Below, piece by piece: positions 1 through 64,000 of a stretch of 64,000 nt of DNA. The stretch lies in the NCBI RefSeq assembly GCF_000007005.1, contig NC_002754.1; one strand, written 5' to 3'. Position 1 is the stretch's first letter. Each line of letters begins with the position of its first letter. Made by a program: the position numbers and the translations under genes. The notes beneath the pieces were generated by a model. It searched no databases. It was not told the DNA's origin and saw nothing but the letters and a program-made list of their open reading frames with translations. Source of the DNA: Saccharolobus solfataricus P2 (lineage in GTDB: Archaea; Thermoproteota; Thermoprotei_A; Sulfolobales; Sulfolobaceae).

Positions 1-1
1 T

Positions 2-1765
2 TATGAAAAGTTAGATTCCCTATGGCGTCATAGACCAGATTGGCTTAATGAGGCTAATTATTTCGTACTGGATGAACTACATTACCTTAACGATCCTGAA
101 AGAGGGCCAGTAGTTGAGAGCGTCACAATAAGGGCTAAAAGGAGAAATCTATTAGCATTGAGTGCTACAATAAGTAACTATAAGCAAATAGCTAAATGGT
201 TAGGAGCAGAACCAGTGGCAACGAATTGGAGACCAGTTCCCCTCATGGAGGGTGTTATGTATCCAGAGAGGAAAAAGAAGGAATATACTATACTTTTCAG
301 AGATAATACTGCCAGGAAGGTTCATGGAGATGACGCCATAATAGCTTATACTCTAGATAGTCTAAGCAAAAATGGACAAGTTTTAGTTTTTAGGAATTCC
401 AGGAAAATGGCAGAAAGCACAGCATTAAAGATTGCAAATTACATGAATTTTGTAAGTTTAGATGAGAAAGCCATATCTGAGATTTTAAAACAATTGGATG
501 ATATCGAGGAAGGTGGAAGTGATGAAAAAGAGTTACTAAAATCTCTTATAAGTAAGGGAGTCGCATATCATCACGCTGGACTATCAAAGGCGTTAAGGGA
601 TATAATAGAGGAGAGTTTCCGGAAAAGAAAAATAAAGGTGATCGTAGCAACTCCAACCTTGGCAGCTGGCGTAAATTTACCTGCTAGAACAGTAATAATA
701 GGAGATATTTATCGATTCAATAGGAAGATAGTTGGATATTACGATGAAATTCCAGTTATGGAATATAAGCAAATGAGCGGAAGAGCTGGTAGACCTGGTT
801 TTGATCAGATTGGCGAGTCAATAATTGTGGTAAGGGATAAGGAAGACGTAGATCGAGTATTTAAGAAATATATACTATCTGATGTTGAACCCATTGAATC
901 TAAACTGGGTAGTGAAAGGGCATTTTACACGTTCTTACTTGGCATACTTTCTGCTGAAGGTAGTCTGAGTGAAAAACAGCTGGAAGCCTTTGCATATGAA
1001 TCTCTGCTTGCAAAGTCAGTAGTTGACGTTTATTTTGATAGGGCCATAAGGTGGCTATCAGAGCATTCTTTTATCAGAGAGGAAAATAATACGTTTACTT
1101 TAACTAATTTTGGAAAGAGGGTTGCTGATCTATATATAAATCCATTTACTGCTGACATCATAAGAAAGGGGCTTGAGGGATATAAGGCTTCGTGTGAAAT
1201 AGCTTACCTCCATTTACTAGCGTTTACTCCAGATGGACCATTAGTATCAGTTGGAAGGAATGAGGAAGAAGAGCTAATTGAATTGCTGGAAGACCTAGAG
1301 TGTGAGCTGTTAGTAGAGGAACCTTATGAGGAAGACGAATATTCTCTTTACTTAAATGCGTTAAAAGTGGCGTTGATAATGAAGGATTGGATAGATGAAG
1401 TTGATGAAGATACCATATTGGGTAAATATAACATAGGTTCTGGAGATTTGAGAAATATCGTTGAAACTATGGACTGGTTAACCTATAGTGCTTACCATTT
1501 ATCTAAAGAGTTAAGGTTAGATGATCACAGCGATAAACTTAGGATCTTGAACTTAAGAGTGACTGATGGTGTAAAGGAAGAGCTATTAGAATTAGTTCAA
1601 ATAGGTGGTGTAGGTAGGAAGAGAGCTAGATTATTGTACAATAACGGAATTAAAGGACTAGGTGATGTTGTAATGAATCCAGATAGAGTTAGGAACTTGT
1701 TAGGCCAAAAGCTAGGTGAGAGAGTTGTCCAAGAGGCTGCAAGATTACTTAATAGATTTCATTAA
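2..1765 (+). CDS. hel308: Hel308/Hjm Ski2-like SF2 DNA helicase, 5' end outside the window
   Basis: The frame is open from base 2 ([10 protein letters not shown]...VLDELH, motif II) and continues into the tracked ORF: SAT motif [31 protein letters not shown] and a C-terminal HhH. Confidence 0.95.
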
Positions 1766-1766
1766 T

Positions 1767-1901
1767 TTGCCAAACGGAGAAATATTCATTGTAAGGGATG
1801 AGTGTAATACATTAAAAAGGCTTAGGCTAATCCTTTTAGCCTTGGGTCAAGAGGTACAACTTAACAATTGTGAAGAGTTGATTTGTAGAAAAAAGATTTG
1901 A
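1767..1901 (+). CDS. small hypothetical protein (~44 aa)
   Basis: A TTG start 1 nt after the helicase stop, in the frame of tracked ORF 1716-1901. No family recognised with confidence. Confidence 0.4.
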   Translation: MPNGEIFIVRDECNTLKRLRLILLALGQEVQLNNCEELICRKKI

Positions 1902-3473
1902 TCAGAGAGGTATGTTGCCATGTTTCTTGGGGTATCTGAATTCCCTCTTATTTCTTAACATTTCTAATCCTCTAGCTATTACATTTCTGGTGTCCTTAGG
2001 CTCAATGACGTCATCTATTAAACCTTTCTCAGCTGCCCAATAAGGATTAGCGAACAATTTCTTGTATTCTGTAATTTTTTGTTTCAAGAGTTCCTCTGGA
2101 TTTTGAGCACTTTGTATTTCCCTTCTATATAATATTCTAACTGCACCTTCTGGACCAGTTACAGCTATCTCCGCAGAAGGCCAAGCATAAACTAAATCAG
2201 CACCTAAACTTTTAATGCTCATTGCAATATGAGCACCACCATAAGACCTTCTTACAATAACCGTAATTTTTGGTACTGTGGCCTCAGCGAATGCGTATAA
2301 CATTTTAGCACCATGCCTTATTATCCCTTTATACTCTTGGTCCGTCCCTGGAACATATCCTGGAGTGTCAACTAAGCTTATTACCGGTATATTGAACGCA
2401 TCGCAGAATCTGATAAATCTAGCAGCCTTATCCGCAGCGTCAATATCTATTGCTCCTCCATAATATGCTGAATTATTTGCGACAATTCCCACAACGTTCC
2501 CATTTATCCTTCCAAATCCCACAGTAATATTTTGCGCCCACAATTTGTGAACTTCCAGGAATTCGCTATTGTCAACTATATTGTATATTAAGTCCCTTAT
2601 ATCAAATGGTTTTACTGAGTCTGTAGGTACAATCGATTCAGCACTCTGCACTGCCCTATCAGCAGGATCACCGGTATCAACATATGGAGGTTCTTCCATA
2701 TTGTTTGAAGGCAAGTAAGACAATAACCTCTTAGTTATGTTTATTGCATCTTGTTCATTTTCAGCCACAAAGTGAACTACTCCAGATTTTGTTGCGTGTA
2801 TTATTGCACCACCTAGGTCTTGATAACTCACTTCTTCGCCTATTGACACTTTAGTAATCTCTGGTCCGGTTACAAACATGTAATATGCGTCTCCTTTTAT
2901 CATTATTAAGAAGTCAGTAAGAGCAGGAGAGTAGACTGCACCTCCAGCTGCCGGTCCTGCCATAATGGTAATTTGTGGAATTACTCCAGAAGCCATTACG
3001 TTCATCTTGAACACTGCACCATATCCTTCTAGCGATAGTGCACCCTCTTGTATTCTTGCTCCACCAGAATCGTTTATTCCTATTACTGGAGCACCAACTT
3101 TTAGGGCTAGCTCATAAGCTCTAACTATCTTATTTGCGTGTGTTTCTCCTAGGCTTCCTCCGAGTATCGTAAAGTCTTGAGCATAGGCGAAAACTTGTCT
3201 ACCATCAATTTTTCCCCATCCAGCTATTACTCCATCTCCGTAAAACCTATTCTTATCCAACCCAAATTCAGTTGCTCTAGTAGTGGCAAAAGTCAATATT
3301 TCATTGAACTTTCCTTCATCGAACAGCTGATTTAATCTCTCCCTTGCCGTTAGTTTACCTTTACCATGCTGGAAGTTTATCTTCTCTTCTCCTCCACCCT
3401 TATATACCTTTTCCTTTAATATTTTCAAATCTTCAATTAATTTATCCATTGAAGGCTTTTCATATAGAGCCAT
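1902..3473 (-). CDS. pccB: acetyl-CoA/propionyl-CoA carboxylase, carboxyltransferase subunit
   Basis: Motifs GKLTARER, DSGGARIQEG, DTPGY..G..QE..GIIRHGAK and KKHGNIPL; in an operon with BCCP and biotin carboxylase. Confidence 0.95.
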   Translation of the reverse strand: MALYEKPSMDKLIEDLKILKEKVYKGGGEEKINFQHGKGKLTARERLNQLFDEGKFNEILTFATTRATEFGLDKNRFYGDGVIAGWGKIDGRQVFAYAQDFTILGGSLGETHANKIVRAYELALKVGAPVIGINDSGGARIQEGALSLEGYGAVFKMNVMASGVIPQITIMAGPAAGGAVYSPALTDFLIMIKGDAYYMFVTGPEITKVSIGEEVSYQDLGGAIIHATKSGVVHFVAENEQDAINITKRLLSYLPSNNMEEPPYVDTGDPADRAVQSAESIVPTDSVKPFDIRDLIYNIVDNSEFLEVHKLWAQNITVGFGRINGNVVGIVANNSAYYGGAIDIDAADKAARFIRFCDAFNIPVISLVDTPGYVPGTDQEYKGIIRHGAKMLYAFAEATVPKITVIVRRSYGGAHIAMSIKSLGADLVYAWPSAEIAVTGPEGAVRILYRREIQSAQNPEELLKQKITEYKKLFANPYWAAEKGLIDDVIEPKDTRNVIARGLEMLRNKREFRYPKKHGNIPL

Positions 3474-3497
3474 TTATCTCACCTCATAACTGTAAAA

Positions 3498-4007
3498 CTA
3501 TTTTATAACAATTAAAATATCTCCCTTCTTTACACCTTGTCCTTCCTTGATCAGAATTTTTTGCACGATCCCACCTATTGGCGATGAGATTACCGTTTCT
3601 GCCTTCATTGCCTCAATGGATAACAAAGGTTGACCCTTATTTACTGCATCCCCTTCCTTTACTCTAATCTTAACTACCCTTCCAAATAATGGAGATACAA
3701 TTTCTCCTTCCTTTCCTCTAATTATTTCCTCAACTCTTTCTTCTCCTTTTATGGGAATTTCAGTTACCTTATCTAACCTTAAGAAATCCTGATGGTTAAA
3801 TATCAAAGTACCATCAGACTCTATGAAAACATAATATTTTTTCCCATTAATCTCAAATAAATACTCATTTTCCCTATTGCCTGATCCTAGATATTTTACC
3901 TCATAATTTTTATCTCCTATTTTTATTTTATCAAGACTGTTGTTGCTCTGTTCATAAGATACTAAATACATATCTCCCAATTCGCTATAAAGTCTAAATA
4001 ATCTCAT
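3498..4007 (-). CDS. accB: biotin carboxyl carrier protein (169 aa)
   Basis: EAMK biotinylation motif. The start is placed at ATG 4007, which overlaps the accC stop (TAATG coupling), not at the tracked 4058. Confidence 0.92.
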   Translation of the reverse strand: MRLFRLYSELGDMYLVSYEQSNNSLDKIKIGDKNYEVKYLGSGNRENEYLFEINGKKYYVFIESDGTLIFNHQDFLRLDKVTEIPIKGEERVEEIIRGKEGEIVSPLFGRVVKIRVKEGDAVNKGQPLLSIEAMKAETVISSPIGGIVQKILIKEGQGVKKGDILIVIK

Positions 4008-5539
4008 TACCACAACACCCTTGGAGAGGATTGGAATATGATACCATAAGTTTTCCAATTACTTTTACCATTACTAGTTGAGATGGGTACTTTCTGTTCA
4101 GTTTTTTTCTTCTTCATCAATCCCCTATTATAAATCGAAATGGCTATTGCAATTTGTATCTCTTGTTCTTCTTTTAATTTGGTCGTAAAGTACTCTGCTT
4201 TCTCAGATATATATGCAGTAGTGAAATTACCTTCCCAGAAGTCTGGATCTTGCAAGATCAACTTATATAATGGAATTGTAGTTTTAACTCCTCCTATTTT
4301 ATAATCGTTTAGAGCCCTTAGTCCGACTTGAATCGCGTAGTCTCTACTTTGTCCATAAACAATTAACTTGGAAACAAGGGGATCATAATATGGTGGAACC
4401 CATGAACCAAGTTCTATACCGCTATCCACTCTCACACCGGGACCAGTTGGTTCCTTATAATAGGTTATGTATCCGGATTGAGGCGTGAAGTTATTTAATG
4501 GGTCCTCAGCGTTAATTCTAAACTGTATTGCATGTCCTCTTATTTTCAAGTCTTCTTGAGAAAAAGGTAAATATTCACCAGCAGCTAGTCTTATCTGTAA
4601 TTTGACTAAGTCTATTCCAGTTATGAACTCAGTGACTGTGTGCTCTACTTGAACTCTTTTATTAATTTCTAAGAAGTAAAATTCACGAGTAACTGGTGAG
4701 AACACGAACTCCATGGTACCTAAGGTAAAGTAGTTAATTTCTTTCCCAAATCTTATTGACGCCTCAATAATCTCCTTTCTTTCCTCTTCTTTAATGGATG
4801 GAGAGGGGGCTTCTTCGATTAACTTTTGGTTCCTTCTTTGAATTGTGCATTCTCTTTCAAAGGCGACTACGTAATTTCCATACTTATCTCCTATCAATTG
4901 CGTTTCAATGTGTTTTGGTTTTATAGCAGCCTTTTCTATGTAAATTTCTGCCCTGCCAAAGGCAGAGTACGCTAATCTTTTGCTTCTTTCAAAAGCCTCA
5001 GCTAGTTCACTAGGATTATCAACCTTTATAATACCCACTCCTGCTCCACCTCCCGCAGCCTTCAACATTATGGGATATCCTATTTCTCCAGCTATCTTTA
5101 ACGCCTCATCTACATTTTCAATTGGTGTTAAAGGTCCAGGGGACGTGGGGACACCAGCCTTTCTAGCTATCATCTTTCCTTCCAATTTGTCCTTGATTCT
5201 ATTCATTACAGAAGCAGAAGGTCCTATGAAAACCATTCCAGCTTTTTCAACAGCTTCTACAAAAGACGCGTTTTCGGAAAGGAACCCATAACCGGGATGT
5301 ACAGCATCTGCATGAGCCTTTTCTGCCGCATCGATAATTCTTTCAATATTCAAGTAACTTTCTAAAGCTGGAGGTGGCCCTATCCAATAAGCTTCATCTG
5401 CATATTTAACGTGGGGGGCATATTTATCAGCATCAGAATATACAGCAACTGCCTTCATTCCCATTTCTTTTACGGCTTTCATAACCCTTATGGCAATTTC
5501 TCCTCTGTTGGCTACGAGAACTTTATTAAAGGGTGACAT
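4007..5539 (-). CDS. accC: biotin carboxylase subunit
   Basis: Motifs VLVANRGEIA, HPGYGFLSEN, ECTIQRRNQKLIEE and RINAEDP. Confidence 0.96.
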   Translation of the reverse strand: MSPFNKVLVANRGEIAIRVMKAVKEMGMKAVAVYSDADKYAPHVKYADEAYWIGPPPALESYLNIERIIDAAEKAHADAVHPGYGFLSENASFVEAVEKAGMVFIGPSASVMNRIKDKLEGKMIARKAGVPTSPGPLTPIENVDEALKIAGEIGYPIMLKAAGGGAGVGIIKVDNPSELAEAFERSKRLAYSAFGRAEIYIEKAAIKPKHIETQLIGDKYGNYVVAFERECTIQRRNQKLIEEAPSPSIKEEERKEIIEASIRFGKEINYFTLGTMEFVFSPVTREFYFLEINKRVQVEHTVTEFITGIDLVKLQIRLAAGEYLPFSQEDLKIRGHAIQFRINAEDPLNNFTPQSGYITYYKEPTGPGVRVDSGIELGSWVPPYYDPLVSKLIVYGQSRDYAIQVGLRALNDYKIGGVKTTIPLYKLILQDPDFWEGNFTTAYISEKAEYFTTKLKEEQEIQIAIAISIYNRGLMKKKKTEQKVPISTSNGKSNWKTYGIIFQSSPRVLW

Positions 5540-5677
5540 ACTATATTAATATAGTTAGACTGGTTTAAAAGTTTTTAACATTAGGAATTTGGGCTTAGTC
5601 GATTTTTTAAAAAATTTTCATTATAAAATCCTTTATGCATGCAAGATTTTGTTTTTTAAACCATTTGTATATGGTGT

Positions 5678-5840
5678 TGGCGATTCACGGATCCATTGCG
5701 AATTGTAATTTGTGAATAATATAAATATAAAAGTGTTAACACGATTAAGCATGTATTTCCTTTATAAAACGTTTTCACCCGATTAAATTCATCATTGTTT
5801 TTGAAATATAGTGAATTCACAATGGAAATCTGAATAGCCC
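5678..5840. mobile_element. degenerate MITE, ~163 bp, SM4-like size class
   Basis: Imperfect ~27-bp terminal inverted repeats (TGGCGATTCACGGATCCATTGCGAATT and AATTCACAATGGAAATCTGAATAGCCC). ATGGTGT is duplicated at 5671-5677 and 5841-5847. It is colinear with the copy at 44384-44547. Confidence 0.8.
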
Positions 5841-5910
5841 ATGGTGTGCAAAGTATGATCTTGTGAGATATAGTTCAGCAAAATTTTTAATGTAATCCTT
5901 TTTATAGTAA

Positions 5911-5967
5911 GTGAGGATGACGAATCCGGGAACTGATCAGTGAGGACATGCGCGAACGCTGATTCAT
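5911..5967 (+). ncRNA. C/D-box methylation guide sRNA
   Basis: C box AGGATGA 5914-5920, 12-nt guide, D' box CTGA 5933-5936, C' box GTGAGGA 5940-5946, 12-nt guide, D box CTGA 5959-5962, terminal stem GTGAG/TTCAT. Confidence 0.85.
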
Positions 5968-7571
5968 GCTAAATAAATTCCTTCCTCTGCCACATATTTC
6001 TCTCTTGCCAAATCCATCATCTTCCTCGTGAAAAATATTGAGTAAATCATTACTACTATTCCAAATATTAACGAGTCCCATGCTGCAAGAGGGATATTTC
6101 CATTTGCAGTAGCTACTGCAATACTCTTCATAATACCATGGCTGACTTGCAATGTGTAACTGTTTGAAATTTCCCAATATTCTCCTATTGCCAAACCTCC
6201 CCATGCACTATTTATCGTGCTGGAAAGTCCTGAAATTATATATGGAAATGTTGAAGGTATAATTACATATCTTAACTTATGCCAGAAGGAGAAATTATAG
6301 TTTTTCATTATCTCCCAGTATTGATTAGGCATGTTCTTTATCCCAAGCCAATAACTATAGAAAACGTAATAGAAAGTTGATATGAAACCTAAAAGTATTA
6401 CGTAAAATTCATCAGTCCAACTTCCAAATACACTATGAATAAAACTAATGGTAGCTGTAAAAAGTAATGGAAAGTAGGCCGGAGCTGGAAAAGACGCATA
6501 TGTTTGTATTGCCGGGATTAATACTTTTTCTACTCTTTCACGAGTTGCGATGAAATATCCTAGAAATATTGAGAATACTAGACTAACAATTGCAATGAAA
6601 AGAACTCTTATGTAGTCTATCAAAAGGTTGAAAAGAACGTTGGGAGTGGTTGAGATTAAGTAAAGCCATACCGATTTAGGTACTGAGGAAATTGTAGAGA
6701 AAGCCCCATAAACTAATAATCCCAATAAAAGTACCGAGATTCCAATGCCCAAATATCTCCAAGGTAAGTTCCTTCTAGTCTCCTCTTCGCTACTTGCGCT
6801 TCTGCTTCCAATTCTCGTTACATATTTAGATAACTTGACAAAAGGAGCTATTGTGTTTGACATTCTCGTGGCATATCTTATTCTCATTCTACCTCTTTTG
6901 GTTACTTTTATTTCAGTGTCTAACCCATATTTGGACACTGTATAGTTGGCAAATCTTCTTAATAAATATGTAAATATAATTATAGGAATTGCAAGAATTC
7001 CTAATCCATCTAAGGCTAGAGTATACTCTTGCGATGCAGTAAACTCCCCAATTAATGTACCTATACCAAATACGTGGTAACTAGAACTGCCTATGGAGAA
7101 AACCTCACTAACGGTAATATAGAAGATCGCGTCAGCGAAACTGGGTATAAGGTTAGCTGCTATTCTAGGCCATGAATAAGGGATATATAGTTTTGCCATT
7201 TTACCTAGAAAGCCTAATCTATAGTTTTCACTAACTTCTAAAAGGTCGCTCGGAACAGTCTTGAAAGCCTGATATATCCCTATCCATATATTCCATACTA
7301 CAGCAGTGAAAACTAGAAAATCCACGGCTAATTCTATACCGATATATCCACCTATCCTATATACAAAGAATATTAGAACAACTGGAAAGAATGAAATAAC
7401 TGGAACTGATTCGAAAATTTCTACAACTGAAATATAGATATTTTCAAACGCCTTACTTTTTATTGCTATATACCCTAGAAACCACCCGGTAATTATTGAC
7501 AATCCTATTGTAAGAAAAACCCTACCTAATGATGCTAGAGAGGCCAAAAATATCAGCAAAATCTCATTCAT
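5964..7571 (-). CDS. ABC transporter permease with two fused TM domains (NitT/TauT-like)
   Basis: Two BPD_transp-like halves with EAA-like loops (LLEVSENYRLG and YWEIMKNYNFS); directly downstream of an ABC ATPase. Confidence 0.85.
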   Translation of the reverse strand: MNEILLIFLASLASLGRVFLTIGLSIITGWFLGYIAIKSKAFENIYISVVEIFESVPVISFFPVVLIFFVYRIGGYIGIELAVDFLVFTAVVWNIWIGIYQAFKTVPSDLLEVSENYRLGFLGKMAKLYIPYSWPRIAANLIPSFADAIFYITVSEVFSIGSSSYHVFGIGTLIGEFTASQEYTLALDGLGILAIPIIIFTYLLRRFANYTVSKYGLDTEIKVTKRGRMRIRYATRMSNTIAPFVKLSKYVTRIGSRSASSEEETRRNLPWRYLGIGISVLLLGLLVYGAFSTISSVPKSVWLYLISTTPNVLFNLLIDYIRVLFIAIVSLVFSIFLGYFIATRERVEKVLIPAIQTYASFPAPAYFPLLFTATISFIHSVFGSWTDEFYVILLGFISTFYYVFYSYWLGIKNMPNQYWEIMKNYNFSFWHKLRYVIIPSTFPYIISGLSSTINSAWGGLAIGEYWEISNSYTLQVSHGIMKSIAVATANGNIPLAAWDSLIFGIVVMIYSIFFTRKMMDLAREKYVAEEGIYLA

Positions 7572-8336
7572 TATTATTCCCTCCCTTCTTTACTGGGGTT
7601 AAGAGCGCATAAAGTATATCTAAATACTCTTGAAAACTTTCATCCTTTGGATTTCTTGGTCTTTCCAGTTTTATTTCTACTTCTCCAATTACTGTAGCTG
7701 GTCTTCCGTTCAAAACATAAACTCTATCAGCTAATTCCACTACTTCGCTCAAATTATGAGATACTAAAACTACGCTATGGAGTGTAGTAGATTCATTAAA
7801 TAGCATTGAATGTACTTCTTGCCTTAAACCCTCTGCAGTTAATTCGTCTAAGTGTGAAAACGGTTCATCCATTAAAAGCACTAATGGATTAGCAGCTAAA
7901 GCCCTAGCTATTGCTATTCTTTGTCTCATTCCTCCACTCATTTGTTTTGGATAAAAGTCCTCAAAACCTTGAAGCCCTACTACTTCTAGCATATGCTTAG
8001 CTAATCTGTCTTCTTCTTCTTTGGGTAATTTCCTATATTTTAAGCCTAGTTTAACATTTTCCAACGCAGTTAACCAAGGAAAAGTGGCTATTGACTGGTG
8101 TATTAGTGCAATTTTTGGCGTTGGGCTAGTTACCTTTTTTCCTAATAATCTAATTTCCCCCTTAAGTGGTTTTACGAATCCCCCTAATACTCTTAGGAGT
8201 GTTGATTTACCAATCCCAGACGGACCTACTATAGCTATAAGCTCCCTATCCTTAGTATACATGTTGATATTTTCGAACACTAAATATCCGTTTGGGTAAG
8301 CGTAAGCTATATCTACGGCCTCTAGGATTCTTCCAA
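7564..8336 (-). CDS. ABC transporter ATP-binding protein (NitT/TauT family), probable 1-nt frameshift near the 5' end
   Basis: Walker A GPSGIGKS, signature MSGGMRQR, Walker B LLMDEPF. The in-frame N-terminal strand ILEAVDIAYAYPNG lies upstream of the tracked GTG 8280. The SD-linked TTG at 8336 is 1 nt out of frame. Confidence 0.85.
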
Positions 8337-8403
8337 CAGCTTCACCGTTTTCTCTCTTCTTATAAATTCTTAAAAGCTTTTCGACTGTTTTTCCTATTGT
8401 AAA

Positions 8404-8643
8404 CTACATTGGGGATTTATCTTTATGACGAAAAATATTGAGAATTCTTCTTAATTTCAAAAACGAATTTATTATTAATAATTCTATTAGGAAAATCAAA
8501 CAAAGATATACAACATTAAATGGCATTGTAGTTAAAAGCTGGTATACTGCATACCCATAAATGACTTTAACACTCTCTATTCCAATCCCATAATCAACGA
8601 TTGTAAGCATTAGGGAGACCAAACCGATAATAATCCACTTCAC
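8404..8643 (-). CDS. small hypothetical membrane protein
   Basis: 79 aa with two hydrophobic segments, lying between co-oriented genes. Confidence 0.65.
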   Translation of the reverse strand: MKWIIIGLVSLMLTIVDYGIGIESVKVIYGYAVYQLLTTMPFNVVYLCLIFLIELLIINSFLKLRRILNIFRHKDKSPM

Positions 8644-8676
8644 AATATTAGTATTAAAAACTAAAAAATAAACTTT

Positions 8677-9174
8677 TTAGTTTCGGTTTACTGTCTGCAT
8701 CTTCTTTAGATATTCCATTATTCCTCCAGCTTGTAGAATCTCTAGTGCCATCCCTGTTATGCCCTTTCCCTTAAGCACCTTATTACCAACCAAGATTTCA
8801 CCAGTCTCCACGTCAATTTTGACGTAACTGTTTTCATCTATCTCCTTCGTGGAATTAGGCAACGTTATGACTGGTAAACCATTATTTATCGCATTCCTAT
8901 AGAATATTCTAGCGAATGACTCAGCAACTACTGCCTTAACTCCAGCAGCCTTTAGGGCTATGGCAGCTTGTTCTCTTGAGGATCCCATTCCAAATACTTT
9001 ACCCGCAACTATTATAACACCCTTTGATGCCTTCTTGTAAAACTCTGGGTCTAATGGTTCCATAACGTGCTGTGCTAAATACTGTGGGTCAGTATATTTT
9101 AAGTACCTAGCTGGAATTATTATATCAGTATCTATTTTATCACCAAACTTAATTACTGGACCTTCTATTATCAT
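8677..9174 (-). CDS. leuD: 3-isopropylmalate dehydratase/homoaconitase family small subunit
   Basis: Motifs [21 protein letters not shown] and [15 protein letters not shown]. Confidence 0.93.
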
Positions 9175-10422
9175 TCAGATCACCCTGGGATCTGTAATCT
9201 TACCTTCTAATGCGCTAATTGCAGCAACAGCGGGACCAGATAAGTAAACTTTAGCCTCATTACTTCCCATTCTCCCTTTAAAGTTTCTGGAACTTGTTGA
9301 TACAATATTCTCACCTGGACCAGCTATACCGAAATGACCACCTAGGCATGGTCCACAAGTTCCATACGTTACAATACAACCAGCATCAACTAATGTTTGT
9401 ATATAACCTCTTTCTAAAGCCTCCTTAAACATTCTGTAAGACGCAGGGATGGCGATGCACCTACTCTTGACCTTCTTTCCTTTCATTATTTTAGCAGCTA
9501 TTTCGAAATCGCTCAACCTACCATTTGTACAAGAGCCTATGTAAACTTGATCTACTGGAGTACCTTCTAACTCATTTACGACCTTAACATTATCTACACT
9601 ATGTGGAGCAGCAACTAGTGGTTCCATTTCGTCTAGTTGAATAGTGTATTCATCAACGTATTTAGCGCCGTTATCTGGTGTAACAAGTTCTGGTTCGTAT
9701 CCTCTCATCTCTTTGATGTATCTCTTAGTCTCTTGATCTGGTATGAACATTAATGCATCAGCATTCATTTCAATTCCCATATTTGATACTGTTGCCCTAT
9801 AATCCATTGGAAAACTTAACGGATCCTTGACGAAGATTTCTAACGTCATTCCATTAAAGTAATCTGCCTTAAAGTCTCCTAGCAATTTTAGTGCAACGTC
9901 CTTCCCAGTTATCCATTTAGCAGGTTTTCCTTCTAAAACTACTTTAAATGGTTGTGGCACTACTAGCCAAGTTTTACCAGTTATTAAAGCGGCTGCAATA
10001 TCACTAGCTCCCATACCTTGAGCAAATGCTCCTACAGCACCGGATGTGGTTGTGTGACTATCAGCTGCTAAAATAACTTGTCCAGGGTTGGCGTATTGCT
10101 CTATCATGACTTCATGTAAAATTCCGTAATTTATATCATAAAAATTAGGAATACCTTCCGATTTCACGAACTTTCTTATATAGCCTTGAATTTCTGCACT
10201 CCTTACATCTGGAGGTGGAGCTAAATGATCAAAAGCTATTACTAATTTACTTTTATCGAAAACTTTAATCATGTTAGCCTTTTCCATTACCTCAATCACG
10301 TGATAACCAGTTAAGTCATGAAATGCTACTAAGTCTACTTTAGCCTCTATAACGTCTCCAGGCGAGACATCCTTTCCCGATGCTCTGCTTAAAATTTTCT
10401 CAGTTAACGTTTTTGCCGACAT
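9175..10422 (-). CDS. leuC: 3-isopropylmalate dehydratase/homoaconitase family large subunit
   Basis: Motifs FDHLAP and ADSHT, the Fe-S ligands in GSCTNGR and CGPCLG, and [10 protein letters not shown]. Confidence 0.95.
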
Positions 10423-10505
10423 CAATAAGGAGTTAAAATTATTAATAAATAAGCATTTCTTACGAAGAAATTACATTTACATCGTACTAAATCCGAAAAA
10501 GAAAC

Positions 10506-11807
10506 CTATTTTATTTTAGATTTCCTACATACCTCGTAAAGTCTCTTTGCGAGATTTACCCTTATTCTCCAATCTACTATAGGTTTAGGGTAGCTCTTCA
10601 GAGTATATTTGTATGCATTATGTATGATCTCTGCGTCATAGCTTTCCAATTCATCTACCCACCTTTTTATATACTTTGCCTCCGGATCATATGTAACCTG
10701 TTGTTTCCAAGGGTCAAATACTCTAAATATATAATCAGTACCTACAGAGGCTATCCATTGCCAGTTTCCATTGTTAACCGAAGGATCATAATCAATTAAT
10801 TTACTTGCAAAGTATTTCTCACCTATCCTCCAATCAATTATAAGAACCTTAACTAGGAAAAATGCGGTTAACATTCTAACTCTGTTCGGCATATCACCAG
10901 TCCGGTTCAATTGTCTCATTCCAGCATCTATTATTGGATATCCAGTTTTTCCCTCAAGCCAAGCTTGAAATAGCCTTTCATTGTTCTCCCACTCAATGCA
11001 ATTATATTCCCTTTTTAACGGTTCATGAAATACTCTCTCATTATAGTAAGCCAATAAAGTATAGAAATCCCTCCAGTATAACTGCCTAATTATAGCTTGA
11101 CTGTCTAATAGAGAATAATAAACCTCTCTAATTGACAAGGTTCCAAATTTCAGATGGGGTGAAAGAAAAGTTCTATTATCCTCTGCTACGAAATCTTTCC
11201 TATCGTAATTAATTTGCCTTGCTCTCTCTATTAATTTAATGCCCTCTTTTCTTCCTCCTCGTTCTCCTTGTCTAGGTGGTAATTCATGCTCGTCACCTAA
11301 AGAATTTTTATAGTAATTTGTATAATTATTTTGAACTGGTTTCTTTATTTGTTTATTTTTTACTACATTATAAAATGTTGTGAAGTTCCTATAGTTTTTA
11401 AAATCGTTCTTTGATGTGAGTAAGTAATCCTCAAAAGATTTCATAATTTTTCCGGTATCTTCACAGTACTTGCGAATTCTTTCGTCCCTCATTTTACTAA
11501 ATGGAGTATAATCCTCATTTAGATAAACTGCATCAACATCTTTAAGTAAGTTCTTTATTACCTCCTCAGCTAGTCCGAAGTAGACATAAAGTCTGGATCC
11601 TCTTTTTCTTAACTCGTCATTTAGCTCATTCAATGAATTAATCATGAAGTTTATGGCAAACTCTGATTTGTATTCGTTTTCATTACCGACTTGTCTAGGA
11701 TCTAATATAAACGCTGGAATAACTTTCTCGCAATCCTCTAAAGCTTTAATTAATCCAGTATTGTCGTCTAGTCTCAGATCTCTTCTAAATATAAATAGGC
11801 AGAGCAC
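10506..11807 (-). CDS. phrB: CPD photolyase
   Basis: Motifs FRRDLRLDDN, LSPHLKFG, RQLYWRDF, TGYPIIDAGMRQL and NNGNWQW. Confidence 0.95.
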   Translation of the reverse strand: MLCLFIFRRDLRLDDNTGLIKALEDCEKVIPAFILDPRQVGNENEYKSEFAINFMINSLNELNDELRKRGSRLYVYFGLAEEVIKNLLKDVDAVYLNEDYTPFSKMRDERIRKYCEDTGKIMKSFEDYLLTSKNDFKNYRNFTTFYNVVKNKQIKKPVQNNYTNYYKNSLGDEHELPPRQGERGGRKEGIKLIERARQINYDRKDFVAEDNRTFLSPHLKFGTLSIREVYYSLLDSQAIIRQLYWRDFYTLLAYYNERVFHEPLKREYNCIEWENNERLFQAWLEGKTGYPIIDAGMRQLNRTGDMPNRVRMLTAFFLVKVLIIDWRIGEKYFASKLIDYDPSVNNGNWQWIASVGTDYIFRVFDPWKQQVTYDPEAKYIKRWVDELESYDAEIIHNAYKYTLKSYPKPIVDWRIRVNLAKRLYEVCRKSKIK

Positions 11808-11887
11808 ATTTCTTTTCAGTTCTCGAGTTATTAGATTTATATTAAAAAGAGTTAGAATAAAAGGAAGCTTTTAACATTATATATTAT

Positions 11888-13726
11888 ATGACTAGATATT
11901 TGATCTTGGGAAACGGTTCATTGACAGTTCTATACGATAGTAATTTTACAATAAGGGAAATATACTGGCCATTAACTACTACAAATAATTTACATAGGGG
12001 CAGGTTTGGTGTTTTTGTTAATGGTAAGTTCTCATGGTTAGATAATTTAAATCCAAAGATTGGATATTTAGATGATACTTTAGCGGCATATTCATCTTTT
12101 TCCTTTGAGGGAGTGAATTTTTATTTAGAAGATGTAATAGATATGGCTTATGATATTTGGATAAGGAAAGTTTCAGTAAAAGACGTAAAGGATAGGGACG
12201 TTAGAGTTTTTACCGCTTTTGATTTTCATGTTGGGGGAACACCAGATGGTAATACTGCACTTTTTGACCCTTATTCTGAGTCTATGATACAATATAAAGG
12301 TTCTAGATGGTTTTTACTTTCATCTCCGATTCCCTTCTATCAGTACGCTACGGGAATTAAGGAATATAAGGGACTTTTAGGGACATGGAAAGATTGCGAA
12401 GATGGTGAACTTTCCGGTAATCCAATTGCTCAAGGTTCAGTTGATTTTGCTAGTAGTTTCAAATTGTATGGAGAAGATTTATATATATGGTTAGTAGCCG
12501 GTAAAAATTATAATGAAGCTAAGGGTTTAAGCGATTACGTGAGGAAGAGAACACCCGCGATTTTATTCAAGAGGGTTAAGGACTATTGGAGAGCGTGGTT
12601 AAGTAAAGTAAACGATTACGGTGAATACGATTCGATTTTAAGGAGAAGTTTACTGATTTTGCAATCCCATGTACAGAACAACGGTGCCATAGTAGCGTCA
12701 CTAGATACTGATATTATGAAGTTTAATAGGGACACATATAACTACGTGTGGCATAGAGATGCTGTATTCTGTATTTTAGCTCTTGAACTAATGGGGTATT
12801 TTGATAGATCTAGACAGTTCTTTGAATTCACTAGGAGGCTCTTCACAATAAACGGTGCGCTATTTCATAAATATACTGTTGATGGACATTTCGGTTCCAC
12901 ATGGCATCCCTGGACTTTGGACTATTTGCCTATTCAAGAAGATGAGACTGCATTAGTACTTTACGCCTTATGGTTTCATTTTTCAAAGTGGAAAGATGTT
13001 GATTTTATAAAGACTTACTATAGGCCCATGGTTAAGGGTATAGCTGATTTTCTAGTAAATTATAGAGAAAAGGCTACCGGTCTTCCACTTCCCTCATTCG
13101 ATCTATGGGAAGAGAGGATTGGTACTCACTTTTATACTACAATAACTGTAATCGCAGGATTAAGGGCTGCAGCGGATTTTGCAAGATATTTTGGAGAAGA
13201 CGAGCTAGCACAAAAATATGAAACTGTTGCAGATCAAATGCGTAATTCATTAGATTTATTCTGGGTTGGTGATCATTACGCTAGAACGATATATATGAAG
13301 GAAGGTCAAGTTCATAAGATCGATGAAACTGTTGACTCAAGTATATTGTTGGCACCAATATTTAATGTAATTCCGATGAGCGACTCCCGTTTTGTAAAGA
13401 ATTTAGAGACTGTTATAGAGAAGTTAAGTGTTAAAAGGGGATTAGTTAGGTATGAGGGTGATCAATATTTAAGAGGAGGTAATAATTCCAATATCTGGTT
13501 TATATCTACATTATGGTTATCTCAAGTTTATTCGTTAATGGGTGAGAAAGATAAGGCTAAGGAAAAGATAGATTGGGTCTTGTCGAAATCTTTACCAACT
13601 GGAGTTATACCAGAACAAATTGACGATAATGACAAATATCCATCAGTTTCTCCCTTAGCGTGGAGCCACGCAGAGTTAATAAGGGCAATATATGCATTAA
13701 GAAATGGCACATTAGATCCTAAATAA
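11888..13726 (+). CDS. glycoside hydrolase family 15 (glucoamylase/trehalase-like)
   Basis: Motifs YVWHRD, DLWEER and PEQ...SPLAWSHA. Confidence 0.9.
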   Translation: MTRYLILGNGSLTVLYDSNFTIREIYWPLTTTNNLHRGRFGVFVNGKFSWLDNLNPKIGYLDDTLAAYSSFSFEGVNFYLEDVIDMAYDIWIRKVSVKDVKDRDVRVFTAFDFHVGGTPDGNTALFDPYSESMIQYKGSRWFLLSSPIPFYQYATGIKEYKGLLGTWKDCEDGELSGNPIAQGSVDFASSFKLYGEDLYIWLVAGKNYNEAKGLSDYVRKRTPAILFKRVKDYWRAWLSKVNDYGEYDSILRRSLLILQSHVQNNGAIVASLDTDIMKFNRDTYNYVWHRDAVFCILALELMGYFDRSRQFFEFTRRLFTINGALFHKYTVDGHFGSTWHPWTLDYLPIQEDETALVLYALWFHFSKWKDVDFIKTYYRPMVKGIADFLVNYREKATGLPLPSFDLWEERIGTHFYTTITVIAGLRAAADFARYFGEDELAQKYETVADQMRNSLDLFWVGDHYARTIYMKEGQVHKIDETVDSSILLAPIFNVIPMSDSRFVKNLETVIEKLSVKRGLVRYEGDQYLRGGNNSNIWFISTLWLSQVYSLMGEKDKAKEKIDWVLSKSLPTGVIPEQIDDNDKYPSVSPLAWSHAELIRAIYALRNGTLDPK

Positions 13727-13816
13727 ATCGTAATTTTAACTATTATCTTTTATCATTATAAATTAAGTTTACAAGTTACCAAAAGATTTTTAAGAGTTTT
13801 ATGAAATCCTCTAACT

Positions 13817-14212
13817 ATGCAAGGTAAAACTGAAATAAACATGCCAGATGGTAGAGTAGCTGATATATTTAATGTAATAAAGTTCCTTTATGGACTCAGT
13901 GATAGGGATATAGAAATTTTAAAATTGTTACTTAAATCTCAAAACCCTCTCACCATGGAAGAAATTTCAAGTAAATTGAATATTACAAAATCTGTTGTGA
14001 ATAAATCTATACTGAATCTTGAGAAGAAGAATATAATAATTAAAGAAAAAATAGAAACTTCTAAAAAAGGGAGAAGGGCATATACGTATAAGGTGGATTC
14101 AAATTATTTAAACAAGAAATTACTTGTTGATCTAGACCAATTAATGAAAGATTTAAAGGTAAAGATAGCAAATGTTATAGGCGTAGAGATAGAAAAAACT
14201 GCTAATATTTAA
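13817..14212 (+). CDS. Lrs14/TrmB-like winged-helix DNA-binding protein
   Basis: YGLSDRDIEIL, an HTH (EEISSKLNITKSVVNKSILNL) and a GRRAYTY wing. Confidence 0.85.
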   Translation: MQGKTEINMPDGRVADIFNVIKFLYGLSDRDIEILKLLLKSQNPLTMEEISSKLNITKSVVNKSILNLEKKNIIIKEKIETSKKGRRAYTYKVDSNYLNKKLLVDLDQLMKDLKVKIANVIGVEIEKTANI

Positions 14213-14228
14213 AGAAAAAATCCTTTTA

Positions 14229-14516
14229 TTATTTAATGGATAGCACGCTATTAATTTTCTCCTTTAATTGATCCATATTCTTTCTCATATCATTAAATCT
14301 CCTTATATCTTCAAGTAGTTCCTCTCCCTTCTTAGTTAACATGTACTGTTTTCCTTCTTGTTTTATGATTTCTAAATCCATTAACATCTTTATATATCTC
14401 CCAGTTAGAGCATAGCTTAGATTGGCACCATACATTATTCTGGTCTTAGGAGATCCAGATTTACATGCCTCAAGTATTGCTTGTATAATTTCTAGCTTGC
14501 TTCTTTTCTTAGCCAT
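14229..14516 (-). CDS. Sso10a-family winged-helix/coiled-coil DNA-binding protein
   Basis: [31 protein letters not shown] matches Sso10a as I recall it, followed by a C-terminal coiled coil. Confidence 0.88.
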
Positions 14517-14663
14517 GATAGACTTTCTATATATTGCAGTTTATAAACTTTTGCTTTACATCCAATGTATTACTAGTCTTTTTAGCTTTGAGTTGTCTCT
14601 ACTTTGTCATATTGTTGAAAAGTATTAATTTATTTAAGCTCTAATGATTAAGTTACTCTTATA

Positions 14664-15398
14664 ATGGAAAGAATTGACATAGCAAGCGTTAAAGGTGGTG
14701 TAGGGAAATCATTTATAGCTTATTTTCTGAGTAAAACACTTGCTGCAAGTCATAAAATATTACTGATAGATAAAGATTTAACATCTACACTTAGTAGGGT
14801 CTACAATATAAAAGGCAACTTACTATCTTATTTGACAGTGGGTCAATCCTCTTTAGCTTATTTCAAAGAAGTTGACAGTGGACTTACAGTAGTTAATGTA
14901 GGCTGCAGTAGAAAGATAAAAAATGTAGAACCTAAAAAAATTGCAGATATCTATAGTGGCTTTTCGGATCACGATTTGATGATAGTTGATAACCCATCAA
15001 TACCCTCAGATGTTTGTTTAGATACTGAGCTTCAAGCTTATTATACTTATTTGAATGAAAAGAGATTAGATTACAATTTGATCTTAATATTACCCCCAAA
15101 TCAGCTTTTGTTAGATGAAAGTCTGGCATTCATGCAACTATTTAAGGATTATATTAAGAATGAATTAAGTATATCTCTGGGAAATGATTTAGTAAATTTT
15201 GATGTAATATCCTCAGTAATAAACATGTATAATCCTAGGGAAAGAATAGATATTAGTAAGATTAAAGATTTAACTAGTAAAATAGTTAAAATTCCATTCA
15301 AGAAAGAAGCAATCTATACACCCTTTAATCAACTAAACACGCCAATGGAAATTAGTGAATTGGCAAAATATGTGCTAGAGTATCTAGAAAGTAGGTGA
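14664..15398 (+). CDS. divergent MinD/ParA-like P-loop protein
   Basis: Deviant Walker A KGGVGKS, followed by LLIDKD and MIVDNP. Confidence 0.75.
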   Translation: MERIDIASVKGGVGKSFIAYFLSKTLAASHKILLIDKDLTSTLSRVYNIKGNLLSYLTVGQSSLAYFKEVDSGLTVVNVGCSRKIKNVEPKKIADIYSGFSDHDLMIVDNPSIPSDVCLDTELQAYYTYLNEKRLDYNLILILPPNQLLLDESLAFMQLFKDYIKNELSISLGNDLVNFDVISSVINMYNPRERIDISKIKDLTSKIVKIPFKKEAIYTPFNQLNTPMEISELAKYVLEYLESR

Positions 15399-15524
15399 GA
15401 TATAACTATTCTTACTATTAGTTTATAAAGTTAATACCATTCTATAAATACTTTAATGTTTCAAACGATATAATGAAAGAAAGAATTATATACAAGAATT
15501 TCTGATCATAAAAATAGTGGTTAA

Positions 15525-15719
15525 ATGGTAAGTGCGAAAAGTATTTTAGCGGGAATCCTACTTCTAATACCATTTATCGTATATTTTGCAATACCAACAT
15601 ATAATAAAGTAGAGCCAGACTTAGGGAGTTTGCCGTTCTTCTATTGGTATCAAACAGCGTGGTTGGCAATATCAACAATACTTTTCTCAATAGCTGCGCT
15701 CCTTCTTGCCAGAAGGTGA
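15525..15719 (+). CDS. small two-TM partner of an SSS permease (DUF3311-like)
   Basis: YNKVEP.LG.LPFFYWYQ motif; 5 nt upstream of the permease. Confidence 0.85.
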   Translation: MVSAKSILAGILLLIPFIVYFAIPTYNKVEPDLGSLPFFYWYQTAWLAISTILFSIAALLLARR

Positions 15720-15724
15720 TATAA

Positions 15725-17242
15725 ATGTTAGGGCTAGCTGGAATAATCGTCTTTATAGCACTTTTCATAGTATTCATATTCCTTGGATTTTATGGGGCTT
15801 TTTGGAGAAAAGGAAATTTGGATTTGCTTCATGAATGGGGATTAGCAGGGAGAAGGTTAGGTACTGTTCTAGTATGGTTCTTAATGGGTGCAGATTTATA
15901 CACAGCATATACATTTATTGCAGTACCATCAAGCCTTTACGCAAAAGGTGCAATATATTTCTTCGCAGTACCATATGTTTCTTTAACCTTTGCCATAGCG
16001 ATGTTAACAATGCCTAAACTATGGATTGTTTCGAGAAATAGAGGTTATGTGACGGCAGCTGATTTCGTGAAAGATAGATTCAACAGTAGCATTTTAGCTG
16101 CTTTAATAGCGTTAACTGGTGTTGTCGCTGAATTACCTTATATAGCATTACAAATAGTAGGTATGAAGTCGGTCCTACAGATGATGTTATTAGGAATAGG
16201 TAACGCGACCTTAGTGTCTGAAATTTCCCTAATAGTTTCCTTCATAATTTTAGCGGCATTTACGTACACTTCCGGCCTTAGGGGTGCTGCGTTAACTGGA
16301 GTTTTTAAAGATATTTTGATCTGGATCACGGTTATATCGGTAATCGTAATCGTACCACTACAATATGGGGGTTTCACTCACGCCTTTAGTGTTATAAACT
16401 CAGCAAACCTTTCAGCAAGATATACTACACTACCAAGTAACTTACAAATAGCATATTGGAGTTTATTCTTAGGTAGTGCACTAGCCCTATACCTTTATCC
16501 ACATTCAATAAACGGTTCATTAAGCGCTGATGATAAGAATAGATTAATGTATAGTACAGCATTGTTGCCAATTTATGGTATTGGTCTAGCAATAATAGCA
16601 TTATTTGGTATTTTAGTTTATGCGGTACCAAACGCATTGAGTGTTGTATCTAAATATGGGGGTGCCCTTGTAGTTCCTGCATTAATAACATCAACCATGC
16701 CAGATTGGGCTGCTGGTATAATGCTACTAGGTATATTTGTTGGTGGCTTAGTCCCAGCTGCAATTATGGCAATAGCGGCATCCAATTTACTAGTTAGAAA
16801 TGTGATAAAAGAGGTAAATCCAAGCATTACACCCAAAGGGGAGACAACACTAGCTAAGTGGATATCAGCTGTTATAAAGTTCTTAGCTTTAGCCTTCGTC
16901 TTCCTAGTCCCATCTACATATGCCATCAACCTCCAATTGCTAGGAGGAATACTTATAACACAGACATTACCGGCAGTGTTCTTAGGTTTATACACTAAAT
17001 GGTTTAATCCATGGGCATTAACTGCGGGATGGACTACTGGAATTATAAGCGGGACCTATATGTTCTTCACATTTGGACTACCTCGTGCCACGTCTCTATA
17101 TCCTACGCTTTTCGGTTTAATGTATGCTGCAGTAATAGCGTTAGTACTGAACCTGGTAGTTTCAGTCATAGGTACGCTTGTAGCTAATGCCCTAGGGTTC
17201 AAGACTAAAAGCAATATATCTGCAGAGGATCTAAAAGGATGA
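15725..17242 (+). CDS. sodium:solute symporter family permease (monocarboxylate-type)
   Basis: Motifs [20 protein letters not shown] and [10 protein letters not shown]; about 13 TM segments. Confidence 0.9.
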
Positions 17243-17305
17243 AAGTTAAACTCAAACCTTTTTTATTTTAAAATCTTATTTACCTACTAGTAGTATATTC
17301 TAATT

Positions 17306-18049
17306 ATGATATACGAGAAAGTAGCTGAAGAACTTATTTCCTCTTCTTACACCATAGCCTTTACCGGAGCCGGTATCAGTACAGCTTCTGGTATTCCCGA
17401 TTTCAGAGGTCCTCAAGGATTATGGAAGAAGTATTCACCAGAGTTAGCTAGTATAGAATATTTTGAAAAAGATCCTAAAAATTTTTGGGGATTCTACTCA
17501 TTAAGAATGAGGGGATTATTCGAAGCCCAACCTAATAAGGCACACTACTCTTTGGCTGAGTTAGAAAAGATGGGCATAATAAAGGTAATAATAACACAAA
17601 ATATTGACGGTCTACATCAGAAGGCTGGTTCTAAGAACGTTATTGAGCTTCACGGAACTATGAGGAGGTCATATTGCGTTTTATGCTTAAGGACTTATGA
17701 TTCGCTAAACGTCCTAAGTATGATAGAAAAGGGTAATCTTCCACCTAGGTGTGATTGTGGTGGGATAATAAGGCCAGATGTTGTGCTTTTTGGGGAACCA
17801 GTTAAGAACATTTATGAGGCACTAAGTATTGCCTATGAATCTGATCTCGTAATTTCAATTGGTTCTTCATTAACTGTATATCCAGCCAATTTAATTCCAC
17901 AGACCGTAAAAGAAAGAGGTGGTAAGCTAATAATTTTAAATATGGAGGAGACCCCGTTGGATAGTATTGCGGATTACGTTGTAAGGGAACCAGTGGAAAT
18001 TTCATTGCCCAAGATACTTGAGAACGTGAGACAGAAAATACTTTCGTGA
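17306..18049 (+). CDS. sir2: Sir2 NAD-dependent protein deacetylase
   Basis: Motifs GAGISTASGIPDFRG, TQNIDGLH and ELHG, Zn ligands CVLC/CDC, and RPDVVLFGE. Confidence 0.96.
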   Translation: MIYEKVAEELISSSYTIAFTGAGISTASGIPDFRGPQGLWKKYSPELASIEYFEKDPKNFWGFYSLRMRGLFEAQPNKAHYSLAELEKMGIIKVIITQNIDGLHQKAGSKNVIELHGTMRRSYCVLCLRTYDSLNVLSMIEKGNLPPRCDCGGIIRPDVVLFGEPVKNIYEALSIAYESDLVISIGSSLTVYPANLIPQTVKERGGKLIILNMEETPLDSIADYVVREPVEISLPKILENVRQKILS

Positions 18050-18083
18050 ATCTCAGTAGTGTTTTTTAAGTAAAATTTCTGAT

Positions 18084-18284
18084 ATGATTGAAGAGGAAGA
18101 GGAATTAAAATTAATAAAACAAATATTTTTAATAATTAATGAGAATGTGCCAGATGACTGTAGAGATTTGGTAATTAACAGATTAATGAATAGACTAATG
18201 GATGATATTAAGGAACTAGGTGTTAAGGAGACAATAAAAAAATGGTTAGGTGAGGAAGATGAGGAACTTATCATAGTTGATTAA
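18084..18284 (+). CDS. small acidic hypothetical protein
   Basis: 66-aa ORF filling the gap after sir2, with helical, protein-like composition. Confidence 0.6.
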   Translation: MIEEEEELKLIKQIFLIINENVPDDCRDLVINRLMNRLMDDIKELGVKETIKKWLGEEDEELIIVD

Positions 18285-18339
18285 ATCAGTCGCGGATTTG
18301 ATCTTCACCTTTCAGAGCTTAGCCCGTTCTTCATCTTTA
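18282..18339 (-). ncRNA. C/D-box methylation guide sRNA overlapping the 3' end of the nucleotidyltransferase gene
   Basis: The minus strand reads ATGAAGA-ACGGGCTAAGCT-CTGA-AAG-GTGAAGA-TCAAATCCGCGA-CTGA with a TAAA/TTTA terminal stem and two 12-nt guides. Confidence 0.8.
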
Positions 18340-19018
18340 TTAAATCTTCAGAGACCTCCTCTATATCTTTTATTGTATCTATTGATCTCCAGTAGACATC
18401 ATAATACTTTATGCCAATCAATAACGATTCCTTTGCAAGTTTAGGAAAAGTGAGTTTTTCCATGTCTCCCTTTTCTGGTAAGTATTTGAATATTTCCTTT
18501 CTCATTAGATAAACTCCCGCATTTATCCAGTAGTTTTCTAAGATTGGCTTCTCCTTAAAATCTATAATCTTGTCATCCTTAGTTTCGACTATTCCGTATG
18601 GGCTCTTCAAGGGAACTAGTGACATTGTCATTACGTTTTCATTAGATATTTTTAACTTACTTATATCTAGGTTAGTTATTATATCACCGTTGAGAACTAT
18701 AAACGTGTTTTCCGTACTTAATAATCTCTCGACCTTCCTGAGTGCTCCTCCAGTACCTAAAGGTTCCTCTTCTATAGAAAAATACGTTGAAATTCCCAAT
18801 CTCTTTTCGTTTTCACTTAACCACTTTATGAGAACCTCCCATTTATAGCCTGTTAATATTACAAAGGATGTAATACCGAATTGTTTAAGCCAAGAGATCT
18901 GCCATTCAATAATTGGTCTCCCAGCCACTTCAATCAAAGGCTTAGGCCTATCATCTGTAAGTGGTCTTAATCTCTTACCATACCCACCCGCTAAAATAAC
19001 CGCGTGCATAACATACAT
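18305..19018 (-). CDS. sugar-phosphate nucleotidyltransferase (NTP_transferase family)
   Basis: Motifs [27 protein letters not shown] and INAGVY. Confidence 0.92.
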
Positions 19019-19188
19019 ATTATTTCCAATTTAATAAACATTTTCCAATACTAGCCTAAAAGTCTCATAGCGTAGAGGACTATTTTGAAAGTTCTTTCCT
19101 TCGAATTCTTCAGCTCTAGACTCCAACTCTTTTACGTAACCACTGGTTATTTTTAATTACTTCTAAATATCGTTTTGATTAAATAATG

Positions 19189-19196
19189 TTTATATA
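19189..19196 (+). promoter_or_regulatory. TATA box of element copy 1
   Basis: TTTATATA within ATGTTTATATA, conserved at the equivalent position in copy 2 (46189-46196) and ~25-30 nt before the structured region. Confidence 0.7.
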
Positions 19197-19221
19197 GTAT
19201 TACAATGTATTTTCTATTGGT

Positions 19222-19418
19222 GATCTCCCAACTGATGACGGGCACTGCTCACGAGGTTTGGGGAGTGATAAAAGTGTGGATGGGAGGGTAGTGGTGTTTC
19301 CCTCGACCAGCCCCAATGATTTAAGGGTGACTGCGTATGATCCCTTAGGAGGGGTGCCCCATGGCGGAATTAGAAGTAATTAAAAGTAAGGAAAAGTTAC
19401 GCCACGAGTAAACACTCT
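19222..19418 (+). ncRNA. structured multi-K-turn RNA, copy 1 (omegaRNA-like candidate)
   Basis: K-turn-like motif 19224-19265, GAGGG/CCCTC stem, K-turn plus K-loop hairpin 19311-19354, 3' hairpin, and GGTGTTT/AAACACT long-range pairing. Compensatory changes are seen against copy 2. Confidence 0.75.
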
Positions 19419-19713
19419 TATATAGTAAAGAGGACCAATATACATTTCAAACAATTATAGGTATTATTTGTTTTTACGTAGCCTAAAACTACCCAACCCT
19501 CATGGAAAACATTATCAAAATCCAACCCTCATAAAGTTAAAAAGTTAAGGCCTTTGAATAATTCTTTCCAGATAAAATTTAGTAAATAGTAACTTATATT
19601 TAAGAACTTATTTAACAAGATTAAATAGGTACAAGAAAAGCTAATATCTTAATAAAATGTGTTAAAGTACATTATGGAAAAGTTTTAAAAAGAGAGAGTA
19701 CGGACATTATCTT

Positions 19714-19914
19714 ATGAAAGAAAGAGAAGTAGAAGCTAAAAGATTAGTTGGAAAGAAGAATGTGAGAGGAAAAATATACGAGTATGAATACTTCACGTTA
19801 CCGTTGAACCTATACTTGCCTAAGTCAATGGTAGAGAAATTCGGAACAAAATATATGCTTCAAGTTGATGAGGATAGTGGAACAATAACAATAAAGCCTA
19901 AATCTGGTCAGTGA
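19714..19914 (+). CDS. small basic protein, possible AbrB-like swapped-hairpin DNA-binding fold
   Basis: 66 aa with TLPLNLYLPKSMVEKFG...GTITIKP, resembling the IPK...G...I.P pattern; AT-rich promoter upstream. Confidence 0.7.
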   Translation: MKEREVEAKRLVGKKNVRGKIYEYEYFTLPLNLYLPKSMVEKFGTKYMLQVDEDSGTITIKPKSGQ

Positions 19915-20260
19915 AACCAAGGATTTTTCCCCTATGTATTATAAACGTTTTGTTAGAAGTGTGAATCTTAATGATTTTATCCTTTATCTCAACCCTAGTT
20001 ATTTTTTCATAAATTTCAGGTTTATAGAGATGTAATGAGATCGCAATAGTGAATAGATAGACTAAAATGGGTATTATAAAAAGTGTTAGGACTAAAATAT
20101 ATCTAAAAATCACATATAAAATGAAAACCAATAAGACAATAATGAATGAGACATAATACATCTCGTTAATTTGAGTCTTTTTATACCCTATCTCACTCTC
20201 CGATATGAAAAATATTACATAGTAACCGTCATCACTTAGCCCAATTGCTTTCTTTTTCAC
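19898..20260 (-). CDS. hypothetical membrane protein
   Basis: 120 aa with two TM segments; GTG start. Confidence 0.7.
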   Translation of the reverse strand: MKKKAIGLSDDGYYVIFFISESEIGYKKTQINEMYYVSFIIVLLVFILYVIFRYILVLTLFIIPILVYLFTIAISLHLYKPEIYEKITRVEIKDKIIKIHTSNKTFIIHRGKILGFTDQI

Positions 20261-20312
20261 AGTATTAATTTGACATCAGGGATATTTAATCAATAGTCGT
20301 TTAAGGATACGG

Positions 20313-20441
20313 CACTTTGTGGATGACTTCAATTTTTATCAAAGCTAACGTCAAGCTTACTTTTAAATCAACGCTTGATTTTGAATTTAAGAAAGATTGA
20401 TGAGCTTAACATCTTAGAAAATTGAATTAGTCCATAAAGCA
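20313..20441. mobile_element. degenerate MITE, 129 bp, SM3-like size class
   Basis: Imperfect inverted ends (CACTTTGTGGATGACTTCAATTT and AAATTGAATTAGTCCATAAAGCA). 9-bp target duplication AGGATACGG (20304-20312) / AGGATGCGG (20442-20450). Confidence 0.82.
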
Positions 20442-20491
20442 AGGATGCGGATAAATAATAAATATTAATAAAAAATACAGTACTACTCGAG

Positions 20492-21541
20492 ATGAAAAGA
20501 TACCTCATATTATTTTTAGTTTTAACAAGTATAATATTTATACCAATAACTTACTCTTCTAACCAATTTAGTTTTCTAAATATTGGAAATACAATTAGCT
20601 ATAACATTTACGAAACATCATCTAGACTTGGAACTTACTTAACCTTTAATATAAGTATGAACCTAGTTTGGAATGGAACTGTCTTTGTGATAAATGGTAA
20701 ATCAGTAAATAAAGTGTTTCCTGCAATAAATACAAACAATTTAACAATAGAGAACATAAGTGGTTCGTATCCATATCCTCTGAGTGTATGGATTAACACT
20801 GCAGCTGCTGGCACTCCTAGCGGATTTCTAGAAACCGGCAAAGAATTCACTACTTATAATGGCATTCCTGCTGTGGAATTCCTAGACTATAATAACTATA
20901 CCTACATTTCCCTACAATATATGATACCTCTAAAGTCATACTACAGTATAAATATAGACCCTGCTTCAAATTTAACATATAGCGCTACCGCCACGTTGAC
21001 AAAAGGTGACTTAAACTTCTACACTGGACCGTATAACTTGTATAACGTTTCATTCAATTATGTATACCAAAACTACACCGTAAATCTGTTCTTACTGGTA
21101 GCGTCATCAAATGCAGAGATTAATCTCTTGAATTACTCTAATCATGTAGCGTTGAATATAACTGGTTTAAAGTTTATAAGTCTGTTAGTACCCATAACTA
21201 CATTCCATGACTTACTTGGAGTATCTAAGTTTATCTATAATGGAAGCCCTTACATCATTATATTAACATCAACGGGATCAACGGGAAGTGCGTATTATTA
21301 CAATACATCTGTGCCAATAATCGGAAGCTATATACCTGGAACAAATTACTACATGATATCTATACCGTATTCTGGAAATATAGTAATTATATTTGGTAAT
21401 TACTACTCAAATTATGTTAATGGAAGTATTAACATAAAAAATAATGATGTTGGTCATGGGTTCTCCCTACTCTACGCATTATCTGCAGTTATAGTAGTTG
21501 CAGTTGTAATTACAGCTACTTATATGTTAAGAAAGAAGTAA
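20492..21541 (+). CDS. secreted, C-terminally membrane-anchored glycoprotein of unknown function
   Basis: Signal-peptide-like N-terminus, N/Y/S/T-rich body with many N-x-S/T sequons, and a C-terminal TM followed by RKK. Confidence 0.8.
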
Positions 21542-22384
21542 CTTGGGGATATCGTAGGGGGTATTAGCTATTGGAATTCCAGCTTCTTTAAATGCCCTTA
21601 TTTTACTCTCGAATGTACCCATACCCATATAAACTACTGCTCCTGCATGTCCCATCCTTTTCTCCCTAGGTGCAGTCATTCCTGCTATGTAAGCTATAAT
21701 TGGTTTCTTAATTTCTCCCCTCTTATACGCCTCTGCTAATCTCTCCTCCATGGTACCACCTATTTCTCCTATTACAACAATTTTTTCCGTCTCTGGATCT
21801 TGATCAAACATCTTTGCAACTTCTAAAGTACTCGTACCTATTATTGGATCCCCTCCTATACCTATAACAGTAGATTGGCCCATACCAGAGTTCTTAAGTA
21901 ATTCTGAAACCTCATATGTTAGTGTACCAGATCTAGACACTATTCCTATTTTACCCTTCTTAAATGCTCTGGCTGGAAGTATTCCAACTAGACTTTCCTC
22001 TGGAGCTATTATTCCGGGACAATTGGGTCCTATTATTCTAGCTCCCCTAGCTCTGGCATACTTTATAGCTCTAGCCATGTCCAAAACCGGTATGTGCTCG
22101 GTTATAGTTACAATTAATTTTATTCCTGCATCAACTGCCTCATATATGGCATCCACTGCGTATCTGGCTGGAACGAAAATTATTGAAGCATCTGCCTCAT
22201 GTTCTTTCATTGCATCCTTTACCGTGTCGTAAACTGGAACACTGTTAACTTGAGTTCCTCCCTTACCCGGAGTAACACCAGCAACTATTTTTGTACCGTA
22301 TTTTAGCATTTGCTGTGTATGGAAGCTCCCTTCTCTTCCGGTTATTCCTTGGACAATTACCCTAGTATTCTTATTTATGAGCGT
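21527..22384 (-). CDS. sucD: succinyl-CoA synthetase alpha subunit; start inferred at ACG 22384
   Basis: Motifs [15 protein letters not shown] and MGHAGA. The CoA-binding N-terminus [18 protein letters not shown] is in frame upstream of the tracked ATG 22309. Confidence 0.92.
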
Positions 22385-23388
22385 ACTGCATCACCTATCA
22401 TTTTTAATACATCATCATATACGTTTACACCGTTCTCTCTTAATATTTTCTTCCCTAATTCCTCGTTAGTTCCTAATAATCTAACAAATATTGGCTTCTT
22501 CACCTCCTTTAGCGCATCAATTATACCTAACGCTACCTCATCACATCTAGTAATTCCACCGTAAATATTTATAACAATCTTTTTGACTCTAGGATTGCTA
22601 CCCACTTTGAGAACACTTTCTTTAACATGTTCCCTATTAGCTCCTCCACCAACATCCAAGAAATTTGCTGGATTTCCGCCATTTAATTTAACTAGATCCA
22701 TTGAAGCCATGGTTAATCCTGCACCATTGCCTATTATTCCTATATCTCCCTCTAGTTCCACATAACTATCACGAACTTCTTGCCTCCCTAACTCCTTTAA
22801 CAAATCCTCATGTCTATATAACGCGTTATCCTCTAAAATCACTTTAGAGTCTAAAGCTAATATTCTACCATCATTAGTCAATGCTAATGGGTTTATCTCA
22901 ACTAGTTCAGCGTCGTAATCTACAAATAATTTATATAAACCTTGTATTATTTGTCCTAATCCCTTAACTCCTAGATACTTCTCAGCCTCAACAATATCAT
23001 AACTCCTAACTCCCCTCTCTAGTGGTATTATCATCTTCTTAACGTCCTTAGCTTGTTCAACATCAATGCCTCCTTCTCTTGATAAAACTAACATTGGTTC
23101 CGCAGTTTCCCTATCTAACAATACTGAAGCGTAAATCTCCTTCTCGTGAGGAACAAATTCCTCTACTAAGAATTTCTCGACTCCTAGTTTTTTCAGTTCT
23201 AAAATAGTATTATAAATGTCTTCAGTTACTCTTACTAATCCTCTTTTACCTCTAGCGCCTTCCAATAGTTGAGATTTCACTACAGCTTTTCCTTGCCATC
23301 TTATTGGTTCAGAAGTTACAACACCATTAGGCACTGGTATCCCTACACGCTTAAAAAGACTCTTTCCCTCATATTCATATAATTTCAT
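22375..23388 (-). CDS. sucC: succinyl-CoA synthetase beta subunit
   Basis: Motifs [31 protein letters not shown] and GGITRCD. Confidence 0.95.
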
Positions 23389-23472
23389 ACCACATACTTA
23401 TCACATAAAAATTTAAACATTACTATGCATTACTTAAATTTAGTAAAAGTATTTAAAGAGGCCTATTTTGTA

Positions 23473-24156
23473 TCACGAGGAATTTTCTCTATAATATTTA
23501 CATACTTTCTTCAAAATACAGTCTTCACATTTGGGATTTTCAATGAAACAAAATGCTCTACCTACAGTGACTATTCCAGCGTGTAGTAATTTGTATTCGT
23601 AGACGTTTCGCTCTAAATTCTCCTCTACTAGTCTTTTAACCTCATTCTTTTTCTTTATACTAATTCCTAATACTCTAGATAATACTCTCTTACCGTACTC
23701 TGATGGTGGAAAGTTTGGTTTGTGACCTGCGAAAAGCAAGATTGAGTCAGCTGTTTCTTCGCCTATACCATCAATGCTTAAAAGTAAATTTCTATTATAA
23801 AATTTCTCAACACTACCTAGATTTATTATGATTTTAGATAAATTAATTAACCTCTTAACCTTAGTCTTATAGAAGTTAATTCCTTTCAATACATCATATA
23901 ATTCTTGTTCAGTAGTATTGCATAATTTATAAAAATCAGTCAAACCTTTACTCCTCATCTCCTCTACTTTGCTCTTTACAATTTCCCATCTTGACATTTG
24001 AACCAATATTGCTGAAATAATTATTTCTTCTGCACTTTTTAGTCCGTCCCACCATTCATAAGAAGTTTCGGACGAAACTATCCAACCTTTTTCCTTCAAT
24101 ATGCTTTTATTATTTTCAAATATTTTCAGCAATGTGTCAAGTATTTTACGAACCAT
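23473..24156 (-). CDS. endonuclease III-related HhH-GPD protein with an Fe-S motif
   Basis: HhH motif LLSIDGIGEETADSILL and C-x6-C-x2-C-x5-C at the C-terminus. Confidence 0.85.
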   Translation of the reverse strand: MVRKILDTLLKIFENNKSILKEKGWIVSSETSYEWWDGLKSAEEIIISAILVQMSRWEIVKSKVEEMRSKGLTDFYKLCNTTEQELYDVLKGINFYKTKVKRLINLSKIIINLGSVEKFYNRNLLLSIDGIGEETADSILLFAGHKPNFPPSEYGKRVLSRVLGISIKKKNEVKRLVEENLERNVYEYKLLHAGIVTVGRAFCFIENPKCEDCILKKVCKYYRENSS

Positions 24157-25112
24157 TATAGTTCACTTAATACATGTTTAACCAGATTTGGAGTACCTGT
24201 ATCAAAAACGTTAGGCTCATTAGCGTTTTCTATAGCTTCTAATAAAACGTTATAATCGCTCCACGTTATTGGATCACTTAAAAACGTAGCTCCCAATATC
24301 TCAGCATACTTCTTGGCATCACTTAACGTAGTTGCACTCTTCCAATCGTTGTTGTAAACCATTATTACCGGCTTCCTATACATTACTACTGCCTCCATGG
24401 CAGTTTTACCTTGATGCGTTATTACCAAAGATGCATTAGCAATCCACTTTTCTAAATCTGGATCAAAACTAAACGTAGTAACATTTTGATTACGATAAAT
24501 TGTGGGATCTATTTTCCCCGTCTGTATGACAATCCTCTTCCCTATAACGGATTTCACTATTGCGTCAAATAACCTCTTAAAACCCATGCTACCAGTTGTA
24601 ACTAATATGTAGCCTTCATCCTTACTCTCATACTTAGGCTTTTCAACAATGGGTCCCACGACAATACCCTTCTTTTCATAAAGTTTCCTTTGCTCTTGCC
24701 AATGAAGAAATACACCCTTTGCGTAATTTGATATTATGCCTATCGCCTTTCCCTTGGTGATAAGTCTATCTTGACTTTCGATACCGTAAACCTTCCCACC
24801 TTTTAAGAATTGAAAAAAGGAAGGAAATATGGAGTGATTGCTCCCGGTGGCTATGATTAAATCGTATTTCTTAATACTGGCGCTCTTTACTATTATAGAG
24901 AATAATCTCTTAAATAATACTAGACTACTTTCGTCTGGTTCTCTTCCTTTAGGTATCTCGTAGATTTTATTTGCATATTGCGATATCATTTGTCTACTAT
25001 AAGGGTCATTTGTTGGTATCACGAAATCTACTTTTTCGGGTAAATATTGGGCAATAGCCCTGGCGAAGCCTGTATGACCACCACCACTGGCTATTATTAA
25101 GATTCTTGTCAC
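24156..25112 (-). CDS. agl24: Alg14/Alg13-like GT-B glycosyltransferase (N-glycan chitobiose synthesis)
   Basis: [26 protein letters not shown] and [10 protein letters not shown] match S. acidocaldarius Agl24 as I recall it. Confidence 0.82.
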
Positions 25113-25163
25113 AATACTCTTTGTAACAGCTAAAGATTTAAGTTAAATGACATAGCGATATTT

Positions 25164-26801
25164 ATGGAAAGTTATAAACCAGTGTGGCTAAAGGGTGCGG
25201 TAATTTTAGCCATAAACCTAATAGATAAGGGATATAAGCCAGTTGCTGTTGGCCTAGGTGAAAGGGATTTCTACATTGATGTGAAATCAGACACTAGCAT
25301 TACCTTAGATGAGGTAAAGAAGGCAATCAATGAGAACGTTCTAGCTAATGTATCCATTGAGAATAATCAGATAGTGTATAAAGGAAACAAGGTTTCAATA
25401 ATAGAGGATAAGGTTTCAATTTCGACCAATTTAAATCCTAAGTATTTTGAAATTTTAAATATCTCAACTCATCATCCAAATCCCAATGAACAATACGTCA
25501 GAATTAGGGGTGTGGCTTTCGAGACTGAAGAACAGTTAAAGGATTACCTTTCTTGGCTAGAAAAGGCTGAAGAGACTGACCATAGGCTGATTGGAGAAAA
25601 GTTAGACTTATTTAGCTTTCATGAGGAAGCTGGATCAGGATTAGTACTATTTCATCCTAAGGGACAAACGATAAGAAATGAACTCATTGCGTTTATGAGA
25701 GAGATAAATGATAGCATGGGGTATCAAGAAGTTTATACTAGCCACGTTTTCAAGACTGATATATGGAAAATATCCGGTCATTATACCTTGTATAGGGATA
25801 AACTAATTGTCTTTAACATGGAAGGTGATGAGTATGGAGTAAAACCTATGAATTGTCCTGCTCACATTCTAATTTACAAATCTAAACCTAGAACCTATCG
25901 TGATCTTCCAATCAGATTTTCAGAGTTTGGCCATGTATATAGGTGGGAAAAGAAAGGAGAATTATATGGGTTACTGAGAGTTAGAGGTTTCGTCCAAGAC
26001 GATGGTCACATTTTCCTTAGGGAAGATCAACTAAGGGAAGAAATTAAGATGCTTATTTCTAAGACAGTGGAAGTTTGGCACAAGTTCGGCTTCAAAGATG
26101 ACGATATTAAGCCTTATTTGAGTACAAGGCCGGATGAGAGTATAGGTTCTGATGAACTGTGGGAAAAAGCTACTAACGCGCTGATTTCCGCGTTGCAAGA
26201 ATCGGGCTTAAAATTCGGTATTAAGGAAAAAGAAGGTGCGTTTTATGGGCCTAAAATCGACTTCGAGATAAGGGATAGTCTAGGTAGATGGTGGCAATTA
26301 TCCACAATACAAGTTGACTTCAACTTACCTGAGAGGTTTAAGTTGGAGTACATTGATAAGGATGGGATAAAGAAGAGGCCAGTAATGGTACATAGAGCAA
26401 TATATGGATCAATAGATAGATTTGTTGCAATACTACTTGAGCACTTTAAGGGTAAGCTACCAACGTGGTTAAGTTCAGTCCAGGTTAGGGTTTTACCGAT
26501 AACTGATGAAGTAAATGAATACGCTGAAAAAGTGCTAAACGATATGAGAAAGAGGAGAATAAGAGCAGAGATTGATTATGCAGGTGAGACCTTAAGTAAG
26601 AGGATTAAGAACGCATACGATCAAGGAGTTCCATACATATTGATAGTAGGTAAGAAAGAAGCTAGTGAGGGTACAGTAACTGTTAGAGCTAGGGGTAACA
26701 TTGAAGTGAGGAACGTTAAGTTTGAAAAGTTCCTAGAGTTATTGATTACCGAGATTGCGCAAAGGGATGTAGAACAAACTACAGTAAAAGCGTTAAAATA
26801 G
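25164..26801 (+). CDS. thrS: threonyl-tRNA synthetase, catalytic form of the split crenarchaeal type
   Basis: Motifs [34 protein letters not shown] and MVHRAI; a full editing domain is absent. Confidence 0.95.
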
Positions 26802-26838
26802 TGAATTTTTTATAACAATATATACTATATTAATACTT

Positions 26839-27294
26839 GTGCTAGTGTATGGGTTGTATAAAAGTCCTCTTGGCTATATAACTGTTGCTAAGGACGATAA
26901 GGGATTTATTATGTTGGATTTCTGTGACTGTGTGGAAGGAAATTCAAGAGACGATAGTAGTTTTACTGAATTCTTCCATAAGCTAGATCTCTACTTTGAG
27001 GGTAAGCCAATAAACTTAAGGGAGCCTATTAACCTAAAGACCTATCCTTTTAGATTATCAGTATTTAAAGAAGTAATGAAGATCCCCTGGGGAAAAGTTA
27101 TGACGTATAAACAGATAGCAGATTCACTGGGAACTTCTCCAAGAGCTGTTGGTATGGCTTTATCTAAAAATCCCATTCTTTTAATCATACCATGCCACCG
27201 AGTAATAGCTGAAAATGGTATTGGAGGATACTCCAGAGGAGTAAAGTTGAAGAGAGCCTTATTGGAACTAGAGGGAGTCAAAATACCAGAATGA
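26839..27294 (+). CDS. ogt: O6-alkylguanine-DNA alkyltransferase
   Basis: Active site IPCHRV and HTH SPRAVG. Confidence 0.96.
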   Translation: MLVYGLYKSPLGYITVAKDDKGFIMLDFCDCVEGNSRDDSSFTEFFHKLDLYFEGKPINLREPINLKTYPFRLSVFKEVMKIPWGKVMTYKQIADSLGTSPRAVGMALSKNPILLIIPCHRVIAENGIGGYSRGVKLKRALLELEGVKIPE

Positions 27295-27654
27295 TGTGGA
27301 AAAATTTAACAGTATTAACCAATTAATTTTTAACAAAAAGAGCTTTTATATCGTATTCGAGTTACTTGAGCATTCTCCAAAGTCCGAATAGATAAATCTC
27401 TCGTTATCTAAATTATTATATTTTTAGGCTACTTCAATTGTAGATTACATGCATAAAAGTTAACTATCGGCGTTTGATAATATTATTTCGTCAAATGAAT
27501 ATATAAAATCTAATAAAAAGTAATTATTAAATTTAGTCAAAGCTATTAGTCACCTAAACTTAAATAGATTTGTGATTCCATATTATTTTGATAATAGAGT
27601 TAATTACTATATTTGGGAAAACATTTAAATACGGTCCCATGGGACTTGGTAGTC

Positions 27655-28398
27655 ATGAATACATCAATAATTATAGCTGTTATAGTTATATTAATAATAG
27701 TAGTAGGAATAGTTGCTTATCTAACGCTAGTACATCATCCTGCCACGATATCTTCTACAACAAGTTCAGTTGAGACAACCTCAACAAGCTTCACTTTAAC
27801 CTCAACATCTACCACAATCTCAACAAGTTCGACTTCAACATCTTCCACAACTACAACAAGTTCATCTACCACATCTTCCACTACTATTACCACGACACAG
27901 TCGGTAACTTTGCCTCCTGGGGCTAATATGTTGCCTTATAACCCTAACAATAAGACTGTATTTATCTATCTAGCTGTTACAGCTACTGGTCCAGCATTTA
28001 ATTATAATGGTACTTCAAATGGGCAGATGAAAATTTACGTTCCTGCAGGATGGAATGTGATGATAATTTTAACGAATGAACAATCCATTCCCCATAATGC
28101 GAATATAGTATTAAATGATACTCAAATCCCTAACAATCCCAATATCTCCGCAGATGGTAAAATCTTACTATATGTAGGTGACTCACCATCAAATTTTGCA
28201 AATAATGGAATTCTATCTGGTCAGACTGCAGTTGGAATATTAGATAACATTTCAGCTGGTTACTATTGGATTGCGTGTGGAATAACTGGCCACGCTAAAA
28301 ATGGAATGTGGGCTGATTTAATAGTATCAAACTCTGTCTCAGTCCCATACTTCATAATTTCTTCCTCATCCTCTTCAACCTCAACAACTCATAGCTGA
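27655..28398 (+). CDS. sulfocyanin (SoxE-like blue copper protein) with TM anchor and Ser/Thr linker
   Basis: PHNA and WIACGITGHAKNGM copper ligands. ATG 27655 lies ~25 nt after TTTAAATA, so a leaderless start is preferred over the tracked 27613. Confidence 0.85.
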   Translation: MNTSIIIAVIVILIIVVGIVAYLTLVHHPATISSTTSSVETTSTSFTLTSTSTTISTSSTSTSSTTTTSSSTTSSTTITTTQSVTLPPGANMLPYNPNNKTVFIYLAVTATGPAFNYNGTSNGQMKIYVPAGWNVMIILTNEQSIPHNANIVLNDTQIPNNPNISADGKILLYVGDSPSNFANNGILSGQTAVGILDNISAGYYWIACGITGHAKNGMWADLIVSNSVSVPYFIISSSSSSTSTTHS

Positions 28399-28443
28399 GG
28401 CTAAGGGAAAATTTTTTATTTAATATTTTTCTTAAATATCAAT

Positions 28444-29208
28444 ATGATTAAAAGGCTAACAATATCCCCTTTATTTTTGATACTCTCCTTGATAGCTTAT
28501 TATCTCAGTAGAAATGACATACTTCTCTACTCAACATTATCCACAATATTGTTTTGGACATTCATAATTTTAATCTTACCGACTTCTTTCTATAATTACA
28601 TCAAAGATGGTATTGTAAAATATTGCAAAAAGAAAATATTTTGGTTCACAGTAGGATTATATATATCATATCACGTGATTCTCTATTCGTTCTTCTTCTA
28701 TTTATTGCTTCCTGGCTCTATAAAGAACATAAGTTTTTGGTTCTCGTTTAATGCGGGAATAGGATATTCCATACCGCCCCCAATCACTTACTTTCTTGAA
28801 TGGGTATCAAATAGTCCTGCAATATGGTTTTTCATAGGTCCTTATGAGGGGGATGTTATACCTTTCTCAACTTTCTTAGGAGTAGTTCTAGCATTATTAA
28901 TAGGCTTAAATGTTATGAAAATATTGGAATTATGGGGAATTTCAAATAAACTTAGCAAATCAATAGTTTTGATCCCCTCTTTGGGAGTCGTATCTGGCTC
29001 ATCTTGTTGTGTATTCCTACCAAGTATAGTAATGTACTCTATTGCTCTCTCAATAAGCTCAATTACTGCGACAATACTTTCCATTTTGTCCTCATTCGCG
29101 TATTTCATATTAGCCTATTACGCCCTACCAATAGTTTCAGCTATTGTTCTATTTCACAATCTTACCATGCTTAATAGACTAATCAAGAAACTATCATTTA
29201 CCATGTAG
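28444..29208 (+). CDS. polytopic membrane protein with a Cys-Cys motif
   Basis: About 6-7 TM segments and SGSSCC; directly downstream of the sulfocyanin. Confidence 0.75.
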   Translation: MIKRLTISPLFLILSLIAYYLSRNDILLYSTLSTILFWTFIILILPTSFYNYIKDGIVKYCKKKIFWFTVGLYISYHVILYSFFFYLLLPGSIKNISFWFSFNAGIGYSIPPPITYFLEWVSNSPAIWFFIGPYEGDVIPFSTFLGVVLALLIGLNVMKILELWGISNKLSKSIVLIPSLGVVSGSSCCVFLPSIVMYSIALSISSITATILSILSSFAYFILAYYALPIVSAIVLFHNLTMLNRLIKKLSFTM

Positions 29209-29251
29209 AGTTTTGTAAGTTTATTAATTTATTTGTCATACATTAATACAT

Positions 29252-30235
29252 ATGTTCAAAGTAGAGTACCCTATTACACAAGTAATTTATGGACTTAACG
29301 CACTAGATTGGTTAGCAAGTGTGAAGGGGAAAAGGATAGCTTTAGTCACTACTAGGAGCTTGCTTAAAAGTAAAATTCTTGAACAAATATTAAGTCTTAT
29401 AAACGCTGAGGTAATTGAGGGACCAAGACAACACACTCCAGTAGGTGATGTAAATAATTTAACGGAGAGACTTAAGGGATATGATGTTGTAATAGGCTTA
29501 GGCGGAGGAAGTGTAATAGATGGTATTAAGCTTTCATTTAATGGTTACTATATAGCAATACCTACTACTTTTTCTGGAGCGGAGCATACTAGATCTGGAG
29601 GAGCAACAATTGATGGAATAAAGAAAAGTAGAATAGGAAAAGAGGCAGATGCAATAATCTTAGATCCTAGAGCCACACTTGAAACACCAAAATGGTTGCT
29701 TATAGCGAGTGGAGTAAGGGCAATAGACCACGCGGTCGAGGCATTATACTCTAAAGACTCTACACCCTTTACTGATTCCTTAGCTATAGAGGGTTATAAA
29801 AAGCTAGTTAAATGCATAAGAGATCTAGATTCAATTGAAAATAGGGCATTATGCCAAATAGGCACGTGGTTATCGTCATTAACGATGAGATATGCTAAAA
29901 TGGGGATAAGTCATAATTTCGGTTACGTTTATGGTCCTAGATTTAATATACCTCACGGAGTAACCTCTTGTATCTCATTGCCATCAACAATTAAGTTAAA
30001 CTATAGTGTTGCCAGAAATAAATTGAGGGAGATAGAGAATGAAGGTGAGCCATTATACGAGTTCATGGATAAATTCCTAAAGGATATCGGAGCTAAGCGG
30101 AGACTATCTGAATTTACTACCTTGGATGAGGCATTAAAATATGTGCAAACTTTCATTCAAATTGTGAACAATAGTGGAAATCCGGTTAAAATTGACATAG
30201 AAACAGCTAAGAGGTTTATAGAAGAGGTCTTTTAA
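29252..30235 (+). CDS. iron-containing alcohol dehydrogenase / maleylacetate reductase-like protein
   Basis: Motifs [21 protein letters not shown] and H...IPHG. Confidence 0.85.
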
Positions 30236-30236
30236 A

Positions 30237-30683
30237 ATGATAGAGTGGAAGGGCTTTGGAAAAAGATGGGGTAAGTGTGAAGAGTGTTGGTTAGCTTATG
30301 AAAGGCGAATTCAACATGAAAATTCTTTGAACTGTTATAAACTGGGAATTCCAATAGATGCGCTAAAAATTCCCCTGGATCAATTTTTAAATATAGTTAA
30401 GGATGTCCCTGGAAAATATGCGATTTTTGGATTTCCCCTAAACCTATTAAGTAAGGGAGTCATAATTTTTTATTTTGATACTAAAGAAGAGATGGAAAAC
30501 TTTATAGAAAATATAATGAATTATATTAAGAGTGAAATATCCTTTAGAGAAAAGAAGTTTTATGATATTTTTGTTAATACAGAGTGGATTGGAAGTATGA
30601 ATTGGAGAAGAGGGTGTCCAGAATACGATAAGAAGTTTGGCGATTGGAGAGGATGGAGGAATCACAGTAATGAAGATTACTAA
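30237..30683 (+). CDS. hypothetical protein with CxxC
   Basis: 148 aa, translationally coupled to the Fe-ADH gene; CEEC plus further Cys residues. Confidence 0.7.
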
Positions 30684-30816
30684 TGTTTAAACGAGAAATA
30701 ATGTCGTGGATACTTCTATAGATATTCTTCTTTATTATATATTTTATATTAGGATGAAAGTAGTTAGAATCTTTCTAACTAATCTTTATTAAGGGAAATG
30801 CTTACCTAAAATAGAT

Positions 30817-31422
30817 ATGTCTATTTCAATTTTTGTCCTAAGCCTAAAAGGTGGAATAGGGAAGAGTAGGCTATCTTATGAGTTATCCAGATATATCTCT
30901 AAAAGGAAATTTAAGAAGGTACTGCTTATCGATAATGATTCTCTATCTACTTTATCGAATTTACTAGGTCATTATGGTGATGGATTACTAGATGGTTTCG
31001 ATTTAAGGTCTTCATTAAAAGAAATAGACGATATTTTCATACTTAAATTACGTAATAAAGTATATTTTTTAGATAATTTTTATGACAATGAAAGATTGAG
31101 GCAACTTAAATTCGTTTTATCCAGAAATTGGGATTATATTATAATAGATAATTATGTTGGAATATCAGAGACAAATCCAATAATTAAAATCATCTATGAG
31201 TTTTCTCAGCTCAAAATAGGTATTTTTCTTAGTGATGACTTCTCGCTAAATTCTACAACCGAATATTCCAATAGTTGGAACTATCTAGATTCTAAGTATG
31301 TATTATTAACAAATAAGCCTTTTGATGTTCATTATATTATAAACAGAACTATTATTGACGCTATATTAAACCAGTGCGAAGAGAACTATGATGAAAAATT
31401 TAACATAGAGAAAACTAATTAG
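30817..31422 (+). CDS. second divergent MinD/ParA-like P-loop protein
   Basis: KGGIGKS, LLIDND and YIIIDN; shorter than the paralog at 14664. Confidence 0.68.
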   Translation: MSISIFVLSLKGGIGKSRLSYELSRYISKRKFKKVLLIDNDSLSTLSNLLGHYGDGLLDGFDLRSSLKEIDDIFILKLRNKVYFLDNFYDNERLRQLKFVLSRNWDYIIIDNYVGISETNPIIKIIYEFSQLKIGIFLSDDFSLNSTTEYSNSWNYLDSKYVLLTNKPFDVHYIINRTIIDAILNQCEENYDEKFNIEKTN

Positions 31423-31552
31423 GATAAATACATCTTAGAATTCATGACAAAATTCTAACATGAAGTACTAAAATCAAACTATATAATACTAGTTTAGAAA
31501 TCATAAATGTGATATGTAAAAAGATTTTATATTTCGAATTTCAATATAACAT

Positions 31553-32470
31553 ATGCCCCTAGACCCTCGAATCAAAGAGCTCCTAGAATCAGGTTTTATC
31601 GTACCAATTGGTAAAGCCTCGGTAGATGAGGTAAGAAAAATATTTAGGCAATTAGCATCAGCCGCGCCTAAAGTTGAAGTTGGAAAAGTAGAAGATATAA
31701 AAATACCAGGTAGTGAAGCCAATATAAACGCTCGAGTATATTTGCCAAAGGCTAACGGTCCATATGGAGTTTTAATATATCTTCATGGAGGAGGCTTTGT
31801 TATAGGAGATGTGGAATCTTATGACCCATTGTGTAGAGCTATCACCAATGCATGCAACTGTGTCGTAGTATCAGTTGATTATAGGTTAGCTCCAGAATAT
31901 AAGTTTCCTTCTGCTGTCATCGATTCATTTGATGCTACTAACTGGGTTTATAATAATTTGGACAAGTTTGATGGAAAAATGGGCGTCGCTATTGCAGGGG
32001 ATAGCGCTGGGGGAAATTTGGCAGCAGTTGTAGCTCTTCTTTCAAAGGGTAAACTTAATTTAAAGTATCAAATTCTAATTTACCCTGCTGTAGGTTTCGA
32101 TAGCGTTTCAAGATCCATGATAGAATACTCTGATGGTTTCTTCCTAACTAGAGAACATATAGAGTGGTTCGGTTCTCAATACTTACGAAGTCCTGCAGAC
32201 TTACTAGACTTTAGGTTTTCTCCAATTCTAGTACAAGATTTAAGCGGATTACCTCCAGCCTTAATAATAACAGCAGAATATGACCCATTAAGGGATCAAG
32301 GAGAAGCTTATGCGAATAGATTACTACAAGCTGGAGTACCGGTTACCAGTGTTAGGTTCAATAACGTTATACATGGATTCCTTTCATTTTTCCCGTTAAT
32401 AGAGCAAGGAAGAGATGCTATAGGTTTAATAGGCTCTGTTTTAAGGCGCGCATTTTATGATAAAAGTTAA
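31553..32470 (+). CDS. HSL-family carboxylesterase/arylesterase
   Basis: Motifs HGGGF, GDSAGG, EYDPLRD and HGF. Confidence 0.95.
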   Translation: MPLDPRIKELLESGFIVPIGKASVDEVRKIFRQLASAAPKVEVGKVEDIKIPGSEANINARVYLPKANGPYGVLIYLHGGGFVIGDVESYDPLCRAITNACNCVVVSVDYRLAPEYKFPSAVIDSFDATNWVYNNLDKFDGKMGVAIAGDSAGGNLAAVVALLSKGKLNLKYQILIYPAVGFDSVSRSMIEYSDGFFLTREHIEWFGSQYLRSPADLLDFRFSPILVQDLSGLPPALIITAEYDPLRDQGEAYANRLLQAGVPVTSVRFNNVIHGFLSFFPLIEQGRDAIGLIGSVLRRAFYDKS

Positions 32471-32547
32471 TAATCTTTTTTATTTTAATTTTTGTTTTAA
32501 GGCATTTATTAAAAACATTTAAAAAGAGTCAATAACAAATTAAGACT

Positions 32548-33558
32548 ATGAAAGCTGTTATTCTTCCAGCTCATAAACAAGGTTATAGAATTGAGGAAGT
32601 ACCAGATCCTAAACCGGGTAAGGATGAAGCCATTATTAAGGTTAACAAGGCTGCACTGTGTTATAGGGACTTATTGCAAATAAAAGGATTCTACCCCAGA
32701 TCTAAATACCCGTTAATTTTAGGTCATGAAGTTGTGGGAACTGTAGAGGAAGTTGGAGAAGACGTTAAGGATTTTAAGAAAGGGGATAGAGTTACGTCAA
32801 TGCTTTTTGTCCCTGACTGGTCATGTGAATATTGTAAAAGTGGAGAAGAAGTTTATTGTAAGAATAGGGTTGTATACGCTCAAGAATTAGATGGATTTTT
32901 CGCAGAAAAAGCTAAAGTTAAGGCAAGCAGTCTAGTTAAAGTACCTGAGAGTGTTTCCGATGAGGGAGCTGTTATAGTACCATGTGTTGCTGCAATGGTT
33001 TATAGGGGTTTGAAAAAAGCTGGAATAAAAAAAGGAGAAATTGTATTGGTTACTGGAGCAAGTGGTGGTGTAGGTATTCATGCTATTCAAGTAGCTAAGG
33101 CTTTAGGGGCTAAGGTAATAGGAGTTACTAGTGGGGAAAGCAAGGCTAAGATAGTTTCTAAATATGCTGACTACGTAATTGTAGGTGAGAAGTTCTCAGA
33201 AGAGGCTAAAAAGATAGGTGACGTTTCCATTGTAATTGAAAATGTGGGTCCCTATACGCTAGAAGAAAGTATGAAGAGTCTGAGGAGTGGCGGTAAGATT
33301 ATACAGATCGGTAATTTAGATCCTTCTGTAACATTTAATTTAAGGCTGGGCTATATTATTCTTAAAGACATAAGTTTAATGGGGCATATAGGCGCAAATA
33401 AAAATGATATAATAAAAACTCTAAACCTTGTTAAGGAGGGTAAAATAAAACCTGTTATTGGAAGTGAGGTTAGCTTAGAGAATTTTGGAAAAGCTCTTGA
33501 CTTGCTTAATGACAGTAAAAATAGGTACGGAAAAATATTGATCTCAAACTCTTTCTAG
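32548..33558 (+). CDS. Zn-dependent MDR dehydrogenase, acryloyl-CoA reductase-like
   Basis: Motifs ALCYRD, LGHE and VTGASGGVG. Confidence 0.88.
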   Translation: MKAVILPAHKQGYRIEEVPDPKPGKDEAIIKVNKAALCYRDLLQIKGFYPRSKYPLILGHEVVGTVEEVGEDVKDFKKGDRVTSMLFVPDWSCEYCKSGEEVYCKNRVVYAQELDGFFAEKAKVKASSLVKVPESVSDEGAVIVPCVAAMVYRGLKKAGIKKGEIVLVTGASGGVGIHAIQVAKALGAKVIGVTSGESKAKIVSKYADYVIVGEKFSEEAKKIGDVSIVIENVGPYTLEESMKSLRSGGKIIQIGNLDPSVTFNLRLGYIILKDISLMGHIGANKNDIIKTLNLVKEGKIKPVIGSEVSLENFGKALDLLNDSKNRYGKILISNSF

Positions 33559-34731
33559 AACTATTGCCCCACCTTGACCTCCACCAACACACAGCGTTGC
33601 AACACCGTAATCCTTTCCTTCTATTATTAATTGCCTAGCCAAGGTACCCACTAGTCTAGCCCCAGTGGCTCCTAGTGGATGCCCTATAGCAATAGCACCT
33701 CCCTTCTTATTTACTGTGCTCTCATCCAATTCTAATTGTTTTATAGCATATAATACTACAACTGCAAATGCCTCATTTATTTCCCATAAGTCTATTTTTC
33801 TTGTACTTAAATTTGCCTTTTCTAAGGCCTTCTTGGAAGCCGGTACTGGTCCCTTCCCCATTACTGCTGGAGGTACTCCAGCAAACCCAAAACTCCTTAT
33901 TTTTGCCATTGGAGTTAATCCATATTTCTTCAATGCATTTTTTGACATTAGAAGTACATAAGAAGCTCCAGAATTCAAAGGTGCTGAATTTCCTGCAGTT
34001 ATTGTACCATTAGGTTTAAAGGCTGGAGGCAATTGGCCTAATTTTTCTATGCTAGTGTCTGGTCTAACCGATTGATCTACATTCACTACAGTTTTCTTCC
34101 CTTCAACTTCTACCTCAATAGGTAGGATCTCGTCTTTGAAATACCCCTCTTGTATAGCTTTCCATGCTAATTGATGACTCCTTAAAGACCACCTATCCAT
34201 TTCCTCCCTTTTTATTCTAGCTTCTTCAGCTAATTTCTCAGCAGTTAATCCCATAACATATCCTGTAGTTAAATCGTATTCAATATATTTACTATCAGTT
34301 AGAAACTTAGTGTTAACTTCAATATGTGGATTATCAAACATTGGCGTTCTAGATAATTTTTCAACTCCACCCGCTAATACTATATCAGCCATACCAGTTG
34401 ATATTTCCATGGCTCCTATAGAAACTGTAGTTAATGATGAAGCGCATTGCCTATCCACAGCCATAGTTGGTATGTTATATGGTAATCTCGCTGCGAAAAT
34501 TTCATGCCTACCTCCGAAAGCCCATTGTTCGCCTACTTGGAGCGCACATCCAGTGATTATTTCGTCTATTTCTTCTGCCTTAATTCCGTTTTTCTCTATT
34601 AACCTATTTATTACCATTCCAGCTAATTCCTCTGGTCTTATATTGTAAAATGGATCTTTTTGATAGTCCTTGCGTGAAAACCTCGTAAATGCCGTTCTCG
34701 CATAATCTACCAGATATACATCCTCTAACAT
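33544..34731 (-). CDS. acetyl-CoA C-acyltransferase (thiolase)
   Basis: The full thiolase catalytic set: RQCASS, NEAFA, GHPLGATG and LCVGGG. Confidence 0.95.
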   Translation of the reverse strand: MLEDVYLVDYARTAFTRFSRKDYQKDPFYNIRPEELAGMVINRLIEKNGIKAEEIDEIITGCALQVGEQWAFGGRHEIFAARLPYNIPTMAVDRQCASSLTTVSIGAMEISTGMADIVLAGGVEKLSRTPMFDNPHIEVNTKFLTDSKYIEYDLTTGYVMGLTAEKLAEEARIKREEMDRWSLRSHQLAWKAIQEGYFKDEILPIEVEVEGKKTVVNVDQSVRPDTSIEKLGQLPPAFKPNGTITAGNSAPLNSGASYVLLMSKNALKKYGLTPMAKIRSFGFAGVPPAVMGKGPVPASKKALEKANLSTRKIDLWEINEAFAVVVLYAIKQLELDESTVNKKGGAIAIGHPLGATGARLVGTLARQLIIEGKDYGVATLCVGGGQGGAIVLERV

Positions 34732-34769
34732 CTTATCATCTAACCCACTATATTATTTTATTTGATAGA

Positions 34770-35669
34770 TTATATAGGTTGCAGGAACTCAGAGATATTC
34801 ACTTTACTATTGTATAACTTACTTAATGTAAGCGCTCTCCTTAAATGGAGGTGAATATCAAGATCATCTGTAAATCCTATCCCGCCATGGACTTGGATAC
34901 CACTTAATATAGCCTTAGGTATCTTCTTATTAGCTAAATCCTTAGCTATCCATGCGTACTTTATATTTTCTGCTGCTTCCAATATTAAAGATCTAGCTAA
35001 TTCCACATCAATTGCGTCATTAACCACTCTATGCTTTATTGCCTGATACGAACCTATAGGTTTTCCAAAAGCGACTCTCTCTTTACTATACTTAATTGAC
35101 ATACTAACTACTTCTTCACCACTTCCCACCATCTGAGAGGCTAATGAAAGTGCGATTTCAGCGTTATTAACTTCTATATCTTCATGGTTTCCAATGTTGT
35201 CTACTTTACTAATTTTCATGGAGCTATCAAGAGAATTGAAAGTGCGAATTGTACAGTTGCTTCTCTTAATCAGTCTATTTCCTATTATTATATAATCAGC
35301 CTCATCAGCCGAGGGCACTAAGTTTGAATCAGATATTGCTATTCTAATTTCACCGGCGTATACTCTATTCAAAATGTCCTTGTTCTTAATACCCCTAGAT
35401 GCTACTATACTACTTACCACAATTCCAGGCAGTAATTTTCTACCAATAACTTCATTTATTATCACGTTATCTCTTAATGATAGTGTGGAAAGGTAAGGTA
35501 AGATATCAAGCTTAATTATTTCCTTCCATATTTCCTCAATATAATCCTTGTTTCCCTCCATTACTGCCCTTAACTTTTTTGTGGACCACCTTGATTCCAG
35601 TAATTCATTTAGACTGCTTAAAATCAGTTTAAGATCCTCGCTAATTTCGAAGTTAAGATCTAGGAGCAT
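34770..35669 (-). CDS. short acyl-CoA dehydrogenase-like subunit (beta-type)
   Basis: RVAFGKPIGSYQAIKH and QVHGGIGFT; 299 aa with a reduced middle domain. Confidence 0.85.
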   Translation of the reverse strand: MLLDLNFEISEDLKLILSSLNELLESRWSTKKLRAVMEGNKDYIEEIWKEIIKLDILPYLSTLSLRDNVIINEVIGRKLLPGIVVSSIVASRGIKNKDILNRVYAGEIRIAISDSNLVPSADEADYIIIGNRLIKRSNCTIRTFNSLDSSMKISKVDNIGNHEDIEVNNAEIALSLASQMVGSGEEVVSMSIKYSKERVAFGKPIGSYQAIKHRVVNDAIDVELARSLILEAAENIKYAWIAKDLANKKIPKAILSGIQVHGGIGFTDDLDIHLHLRRALTLSKLYNSKVNISEFLQPI

Positions 35670-35673
35670 TTAA

Positions 35674-36600
35674 TCACCATGATTCAATTACATCCAAATC
35701 CTTTGGTAATAACATTTCCAATTTCATCCGCCTGGCTCTATTTATTGCATCAATCCTAGTATTCAAGAGCTTTTTAGCGTAGTCTACTAGCTCTATATTA
35801 GTTAGATTAAAAGGTAGACTTTCAACTTGGGGCATTGTAGGTTCAGAGAATATTCCTATAGCATAAGGTGCAAGATAATTTATGTGATCCATGGCAGCCT
35901 TATATACTCCCTCTCCATATTCCTTTACTAATCTTGTAATTAAATATATTCCAAATGCTATATGTCTAGACTCATCAGTAGCTATGAGGTTTACCATTTT
36001 AGCCAAGCCGGGTAGGATCTTTCTTGTATTTGTTATCTGCCTAAAAATATTGTAACCTCCTTCAGCTGCTACTCCTTCAACTATTAAATTGTAAGTTACC
36101 ACGGCTCTAACTTGATTTTCAGGAGAAGGATCTCTAGATAAATTCCACATAGCCTTTGGTAATTCTTCATAGAATATCTTCTTATAATTAGGCGAAAGAT
36201 CCTTTGTATATGCGCTCAGATCTTCCATAACATTGACTATATCAAAAAATCTTCTAAATGCCTCAACGTGTTTAGATTCCTCATAAACGAATTGTTCTAA
36301 ATACATTACCTCTTCTACCCTTCCCTCCTTAACTAGTGTCACGATTAGTGGATGGAGGTCTAATGCTACGGCTTCTTCTCCCGCAGCGAACTTTGAACCA
36401 ACATTTATTATAAACATTTTCTCTAAATCATTTAATTTTTTCCAGTCTTCTGCATCTTTACTTAGATCTATATTGGCTGGATCCCAGAAAAGCTTCTTTC
36501 CAAGCTGATATAATTTCATTGGGAAAAGTGACCAATTTAAGCCTCCAGATCTTATAGACTTAAAGTATTCATGCTTATATTCTTCAAAACTCATACCCAT
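35674..36600 (-). CDS. R2-like ligand-binding oxidase (R2lox)
   Basis: GEEAVALDLHPL, EESKH, YNLIVEGVAA..GY and DESRH; no R1 subunit gene nearby. Confidence 0.85.
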   Translation of the reverse strand: MGMSFEEYKHEYFKSIRSGGLNWSLFPMKLYQLGKKLFWDPANIDLSKDAEDWKKLNDLEKMFIINVGSKFAAGEEAVALDLHPLIVTLVKEGRVEEVMYLEQFVYEESKHVEAFRRFFDIVNVMEDLSAYTKDLSPNYKKIFYEELPKAMWNLSRDPSPENQVRAVVTYNLIVEGVAAEGGYNIFRQITNTRKILPGLAKMVNLIATDESRHIAFGIYLITRLVKEYGEGVYKAAMDHINYLAPYAIGIFSEPTMPQVESLPFNLTNIELVDYAKKLLNTRIDAINRARRMKLEMLLPKDLDVIESW

Positions 36601-36689
36601 AATTAACTATAAATGATTTGTTTATATTTAAATTTTGCCTTAGATACGATAAAATAAAGTTTTAGTTAAGCCAGAGAACGAAAAGACCC

Positions 36690-37448
36690 TTATTTTATTC
36701 CACCTTTTAAACTCTCTCCAGAGTCTAACACGAAAACTTGCCCTGTGAGAGACTCTATCTTAAGAATTGCTGCAGTGAACTCGGCTACCTCTTCTGGGTC
36801 AAGAATTTTACCCATTAAAGTGAATTTTTCACCAAATTCCTTTTCACTCATTCCTAACACTTGAAACATACTTTCACCTAGTTTAGTCTTCACGAATCCT
36901 GGAGCTATAGCATTAACCCTTATTTTAGGGGCTAGTTCTAAAGCTAGGTACTTGGTTAGTGCAATTACTGCAGCTTTCATAGCGCCATATATTGATAAGC
37001 CATAGGCTGGTGATACTCCAGCAACTGATGCTATGTTAACAATTGCTCCTCCATCTCTCATTTCCTTTGCTAAACTTTGAGAGCAGTAAACTACAGATTT
37101 AAAGTCAGTCGAGATATGCTTATCTAGAAGTTTATCATCTACATTTAAAAAGGGAGAGAATAGTCCTAAACCAGCATTATTTATCAATATGTCAGCTACT
37201 CTATACCTGTCGATGGTCGCTTTAGCTAAAGTTTCACACCCCTCTCTCGTAGAGACATCAGCTAAGATTCCAATAGCTTCTCCTCCGTTCTCCTTTATGA
37301 TTTTTATTGTTTCATTCATTTCATCAGCTCGCTTTTTAGCGTTTACTACAACTAAACTACCTTCTTTAGCTAATCTCACAGCTATTGCCCTACCAATACC
37401 CCTACCAGAACCCGTTACTACAACGACCTTATCCTTTAGGGAGTACAT
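36690..37448 (-). CDS. short-chain dehydrogenase/reductase (FabG-like)
   Basis: Motifs TGSGRGIG, NNAG, YGAMK and NAIAPG. Confidence 0.93.
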   Translation of the reverse strand: MYSLKDKVVVVTGSGRGIGRAIAVRLAKEGSLVVVNAKKRADEMNETIKIIKENGGEAIGILADVSTREGCETLAKATIDRYRVADILINNAGLGLFSPFLNVDDKLLDKHISTDFKSVVYCSQSLAKEMRDGGAIVNIASVAGVSPAYGLSIYGAMKAAVIALTKYLALELAPKIRVNAIAPGFVKTKLGESMFQVLGMSEKEFGEKFTLMGKILDPEEVAEFTAAILKIESLTGQVFVLDSGESLKGGIK

Positions 37449-37482
37449 GAATAATATAAAATTTTTAGCAATAAAAAACTTT

Positions 37483-38529
37483 CTAATTCCATCTTATTAT
37501 AGCCCTTATGTGTAACCCTTTCTTTAAATTCTCATAAGCCTCATTTATCATGTCTGGAGTGTAAATATGCGAAACTAACTTCTTAATGTCGATTTTCCCG
37601 GAAGAGGCCAAACTTACTAGATCGGGTAAATCAATTCTAGGTCTGTAGCCTAAACTTCCTATTAAGGTTATACCTCTGGAGACGAATAGTGTTACGGGAA
37701 TTTGTGCTAATGTAGAGAATCCTCCCAATCCCGTAACAACTATAGTCCCACCGCTTTTAACTACTTCTAACGATAATTTGAAATCTGGATAAGGTTTTGT
37801 CTCATATACTATATCAGCACCATCTTCTAAAGCTTCCAGAACTTTCGCCCTCGCATCATTTTCGTTAGCGTTAATAATATGAGTTGCGCCCAGTAATTTA
37901 GCACTCTTTAACTTATTCTCATCTATGTCGACTGCAACAATAGGATTTAATCCAATTGAGTTAGCCAATTGTATTGCAGCAGAACCTACACCACCAGCTC
38001 CCACTATAACAACACTCTTTCCTGAAGTAGCGTTCGCACTCTTTAATGCATTATAAGCAGTACCATATGCACATGCAATTGGAGAAGAATAGTATGGATC
38101 AAGATTTTTGGCCAGAGGAATTACTGCTATCTCTGGAACAGTTAAATACTCAGCATGACCTCCATTAATACCAATTAGACCTACTAGTCTCTTTGCATTA
38201 TCTTTACAATAATTCTCCTTACCATTTGCGCAATATCTACATATACCACATGGAACTATCCAAGATACTAGAACTGGATCTCCCTCCTTTAGTCCATATG
38301 GATTCTTAACGTTCTCACCTATCTTCTCTACCCACCCAGCTATTTCGTGACCAATTATAAACCCGTTAGGAAGTGGCCCTACCAATTCACCACTTAATAG
38401 ATGTAAATCGCTATGGCATATTCCGGTCGATGCTACTTTCACTAAGACTTCTCCTTCTTTTGGAGCTGGATTGGGAACTTCTTCTATTTCTAATGGTAAT
38501 CCATACCCTTTATATACGGCTGCTTTCAT
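37483..38529 (-). CDS. Zn-dependent alcohol dehydrogenase
   Basis: Motifs GICHSD and GHE, the structural-Zn motif CGICRYC...C, and GAGGVG. Confidence 0.93.
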   Translation of the reverse strand: MKAAVYKGYGLPLEIEEVPNPAPKEGEVLVKVASTGICHSDLHLLSGELVGPLPNGFIIGHEIAGWVEKIGENVKNPYGLKEGDPVLVSWIVPCGICRYCANGKENYCKDNAKRLVGLIGINGGHAEYLTVPEIAVIPLAKNLDPYYSSPIACAYGTAYNALKSANATSGKSVVIVGAGGVGSAAIQLANSIGLNPIVAVDIDENKLKSAKLLGATHIINANENDARAKVLEALEDGADIVYETKPYPDFKLSLEVVKSGGTIVVTGLGGFSTLAQIPVTLFVSRGITLIGSLGYRPRIDLPDLVSLASSGKIDIKKLVSHIYTPDMINEAYENLKKGLHIRAIIRWN

Positions 38530-38812
38530 TGTTTCTTTCTATATCTTTAATAGAATTAATTTCTTCCTTTATAATAGTCGACTTTTTATTTAATACCTCT
38601 CTATTTATATATAAACTCCCCTAGAGATATAGGGTATAATTTTAATGTGAAATCATATATTGTATAAATTGTATATAATATAAGATACAAACATAACAGT
38701 CAACTTTTAATGGTAGTAGCCTCTACTATTTTCAAACAATTTATCTAAATTGATAATAGAGTCAGAATTCAATTTTCCTTATTAAGAGAAATAGCTTTTT
38801 AACAAAATTGGC

Positions 38813-39217
38813 TCAGATCTTTCTCTTAATTCTTTCTAACCTTACTTCCTCGTCAAATCTTTTGATATTTTTCTCAATTTTCCTTCTTAGTGAGAATTTA
38901 ATAAAAGAAGCAAATCTACCTTCAAATTCTACTATTAGTCTAATCTCACCCTCTTTAAATAAGTCAAATTCTAAAACTCCACCTTCTCCCTTTTGTGTTC
39001 CCACACTATAAAACTTATAAGACACCTTATTATTCCCTACATAGACCGTACCGTGTAGAATTAATGATGTAACTCCTAACGATATCAAGGCATCAAATTC
39101 ATTACCATTTACAGATACTGTTTCAGCTCCTAATATCTTGTATAACGTAAAAATAGGATCTGACAGAATTTTTGCTAAAGCTTGTATATTATGCTGTGTA
39201 GAGAACGTGATTTCCAT
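38813..39217 (-). CDS. CoxG/SRPBCC-like small protein
   Basis: LSDP pattern and helix-grip-like length and composition. Confidence 0.6.
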   Translation of the reverse strand: MEITFSTQHNIQALAKILSDPIFTLYKILGAETVSVNGNEFDALISLGVTSLILHGTVYVGNNKVSYKFYSVGTQKGEGGVLEFDLFKEGEIRLIVEFEGRFASFIKFSLRRKIEKNIKRFDEEVRLERIKRKI

Positions 39218-39279
39218 AGATTTATTTTCCTATTTATTCTTTTTATGTTTTTCTATTATCAAATCAAAAGGAAAAAAGA

Positions 39280-40671
39280 CTAGCTTAATACCCTTTTAAC
39301 TAAGTTCTCGGCCTCCTTAAAATTATAACTTCTGAATAGCTCTATTTTGCTAGCTTCCATAGAACCTTCCGCATGTATCATACCAGTTAGCAAATAGCCA
39401 GTAAACGTACTAGCCCCTAATTCCTTAGCTAGTTTTAACACTTTTGCTCTTTCCTCTCCATCAACTGAGCCCCTTAAATATTTAACAATATTCTTTCCTT
39501 CATCACTTTCCAAATCTTCTTGAGAGGGCATAGTAGCTATTATCCCCCCAGCAATGTCAATTAAATCTCTTACAACATCATGGAAATGCATATTGGAGTA
39601 TAATTTACCAACATTAGTAAAAAGCGGGTTGGGCACAGCTATACCCTCCATGTTTACTGGATACACAGCCGCAGCTATCGCGCTACTCCTCATAATTTCC
39701 TTGTAGAGAATTATATCAACTATATCATCTCTCACATGCTTTTCATTCTCAATGCCATTTACTTGAGATGCCACTTTAGATGCTCCCAAATATAGATTCA
39801 TGGTCGCTGACCTATACGATAATGCAGTAAACCTATGGAAGGTTGCAAATAGCATAGCCAATGTTCCAGCGTAGTCGTATTCCTTAAATAAAAATACCCT
39901 ATCCCAAGGAACGAAAACGTCGTTGAAGACGGTTAATGTTTCTAGCTCATAATCTTTTCTACTGAGTACTGAGGAGGAATTGCCCTCAATTTCATCAATT
40001 GGTCTAATATACATCTTCAAACCTTTAGTATTAGCTGGAACCGCAAAGGCTACTGCGTAATCTTTATCGCTATCCCTCATTACTCTGGTTGGTATGACAA
40101 TAATCTCATCAGATACCGCAGATTGAGTTGTATGAGCCTTTGCTCCTCTAACAACTATTCCATCGCTTTTCACATCAACTACTCTAACATACATATCTGG
40201 ATCAACTTGTTCAGAAGGCCTCTTACTTCGATCTCCCTTAACGTCAGTCTGGGCAGTGGCTAACGTTAAATCTTCTTTAGCAACTCTCTCAAAATATTTT
40301 TCAACACGTTTTGAGTAATCAGTTCCGTATTTTCTATCAACTTGTTTTGCCGTGATCATAAGGGCAAAGATCGCATCACTTCCTATTGCTTGTGAAATGT
40401 TAAATACCCCATTACAATACATCGTTAAATCGTAAATTAGTTTATGTCTATCTAGCAAATCTTGAGATGTCCAAGGTACCTTAAAGAACTTGCTCATTTT
40501 TCCCATTTTATTATCCTCATAGACTCTATCAGCGTATTCATATAACTTAGCTGCGTGCAATGCGGCTGTCTTTAAGATCTGATGTGTTGTTATATCTTCT
40601 ACTAACTTCCCCCTATAATACAAATTTCTTCCATCTTTTAAGGACTTTAGGAAATCTTCTTTTGATCTCAT
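39280..40671 (-). CDS. 4-hydroxyphenylacetate 3-hydroxylase / 4-hydroxybutyryl-CoA dehydratase superfamily protein
   Basis: Motifs AQTDVKGDRSKRP, VRGAKAH, FNDVFVPWDRVF and HAEGS. Confidence 0.88.
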   Translation of the reverse strand: MRSKEDFLKSLKDGRNLYYRGKLVEDITTHQILKTAALHAAKLYEYADRVYEDNKMGKMSKFFKVPWTSQDLLDRHKLIYDLTMYCNGVFNISQAIGSDAIFALMITAKQVDRKYGTDYSKRVEKYFERVAKEDLTLATAQTDVKGDRSKRPSEQVDPDMYVRVVDVKSDGIVVRGAKAHTTQSAVSDEIIVIPTRVMRDSDKDYAVAFAVPANTKGLKMYIRPIDEIEGNSSSVLSRKDYELETLTVFNDVFVPWDRVFLFKEYDYAGTLAMLFATFHRFTALSYRSATMNLYLGASKVASQVNGIENEKHVRDDIVDIILYKEIMRSSAIAAAVYPVNMEGIAVPNPLFTNVGKLYSNMHFHDVVRDLIDIAGGIIATMPSQEDLESDEGKNIVKYLRGSVDGEERAKVLKLAKELGASTFTGYLLTGMIHAEGSMEASKIELFRSYNFKEAENLVKRVLS

Positions 40672-40809
40672 AAATAATATAACTCATGTTAGTCTATTAA
40701 CTTTTTCTTTACCTTAAAGAAATAACTCTATGATATGGGTTGGGAACATACCGCAAATTGATTGACCTAAAATCAACCCTTTAAAATAAATCTGTATTAT
40801 TAAAAAGCA

Positions 40810-41330
40810 CTTCTTTTACTTTAACTAAATACCACACTATGTCAAAGATATTATTAATAAATGGGAGAATAAATAATAATCTGAAATCCTCTTTTTCAGT
40901 TTGAATACGTTGAAGAGTGAATAGATAAGCGTTGCAATCAAGAAGGCTAAAATGCAAAACAAGAACTTAGTTGAACTAGTAGATAGGAAACGTTCCTATA
41001 AGACGTCTCTATGGGATTTCTCATCTCATCATATACTCTCAAGGCTTGTTGGGTAGATCAAGGTTAGTAGCTCTAACTATTTATTCAACTCTCATTCCCT
41101 TCTTCCTTCTCATCTTCTCCTTACGATTAGCGATAAACTTAGACTTGCTCATCTTTCTCGTGCCTCTTACTATTCGTAATTTATTCCCAATCACGTTCCT
41201 CGTAGATTTTAACGTCACCAACTGGTACTGAGATAATGTATTTGAATTGTGAGATGAAGTCTACTACGTTAACCGAGTGGAATCCTTCGTCAAGTTTTAT
41301 TAAGTTATTGAATTCTCAGCATTATTATAA
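40810..41330 (-). pseudogene. decayed ISH3-type (ISC1225-like) transposase fragment
   Basis: Minus-strand pieces LDEGFHSVNVVDFISQFKYIISVPVGDVKIYEE, NSKRHEKDEQV, ATNLDLP, RNPIETSYRN and TSSTKF, interrupted by stops and frameshifts. Boundaries are approximate. Confidence 0.8.
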
Positions 41331-41465
41331 TAAGTTCCAGTCTTTTCTATAAATCTGATCTTGCATAACTAGGAATTATTTTTGTAAAAAGATCTTGAAT
41401 ATGCTAGTGAAAGTAAGGTAACTCCAAAAAAAGTTTTCTTCAAAAATTATCTTTATTCTTGGTAC

Positions 41466-42887
41466 TTACTTCTCGCTTTTTATAATTCCTCCTTGAGGTT
41501 GTTGTGGAGTTAGATGGATTTCGTTTATCTCCTCTAATCTTACTCCAACAGTCCTAGGAACGGTAAACCATAAGATCACTGCAGCTATAACTACCGGGAA
41601 TGCCTCAATAGCCCAGGCATTTATTGGTCCAGTGGCTACTACTAATGGGAAGAGCAATAATGGTCCTATAGCTCCTCCAAGATGTCCTAATCCATCAGTT
41701 ATAGCAAATCCAGTAGATCTAGCTGCTGTAGGGAAGGACTCACTACTTATTAAATATCCAGCTAAATATGACATACCACCCCCAATAGCGTTCGTAATGA
41801 GTCCTAAAGTCAATGCCATACCTAATAAGTTAAAGTGTACAGCAAAATACGATGCAACTATCATACCTACTAACCAACCTATGGAGCCTATTTGGGTAAT
41901 CAATCTCCTATCTGTTCTCTCTATAATAATTAATAGAAGAAATGCCATAAGAGTATCTCCCAATGCTGAAAATCCTGTAAGGAGAACAAACTGGTTAAGC
42001 ATAGTGCCAGAGTAACCTATGAACTTTCCGTAGTAATCCCATAACGTCGAAAATGTATACTGCACAAAGTATATGAAAAACCAGAACAATATGAGCCCTA
42101 TTAAACGTTTTGCAAATACTCTTTTGGCTAATATTGAAAATGGGTTTGTAGTTTGATACGAATAATTAATTATTTTAGGTTCTGGTAACGACTGAACTCT
42201 AGCTCTCTTCATGGCAGTCTCTTCCATTATTCTAACGATACTCTCAGCTTCGTTTATCCTGCCCTTTTTAACTAAGAATCTTACAGTCTCTGGAGCCCTA
42301 ATTCTAAATACTAATGCAGCAACAGCCATTATGGCTGCTATTCCAAAGGCTAATCTCCATCCTACAGAGGGTAAACCAGTAACAAGTAATGCGGCAATTG
42401 TTGCACCGACACCAACTGCTATCCATCCAGCTAAGTAAATCCAGTTCGCATATTTACCTCTCTTAGCACTTGGGGCAAATTCAGATACATAAACCATAGC
42501 TAAATTTAAGTCTCCGCCTATTCCAGCTCCTTCAATGAATCTGAATATTGCGAGCATGGGGAAGTTGATTGATAATGCCATTCCTAAACTGCCTATTGCA
42601 GTTAGTAAGACGGTGATTATTAGCACAGTCCTTCTGCCTATTCTATCAGCTAAATAACCTAATCCTAGTGAACCTGGAATATACCCAAAGAGACCTAGGG
42701 ATGCTATTAGCGAAGCTTGAGATGCGTTGATAAAAGGTATATATGGTAGTGCTGCCCCTATATTTCCCACAGCGTCATAGAGTGTTATGAAGTAGCTAAA
42801 TCCTATAGCCCATAGTAGCGCATATGATAATCCCCATGTTGGTAGTCTATCTATTCTAGCCAGATACTCATCTAACTTACTACTCAT
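41466..42887 (-). CDS. MFS transporter (sugar/aromatic-acid type), paralog A
   Basis: ADRIGRR, EFAP..KRG and ESFPTAARSTG. The start is placed at MSSKLDEY (ATG 42887), shared with paralog B. Confidence 0.92.
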   Translation of the reverse strand: MSSKLDEYLARIDRLPTWGLSYALLWAIGFSYFITLYDAVGNIGAALPYIPFINASQASLIASLGLFGYIPGSLGLGYLADRIGRRTVLIITVLLTAIGSLGMALSINFPMLAIFRFIEGAGIGGDLNLAMVYVSEFAPSAKRGKYANWIYLAGWIAVGVGATIAALLVTGLPSVGWRLAFGIAAIMAVAALVFRIRAPETVRFLVKKGRINEAESIVRIMEETAMKRARVQSLPEPKIINYSYQTTNPFSILAKRVFAKRLIGLILFWFFIYFVQYTFSTLWDYYGKFIGYSGTMLNQFVLLTGFSALGDTLMAFLLLIIIERTDRRLITQIGSIGWLVGMIVASYFAVHFNLLGMALTLGLITNAIGGGMSYLAGYLISSESFPTAARSTGFAITDGLGHLGGAIGPLLLFPLVVATGPINAWAIEAFPVVIAAVILWFTVPRTVGVRLEEINEIHLTPQQPQGGIIKSEK

Positions 42888-43150
42888 GAAGTTTCTTAGG
42901 TCAGTTAATTCATAAAAATATCTTATGAAAGTCAATTTTTTAGATTTAAATTTCGGCTATATAATAAGAGATTTTTCGAATCTATCTTATATCATGCTAC
43001 ATTATTTATATATCCATAAAATCGATCTATCTTATATTCATAAAAAAGAGGTAGACGCTACATTGACTGAGATTTGCTGGTTTTTATGAACAATGGCTCT
43101 TTATACATTTAAAAAGTATTATTGTAATGTCAATTTCCTTTAGAGTAAGG

Positions 43151-43194
43151 TTTATATAAGATGAAAATAAATTATAAATTGACTCAGTAATCAA
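43151..43194 (+). promoter_or_regulatory. TATA box and candidate FadR operator
   Basis: TTTATATA at 43151-43158. The semi-palindrome TTGACTCAGTAATCAA at 43179-43194 overlaps the expected transcription start. Confidence 0.65.
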
Positions 43195-43208
43195 AAAAGG
43201 TGGTCCAA

Positions 43209-43796
43209 ATGTATAGGTACCCAAAAACTGAAAAGGGGAAGGAGTCATTAAATAAAATCATAAATGCATCGCTAGACTTAATTTCAGAAAAGGGCTTTTT
43301 GAATACTAGTATAAGTGATATAACCAATAAGGCTGGTGTTGCTTACGGTTTGTTCTATTTCTATTTCAAGAGTAAACATGACATATTAGATGAGTTAATT
43401 AGAAAATTTAACACCGATATGAGGTATTATTTAAAGGTAAATACGATGGGGATTCGAAATAGAATAGAAATGGAAAAGGAAGGTTTAGCCAAATTTTTGG
43501 AATGGATGAGCCAGAATAAGAAATACTATAAGGTATTCGTAGAAGCTCAAGTGCATAGGCCAGAAATGTATATATGGCATTTCACTAAATTGGCAGAGAG
43601 ATATAAGATTGGACTAAAAGAGGCTATGGATAGGGGAGAAATAGTAAAAGTAGATCCAGAATTACTAGCTTACGTATTAATAGGAATTGGTGAAATGATA
43701 GGTAGAAGATATATCCTATGGACGAATCAAGGGTTAACCAAAAAACAATATAATGACTTGGCCATTCTTATAGAAAATATGCTGAGACCTAAGTAG
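43209..43796 (+). CDS. fadR: TetR-family regulator, FadR-type
   Basis: TetR HTH (ISDITNKAGVAYGLFYFYFKSK), resembling S. acidocaldarius FadR as I recall it and central to the fatty-acid cluster. ATG 43209 follows the SD AGGTGG. Confidence 0.82.
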   Translation: MYRYPKTEKGKESLNKIINASLDLISEKGFLNTSISDITNKAGVAYGLFYFYFKSKHDILDELIRKFNTDMRYYLKVNTMGIRNRIEMEKEGLAKFLEWMSQNKKYYKVFVEAQVHRPEMYIWHFTKLAERYKIGLKEAMDRGEIVKVDPELLAYVLIGIGEMIGRRYILWTNQGLTKKQYNDLAILIENMLRPK

Positions 43797-43797
43797 T

Positions 43798-44241
43798 CTA
43801 AACAAGGAATTTCGTATTTATTTTATTTGAGACGTTAGCCATAACCACTGAAGCAGTAGTATATCTTGCCAGATCGAAGAGACTACCTTTCTTAAGCTTT
43901 ATTGTACCAGATAATAAGGCTGAGACTACTTGCAGTTTACCGCTTATTATATCTTTCCAAGAATTATAACTTGCCTCAAGTACATATGGTGCATCGGCCT
44001 TGGTAACATCTGTGAAAAATTCAATACCTTGACATTTTCCATTATTTAGATATAGCTTCATTGCTAAGGTGTTAGTACCTTTTACTCCTAAATGCTCTAA
44101 CACTTGGGTAGGAATGTCGGTTACCACGAATAAAATTGGCGATACCCATCCTTTCCCTGCATCATTATATTCCTTGCTTTCATTTAGTAATTTACACCAT
44201 TCTTCTGCCCATTCCCTGCTAGGATATAAAAATTCAGCCAT
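43798..44241 (-). CDS. SCP2 sterol/lipid-carrier-like protein
   Basis: YPS.EW...W...LN.S..Y...GKGW and W..I..GKL....AL.SG.IKL. Confidence 0.85.
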   Translation of the reverse strand: MAEFLYPSREWAEEWCKLLNESKEYNDAGKGWVSPILFVVTDIPTQVLEHLGVKGTNTLAMKLYLNNGKCQGIEFFTDVTKADAPYVLEASYNSWKDIISGKLQVVSALLSGTIKLKKGSLFDLARYTTASVVMANVSNKINTKFLV

Positions 44242-44383
44242 AATAAGAGTTAATCTGAACTTCTTAATAAGTATTATTAGAAGGAGAAATTTGATGCTTA
44301 GTCGGTTTATTGAATATTTTGAAATTAAACCATTATTGTTTTATTTCTGTTATTATTAAGGTGTAGAATCTAGGTTTGTAATG

Positions 44384-44547
44384 GGGAGACTCAGGTTTCC
44401 TTTGTGAATTGCAATTTGTAAATAATGCGGTCGTAAAAATGTTAGTATTGGTAATCGTGTTTCTCTGCTAACTAGTCGCTTTCATTTAGTTAATTTCATA
44501 GTAATCTTTAAAATAAAGTGAATTTGCAATGGATATCCGAATCGCCC
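44384..44547. mobile_element. degenerate MITE, 164 bp, SM4-like size class
   Basis: Inverted ends GGGAGACTCAGGTTTCCTTTGTGAATT and AATTTGCAATGGATATCCGAATCGCCC. The internal block 44406-44426 matches 5700-5720 at 19/21 and the same offset. The target duplication is degenerate. Confidence 0.78.
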
Positions 44548-44631
44548 TCTTAATTCTTTGTAAAATTCAACTACCTTACAAAACAGAAATTTGAACAAGG
44601 TTTTTTAATAGGTAGTAAATTATGATTAACG

Positions 44632-45774
44632 ATGATTGTAGGATTTGCCGGAAAACTATATAAAAACTATGAGAAAGATGGTATAGAGTTATTGAAAGAG
44701 GTCACTGATGAGGCACTAGATATTGCTGGATTGAATTACGCTGACGTCGATGGGATAATGGCTAACATCGGAAGAGGCTCATTTCACGGTAATAGGACAT
44801 ATCTTAATCCTCCTGCCCAAATAAGTGAATATTTTGGAATAAAGCCGAAAATTATAGAACATGTCCAATACGGAGGACCTTCAGTATTGTCAATGATATA
44901 TAGGGCTTACAAGGCAATCAAGGCGGGGGATGCGGAGACAATACTTTGCATACAAGGAGGGAAAATATCTCATTTAAGAGACAATCATTTCCAAAAAACA
45001 GATATAATTGATAGTCCCTTTGATGAGTACATTAAGATTTATGACCAGATGTCTCCAATATCTGATTACGCAATGGTTGCTTATAGACATTCTAAACTCT
45101 TCGGTACAACTGACGAACAAAGGGCACGTATTGCAGTGATCCAGAGATATAATGCAAGTTATAATCCTAAAGCTCTGTTCAGAAATCCTATTACAGTCGA
45201 AGATGTTTTGAAATCTAGGATAGTTTCTTATCCTTTACATCTTCTTGAAATAGTTTACCCTATAGACGGTTTTCACGTTTTTGTGGTAAGTAAAAGGAGT
45301 AGTAAGTCAGCCCTTAGAAATATTGACATTTTAGCGTATGGAGAGGCCCATTGGCCAAATCCACCAGCTGAATGGGATGATATAATTTATACTCCAACAA
45401 CTGAAAGCGCAAAAAGGGCTTCATTTGACCTAAACCGGGTAGATGCCTTTCAACTCTACGACTCATTCACCATAACTGTGATGCTACAAATGGAGGACAT
45501 AGGGTTAGTTGAGAAAGGTAAGGTTGGACAGTTCGTAGAATCTCATGATTTATCATTTAAGGGCGATGTTCCAATTAATACTGGGGGAGGTAGTTTAAAT
45601 ACTGGTCAGCCCGCATACATGAGTGGTGGTGTTATTTTAGAGGAGGCATTACTTCAATTAAACGATATGGCTAATGGTCATCAAGTTAAAGGTGCAAATG
45701 TTATATTTTTAAATGGAATTGGGTGGTGGAGTAGAAGGCACAGTGTAACTTTAGTATTGGGTGAGCGAAAATGA
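44632..45774 (+). CDS. thiolase-fold protein lacking the catalytic Cys/His (Ltp2-like aldolase candidate)
   Basis: QYGGPS in place of xCAS, NTGGGSLNTGQPAY in place of GHP, and LYDSFT. Confidence 0.85.
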   Translation: MIVGFAGKLYKNYEKDGIELLKEVTDEALDIAGLNYADVDGIMANIGRGSFHGNRTYLNPPAQISEYFGIKPKIIEHVQYGGPSVLSMIYRAYKAIKAGDAETILCIQGGKISHLRDNHFQKTDIIDSPFDEYIKIYDQMSPISDYAMVAYRHSKLFGTTDEQRARIAVIQRYNASYNPKALFRNPITVEDVLKSRIVSYPLHLLEIVYPIDGFHVFVVSKRSSKSALRNIDILAYGEAHWPNPPAEWDDIIYTPTTESAKRASFDLNRVDAFQLYDSFTITVMLQMEDIGLVEKGKVGQFVESHDLSFKGDVPINTGGGSLNTGQPAYMSGGVILEEALLQLNDMANGHQVKGANVIFLNGIGWWSRRHSVTLVLGERK

Positions 45775-46145
45775 GGGAAGAAGAAATAAGAGAATTATAT
45801 TTTAAGTATTTCGATGAGAATAAGTTACCGTTTATTCAGTGCAATAAATGTGGCCATAAGTTTTACTATCCAAGAGTACTTTGTCCTAAATGTGGTTCTT
45901 CAGATATTGAAGTTAGGTTTAGTAAAGGTTTAGGTAAAATATTTGCAATGACTAAAGTTTATAGAAAGGATGGTAGTTACGTTATTTATGGGATAGTTGA
46001 GCTTGAGGAAGGGTTTAGAATGTATTCCAATATAATTGAGGAAAGTCAAGCTGATATTAATAGGAAAGTTGAAGTAATATTTAAGGAGATTAACGGCAAG
46101 AAATATCCCCTGTTTAAGACTGTAACACATTTGCATAACTTTTAA
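45771..46145 (+). CDS. DUF35 Zn-ribbon/OB-fold protein
   Basis: CNKCG...YPR..CPKCGS and VELEEGFRMYSNI; overlaps the upstream thiolase-fold gene by 4 bp. Confidence 0.9.
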   Translation: MREEEIRELYFKYFDENKLPFIQCNKCGHKFYYPRVLCPKCGSSDIEVRFSKGLGKIFAMTKVYRKDGSYVIYGIVELEEGFRMYSNIIEESQADINRKVEVIFKEINGKKYPLFKTVTHLHNF

Positions 46146-46416
46146 ATACTTTTAATCATTTCACAATATGATCTTTATTATGATTATGTTTATATATTAT
46201 TTCCTCTACATTATAAATTGATGAACTCCATACTGATGACGGGCTATGCTCACGAGGTATTGGGGGCGACAAATACGGATGGGAGGGTAGTGGTGTTTCC
46301 CTCGACTAGCCCCAATGAGTTGAGGGTGAGTGTGTATGAGCCCTCAAGAGGGGTGCCCGTGGCGGAATTAGAAGTGGTTAAAAGTAAGCAGAAGTTACGC
46401 CACGGGTAAACACTCT
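46117..46416 (+). mobile_element. ~300-bp non-autonomous element, copy 2
   Basis: Same architecture as 19118-19418. The inverted match between 46133-46162 and 46371-46400 is 23/30. TATA at 46189-46196. TTTAA at 46113-46117 lies at the left junction. Confidence 0.75.
46220..46416 (+). ncRNA. structured multi-K-turn RNA, copy 2 (omegaRNA-like candidate)
   Basis: Covarying stems ATACT/GGTAT and TTGAGGG/CCCTCAA, an 11-bp 3' stem TGCCCGTGGCG/CGCCACGGGTA, and GGTGTTT 46292-46298 pairing with AAACACT 46408-46414. Confidence 0.75.
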
Positions 46417-46487
46417 CTAAACCTGAGTTTCATTTTTTATCCATAGAGGTAAAAAAGCTTAAATATAGAAAAGATTACATCTTACAT

Positions 46488-48146
46488 GTGGAGATAATAA
46501 AAGGTTTTCCTTCAACTATGATGGATGACTATCAACTAAACGTCACACAAATATTAGAACATGCAGGGAAATGGATTGGGGAGCAAGAAATAATCTCTAG
46601 GAAAAAGGATGGTACAATCTTTAGATACAATTATGGGGAAGCGTTTAGAAGAGTTAAGAAACTCGCAAGTTCTCTTAAATCTTTAGGTGTTAAAGTAGGT
46701 GATAGAGTAGGAGTACTAGAATGGAACACGCATAGGTTTTACGAATTATACTTCGCAATCCCTGCTACTGGTGCTGTAATGTTAGAGTTGAATCCTAGAC
46801 TTCACCCACTTCAATTGGCAAAGATAATTAACCACTCTAAAGTATCATTTCTTTTCTTAAATGAGGACTTCATTCCTCTAGTTGAGAGTATATCAAACAA
46901 TATACCATTAGTTAAGAAATTCATATTGATTTCCGATATCGAGAAAACACCCCAAACTAATTATTATAATTATGAGAGTCTAGTGGAGGAGGGCAATGAG
47001 GAATATGAGATACCAATGTTTGATGAGAGGACATCGTGCTACGCAGCATATACTACTGGTACAACTGGAGACCCTAAAGGCATATACTATTCACACAGGT
47101 CAATTGTATTAAATACATTGGTAATTTCACGTAATATTACAATAGATGATACTTTTATGCAGTTAGTACCCATGTTCCACGTAAATGGTTGGTTAGGATT
47201 TATGGCTGCTACGTTAGTGGGGGCGAAGTTAGTGTTACCGGGTAGATATACTGTTGATAATCCGAAACCTTTAGTTGACTTAATGATTAATGAGAAGGTT
47301 ACCGTTACGGCTGGTGTTCCAGAGGTGTTTAGCTCTATCTTAAACTATTTAAGGAGTATGGAAAACAAACCACTATTTGTGAATTCTAGAATACTTATAG
47401 GAGGAAGTGAGCCTCCTCTGAGTCTGGTAATAGGTCTAATGGAGTTTGGATTTCAAGTTGGACAAGGATATGGCGCTACAGAAACCACTCCATCAGTTGC
47501 GGGTAGTGTTGTTAAACCCAGGATAAGAGAAAAATATTCTGACAAGGACATGTTGGATTTGCTGAGAAAACAAGGTATACCAACTTTTGGAGTTGACATA
47601 AGGGTTATTGATCCCTCAACCGGTAAAGACGTACCCCATGATGGTAAAACTATAGGAGAGTTATGGATCAGAGGACCATGGATTGCTTCCGCATACTATA
47701 ATGATCCCAGAACTGTGGAATCTTTTGTTGGTGATGGTGTAGATAGGTGGTGGAGAAGTGGTGATCTAGCTGTAGTAGATGAACTAGGTTATATTAAAAT
47801 AGTAGATAGAATAAAGGATGTTATAAAAAGCGGAGGAGAATGGATAAGTACAGTAGATTTAGAGAATCATTTAATGGCCCATCCCGCTGTGGCAGAGGCT
47901 ACAGTTATAGGCGTTCCTCATCCCAAGTGGGGGGAGAGACCATTAGCTTTTGTTGTGTTAAGGCAAGGATTTGAAAATAAGGTTAGCAAGGAGGAACTAT
48001 TGGGGCATTTAGGTCAGAGGTTTGCTAGATGGCAATTACCTGACGATATAATATTCGTTAAGGAGATTCCTAAGACTAGTGTAGGGAAATTCGATAAGAA
48101 GGTTTTAAGGGAAAAATATAGAGATTTCTTTATTAGCAGTAGATAA
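46488..48146 (+). CDS. medium/long-chain fatty-acid-CoA ligase (AlkK-like)
   Basis: Motifs YTTGTTGDPKG, YGATET, SGD and DRIKDVIKSGGEWI. Confidence 0.93.
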   Translation: MEIIKGFPSTMMDDYQLNVTQILEHAGKWIGEQEIISRKKDGTIFRYNYGEAFRRVKKLASSLKSLGVKVGDRVGVLEWNTHRFYELYFAIPATGAVMLELNPRLHPLQLAKIINHSKVSFLFLNEDFIPLVESISNNIPLVKKFILISDIEKTPQTNYYNYESLVEEGNEEYEIPMFDERTSCYAAYTTGTTGDPKGIYYSHRSIVLNTLVISRNITIDDTFMQLVPMFHVNGWLGFMAATLVGAKLVLPGRYTVDNPKPLVDLMINEKVTVTAGVPEVFSSILNYLRSMENKPLFVNSRILIGGSEPPLSLVIGLMEFGFQVGQGYGATETTPSVAGSVVKPRIREKYSDKDMLDLLRKQGIPTFGVDIRVIDPSTGKDVPHDGKTIGELWIRGPWIASAYYNDPRTVESFVGDGVDRWWRSGDLAVVDELGYIKIVDRIKDVIKSGGEWISTVDLENHLMAHPAVAEATVIGVPHPKWGERPLAFVVLRQGFENKVSKEELLGHLGQRFARWQLPDDIIFVKEIPKTSVGKFDKKVLREKYRDFFISSR

Positions 48147-48181
48147 GAAAATATTTAAAGTAATAAGGAGGTATTAAAAGT

Positions 48182-49294
48182 ATGAGTAAAAATGAGGATG
48201 AATTAGAAGAGTACAGAATAAAGGTGAGGGAGTGGATAAGGAATAATGTACCGGAGGAGATAAGGGCTAAAGGAGACATGGCCCCTCCAGATGTCTTAAG
48301 AGAGTGGCAGAGAAGAATATATGAGGCTGGATATTTGGGGGTATCTTGGCCAAAGGAATATGGGGGGTGGGGAGAGAATCCAATTAAGGAGATAATAGTT
48401 AGGGAAGAGTTCGCTAAAGCGGGAGTGCCTTATGCCACAGTTGGTTTAGGGGTATCGGTAGTCGGTCCTGCAATTATTCTTAACGGTACTGAAGAGCAGA
48501 AGAAGAAACATATAAGGAGAATATTAACAGCTGAGGACGTGTGGTGTCAAGGTTTCTCAGAACCACAAGCTGGATCAGATTTAGCGGGAATAAAGACAAA
48601 GGCCGAAGATAAGGGGGAGTACTTTCTAGTTAATGGACAGAAAATATGGAGCAGTTATGCACATTTGGCAAACTATTGCCTTCTCCTGACTAGAACCGGC
48701 GATGTATCGGAGAGACATAAGGGGCTTACCATGCTTATAGTTGATATGAAAAGCGAGGGAATAAGGGTAAGTCCAATCAAGCAAATTACTGGGAGATCAG
48801 AATTTAACACAGTGTATTTTAATAACGTAAAGGTTCCCAAGGAGAATGTGGTGGGTAAGATCGGTGAAGGTTGGAAAGTAGCGATGTCCACATTAAATTA
48901 TGAGAGGCTTAACATAGGAACAATATTGTTTACAGTAGAGAGGCTCATTAGGGAATTATCTATCAATAACGATCAACTATTCAATACTGCAGAGGAAATT
49001 GTAGCGTTAAAGTCATTTTATAAGAGGATATTGGAAAGACTCAAGAAGGGGTATATTGCGGGTCCAGAAGCTGCAGTAATAAAGTTGGTAGCTTCAGAAG
49101 CCATACAGAGAGTTTACGAAAACGCAATGGCTAATATGGGGATAGAAGGACTAGTTATGGAGCGAGAACCTGGATTTAGGCCAGAAATAGCATATGGTTT
49201 CTTAGCCTCTAGGTCCATAACAATAGCTGGCGGTACTTCAGAGATATTAAGGAATTTATTGGGAGAGGTTGTTCTAGGATTGCCAAAAGGCTAA
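48182..49294 (+). CDS. acyl-CoA dehydrogenase (alpha-type)
   Basis: Motifs WPKEYGG, WCQGFSEPQAGSDLA, NYER and TIAGGTSEI. Confidence 0.93.
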   Translation: MSKNEDELEEYRIKVREWIRNNVPEEIRAKGDMAPPDVLREWQRRIYEAGYLGVSWPKEYGGWGENPIKEIIVREEFAKAGVPYATVGLGVSVVGPAIILNGTEEQKKKHIRRILTAEDVWCQGFSEPQAGSDLAGIKTKAEDKGEYFLVNGQKIWSSYAHLANYCLLLTRTGDVSERHKGLTMLIVDMKSEGIRVSPIKQITGRSEFNTVYFNNVKVPKENVVGKIGEGWKVAMSTLNYERLNIGTILFTVERLIRELSINNDQLFNTAEEIVALKSFYKRILERLKKGYIAGPEAAVIKLVASEAIQRVYENAMANMGIEGLVMEREPGFRPEIAYGFLASRSITIAGGTSEILRNLLGEVVLGLPKG

Positions 49295-49311
49295 ATAAAA
49301 GGGAAAAAACT

Positions 49312-51303
49312 TTATTCTCCTTTAAATTGGGGTTTTCTTTTTTCTAAGAAAGCTTTCACTCCTTCTTCTACATCTTTAGTTGTGAATAAAAGCCCAAATA
49401 ATGTTGACTCTAGAGTTTGTCCAGTCCAGATATTAGATTCGTATCCTAACTCTATTGCTAATTTAGCTGCCAATAGTGATATTGGTGATTTTTCAGCTAT
49501 TTTCAATGCTACTCTTCTTACTTCTTCCTCAAATCTATTACTTGGAACTACTAAATCCACTAATCCCATCTTATACGCATCCTCAGCGGAAACCATATCA
49601 CCGGTATATATCATTAACTTAGCCTTTCCTTTTCCAACTAGTCTGGGTAGCCTCTGCGTTCCCCCAGCTCCGGGTATTATACCTATATTGATTTCCGGTT
49701 GTCCTAGTTGTGCAACCTCAGAAGCTATCCTTATATCACAAGCCATGGCCAACTCAAGTCCACCACCTAATGCAAACCCATTTATTCCCGCAATTATCGG
49801 CTTAGTGTAGAGAGCAATTTTGTTCACAACATTTCTTAAAGTCCTCAACCTTATCACGTCTATTGGTCTTAGCGTAATGAACGAGCTAACGTCTGCCCCA
49901 GCTGAGAAAGCCCTACCGTTACCAGTAATTATGACTACCCTTACATCACTTCTACTTTCTAATTCATCTAGACTCTTGTCAAGTTCACTTACTAACTCTG
50001 GATTTAGTGCGTTCAATCGTTCTGGTCTATTTAGTATGATCCACGCTAGCGGTGGTTCAATACGTATGATAAGGGTGTTCATTTTCTTTTCCTCGACCTT
50101 CCCATACTGGTAGAATCCACTTCCCGTCTTTATTCCTAACTTATTCTCTCTTATCATTTGAGTTATCATGGGATCTGGATTGAAGGTGTTATAACCAGAT
50201 AACGCTTTTAGATCTTCCAAAGCCTTAAGTACTGTATCAACTCCTAACTCATCCGCATATTGGAATATTCCCTTTGGAAGCCCTAATCCCAATCTCACAC
50301 CTAAATCTATATCATCCCTACTTGCTATTCCTTCTCTCAATAGTCTAGTAGCCTCATTTACGCCTCCAGCTAAAATTAATGCTGGGTTTAATTTATCAGC
50401 TAATTCCTTAGGCAATTCCGGTTTAACATATTTGCCTGGAGCTGGATAAGTGTAGAAACCTTTACCAGTTTTCACACCTAGTTCGTTATTCTTAAACTTT
50501 TGCTCTATCAGACTGCATATCGGTATATCATCTCTTATTCCTAGTTCTTCTCTAGACTTCGAAACGTAGTACGCAACATCTACCCCTGTATAGTCTATTA
50601 ATTCAAATACCCCCATTGGAAACCCTAGTTTGTATCTAGCTACTGCATCAACTTCTCTGTAGTCTGCTACTTTCTTCTCCACTAATATGCATGAGGCGAT
50701 ATTTATTTGACCTAATATTCTATTTACGACATAACCTGGCACATCCTTATTTATCATTATTGGTTGTTTGCCAAACTTCTTGGCTAAATCATAAGTTATT
50801 TTTGCAGTCTCATCACTAGTTTTATCTCCTTTCATTACTTCTACAAGTTGCATTAGTACTGGCGGGTTGAAGAAGTGCATTCCCACAACTTTATCTTGTC
50901 TTTTAGTAGCTTCAGCTATTTTAGATATTGGTAGACTACTCGTATTTGTAGCTAATATTGCATGGGGTGGTAATAATTCGTCAAGTTTTGAGAAAACTTG
51001 CCTTTTTATATCCATTCTTTCAGTCGAAGCCTCTATAGAGAAGTCAGCATCACTTACTGTCTTATCTAATCCCACTATAGTGGTTATTCTAGACATTATG
51101 GTATCAACACTTTCTTTTATCTGCCCTCTCTCTTGTAACTTACTTAAACTCCATCTTATTCTTTCCAAAGCATTGTTTAATATATCTTGAGATATATCAC
51201 TTAAGTACACCTTATACCCAGAAATTGCAGCAATTTCAGCTATTCCGTGTCCCATTGTTCCTGCTCCTACTACGAGAATCTTTTTAATATCTTCTACTTT
51301 CAT
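49312..51303 (-). CDS. bifunctional 3-hydroxyacyl-CoA dehydrogenase / enoyl-CoA hydratase
   Basis: GAGTMG, TNTSS and MHFFNP in the N-terminal part; AFSAGAD, GGGLE and PEI in the C-terminal crotonase domain. Confidence 0.95.
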   Translation of the reverse strand: MKVEDIKKILVVGAGTMGHGIAEIAAISGYKVYLSDISQDILNNALERIRWSLSKLQERGQIKESVDTIMSRITTIVGLDKTVSDADFSIEASTERMDIKRQVFSKLDELLPPHAILATNTSSLPISKIAEATKRQDKVVGMHFFNPPVLMQLVEVMKGDKTSDETAKITYDLAKKFGKQPIMINKDVPGYVVNRILGQINIASCILVEKKVADYREVDAVARYKLGFPMGVFELIDYTGVDVAYYVSKSREELGIRDDIPICSLIEQKFKNNELGVKTGKGFYTYPAPGKYVKPELPKELADKLNPALILAGGVNEATRLLREGIASRDDIDLGVRLGLGLPKGIFQYADELGVDTVLKALEDLKALSGYNTFNPDPMITQMIRENKLGIKTGSGFYQYGKVEEKKMNTLIIRIEPPLAWIILNRPERLNALNPELVSELDKSLDELESRSDVRVVIITGNGRAFSAGADVSSFITLRPIDVIRLRTLRNVVNKIALYTKPIIAGINGFALGGGLELAMACDIRIASEVAQLGQPEINIGIIPGAGGTQRLPRLVGKGKAKLMIYTGDMVSAEDAYKMGLVDLVVPSNRFEEEVRRVALKIAEKSPISLLAAKLAIELGYESNIWTGQTLESTLFGLLFTTKDVEEGVKAFLEKRKPQFKGE

Positions 51304-51384
51304 CGGATAAAGATAAGCAAAATAAGGTTAAAAAGTAATCTCAATTCAATCTTCCTACAATTTTAAATATTTACTCATTTTATA

Positions 51385-52317
51385 TCAACTACTCATAGTA
51401 TAATAAATACTACCACTAGCGTTTACCTCTCTTATAAAGCCCTCCTCGACTAGATATTTAATATGTGCCAATGTTTCCCCCATTGCTAATTGTTTATCAA
51501 AAGCGGAAAGTTCATCCCACTTCTTGTACCAAGAAATTCTGGACGCAATATTAAATCCACTAGTTTTTCCTAAAGTCCTTATAATGTTCATTATTTCCTC
51601 TAGCCGTCTTTTATGGTGCTCCTTTATTTCCTCTACCCTTTTACTCACATCTTTGAGTACTTCTCCATGTGCGGGATAAAGCAGTTCAATATCCAGTTTT
51701 TGTACCTTATCAAGGCTTTCTAAATAAGCCTTTAACGGATTATCCTCTAATCTAAGTAACGATATATTTGGCGTTATATCTTGCAATATATGATCTCCAC
51801 AGAATACTACCTTTTCGTAAACTAGGCAAATGTGTCCCATAGTATGGCCTGGAGTCAATAATACCCTCATTTGTTCTTGGCCTAATTTTATCACATCTCC
51901 ATCCTTAACGGTATTGAAATTTACGCCGTCAATGATTTCACTAAATCTACTTCTATTTCTAAACATTCTCTGAATAAACTCTTCTGGAAAACCATTAGCG
52001 AGAAGATATTTCCTCATTTCCTTTTCATACTCCTCACTTAGTAGATAGGTTACATATTCTAACTCCCTATCAGATATCAATATAATACTCTTATCCTTAA
52101 ACAATCTAACTAAGCCCATATGATCTGGATGGTAATGAGTGATTACTACGAAGTTCGGATAACCATAAGCTTTCAAATAATTTGATAAAGTAGTCACATC
52201 TTCTTGAGTAGGTAGTCCAGTATCAATCAGTACGCTCTCTTCATTGCCTTTTACTAAATATGAGTTTATGTACTTCAAGGGGCCTTGCATTGGTAACTTT
52301 AAAGTAAATATCGTCAC
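51385..52317 (-). CDS. MBL-fold hydrolase with C-terminal wHTH
   Basis: Motifs THYHPDH, PGHT.GH, GDHIL and PAHG. Confidence 0.9.
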   Translation of the reverse strand: MTIFTLKLPMQGPLKYINSYLVKGNEESVLIDTGLPTQEDVTTLSNYLKAYGYPNFVVITHYHPDHMGLVRLFKDKSIILISDRELEYVTYLLSEEYEKEMRKYLLANGFPEEFIQRMFRNRSRFSEIIDGVNFNTVKDGDVIKLGQEQMRVLLTPGHTMGHICLVYEKVVFCGDHILQDITPNISLLRLEDNPLKAYLESLDKVQKLDIELLYPAHGEVLKDVSKRVEEIKEHHKRRLEEIMNIIRTLGKTSGFNIASRISWYKKWDELSAFDKQLAMGETLAHIKYLVEEGFIREVNASGSIYYTMSS

Positions 52318-52589
52318 AAACTCATTCTCTCTTGACTAGCTTTAAAATTTATCTCCTTAATCCAATAAACTCATTTTACTCTTTTTACTATTAAAAATTA
52401 AATAAATAGCTAACTAAAAGTTAGGTCTTTATTCATAACTAAGGAAAGTAAAAATATTCAAAATTCTTTTCTAACTTCTGTATGGTATATATTATCCATA
52501 GCTAGTATCTAATTATACAATTTATGTATAAAGCTAGAAAATTGACTTTCATAAGATATTTTTATGAATTAACTGGTGTAAGCACATCT

Positions 52590-53990
52590 ATGAGTAGTAA
52601 ATTAGATGAATACCTAGCTAGGATAGATAGACTACCAACTTGGGGGCTATCATATGCAGTACTATGGGCACTAGGAATAGGTTATTTTGCCACCTTATAT
52701 GACGCAGTATCGAATTTAGGTTACGCTTTGCCATTCATCCCTTTCATAAACGCAACTCAAGCTTCAATTATCGTATCTGTGGGATTAGCAGGTTACATAG
52801 CTGGTTCGATAGGTTTTGGTGTTGCTTCAGATAGGATTGGTAGGAGACCAATACTGATTACCACTTTTGCGCTTTTAGGAATTGGTAGTTTGGGTATGGG
52901 TTTAGCTACTAACTATTTCATGTTGTTTATTTTTAGATTGCTAGAAGGTATAGGTATTGGAGCGGCTCTCAATTTAGCTATGGTCTATGTCGCAGAGTTT
53001 TCACCCAGTATGAAAAGAGGAAAATACGCAAATTGGATTTTCATCTCGGGGTGGACTGCGGTGGGAGTTGGTACGGTCGCCGCAGCGTTCATCGTTACTA
53101 TTAACCCTACAGTAGGCTGGAGAATAATTTTCCTTTTGCCTGCAGTTTTATCCCTTATGACTACCGTCGTTTTAACTATTTTATCTCCAGAAAGTGTTAG
53201 AATATTGGTAAAGAAAGGAAAAGTACAAGAGGTCGAGAAGATTGTGAATAAGATGGAGGAGATAAGTATGAGGAGGGCTAGAATGGAATCACTTCCACAG
53301 CCTAAGATAATTCATTACGAAGAGACTCCATCCTCTAGCCAATTGAAAATACTAAGAGAGTCGAAATATCTTAAGCGTCTAATTTCGCTCACGGTCTTCT
53401 GGTTTTTCATCTACTTCATACAATACACATCTACAGGACTTGGTCCTACGTTCGTAAAAGTAGTGATTGGGTTTTCTACAGCTCAATATGCAGAATACAT
53501 TAGATTGTCAGGATTCGCAGCTATAGGAGCCACCATAGTTTCATTTATTTTATTAAGCGTAGTTGAAAAGACAGATAGAAGGTTGCTGACCCAAATTGGA
53601 GGAATAGGGTTCCTAGTTAGCTCTTTTGTGTCCACATATTTATTGCTTAACAAGGAACTGATAGTCTGGTTTATAGCCTATTTTCTTCTTGAATTCGTTG
53701 TTAACCCGCCATACTTAGCTGGGTATTTAATGAGTAGTGAAGCCTTCCCTACTGCAGCTAGATCAACAGCCTTTGCCATAACTGATGGTATAGGGCATTT
53801 AGGTGGAGTCATTGGGCCTCTACTTTTATTTCCTTTAATAAGGATAATAGGTCCGTTACCAGCATGGGTAGTTTTAGGCCTTCCAGTTCCATTTGCCGCA
53901 GCATTGTTATGGTTTACCATTCCGAAAACAGTAAAGGTTAGACTTGAGGAGGTTAATGAAGCATATAGAGAGGGTACTGCGCAAACATAG
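52590..53990 (+). CDS. MFS transporter, paralog B
   Basis: SDRIGRR, EFSP.MKRG and EAFPTAARST; start placed at MSSKLDEY. Confidence 0.92.
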   Translation: MSSKLDEYLARIDRLPTWGLSYAVLWALGIGYFATLYDAVSNLGYALPFIPFINATQASIIVSVGLAGYIAGSIGFGVASDRIGRRPILITTFALLGIGSLGMGLATNYFMLFIFRLLEGIGIGAALNLAMVYVAEFSPSMKRGKYANWIFISGWTAVGVGTVAAAFIVTINPTVGWRIIFLLPAVLSLMTTVVLTILSPESVRILVKKGKVQEVEKIVNKMEEISMRRARMESLPQPKIIHYEETPSSSQLKILRESKYLKRLISLTVFWFFIYFIQYTSTGLGPTFVKVVIGFSTAQYAEYIRLSGFAAIGATIVSFILLSVVEKTDRRLLTQIGGIGFLVSSFVSTYLLLNKELIVWFIAYFLLEFVVNPPYLAGYLMSSEAFPTAARSTAFAITDGIGHLGGVIGPLLLFPLIRIIGPLPAWVVLGLPVPFAAALLWFTIPKTVKVRLEEVNEAYREGTAQT

Positions 53991-54109
53991 CTAAATCCCT
54001 CCTCAAATTCAGTTAATTAAGACTTTAGAGAACTAATAGTGAAAGTTTCGTAAGATTAAATAGTAAAGTATATAGTGAGTCAAAAATATAATGTAAATTA
54101 GGTGGAAAA

Positions 54110-55036
54110 ATTCCCCTAGATCCAGAGGTAAGAAAGTTTTTAGATTATTTCTATAAGGCTAACATTTTAGATTTCACCAAATATTCATTACAAGAAGTTA
54201 GAGAAAAACTAAACAAACTCTTAGCAGAAGCTACACCAAAGGACTCTGTATATAAAATTGAGGATAGGAAGATTAAAGGGTTGGAAACTGAAATACCTAT
54301 AAGAATATATTATCCAGATAATAAACGAGATCATCCTATAATTCTTCATTTTCATGGTGGCGCATGGATTTTAGGCAGTATCGAGACTGAGGATAGTGTT
54401 TCTAGAATATTGGCTAATTCTTGTAACTGTATAGTGATTTCAGTTAATTATAGACTAGCACCAGAACATAAGTTCCCTGCGGCCGTAACGGACTGCTTTG
54501 ACTCTATTAAATGGACATATGAGAACGCTGAAAGTATAGGTGGTCATCCGAATCGAATCGCAGTTTTCGGAATTAGCGCTGGAGGTAACTTAGCTGCAGC
54601 TACGTCTATTCTTTCCAGAGATCAAGGGATAAAATTAAGGGCTCAAGCACTTGTGGTTCCCTTCGTATATCTAGACTTAGCCTCTACATCAATGACTGAA
54701 TATAGAAAAGGCTATTTCTTGGACATTAACGTACCCATAGATTACGGAATAATGATGTACATAAGAGACGAGAAGGATCTTCTTAATCCCATGTTCGTTC
54801 CTTTAATTGCAGAAGATCTCTCCAACTTACCACAAGCCATTATTGTCACAGCCGAATATGATCCCTTAAGAGACCAAGGGGAGGCTTATGCAAAGAGACT
54901 AATGGAGGCTGGGGTTTTAACCTTAAGTTTTAGAGTTAACGGTATGGTTCACGGCTTTTTAGGTTCTCCTAATATTAGTAGGCTAGTTAGTGTAATGGTA
55001 GGTTCTGCGCTAAAGGACATCTTAATGAGGGGTTAA
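54110..55036 (+). CDS. HSL-family esterase; full length requires an ATT start at 54110
   Basis: HGGAW, GISAGG and EYDPLRD. The in-frame cap region PLDPEVRKFL... lies upstream of the tracked TTG 54281. Confidence 0.88.
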   Translation: MPLDPEVRKFLDYFYKANILDFTKYSLQEVREKLNKLLAEATPKDSVYKIEDRKIKGLETEIPIRIYYPDNKRDHPIILHFHGGAWILGSIETEDSVSRILANSCNCIVISVNYRLAPEHKFPAAVTDCFDSIKWTYENAESIGGHPNRIAVFGISAGGNLAAATSILSRDQGIKLRAQALVVPFVYLDLASTSMTEYRKGYFLDINVPIDYGIMMYIRDEKDLLNPMFVPLIAEDLSNLPQAIIVTAEYDPLRDQGEAYAKRLMEAGVLTLSFRVNGMVHGFLGSPNISRLVSVMVGSALKDILMRG

Positions 55037-55041
55037 CACTC

Positions 55042-56103
55042 ATGTATGAAGAATGGAAAATCGTCAAAAGGGAAGCACCAATCTTGGGTAATGATCAGCT
55101 TATAGAGAACATATGGAAAATGAAGAGAGAAGATTCACCATATGATATTATATCTCTTCATAAGGTTAATTTAATAGGTGGAGGTAATGATGCTGTCCTT
55201 ATCCTTCCCGGTACATGGTCCAGCGGGGAACAATTGGTAACCATAAGTTGGAATGGTGTGCACTATACAATACCAGACTATAGAAAATCTATCGTACTTT
55301 ACCTAGCAAGAAACGGATTTAACGTTTATACAATTGACTATAGAACTCACTATGTTCCCCCATTTCTTAAGGATAGGCAACTTTCCTTTACGGCTAATTG
55401 GGGATGGAGTACATGGATTAGTGATATTAAAGAGGTTGTTAGTTTTATCAAACGGGATTCCGGACAAGAAAGAATATACTTAGCGGGGGAGAGCTTTGGA
55501 GGCATTGCGGCTCTAAACTACTCCTCGCTATATTGGAAGAATGATATTAAGGGGCTAATCCTGTTAGATGGTGGTCCTACTAAACACGGGATTAGACCAA
55601 AGTTTTATACTCCAGAAGTGAACAGTATTGAAGAAATGGAGGCTAAAGGTATCTACGTTATACCTAGCAGAGGCGGTCCAAATAATCCTATATGGTCCTA
55701 TGCATTAGCTAATCCAGATATGCCAAGTCCAGACCCAAAATATAAGAGTATTAGCGATTTCTTAATGGATAGCTTATATGTAACCGGCTCAGCGAATCCA
55801 TATGATTATCCCTACTCTAAAAAGGAAGACATGTTCCCAATTTTAGCTTCCTTTGATCCGTACTGGCCATATAGGTTAAGTTTAGAAAGAGATCTAAAAT
55901 TTGATTACGAAGGGATACTTGTACCCACTATAGCATTTGTTAGTGAAAGGTTCGGTATTCAGATCTTTGATAGTAAGATATTACCTTCAAATAGCGAGAT
56001 TATCTTATTGAAGGGATATGGGCATTTAGATGTGTATACTGGAGAAAACAGTGAAAAAGATGTTAATTCAGTAGTGTTAAAGTGGTTGTCGCAACAACGT
56101 TAG
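55042..56103 (+). CDS. alpha/beta hydrolase (putative lipase/esterase)
   Basis: GESFG nucleophile elbow and GYGHLD catalytic His. Confidence 0.88.
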   Translation: MYEEWKIVKREAPILGNDQLIENIWKMKREDSPYDIISLHKVNLIGGGNDAVLILPGTWSSGEQLVTISWNGVHYTIPDYRKSIVLYLARNGFNVYTIDYRTHYVPPFLKDRQLSFTANWGWSTWISDIKEVVSFIKRDSGQERIYLAGESFGGIAALNYSSLYWKNDIKGLILLDGGPTKHGIRPKFYTPEVNSIEEMEAKGIYVIPSRGGPNNPIWSYALANPDMPSPDPKYKSISDFLMDSLYVTGSANPYDYPYSKKEDMFPILASFDPYWPYRLSLERDLKFDYEGILVPTIAFVSERFGIQIFDSKILPSNSEIILLKGYGHLDVYTGENSEKDVNSVVLKWLSQQR

Positions 56104-56110
56104 AAACAAT

Positions 56111-57037
56111 CTATTTTTTCCCACCACCTTTCTTTTCTCTATATCTAATCATCTCTAAAAGTACTTTATCAATATTTTCTAACTTCGATGCTGGGGGATT
56201 TCCCTTTAACTCACTGTAAGCCCTAACTAAATTTCCAACAATCCTCTCCTTACTTATCCACTCATCGTATTTGCCTAAATTTATCTCATAGGCAGCTCTA
56301 ATAGGGTCACTGATTGTCCTCATTATTTTTCTAGCCTCATCCCTAACAAATATTAAGTAGTCCCTCGATTCATATAAAGCATTTCTACCATAACTTACCT
56401 CACCATGACCCGGTATAAAGATTTCAGCATCTAAATTTGCCAGATTCTCTAGAGCATTTATATATCCTTGAATGTAGCCCATTAACGCAAATGGAGTACA
56501 AGGTGGAGAAAAAAGGAGATCTCCAGTAAATACGACTTTTTGGTCAGGAATATATACGTAGATGTCGCTAGTTGTATGTGCATAACCGACGTATGCTATT
56601 TTAATTTCCTCATCGTTATCAATAAATATTCTCATTTCATCTTTAATTACCACTTCTTGGGGCGTATATTGATAGCCGGAAAAATCTATTGCATTAAATA
56701 AATTTTCATATGGATTAATCCTTCGTTTTGCACCCTCCACTACTTTCTCCCTGCAGTTCTTATGGCAAATAGTTATTGCATTAGGGAATAAGTGATTAGT
56801 CCATAGGTGATCTTCATGTTCATGGGTATTTATCAAATACTTTATTGGTTTGTCAGTTATTTTCTTAATCTCGGAAATAAACTGCCTAGCCATTTTCTCG
56901 TTAGTTAACGAATCTACTACTACTGCGTAATTTTTACCTATTATTACACCGGCATTACTTAAGAACCAGTCACCATTAGGTTGAATGAAGGCATATACAT
57001 TATCACTAATTCTTTCGAACTTATATTGAACTTCCAT
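56111..57037 (-). CDS. MBL-fold hydrolase (cyclase-like)
   Basis: Motifs NTHEHEDH, AHT.SD, TGDL and PGHG. Confidence 0.88.
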   Translation of the reverse strand: MEVQYKFERISDNVYAFIQPNGDWFLSNAGVIIGKNYAVVVDSLTNEKMARQFISEIKKITDKPIKYLINTHEHEDHLWTNHLFPNAITICHKNCREKVVEGAKRRINPYENLFNAIDFSGYQYTPQEVVIKDEMRIFIDNDEEIKIAYVGYAHTTSDIYVYIPDQKVVFTGDLLFSPPCTPFALMGYIQGYINALENLANLDAEIFIPGHGEVSYGRNALYESRDYLIFVRDEARKIMRTISDPIRAAYEINLGKYDEWISKERIVGNLVRAYSELKGNPPASKLENIDKVLLEMIRYREKKGGGKK

Positions 57038-57079
57038 AATAACATATATTACCTATTGATTAAATAGTTTATAGAGATC

Positions 57080-58036
57080 ATGAAACTAATAAGTTTCATT
57101 AGGGATAATAGGATAAGAAGTGGTGTTTTAGTTAATGACGAGTTTATAGCAGATCTAAACACCTCTTGCTACCTAATGCTAATTGAGAAAGGGGAAGAAG
57201 AACAATTTGCCGAGAGGTATTGTAATGCAATAGTACCTCCAGATATGCTAGGGGTACTTCAAGCTGGAGATAAGGGATTTGAAGTGGTTAAAGAAATTCT
57301 GGAATGGTCTAAGAAGAGAAATGATATCCTTTATAATATTAATCAAGTTAAGTTAAAGGCACCCTTAGTAAGGGCTAATATGTTGAGAGATTTCCTAGCA
57401 TTTAGGGGACATGTTGAGGCAACTTATAAGAGGAGAGGACAACCTATACCCGAAGAATGGTTTAGGATTCCCATTTATTATAAGGGAGATCCGGCGATAT
57501 TTTATGGACATTTAGAGGAAGTACCTTGGCCAAAGTATTCTAAGCTCGTCGACATAGAGCTAGAAATAGCTGCTATAATATATAAGAGAGGTAAGGACAT
57601 TGATAAGATAAGAGCGAGGGATTACATATTAGGTTTCACTATCTTTAATGATTTTAGTGCGAGGGATATACAAATGGCTGAGATGAAAGGTTTACTAGGC
57701 CCAGCAAAGGGTAAAGATTTCGCAAATGGATTGGGACCTTGGATAGTAACAAAGGACGAGTTATCGGATATTAAGGGGTTAAGAGTCTACGCTAAGGTTA
57801 ATAATGAAATCTGGTGTGATACTAAGGCAGAGGATATGCAATGGAGTTTTGAGGATATGATAGCGTATGTCTCTCAAGACGAGTACATTAGACCGGGCGA
57901 TGTTTTCGGTAGTGGTACTGTAAGTGGATGTACTGGGTTAGATATAGGCAAATCGTTAAAGCCAAATAGTAGTATAGAATTATATGTGGAGAAGATAGGG
58001 ATTCTGAAAAATATTATAGTAAAAAATCATCAATAG
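57080..58036 (+). CDS. fumarylacetoacetate hydrolase family protein
   Basis: Motifs DIELEIA, NDFSARD, KGKDF...LGP and GSGT. Confidence 0.9.
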   Translation: MKLISFIRDNRIRSGVLVNDEFIADLNTSCYLMLIEKGEEEQFAERYCNAIVPPDMLGVLQAGDKGFEVVKEILEWSKKRNDILYNINQVKLKAPLVRANMLRDFLAFRGHVEATYKRRGQPIPEEWFRIPIYYKGDPAIFYGHLEEVPWPKYSKLVDIELEIAAIIYKRGKDIDKIRARDYILGFTIFNDFSARDIQMAEMKGLLGPAKGKDFANGLGPWIVTKDELSDIKGLRVYAKVNNEIWCDTKAEDMQWSFEDMIAYVSQDEYIRPGDVFGSGTVSGCTGLDIGKSLKPNSSIELYVEKIGILKNIIVKNHQ

Positions 58037-58965
58037 AAAACGTTAAACATTTTTCTAATTGATGATGCAATATGATGTATTGCTTCTTTTCCCGTATCTA
58101 AATACTCATAAAAACTCACGAAGCCGTGGATCATGCCGTTATATCTCAAGCTTATTGTCTTCACTCCACTTACCTTCAGTTTATGAGCGTACATTTCACC
58201 TTGATCTCTTAGGGGATCATATTCGGCGGTAATTATTAACGCGGGAGGAAGGTTATGTGATTCAGCCAATATTGGAGAGGCTAAGGGGTTGTAATAATCA
58301 CTGTCTTCTTTAACATACTGCTTGTTGTACCATAAAATTCTCTCATAGGTTAGGAAGTAGCCATCCCCGTAATTATACATTGAGGGAGAGGAGTCTAACA
58401 TGTTAACTACTGGGTATATCATTATTTGGTATTTCACAACGTTTTCTCCATTATCTCTATCAAGGATACTAACTACCGTGGATAAATTTCCCCCCGCACT
58501 ATCTCCAGCAACTGCAATTTTTGACGTATCTATGGATAGCTTTCCTCCATTATTAGCTAACCACTTAACCACATCGTATGCGTCATAAACTTGTGTGGGG
58601 AATTTGTGTTCTGGAGCTAACCTATAATCCACTGAAACTATTATTGTATTTGACAACTTTGATATTAATCTACACACGCTATCATGAGTATCTAAATTTC
58701 CGTAAACGAAACCTCCTCCATGATAATACACTACAGCGGGAAGGTTTTCCCTTTGGTTTGGAAAATAGACCCTAACTTTTATATCACCATTCCTAACTGG
58801 GATAGTCATATCACGAATATTATATAGCCCAACCTTTTCGTTATTAAACATCTTTATAAAGAGCTCATTTCTAACCTTTCTGAACTCTTGAGGTGTTAAA
58901 GGAGTTGTAGGTAATAGCAAATTTATTTTAGTTAAGAGCTCCTTAACTTGTGGATCTAGTGGCAT
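58030..58965 (-). CDS. HSL-family esterase/lipase
   Basis: Motifs HGGGF, GDSAGG, EYDPLRD and HGF. Confidence 0.95.
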   Translation of the reverse strand: MPLDPQVKELLTKINLLLPTTPLTPQEFRKVRNELFIKMFNNEKVGLYNIRDMTIPVRNGDIKVRVYFPNQRENLPAVVYYHGGGFVYGNLDTHDSVCRLISKLSNTIIVSVDYRLAPEHKFPTQVYDAYDVVKWLANNGGKLSIDTSKIAVAGDSAGGNLSTVVSILDRDNGENVVKYQIMIYPVVNMLDSSPSMYNYGDGYFLTYERILWYNKQYVKEDSDYYNPLASPILAESHNLPPALIITAEYDPLRDQGEMYAHKLKVSGVKTISLRYNGMIHGFVSFYEYLDTGKEAIHHIASSIRKMFNVFY

Positions 58966-58999
58966 ATTATAATAAAAGTGTTAAGTTAAAAATAAATAT

Positions 59000-59944
59000 T
59001 TAGCTGAAGAACTTTTTCGGATTTTCCTTAAATATTGTAGCTATAACCTCTTCATTCACTCCATTTCTCTTTAAGAACGGTATCGTATCCTCAAATATTA
59101 GAGTTATACTCCATCTTGGAGCAAGCTTAGGTTTATATTCTGGTTTTGCAGTTCCCCAGTCGATTGTGCAACAATAATCGTGAGAGATCATTATCTTATC
59201 TGAATAACCATCTTTGATTAGTCTTAAGGTCGTTTCATTTCTCTTATCAACAGGTAGGAATAAATCTAAACCATATCTATCTAATCCAATAAAGGATCCC
59301 TTATCTGCTATCTTCTTTATGTAATCTATATTATCTGTATCACCTAAATGACCTATTAATATTTTCCCTGGATCAACACCTTCTTCAGTCAATATTCTTT
59401 GCTGTTCTAATCCGGTGTTATTGTGAGCGTTAGAGTGGGTAATTATTGGTACTTTAGTCTCTTTGTTTGCTATGGCAGCAGCCCTTATTACCTTCTCCAC
59501 ATCCTTTGTGATCCCAGGTTCATCTGCAGCTATCTTTACGAAGCCAGCTTTATTGAGAGTACCTTGTATTCCCTCTTTTATATCATGAATAAACAAGTCA
59601 GCTATCTCATCAATTGACCTATTTAAGAAATAGAAAGGTAAGTCGATATATATGTAAATCCCCGTCCCCGCAACTAAATTTATCCCGGTAGCCTTAACCA
59701 CTTTTTCCATAAATCTGATGTCCCTACCCAATCCCATTACAGTGGGATCTACTATAGTCTTTACTCCAAATTGCATTGCCCTTTTAACCTCATTTACAGC
59801 GTTTCTGAACTCCTCATCTTCGTTATATAGATGGGGCCATTGTTGTCTGACCGCTTCGCTAAAAACTCTTAAATGTTCATGAATTAGCGTAAATCCTATG
59901 TCCTTAGATTCTATTGAATCTTTCCCAACTAATGGTATTCTCAT
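59000..59944 (-). CDS. php: phosphotriesterase-like lactonase SsoPox
   Basis: HEH metal motif, FVKIAAD (carbamylated Lys), THS, GHLG and SHDY; the sequence matches SsoPox as I recall it. Confidence 0.96.
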   Translation of the reverse strand: MRIPLVGKDSIESKDIGFTLIHEHLRVFSEAVRQQWPHLYNEDEEFRNAVNEVKRAMQFGVKTIVDPTVMGLGRDIRFMEKVVKATGINLVAGTGIYIYIDLPFYFLNRSIDEIADLFIHDIKEGIQGTLNKAGFVKIAADEPGITKDVEKVIRAAAIANKETKVPIITHSNAHNNTGLEQQRILTEEGVDPGKILIGHLGDTDNIDYIKKIADKGSFIGLDRYGLDLFLPVDKRNETTLRLIKDGYSDKIMISHDYCCTIDWGTAKPEYKPKLAPRWSITLIFEDTIPFLKRNGVNEEVIATIFKENPKKFFS

Positions 59945-60022
59945 ATACTAGTCTATTTTATCCATAGTAGATAAGCTTTTCTGTGAATAAAGGTTTATTA
60001 GTGCATATATCTAAATTTTCCT

Positions 60023-61702
60023 ATGAATCAAAGTATATTATATGATAGACCCTGGTTTAAATACTGGCCACCTAGATTACCAAAGACCTTAGATTACCCA
60101 AAAGTTCCCCTATTCAATATTGTTGAGGTCTCTTCACAGAGATATCCTAATAAAACTGCCATAATATATTATGGTAATAGAATAACGTATAAGGAGTTAT
60201 GGGAAAGTATAATCAAGTTTTCAGCATTTCTAAGTAATAAGCTTGGAGTAAGAAAAGGAGATAGAATAGCATTATTTATGCCGAATTCGATACAGTGGAT
60301 CATAGCCTATTTTGGAATCCTAAGGGCTAATGCAATATTGGTTCCAATAAATCCATTATTAGCAGAAGATGAGCTCAACTACATCCTTAAGGACTCTGGA
60401 TCGGTTGGAGTGGTGACCTTATCCTCATATCTTAGCAAGGTAATGAAAGCCAAAGAGAATACTCAAGTTAAATGGGTTATTGCGGGTAGGTTTAAGGACT
60501 ATCTTCCAGATAACCCAGAAATAAAGGTTCATCCACTGATGCTTAGGGAACCAGAGTTAAGTAATGACGTAATCCCTTGGAAGGAAACTTTAAGAAACAA
60601 TTATACCCCTCCATCAGTTGAAGTAGATGCAGAAGATATTGCAGTGATTCCATACACTTCAGGTACAACGGGAGTTCCAAAGGGTTGTATTCACACCCAT
60701 TCAACCATATGGCCTACGATTTTAGGTTCAGTTATCTGGAACACATTGGCACCTTCCGCAGTAGTCCTAACGTCCTTACCCGTATTTCATGTGACTGGTT
60801 TTATTCATAGCTTGAACGCTCCATTATATGTTGGGAGTACAATGGTTTTACTGTCTATTTGGGATAGGGAGGCAGCCTTAGATGCGATAGCGAAGTACAG
60901 AGTTACCCATTGGACTAACATATCCACAATGGTCGTAGACTTGTTAGCGACACCAGGCATAGAAAAGAGAGATCTGAGTTCCCTAATGTTAGTAGGAGGA
61001 GGAGGTGCTCCAATGCCTGAGGCTGTTGCTAGAAAGTTAAAGGAGTTAACTGGATTAGATTATATAGAGGGTTATGGATTAACCGAAACTATGTCTCAAA
61101 CTCACGTTAATCCTCCACAGAGGCCTAAGTTACAGTGTCTAGGGATTCCACATTTTGGAGTTGACGCTTTAATAATAGATCCATCAACTGGCGAAGTGCT
61201 TCCACCTAATAGAGAGGGGGAAATAGTAGTTAGATGTCCCAGTTTATTTAAGGGTTATTGGAATAAGGAGGAGGAAACTAGGAAGTCGTTTATAACTATA
61301 AATGGTTTAGAGTATTTCAGAACTGGAGATCTCGGATATATGGACGATGAGGGGTATTTCTTTATCCTTGATAGGGTAAAGAGAATGATAAATAGGGCAG
61401 GTTACAAGGTATGGCCGACCAAAGTAGAAAATAAGTTATACCAGCATCCGGCAGTTTTAGAAGCGTGCGTAGTTGCAACACCAGATCCAAGGGTCAATGA
61501 GGAAGTTAAGGCATATATAGTACTAAAGCCAGAATATAAGGGAAAAATAACTGCTGATGAAATAAGGGAGTGGTGTAAACAACATATGAGTGCTTATGAA
61601 TACCCCAGAATTATAGAATTCGTTGATTCATTGCCGAAAAGTGGATCTGGGAAAATATTATGGAGAGTGCTTCAAGAGAAAGAAAAAGGAGCTAATAAGT
61701 AA
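60023..61702 (+). CDS. long-chain fatty-acid-CoA ligase
   Basis: Motifs YTSGTTGVPKG, YGLTET, TGD and PKSGSGKI. Confidence 0.93.
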   Translation: MNQSILYDRPWFKYWPPRLPKTLDYPKVPLFNIVEVSSQRYPNKTAIIYYGNRITYKELWESIIKFSAFLSNKLGVRKGDRIALFMPNSIQWIIAYFGILRANAILVPINPLLAEDELNYILKDSGSVGVVTLSSYLSKVMKAKENTQVKWVIAGRFKDYLPDNPEIKVHPLMLREPELSNDVIPWKETLRNNYTPPSVEVDAEDIAVIPYTSGTTGVPKGCIHTHSTIWPTILGSVIWNTLAPSAVVLTSLPVFHVTGFIHSLNAPLYVGSTMVLLSIWDREAALDAIAKYRVTHWTNISTMVVDLLATPGIEKRDLSSLMLVGGGGAPMPEAVARKLKELTGLDYIEGYGLTETMSQTHVNPPQRPKLQCLGIPHFGVDALIIDPSTGEVLPPNREGEIVVRCPSLFKGYWNKEEETRKSFITINGLEYFRTGDLGYMDDEGYFFILDRVKRMINRAGYKVWPTKVENKLYQHPAVLEACVVATPDPRVNEEVKAYIVLKPEYKGKITADEIREWCKQHMSAYEYPRIIEFVDSLPKSGSGKILWRVLQEKEKGANK

Positions 61703-61754
61703 ATGAATAAAATATTATCATTTTGTTTCTTTATTGGTATCAATACTAACTATA

Positions 61755-62201
61755 TTAATAGGATAATTTCGAAGAAATACAATTTATTATATGATTTATG
61801 TTAGGCTCAGCTATTCTTCTAATATTCTCCTCCCCTAAAAGTCTAGATAACATCCCGAGATTTATCTTGGCAAACCAATTCACTCTAGTTATCCCTTCAT
61901 CTTTCTTCAATCCCAAGATAATGTTAAATTTTATTCCCACCCCTGCTGATCTACCGTCACCGTTTATCTCTACACTATTCTCTTTTTCAATGATATTGGC
62001 ATTTATGGAAGCGGTTAATGTAGTCATATGAGGTATTTTCATTTGTGACACATCTAGTTTAAAAATTGCCTTAAATACATTATTATTTGTCTCATAGCTC
62101 TGCAATCCAGTTAGGCATTCAGCGAACTGTTTTGGATTAATTAAAAATCCCTTGACGGCCTCTATAGTTCTCTTTACATCAAAAGTTCCCTTAAACTCCA
62201 T
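61755..62201 (-). CDS. CoxG/SRPBCC-family protein
   Basis: F.NP..FAECL.GL pattern and a C-terminal helix. Confidence 0.78.
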   Translation of the reverse strand: MEFKGTFDVKRTIEAVKGFLINPKQFAECLTGLQSYETNNNVFKAIFKLDVSQMKIPHMTTLTASINANIIEKENSVEINGDGRSAGVGIKFNIILGLKKDEGITRVNWFAKINLGMLSRLLGEENIRRIAEPNINHIINCISSKLSY

Positions 62202-62203
62202 TT

Positions 62204-63502
62204 CTACATCGTCCCTCTAGAAATTAGCGATAGGAGGATATATAGCGAACTTAAATACCTTTCTTCATCTAAGGATCCTTTACGATCCAGAATGCTCCTT
62301 ACTATTACTTTAGGTAGCCTAATTTTTTCAGCGTAATTTAATAAGTTAATATCATTAGGGCTGAGCAACTTAGTAGTAGCTGTCTTGCTTGCACTCTTAA
62401 TCCCTAGTTTTGAGGAAACTAAATCAGCCACTCTTTCTCCAGCTAGTCTTCCCGTAGTGAACTTACCGCCTATTACGGATACTAGTCCACTTAGTCCATT
62501 CTCCTTCTCATGATCTATTATTCTAAAGTCTCTTGAAGCCTCCCTAGCCGAGACTTCGCTCTTAATTAATGGCCTTACAGAAGCGTATGACCTAACTACC
62601 CTCATATTCTTTAATTTTGGTATTAGATATGCTCCCTCATTTACTAGCATGGCAATATCCTCATCCGATATGGTGAAATTGTCTGGATCCTCAATAATAG
62701 TAGCAGTAGTTCCTAAAATTGATGAGTCAGCGTATGGGACAATTATATCTCCATCAGAGGGTGGTCTCAGCCTATTGATTACCATATTATTAACCCTTTT
62801 ATCAAACACGACTATAATTCCCGCAGTTGGCATTATAGGTATTTCCTCTAAACCAGCCATCTTTATTATATTGAATGACCAAGGTCCAGCTGTGTTAACT
62901 ATGATGTCAGATTTTATCACGTTAGTATTGTTATTTATTTTATCTAAAACCTTAACTCCCTTAACGTTATTATTTTCTCTTATGATTTCAACTACCTCAT
63001 TGTACGTTAAAATTTTCGCTCCATTTAACGATGCAGTAATTGCAACGCTTGCCAATAAGTCATAACCGTAAACCACCTTATCGGGAACCCATATAGCCAT
63101 CTTTGTGTCCCTATTAATGAATGGCTCTTTTTGTAATACCTCCTTAACGTCTATGACTTTGCTCTCAATCCCCACTTTATTTAACGCTTTTATGAAAGTT
63201 TCAGAGAACTGTAAGTCGTCATCAGTGATGCCAAGAAATACTCCACCAGTATCTTTCACTGTATGAGGAGCTATCTTTGAAATTATTTTATTTTCTTGAA
63301 TGCACTCCCTAGCCGAATCTGGATCAGTTACAGCATATCTAGCCCCACTATGAAGAAGACCGTGAAATTTCCCAGAAGTCCCATATCCTATATCACCTCT
63401 ATCCACTAGCGTTACATCAATTCCTCTCAGTGCTAAGTCTAAGGCGGTAAATAAACCACTAACTCCTCCACCAATTACAGTTACCGTGGATTTAATCTCC
63501 AT
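62204..63502 (-). CDS. glpA: FAD-dependent glycerol-3-phosphate dehydrogenase subunit A-like
   Basis: GGGVSG, GTSGKFHGLLHSGARYAV and GGKFTT; start placed at MEIK (63502). Confidence 0.88.
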   Translation of the reverse strand: MEIKSTVTVIGGGVSGLFTALDLALRGIDVTLVDRGDIGYGTSGKFHGLLHSGARYAVTDPDSARECIQENKIISKIAPHTVKDTGGVFLGITDDDLQFSETFIKALNKVGIESKVIDVKEVLQKEPFINRDTKMAIWVPDKVVYGYDLLASVAITASLNGAKILTYNEVVEIIRENNNVKGVKVLDKINNNTNVIKSDIIVNTAGPWSFNIIKMAGLEEIPIMPTAGIIVVFDKRVNNMVINRLRPPSDGDIIVPYADSSILGTTATIIEDPDNFTISDEDIAMLVNEGAYLIPKLKNMRVVRSYASVRPLIKSEVSAREASRDFRIIDHEKENGLSGLVSVIGGKFTTGRLAGERVADLVSSKLGIKSASKTATTKLLSPNDINLLNYAEKIRLPKVIVRSILDRKGSLDEERYLSSLYILLSLISRGTM

Positions 63503-64000
63503 AATAATGTGTAGTGGATTTAACATTAAAAATGTTGACATAGTTTAACTTGCATGAGAGCAACAGTTGACAAATTTTACTACATAACTCTCTCCATTTA
63601 GGGCGTTGAGAAAGTCAGAATAAGCCATGCTGTGATATGTATCGTTAACAGCTTCCGCTTTGAGGTTCTAAATGATTCCTACCCGTCATAACCAAGAATG
63701 GGATAGCATTTATAGGAAAATCGTTACACTTTTACGTTACATTAAAAATATATAATAAATCTTTCCTGGTTAGATGAAAAATGTTTATTAATAAGCTATA
63801 ATATTAAGAAGTACAATGAAAGATATTTATAAATACATGGATAAATATTTTGACTTTTTATGATAAGGGAATTTCCTAAAACTACTAATGGGATTTCTAC
63901 ATAGAATTGGATAACATTGGATTTCCTAGAAGTTTTAAAAATGATTAAATTAAAAAATTACAAGAACTTACCATCTTCTACAGTTAACTTACCGTTTTTA

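What the first reader, a model, noticed from the sequence alone, without database searches (positions are those of the whole stretch)
19118..19440. Stand-alone promoter plus structured RNA inside a 300-bp element with no transposase: candidate orphan omegaRNA (guide) cassette, copy 1
Seen in the sequence: a 301-bp unit recurs at 46117-46416 with unrelated flanks. After a conserved TATA (19189-19196) comes a ~195-nt foldable region: (i) a K-turn-like motif AACT-GAT-GA...GA-GGTT, (ii) a GAGGG/CCCTC stem whose loop GGTGTTT (19293-19299) pairs with AAACACT (19410-19416) at the very end of the unit, giving a pseudoknot, (iii) a CCCC-AAT-GA...GA-GGGG K-turn topped by a GGG-UGA...UGAU-CCC K-loop, and (iv) a 3' hairpin. 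Differences between copies include compensatory changes (AACT/GGTT to TACT/GGTA; TTAAGGG/CCCTTAG to TTGAGGG/CCCTCAA). Established knowledge: IS200/IS605 and IS607 TnpB nucleases use a right-end omegaRNA scaffold that ends at the element boundary and takes its guide from flanking DNA; K-turns bind L7Ae. Inference: this is an internally deleted element whose left-end promoter now drives the scaffold directly, with guide TATATAGTAAAGAGG..., to be loaded by a TnpB or inactive TnpB encoded elsewhere. That would be a trans-acting multi-guide system. It may relate to reported Sulfolobus transposon-derived RNAs (RNA-257 family) or the SMN1 element, which I cannot verify.
Basis: partly seen in the sequence, partly recalled or inferred. 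Interest (0 to 1): 0.88.

Follow-up and report, generated by a model that had tools for sequence, protein, structure and literature searches.

The report
Gene-less transposon carrying a guide-RNA scaffold
The two 300-bp repeats are gene-less copies of an archaeal IS607-type jumping gene that keep its ends, have their own promoter and retain the folded guide-RNA scaffold normally buried in the 3' end of its tnpB gene; this is a new example of a known kind of element rather than a new system.

Summary
Window 19118-19415 and 46117-46413 are two diverged copies (79% identical) of a ~298-bp element with unrelated flanks.

A 21-mer from the element hits 35 loci in Metallosphaera, Acidianus, other Sulfolobaceae, Caldisphaera and Acidilobus:
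- 24 are the same short unit.
- 11 carry the same 3' end, where sequence allows as the last ~290 nt of a 441-aa TnpB-like gene. The complete copies are ~1.95-kb elements that also encode a serine-recombinase TnpA.

The window copies are therefore IS607-family MITEs. They keep the left end, carry a conserved TATA box, and retain two RNA modules of the tnpB 3' end.

The right end is 19415, not 19418.

AGAC on the left and ...ACAC on the right mirror the TGGG/UCGG rule published for an IS607 TnpB.

The RNA most likely acts as an omegaRNA loaded in trans. Transcription, guide use and TnpB loading are untested. No tnpB lies in the window, and the cognate TnpB clade lacks the RuvC-II glutamate and the zinc finger.

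The closest precedents are ISC1904-derived RNA-257, SMN1 and PATEs.

The parts
19118..19415 (+). MITE copy 1, whole element (298 bp) including the AGAC at its left junction
   Evidence: Boundaries come from the alignment of 37 copies with unrelated flanks. It is 92% identical to a Metallosphaera yellowstonensis copy, L010.
19118..19121 (+). AGAC: inferred target / TAM-like motif; its AC (19120-19121) is the inferred serine-recombinase crossover dinucleotide
   Evidence: AGAC is present at 25 of the 27 left junctions listed and at both complete full-length ones (AGAT and AGAA in the other two short copies), while the bases 5' of it vary. The right end also ends in AC. A sister family has xGGG on the left and ACGG on the right. 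This parallels TGGG/UCGG in CboIStron. Inference.
19122..19188 (+). Left-end sequence, homologous to the left end of the full-length IS for the first ~45 nt, then a MITE-specific spacer
   Evidence: Left-end BLAST and alignment with L033 4859-4920.
19189..19196 (+). TATA box TTTATATA. The expected transcription start is about 19219-19222 (not mapped)
   Evidence: Conserved in nearly all short copies and absent from the full-length left end. The start position is inferred from the usual archaeal TATA-to-start spacing.
19225..19265 (+). Stem 1 with a K-turn-like motif (CUCCC..AACU-GAU-GA-C GGGC ACU GCUC AC-GA-GGUU..GGGAG)
   Evidence: RNAalifold pairs. The GA/GA motif is kept while the stems covary in five of six lineages.
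19284..19304 (+). Hairpin GAGGG/CCCTC whose loop GGUGUUU (19293-19299) pairs with the 3' tail to form a pseudoknot
   Evidence: Helix 1 and helix 2. Two pseudoknot pairs covary across three subfamilies.
19310..19355 (+). Two-tier hairpin: outer GCCCC/GGGGU, an asymmetric purine-rich internal loop, inner UUAAGGG/CCCUUAG, and a K-loop GGG-UGA...UGAU-CCC
   Evidence: Helices 3 and 4. Independent folds at 70 C give the same shape. UGA...UGA(U/A) is conserved in five lineages.
19357..19408 (+). Terminal long hairpin (CCCCAUGGCG / CGCCACGAG). It is weakened in this copy by one insertion and two substitutions
   Evidence: Helix 5 (99% paired; 9 of 10 pairs change on both sides). The copy-1 defects are seen.
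19410..19415 (+). AAACAC tail: pseudoknot partner and right end of the element (core AC at 19414-19415)
   Evidence: All 37 copies end here, then diverge. Pseudoknot covariation.
19416..19435 (+). Predicted flank-derived guide, TCTTATATAGTAAAGAGGAC (inferred, not shown)
   Evidence: By analogy with TnpB omegaRNAs. The only other match in the window, at 34636 with 3 mismatches, is not preceded by AGAC.
46117..46413 (+). MITE copy 2, whole element (297 bp). AGAC at 46117-46120. It supplies the last codons (..TVTHLHNF) and the stop codon of ORF 45771-46145
46189..46196 (+). TATA box TTTATATA. The expected start is about 46220-46221
   Evidence: The published T7 primer for the 'Sso 3148 3'UTR' RNA starts at 46221.
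46226..46266 (+). Stem 1 with K-turn-like motif (UACU-GAU-GA...GA-GGUA)
46277..46413 (+). 3' RNA domain: pseudoknot hairpin 46283-46303, two-tier K-loop hairpin 46309-46354, terminal hairpin 46356-46406, tail AAACAC 46408-46413
   Evidence: Covariance-model hit of 130 bits. The fold at 70 C gives all three hairpins.
46414..46438 (+). Predicted guide TCTCTAAACCTGAGTTTCAT, running into a T6 run (46433-46438) that could end transcription about 20-25 nt past the scaffold
   Evidence: Sequence. The only match in the window is itself. Inference.

Best explanation
Each unit is a non-autonomous derivative (MITE) of an IS607-family insertion sequence of Sulfolobales, about 1.95 kb long and encoding a serine-recombinase TnpA plus a 441-aa TnpB-like protein.

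The unit keeps the left end, which sits next to an AGAC motif whose AC matches the AC that closes the right end. It carries a strong archaeal TATA promoter that the full-length left end lacks. It keeps two RNA modules that in the parent lie inside the 3' end of tnpB: a K-turn stem, and a 138-nt domain made of a pseudoknot hairpin, a K-loop hairpin and a terminal hairpin. That domain ends exactly at the transposon's right end.

Shown: the homology, the element boundaries, the multicopy and cross-genus spread, and the conserved, covarying, sense-strand RNA structure.

Inferred:
- The promoter makes a ~195-nt scaffold that reads ~20 nt into the flank.
- That RNA is loaded in trans by the family's TnpB, encoded by full-length copies elsewhere in the genome.
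- The complex recognises the AGAC-flanked empty site left if the MITE is excised, so the MITE is retained or re-copied. This is the omegaRNA/TnpB homing logic shown for IS605 and for an IS607 IStron.
For: Multicopy element, spread across genera:
- 35 loci in five taxa carry the 21-mer. Their alignment splits them into 24 short copies and 11 with the tnpB-type upstream sequence, all ending at GTAAACAC (GTAAAAAC in one) before flanks diverge.

Parent element:
- The long class carries the region as the 3' end of a 441-aa ORF with the stop codon in GGGTAAACAC.
- A MerR-HTH/resolvase-type tnpA lies upstream, the element is about 1948 bp, and its left end is homologous to the MITE left end.
- The ORF is TnpB superfamily: TIGR01766 at 61.8 bits, above its cutoff. 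Sources name relatives 'IS607 transposase protein TnpB'. A family profile that also includes canonical TnpBs hits TnpB and Cas12f structures at E = 4e-30.

RNA structure:
- Model R1 finds 51 strong matches.
- On that alignment 91.2% of cells are paired against 80.3% in shuffles (0 of 500 reach it), and against 47-59% when partners are slid. 24 of 33 pairs change on both sides.
- The pseudoknot covaries: GGUGUUU/AAACAC, GGCGUU/AACGC, GCCGUU/AACGG.
- Relatives whose TnpB is only 38-41% identical keep every helix with different sequence.
- G-U pairs occur on the sense strand only.

No coding constraint in the short copies:
- Indels of 5, 10 and 15 nt sit in the terminal hairpin loop, and copy 1 is frameshifted.
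- The RNA part is better conserved than the left end and promoter part, 85% against 66%.

Boundary rule and precedents:
- The junction pattern matches the published IS607 TnpB system, where the TAM is TGGG and the scaffold ends UCGG.
- PATEs with omegaRNAs that need TnpB in trans are described.
- ISC1904-derived RNA-257 RNAs with their own promoters are transcribed in S. solfataricus.
Against: - There is no direct evidence here of a transcript, of its 3' end or of TnpB binding.
- No TnpB-like ORF lies in the 64-kb window, and I could not check the rest of the genome.
- Every member of the cognate TnpB clade has Gly in place of the RuvC-II glutamate and lacks the zinc-finger cysteines. A possible relocated Glu is present in only 7 of 10 members, so nuclease activity is uncertain.
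- No empty site was found, so it is not shown whether AGAC is target or element.
- Copy 1's terminal hairpin is damaged.
- Covariation was counted on a model-fitted alignment, which favours the model's structure, and part of the conservation may come from the overlapping ORF in the full-length parents.
Confidence: 0.6

Rival explanations
1. The RNA has been taken over by the host as a trans-acting antisense or regulatory small RNA, as proposed for RNA-257(1-4). It would pair with mRNAs that carry sequence from the same IS family at their 3' ends and would act independently of TnpB.
For: RNA-257 paralogues are likewise a promoter plus a core homologous to the distal orfB of an IS607-family element. 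They are transcribed and lower the level of a target mRNA. Copy 2 overlaps the 3' end of ORF 45771-46145 and provides its last codons, so IS-derived sequence does sit in mRNA ends.
Against: Antisense action does not explain conservation of four helices, a pseudoknot and K-turn motifs across lineages whose primary sequence has diverged. It also does not explain why the RNA ends exactly at the transposon boundary. The RNA is sense to the parent tnpB. No complementary target was found in the window.
Confidence: 0.15
2. The unit is an inert MITE. The structure is inherited from the parent tnpB/omegaRNA region, it persists only because the copies are young or because the sequence is needed in cis for TnpA, and the TATA box is incidental.
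For: Mean identity among the short copies is 92%, so much of the within-family conservation could be recent ancestry. Several copies carry damaging deletions in the two-tier hairpin (L017, L023, L028, L032). Copy 1 has a weakened terminal hairpin.
Against: The two window copies differ by 21% yet keep compensatory pairs. A second, diverged short family (~260 bp) has the same promoter, stem 1 and 3' domain layout with the same internal piece missing. Serine recombinases act on the terminal tens of base pairs of duplex DNA and do not need 200 bp of foldable sequence. The TATA box is kept in nearly all short copies.
Confidence: 0.15
3. The RNA guides a nuclease-inactive TnpB derivative, so the dispersed MITEs act as guide genes for RNA-guided DNA binding or repression (as in TldR) rather than for cleavage and homing.
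For: All clade members have RuvC-II E replaced by G and have lost the zinc finger. Inactivated TnpBs with regulatory roles are documented.
Against: The protein stays inside a mobile, multicopy IS next to tnpA. That is the signature of clades called 'rearranged but active', several of them archaeal and associated with serine recombinases. RuvC-I D and RuvC-III D are kept, and a conserved Glu lies about 10 residues downstream in most members.
Confidence: 0.08
4. The foldable region is a DNA-level or unrelated RNP element, such as a C/D or H/ACA-type L7Ae small RNA, and has nothing to do with TnpB.
For: There are UGAUGA-like and K-turn or K-loop motifs, and an ACA near the 3' end.
Against: No Rfam family matches, even at E up to 10. 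The RNA is the 3' end of tnpB in the parent element. G-U pairs and the pseudoknot argue for a sense RNA of omegaRNA type.
Confidence: 0.02

Closest known systems
PATE / minimal non-autonomous IS200/IS605 elements that encode omegaRNAs (Meers et al. 2023, PMC10055086)
   Same: Both are gene-less derivatives that keep both transposon ends and the omegaRNA scaffold. Both would need TnpA and TnpB supplied in trans.
   Different: Here the parent is IS607-type (serine recombinase, duplex-DNA ends) and archaeal, with no palindromic single-stranded-DNA ends. The element carries its own TATA promoter, and an internal ~85-nt piece of the RNA region is also deleted.
IS607-family TnpB/omegaRNA of the C. 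botulinum IStron (Zedaveinyte et al. 2023, PMC10690162)
   Same: Both pair a serine TnpA with TnpB, and the omegaRNA ends at the right end. The target/TAM (TGGG there, AGAC here) shares its last two bases with the end of the scaffold (UCGG there, ACAC here) and differs at position -3.
   Different: The lineage is archaeal and there is no group I intron. The TnpB clade has RuvC-II E replaced by G and no zinc finger. The TAM here is inferred from junctions, not measured.
RNA-257(1-4) of S. solfataricus (Maertens et al. 2013, PMC3674436)
   Same: Both are intergenic, have their own consensus-like promoter, and have a core homologous to the distal coding part of the orfB of an IS607-family element (ISC1904). 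They occur as several paralogues in the same organism.
   Different: The sequence family is different: the RNA-257 primers have no match in either copy. RNA-257 was interpreted as an antisense regulator, and no structure or guide role was proposed. Copy 2 appears in that paper only as the 'Sso 3148 3'UTR' negative-control RNA.
SMN1, the 320-321-bp non-inverted-repeat MITE of S. islandicus mobilised by ISC1733 (Berkner and Lipps 2007, as cited in PMC3718332)
   Same: Both are ~300-bp MITEs of Sulfolobales tied to an orfA(resolvase)/orfB-type IS. SMN1's lack of terminal inverted repeats is recalled from the 2007 abstract, which I could not read.
   Different: The size differs (298 against 320 bp) and so does the presumed parent (~1.95 kb against 1.73 kb). 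I could not obtain the SMN1 sequence, so identity is untested.
SisTnpB1 omegaRNA of S. islandicus (Cell Discov 2023, PMC10640517)
   Same: It is an archaeal, thermophilic TnpB whose right-end-derived RNA has hairpins followed by a flank-derived guide.
   Different: It belongs to the IS200/IS605 family, has a TTTAA TAM and a canonical D-E-D RuvC. It is a different protein clade and a different RNA.

Membership tests
IS607-family non-autonomous element (MITE) | Both ends are shared with an autonomous element that encodes a serine-recombinase TnpA | tested here: met
   The right ~200 bp is identical in kind to the right end of ~1.95-kb elements. The left end AGACTGTAAC...ACGTAAC is homologous to their left end. 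tnpA (MerR-HTH plus resolvase) lies upstream of tnpB.
IS607-family non-autonomous element (MITE) | No transposase gene inside the element | tested here: met
   Only ORFs of 63 aa or less lie inside. tblastn and a TnpB profile find no tnpB in the window.
IS607-family non-autonomous element (MITE) | Multiple copies with unrelated flanks, no terminal inverted repeats and no target-site duplication, and the same crossover dinucleotide at both junctions | tested here: met
   26 short copies including the window's. Flanks are unrelated. AG-AC on the left and AC-AC on the right; the sister family has xG-GG and AC-GG.
IS607-family non-autonomous element (MITE) | Mobilised in trans by TnpA | not testable with these tools
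   This needs excision or insertion assays, or comparison of strains. No empty site was found among the loci held.
TnpB omegaRNA | Encoded at, or overlapping, the 3' end of tnpB and ending at the transposon's right end | tested here: met
   This holds in the full-length relatives. In the window only the RNA part remains.
TnpB omegaRNA | Conserved secondary structure, including a pseudoknot that involves the bases just 5' of the guide | tested here: met
   5 helices, 24 of 33 pairs with changes on both sides, and the pseudoknot covaries. The alignment was fitted to the model, so the counts are somewhat favoured.
TnpB omegaRNA | The transcript extends about 16-20 nt into flanking DNA as the guide | not testable with these tools
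   No RNA data are available. A T6 run 20-25 nt past the right end of copy 2 is compatible with this.
TnpB omegaRNA | Binds a TnpB with an intact RuvC D-E-D triad and directs TAM-dependent cleavage | tested here: inconclusive
   RuvC-I D and RuvC-III D are kept. RuvC-II E is replaced by G in all clade members and the zinc finger is lost. A candidate relocated Glu is present in 7 of 10. Published work describes archaeal clades with rearranged catalytic sites, including one named for its serine-recombinase association, and argues that conserved rearrangements imply activity.
RNA-257 family (ISC1904-derived) | Sequence homology to RNA-257 and to the 3' end of ORF SSO1182 | tested here: not met
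   None of the four RNA-257 primers nor the 1183 3'UTR segment matches either copy at 4 or fewer mismatches.
SMN1 | Sequence identity to the 320-321-bp SMN1 element and dependence on ISC1733 | not tested
   The describing paper and the sequence are not held. The size differs.
K-turn / K-loop (L7Ae-binding) motifs | C stem, 3-nt bulge, tandem sheared G.A/A.G, NC stem (or a loop in place of the C stem) | tested here: met
   Met at sequence level for stem 1 (x-GAU-GA...GA-x) and for the K-loop (GGG-UGA...UGAU-CCC). The GA/GA or UGA/UGA bases are kept while the stems covary in five lineages. The lower 'K-turn' has an extra base and becomes GC/UA in L037 and L039. L7Ae binding itself cannot be tested here.
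Curated RNA families (Rfam 15), including C/D and H/ACA small RNAs | Match at the gathering score | tested here: not met
   No hit over the element at the gathering threshold, and only noise at E up to 10.

The most novel reading that the evidence does not exclude
The TnpB clade tied to this element has RuvC-II Glu replaced by Gly and no zinc finger. If it is a binding-only protein, or one that depends on L7Ae, then the promoter-equipped MITE copies scattered through Sulfolobales genomes would be a dispersed set of guide genes. That would amount to a distributed, array-less guide system for RNA-guided DNA binding or regulation in archaea. The older 'transposon-derived antisense RNAs' such as RNA-257 would be other members of it.
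Probability: 0.1. Interest if true: 0.85.

Novelty: new member of a known kind. Interest (0 to 1): 0.45.

Why it matters
This is a clean archaeal example of a transposon reduced to its ends plus a promoter-driven guide-RNA scaffold. It has a sister family built the same way, and copies 92% identical occur in different genera.

It suggests that RNAs catalogued in Sulfolobus a decade ago as transposon-derived non-coding RNAs may be orphan omegaRNAs. This can be tested directly with existing strains and RNA-seq.

It also points to two less explored features of archaeal TnpB systems. One is K-turn and K-loop motifs in the scaffold, which raises the possibility of L7Ae as a partner. The other is a mobile TnpB clade without the canonical RuvC-II glutamate or the zinc finger.

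For annotation, these units explain conserved GC-rich 'intergenic RNAs' and altered gene 3' ends, as at ORF 45771-46145.

Tried and rejected
- Rfam at the gathering and E-value thresholds: no family over the element.
- blastn of the unit against plasmids and phages: nothing relevant. An exact 21-mer scan of viral contigs found nothing.
- tblastn of the TnpB against plasmids and phages: only relatives at 29% identity or less, in Pyrococcus and STSV viruses.
- phmmer of the TnpB against PDB: no hit. The Pfam scan held here gave no family, although sources list PF27234.
- RNAalifold on the short copies alone found almost no covariation, because they are 92% alike, and chose a different middle hairpin. 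This was resolved by bringing in diverged lineages.
- Search for empty paralogous sites among the loci held: none. It therefore remains inferred whether AGAC is target or element.
- The SMN1 paper and the archaeal IS review could not be read. Sequence-string and locus-name searches of the literature found nothing. No paper in the library links RNA-257 to TnpB guide RNAs.
- Second targets for the two predicted guides in the window: only one chance-level hit, without AGAC.
- Rejected: C/D or H/ACA small RNA; a single-stranded-DNA hairpin signal of the IS200/IS605 type, because the transposase is a serine recombinase; and a chance repeat.
Full report
**1. The observation**

The two units exist as described. 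The repeat finder returns three collinear blocks, 19209-19272, 19278-19359 and 19358-19418, matching 46210-46273, 46277-46358 and 46356-46416 at 78-90% identity. A global alignment of 19118-19415 with 46117-46413 gives 79% identity: 66% over the first ~105 nt and 85% over the rest. Sequence outside is unrelated.

The region is a G+C peak, 0.46-0.52 against about 0.32 around it and 0.356 for the window. Both copies are intergenic, apart from the left edge of copy 2. That edge supplies the last codons (..TVTHLHNF) and the stop codon of ORF 45771-46145. The TATA boxes, the GGTGTTT loop, the AAACAC tail and both quoted compensatory differences are at the stated positions.

**2. What it derives from**

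An exact scan of one genome per species with the 21-mer GAGGGTAGTGGTGTTTCCCTC returned 35 loci:
- about 20 in Metallosphaera yellowstonensis MK1
- 6 in a Sulfolobaceae isolate
- 5 in an Acidianus hospitalis MAG
- 5 in Caldisphaera MAGs
- 1 in Acidilobus

Aligned with the window copies, they fall into two classes.

Twenty-four loci are the same ~300-bp unit. It starts at AGACTGTAAC, carries TTTATATAG and ends at ...CGGGTAAACAC, after which every copy diverges. Window copy 1 is 92% identical to a Metallosphaera copy.

The other eleven share the last ~290 nt but are preceded by coding sequence. Where enough sequence is held, the region is the 3' end of a 441-aa ORF whose stop codon is the TAA inside GGGTAAACAC. 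In the complete copies (L033, L020, L003, L015 and, more diverged, L006) the element is about 1948 bp (L033 4859-6806). It starts with AGACTATAGCACTTTCACGTAAC, which is homologous to the short unit's left end. It carries a MerR-HTH/resolvase-type tnpA upstream of the long ORF, interrupted in L033.

The long ORF belongs to the TnpB superfamily:
- TIGR01766 scores 61.8 bits against a cutoff of 32. NF040570 'guided_TnpB' scores 57.6, below its cutoff of 100.
- Sources name relatives 'IS200/IS605 family accessory protein TnpB-related' and 'IS607 transposase protein TnpB'.
- A profile built with more distant relatives, which include canonical TnpBs, hits TnpB and Cas12f structures at E = 4e-30.

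The window units are therefore internally deleted, gene-less derivatives of an IS607-family element. They lack tnpA and most of tnpB. They also lack an ~85-nt stretch between 'stem 1' and the 3' domain, the part that encodes the RuvC-III motif. The ~60 nt that carries the TATA box has no counterpart in the full-length left end. No TnpB-like ORF lies in the window.

**3. The RNA structure**

The short copies alone are too alike (92%) to test a structure. I therefore fetched the genes of the most distant full-length or partial relatives of the protein, at 38-41% identity: L036-L039.

Their 3' ends show the same architecture with different sequence:
- a C-rich/G-rich stem interrupted by x-(3 nt)-GA...GA-x
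- a hairpin GAGGG/CCCUC (or GAGCCC/GGGCUC and others) with a G-G-Y-G-U-U loop
- a two-tier hairpin whose apical loop keeps UGA...UGA(U/A)
- a long terminal hairpin of 10-12 bp that is entirely different in sequence in each lineage
- a tail AAAC(A/G)(C/G/U)

Independent minimum-free-energy folds at 70 C recover these hairpins in most lineages.

A covariance model built from seven sequences finds 51 strong matches in the loci held, and only the two known places in the window. It also revealed a third subfamily: L001 1964-2100, L002 3815-3940, L031 2850-2986 and 2441-2579, and L014 2531-2672.

On the resulting alignment the named structure, including the pseudoknot, gives these figures:
- 91.2% of cells paired, against 80.3% in column shuffles (0 of 500 reach it) and 47-59% when partners are slid by 1-3 columns
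- 24 of 33 pairs with changes on both sides
- the terminal hairpin 99% paired, with 9 of 10 pairs covarying

The pseudoknot covaries cleanly: loop GGUGUUU with tail AAACAC in the focal family, GGCGUU with AACGC in L037-L039, and GCCGUU with AACGG in the third subfamily.

The low figure for helix 4 (69%) is a one-column register artefact for the focal rows. There the real pairing is UUAAGGG/CCCUUAA, supported by the TTGAGGG/CCCTCAA variant in copy 2 and by wobble variants.

Frequent G-U pairs on this strand argue for a sense-strand RNA. In the short copies, indels of 5, 10 and 15 nt cluster in the terminal hairpin loop and copy 1 is frameshifted, so no protein constraint acts there. One caveat is that the alignment was fitted to the model, which favours its structure. 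The hand comparison and the separate folds do not depend on it.

**4. Boundaries and the likely target motif**

AGAC is present at 25 of the 27 left junctions listed, including both complete full-length ones; the other two short copies have AGAT and AGAA. The bases 5' of it vary. The right junction is ...AAACAC, followed by variable sequence with T favoured at +1. The true right end is therefore 19415 / 46413.

For an IS607-family IStron it has been shown that TnpA inserts at TGGG with GG as the crossover dinucleotide. TnpB uses TGGG as its TAM. The omegaRNA scaffold ends in UCGG, so it shares the last two bases with the TAM and differs at position -3, which prevents self-cleavage (PMC10690162).

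The same pattern is seen here: AGAC on the left and ACAC at the end of the scaffold. In the third subfamily the left junction is (T/A/C)(G/A)GG followed by CTGAAT, and the scaffold ends ACGG. The junction dinucleotide thus changes together at both ends, AC/AC against GG/GG. That is what a serine-recombinase crossover site predicts. Reading AGAC as target and TAM is an inference, because I found no empty site.

**5. How it most likely works**

*Shown:* this is a mobile, multicopy, gene-less IS607-type element spread across genera. It retains a conserved, covarying RNA fold that ends at the transposon boundary, and it has a conserved TATA box about 30 nt upstream of the fold.

*Inferred:* transcription starts near 19220 / 46221 and runs through the scaffold into the flank. 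In copy 2 a T6 run 20-25 nt past the boundary could end it. The RNA is bound in trans by the family's TnpB, made by full-length copies elsewhere. The complex recognises AGAC plus the flank sequence, that is, the empty donor site. This favours retention or re-copying of the MITE, as demonstrated for IS605 and for the IS607 IStron.

Within the window the two predicted guides match only their own flanks.

A second short family has the same layout: a TATA box, stem 1 and the 3' domain, with the same internal piece missing. This argues that the layout is maintained for expressing the RNA and is not an accident of a single deletion.

**6. Uncertainties**

Every member of the cognate TnpB clade has Gly where the RuvC-II glutamate should be (VVVGKF, VVVGDV and similar) and has lost the CxxC...CxxC zinc finger. 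RuvC-I D and RuvC-III RD are kept. A Glu about 10 residues downstream is present in 7 of 10 members.

Published work describes clades with rearranged catalytic sites, several found almost only in archaea and one named for its serine-recombinase association, and argues that conserved rearrangements imply activity. It also notes that the zinc finger has been lost in some large branches (PMC10691335). I cannot tell whether this clade cleaves DNA or only binds it.

Whether the K-turn and K-loop motifs recruit L7Ae cannot be tested here.

**7. Comparison with what is known**

RNA-257(1-4) of S. solfataricus are intergenic, promoter-equipped, transcribed RNAs whose core is homologous to the distal orfB of ISC1904, an IS607-family element (PMC3674436). 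The present units are built the same way but belong to a different sequence family: no RNA-257 primer matches them.

The T7 primer that paper lists for its negative-control RNA, the 'Sso 3148 3'UTR', matches window 46221-46242 exactly. The match begins where a start site is expected for the copy-2 TATA box. Together with 35.6% G+C, this indicates the window is S. solfataricus P2 or a close relative.

SMN1 is a 320-bp MITE of S. islandicus said to depend on ISC1733 (PMC3718332). It is probably a sibling, but I could not obtain its sequence.

Meers et al. already point out that PATEs often encode omegaRNAs that must be used in trans. Within the searchable library no paper connects RNA-257 with TnpB guide RNAs.

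**8. Verdict**

The functional steps remain inferred. I file the element as a new member of a known kind, an omegaRNA-bearing non-autonomous IS element. Its notable points are the dedicated promoter, the K-turn-rich scaffold and the unusual TnpB clade. Interest is moderate.

Noticed in passing
window 5910-5964 (+): Rfam match to the C/D box small RNA sR33 (44.1 bits against a gathering score of 37). It is the only curated RNA family found in the window.
   Followed up: no
L001 1964-2100(-), L002 3815-3940(+), L031 2850-2986(+) and 2441-2579(-), L014 2531-2672(-): A second, diverged short family (~260 bp) has the same layout: a TATA box (CTTTTTATATC), a stem 1 and the 3' domain. Its left junction is xGGG-CTGAAT and its scaffold ends AAACGG. 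Two copies lie head to head in L031.
   Followed up: partly
L003 2959-4180 and L012 5759-6978: A full-length copy (L003) and a short copy (L012) in M. yellowstonensis have the same right flank for 1.2 kb at 98.3% identity. Either a repeated target was hit twice at the same position, or one form replaced the other there.
   Followed up: partly
window 45771-46145 (+) with 46117-46145: The 124-aa ORF upstream of copy 2 takes its last eight or nine codons (..TVTHLHNF) and its stop codon from the element's left end. The insertion has therefore rewritten the gene's C terminus, as reported for SSO1183 and ISC1904.
   Followed up: partly
L033 5477-6802 and relatives (alignments A3, A7): The TnpB clade of this IS has Gly in place of the RuvC-II glutamate and no zinc-finger cysteines, yet it is mobile, multicopy and 75-100% conserved across Sulfolobales, Acidilobales and Vulcanisaeta. 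Only 211 representatives among 1.84 billion proteins reach E <= 1e-3.
   Followed up: partly
window 46221-46242: This is an exact match to the primer for the 'Sso 3148 3'UTR' control RNA in Maertens et al. 2013. The reverse primer printed there is same-sense and overlaps the forward one, so the 3' end of the RNA they made cannot be recovered from the text.
   Followed up: yes
terminal hairpin loop, window 19367-19399 and 46365-46397; also L036, L038, L039: A short motif UAGAAGUA recurs in the otherwise variable loop of the terminal hairpin across diverged lineages (twice as AGAAGU in L036). It may be a protein contact.
   Followed up: no
L002 3360, L027 2116, L034 1790 and others: There are near matches (3-4 mismatches) to the RNA-257 reverse primer (TGAAGCCCAAACCC...) in several fetched loci. 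These may be right ends of ISC1904-like elements in those genomes.
   Followed up: no
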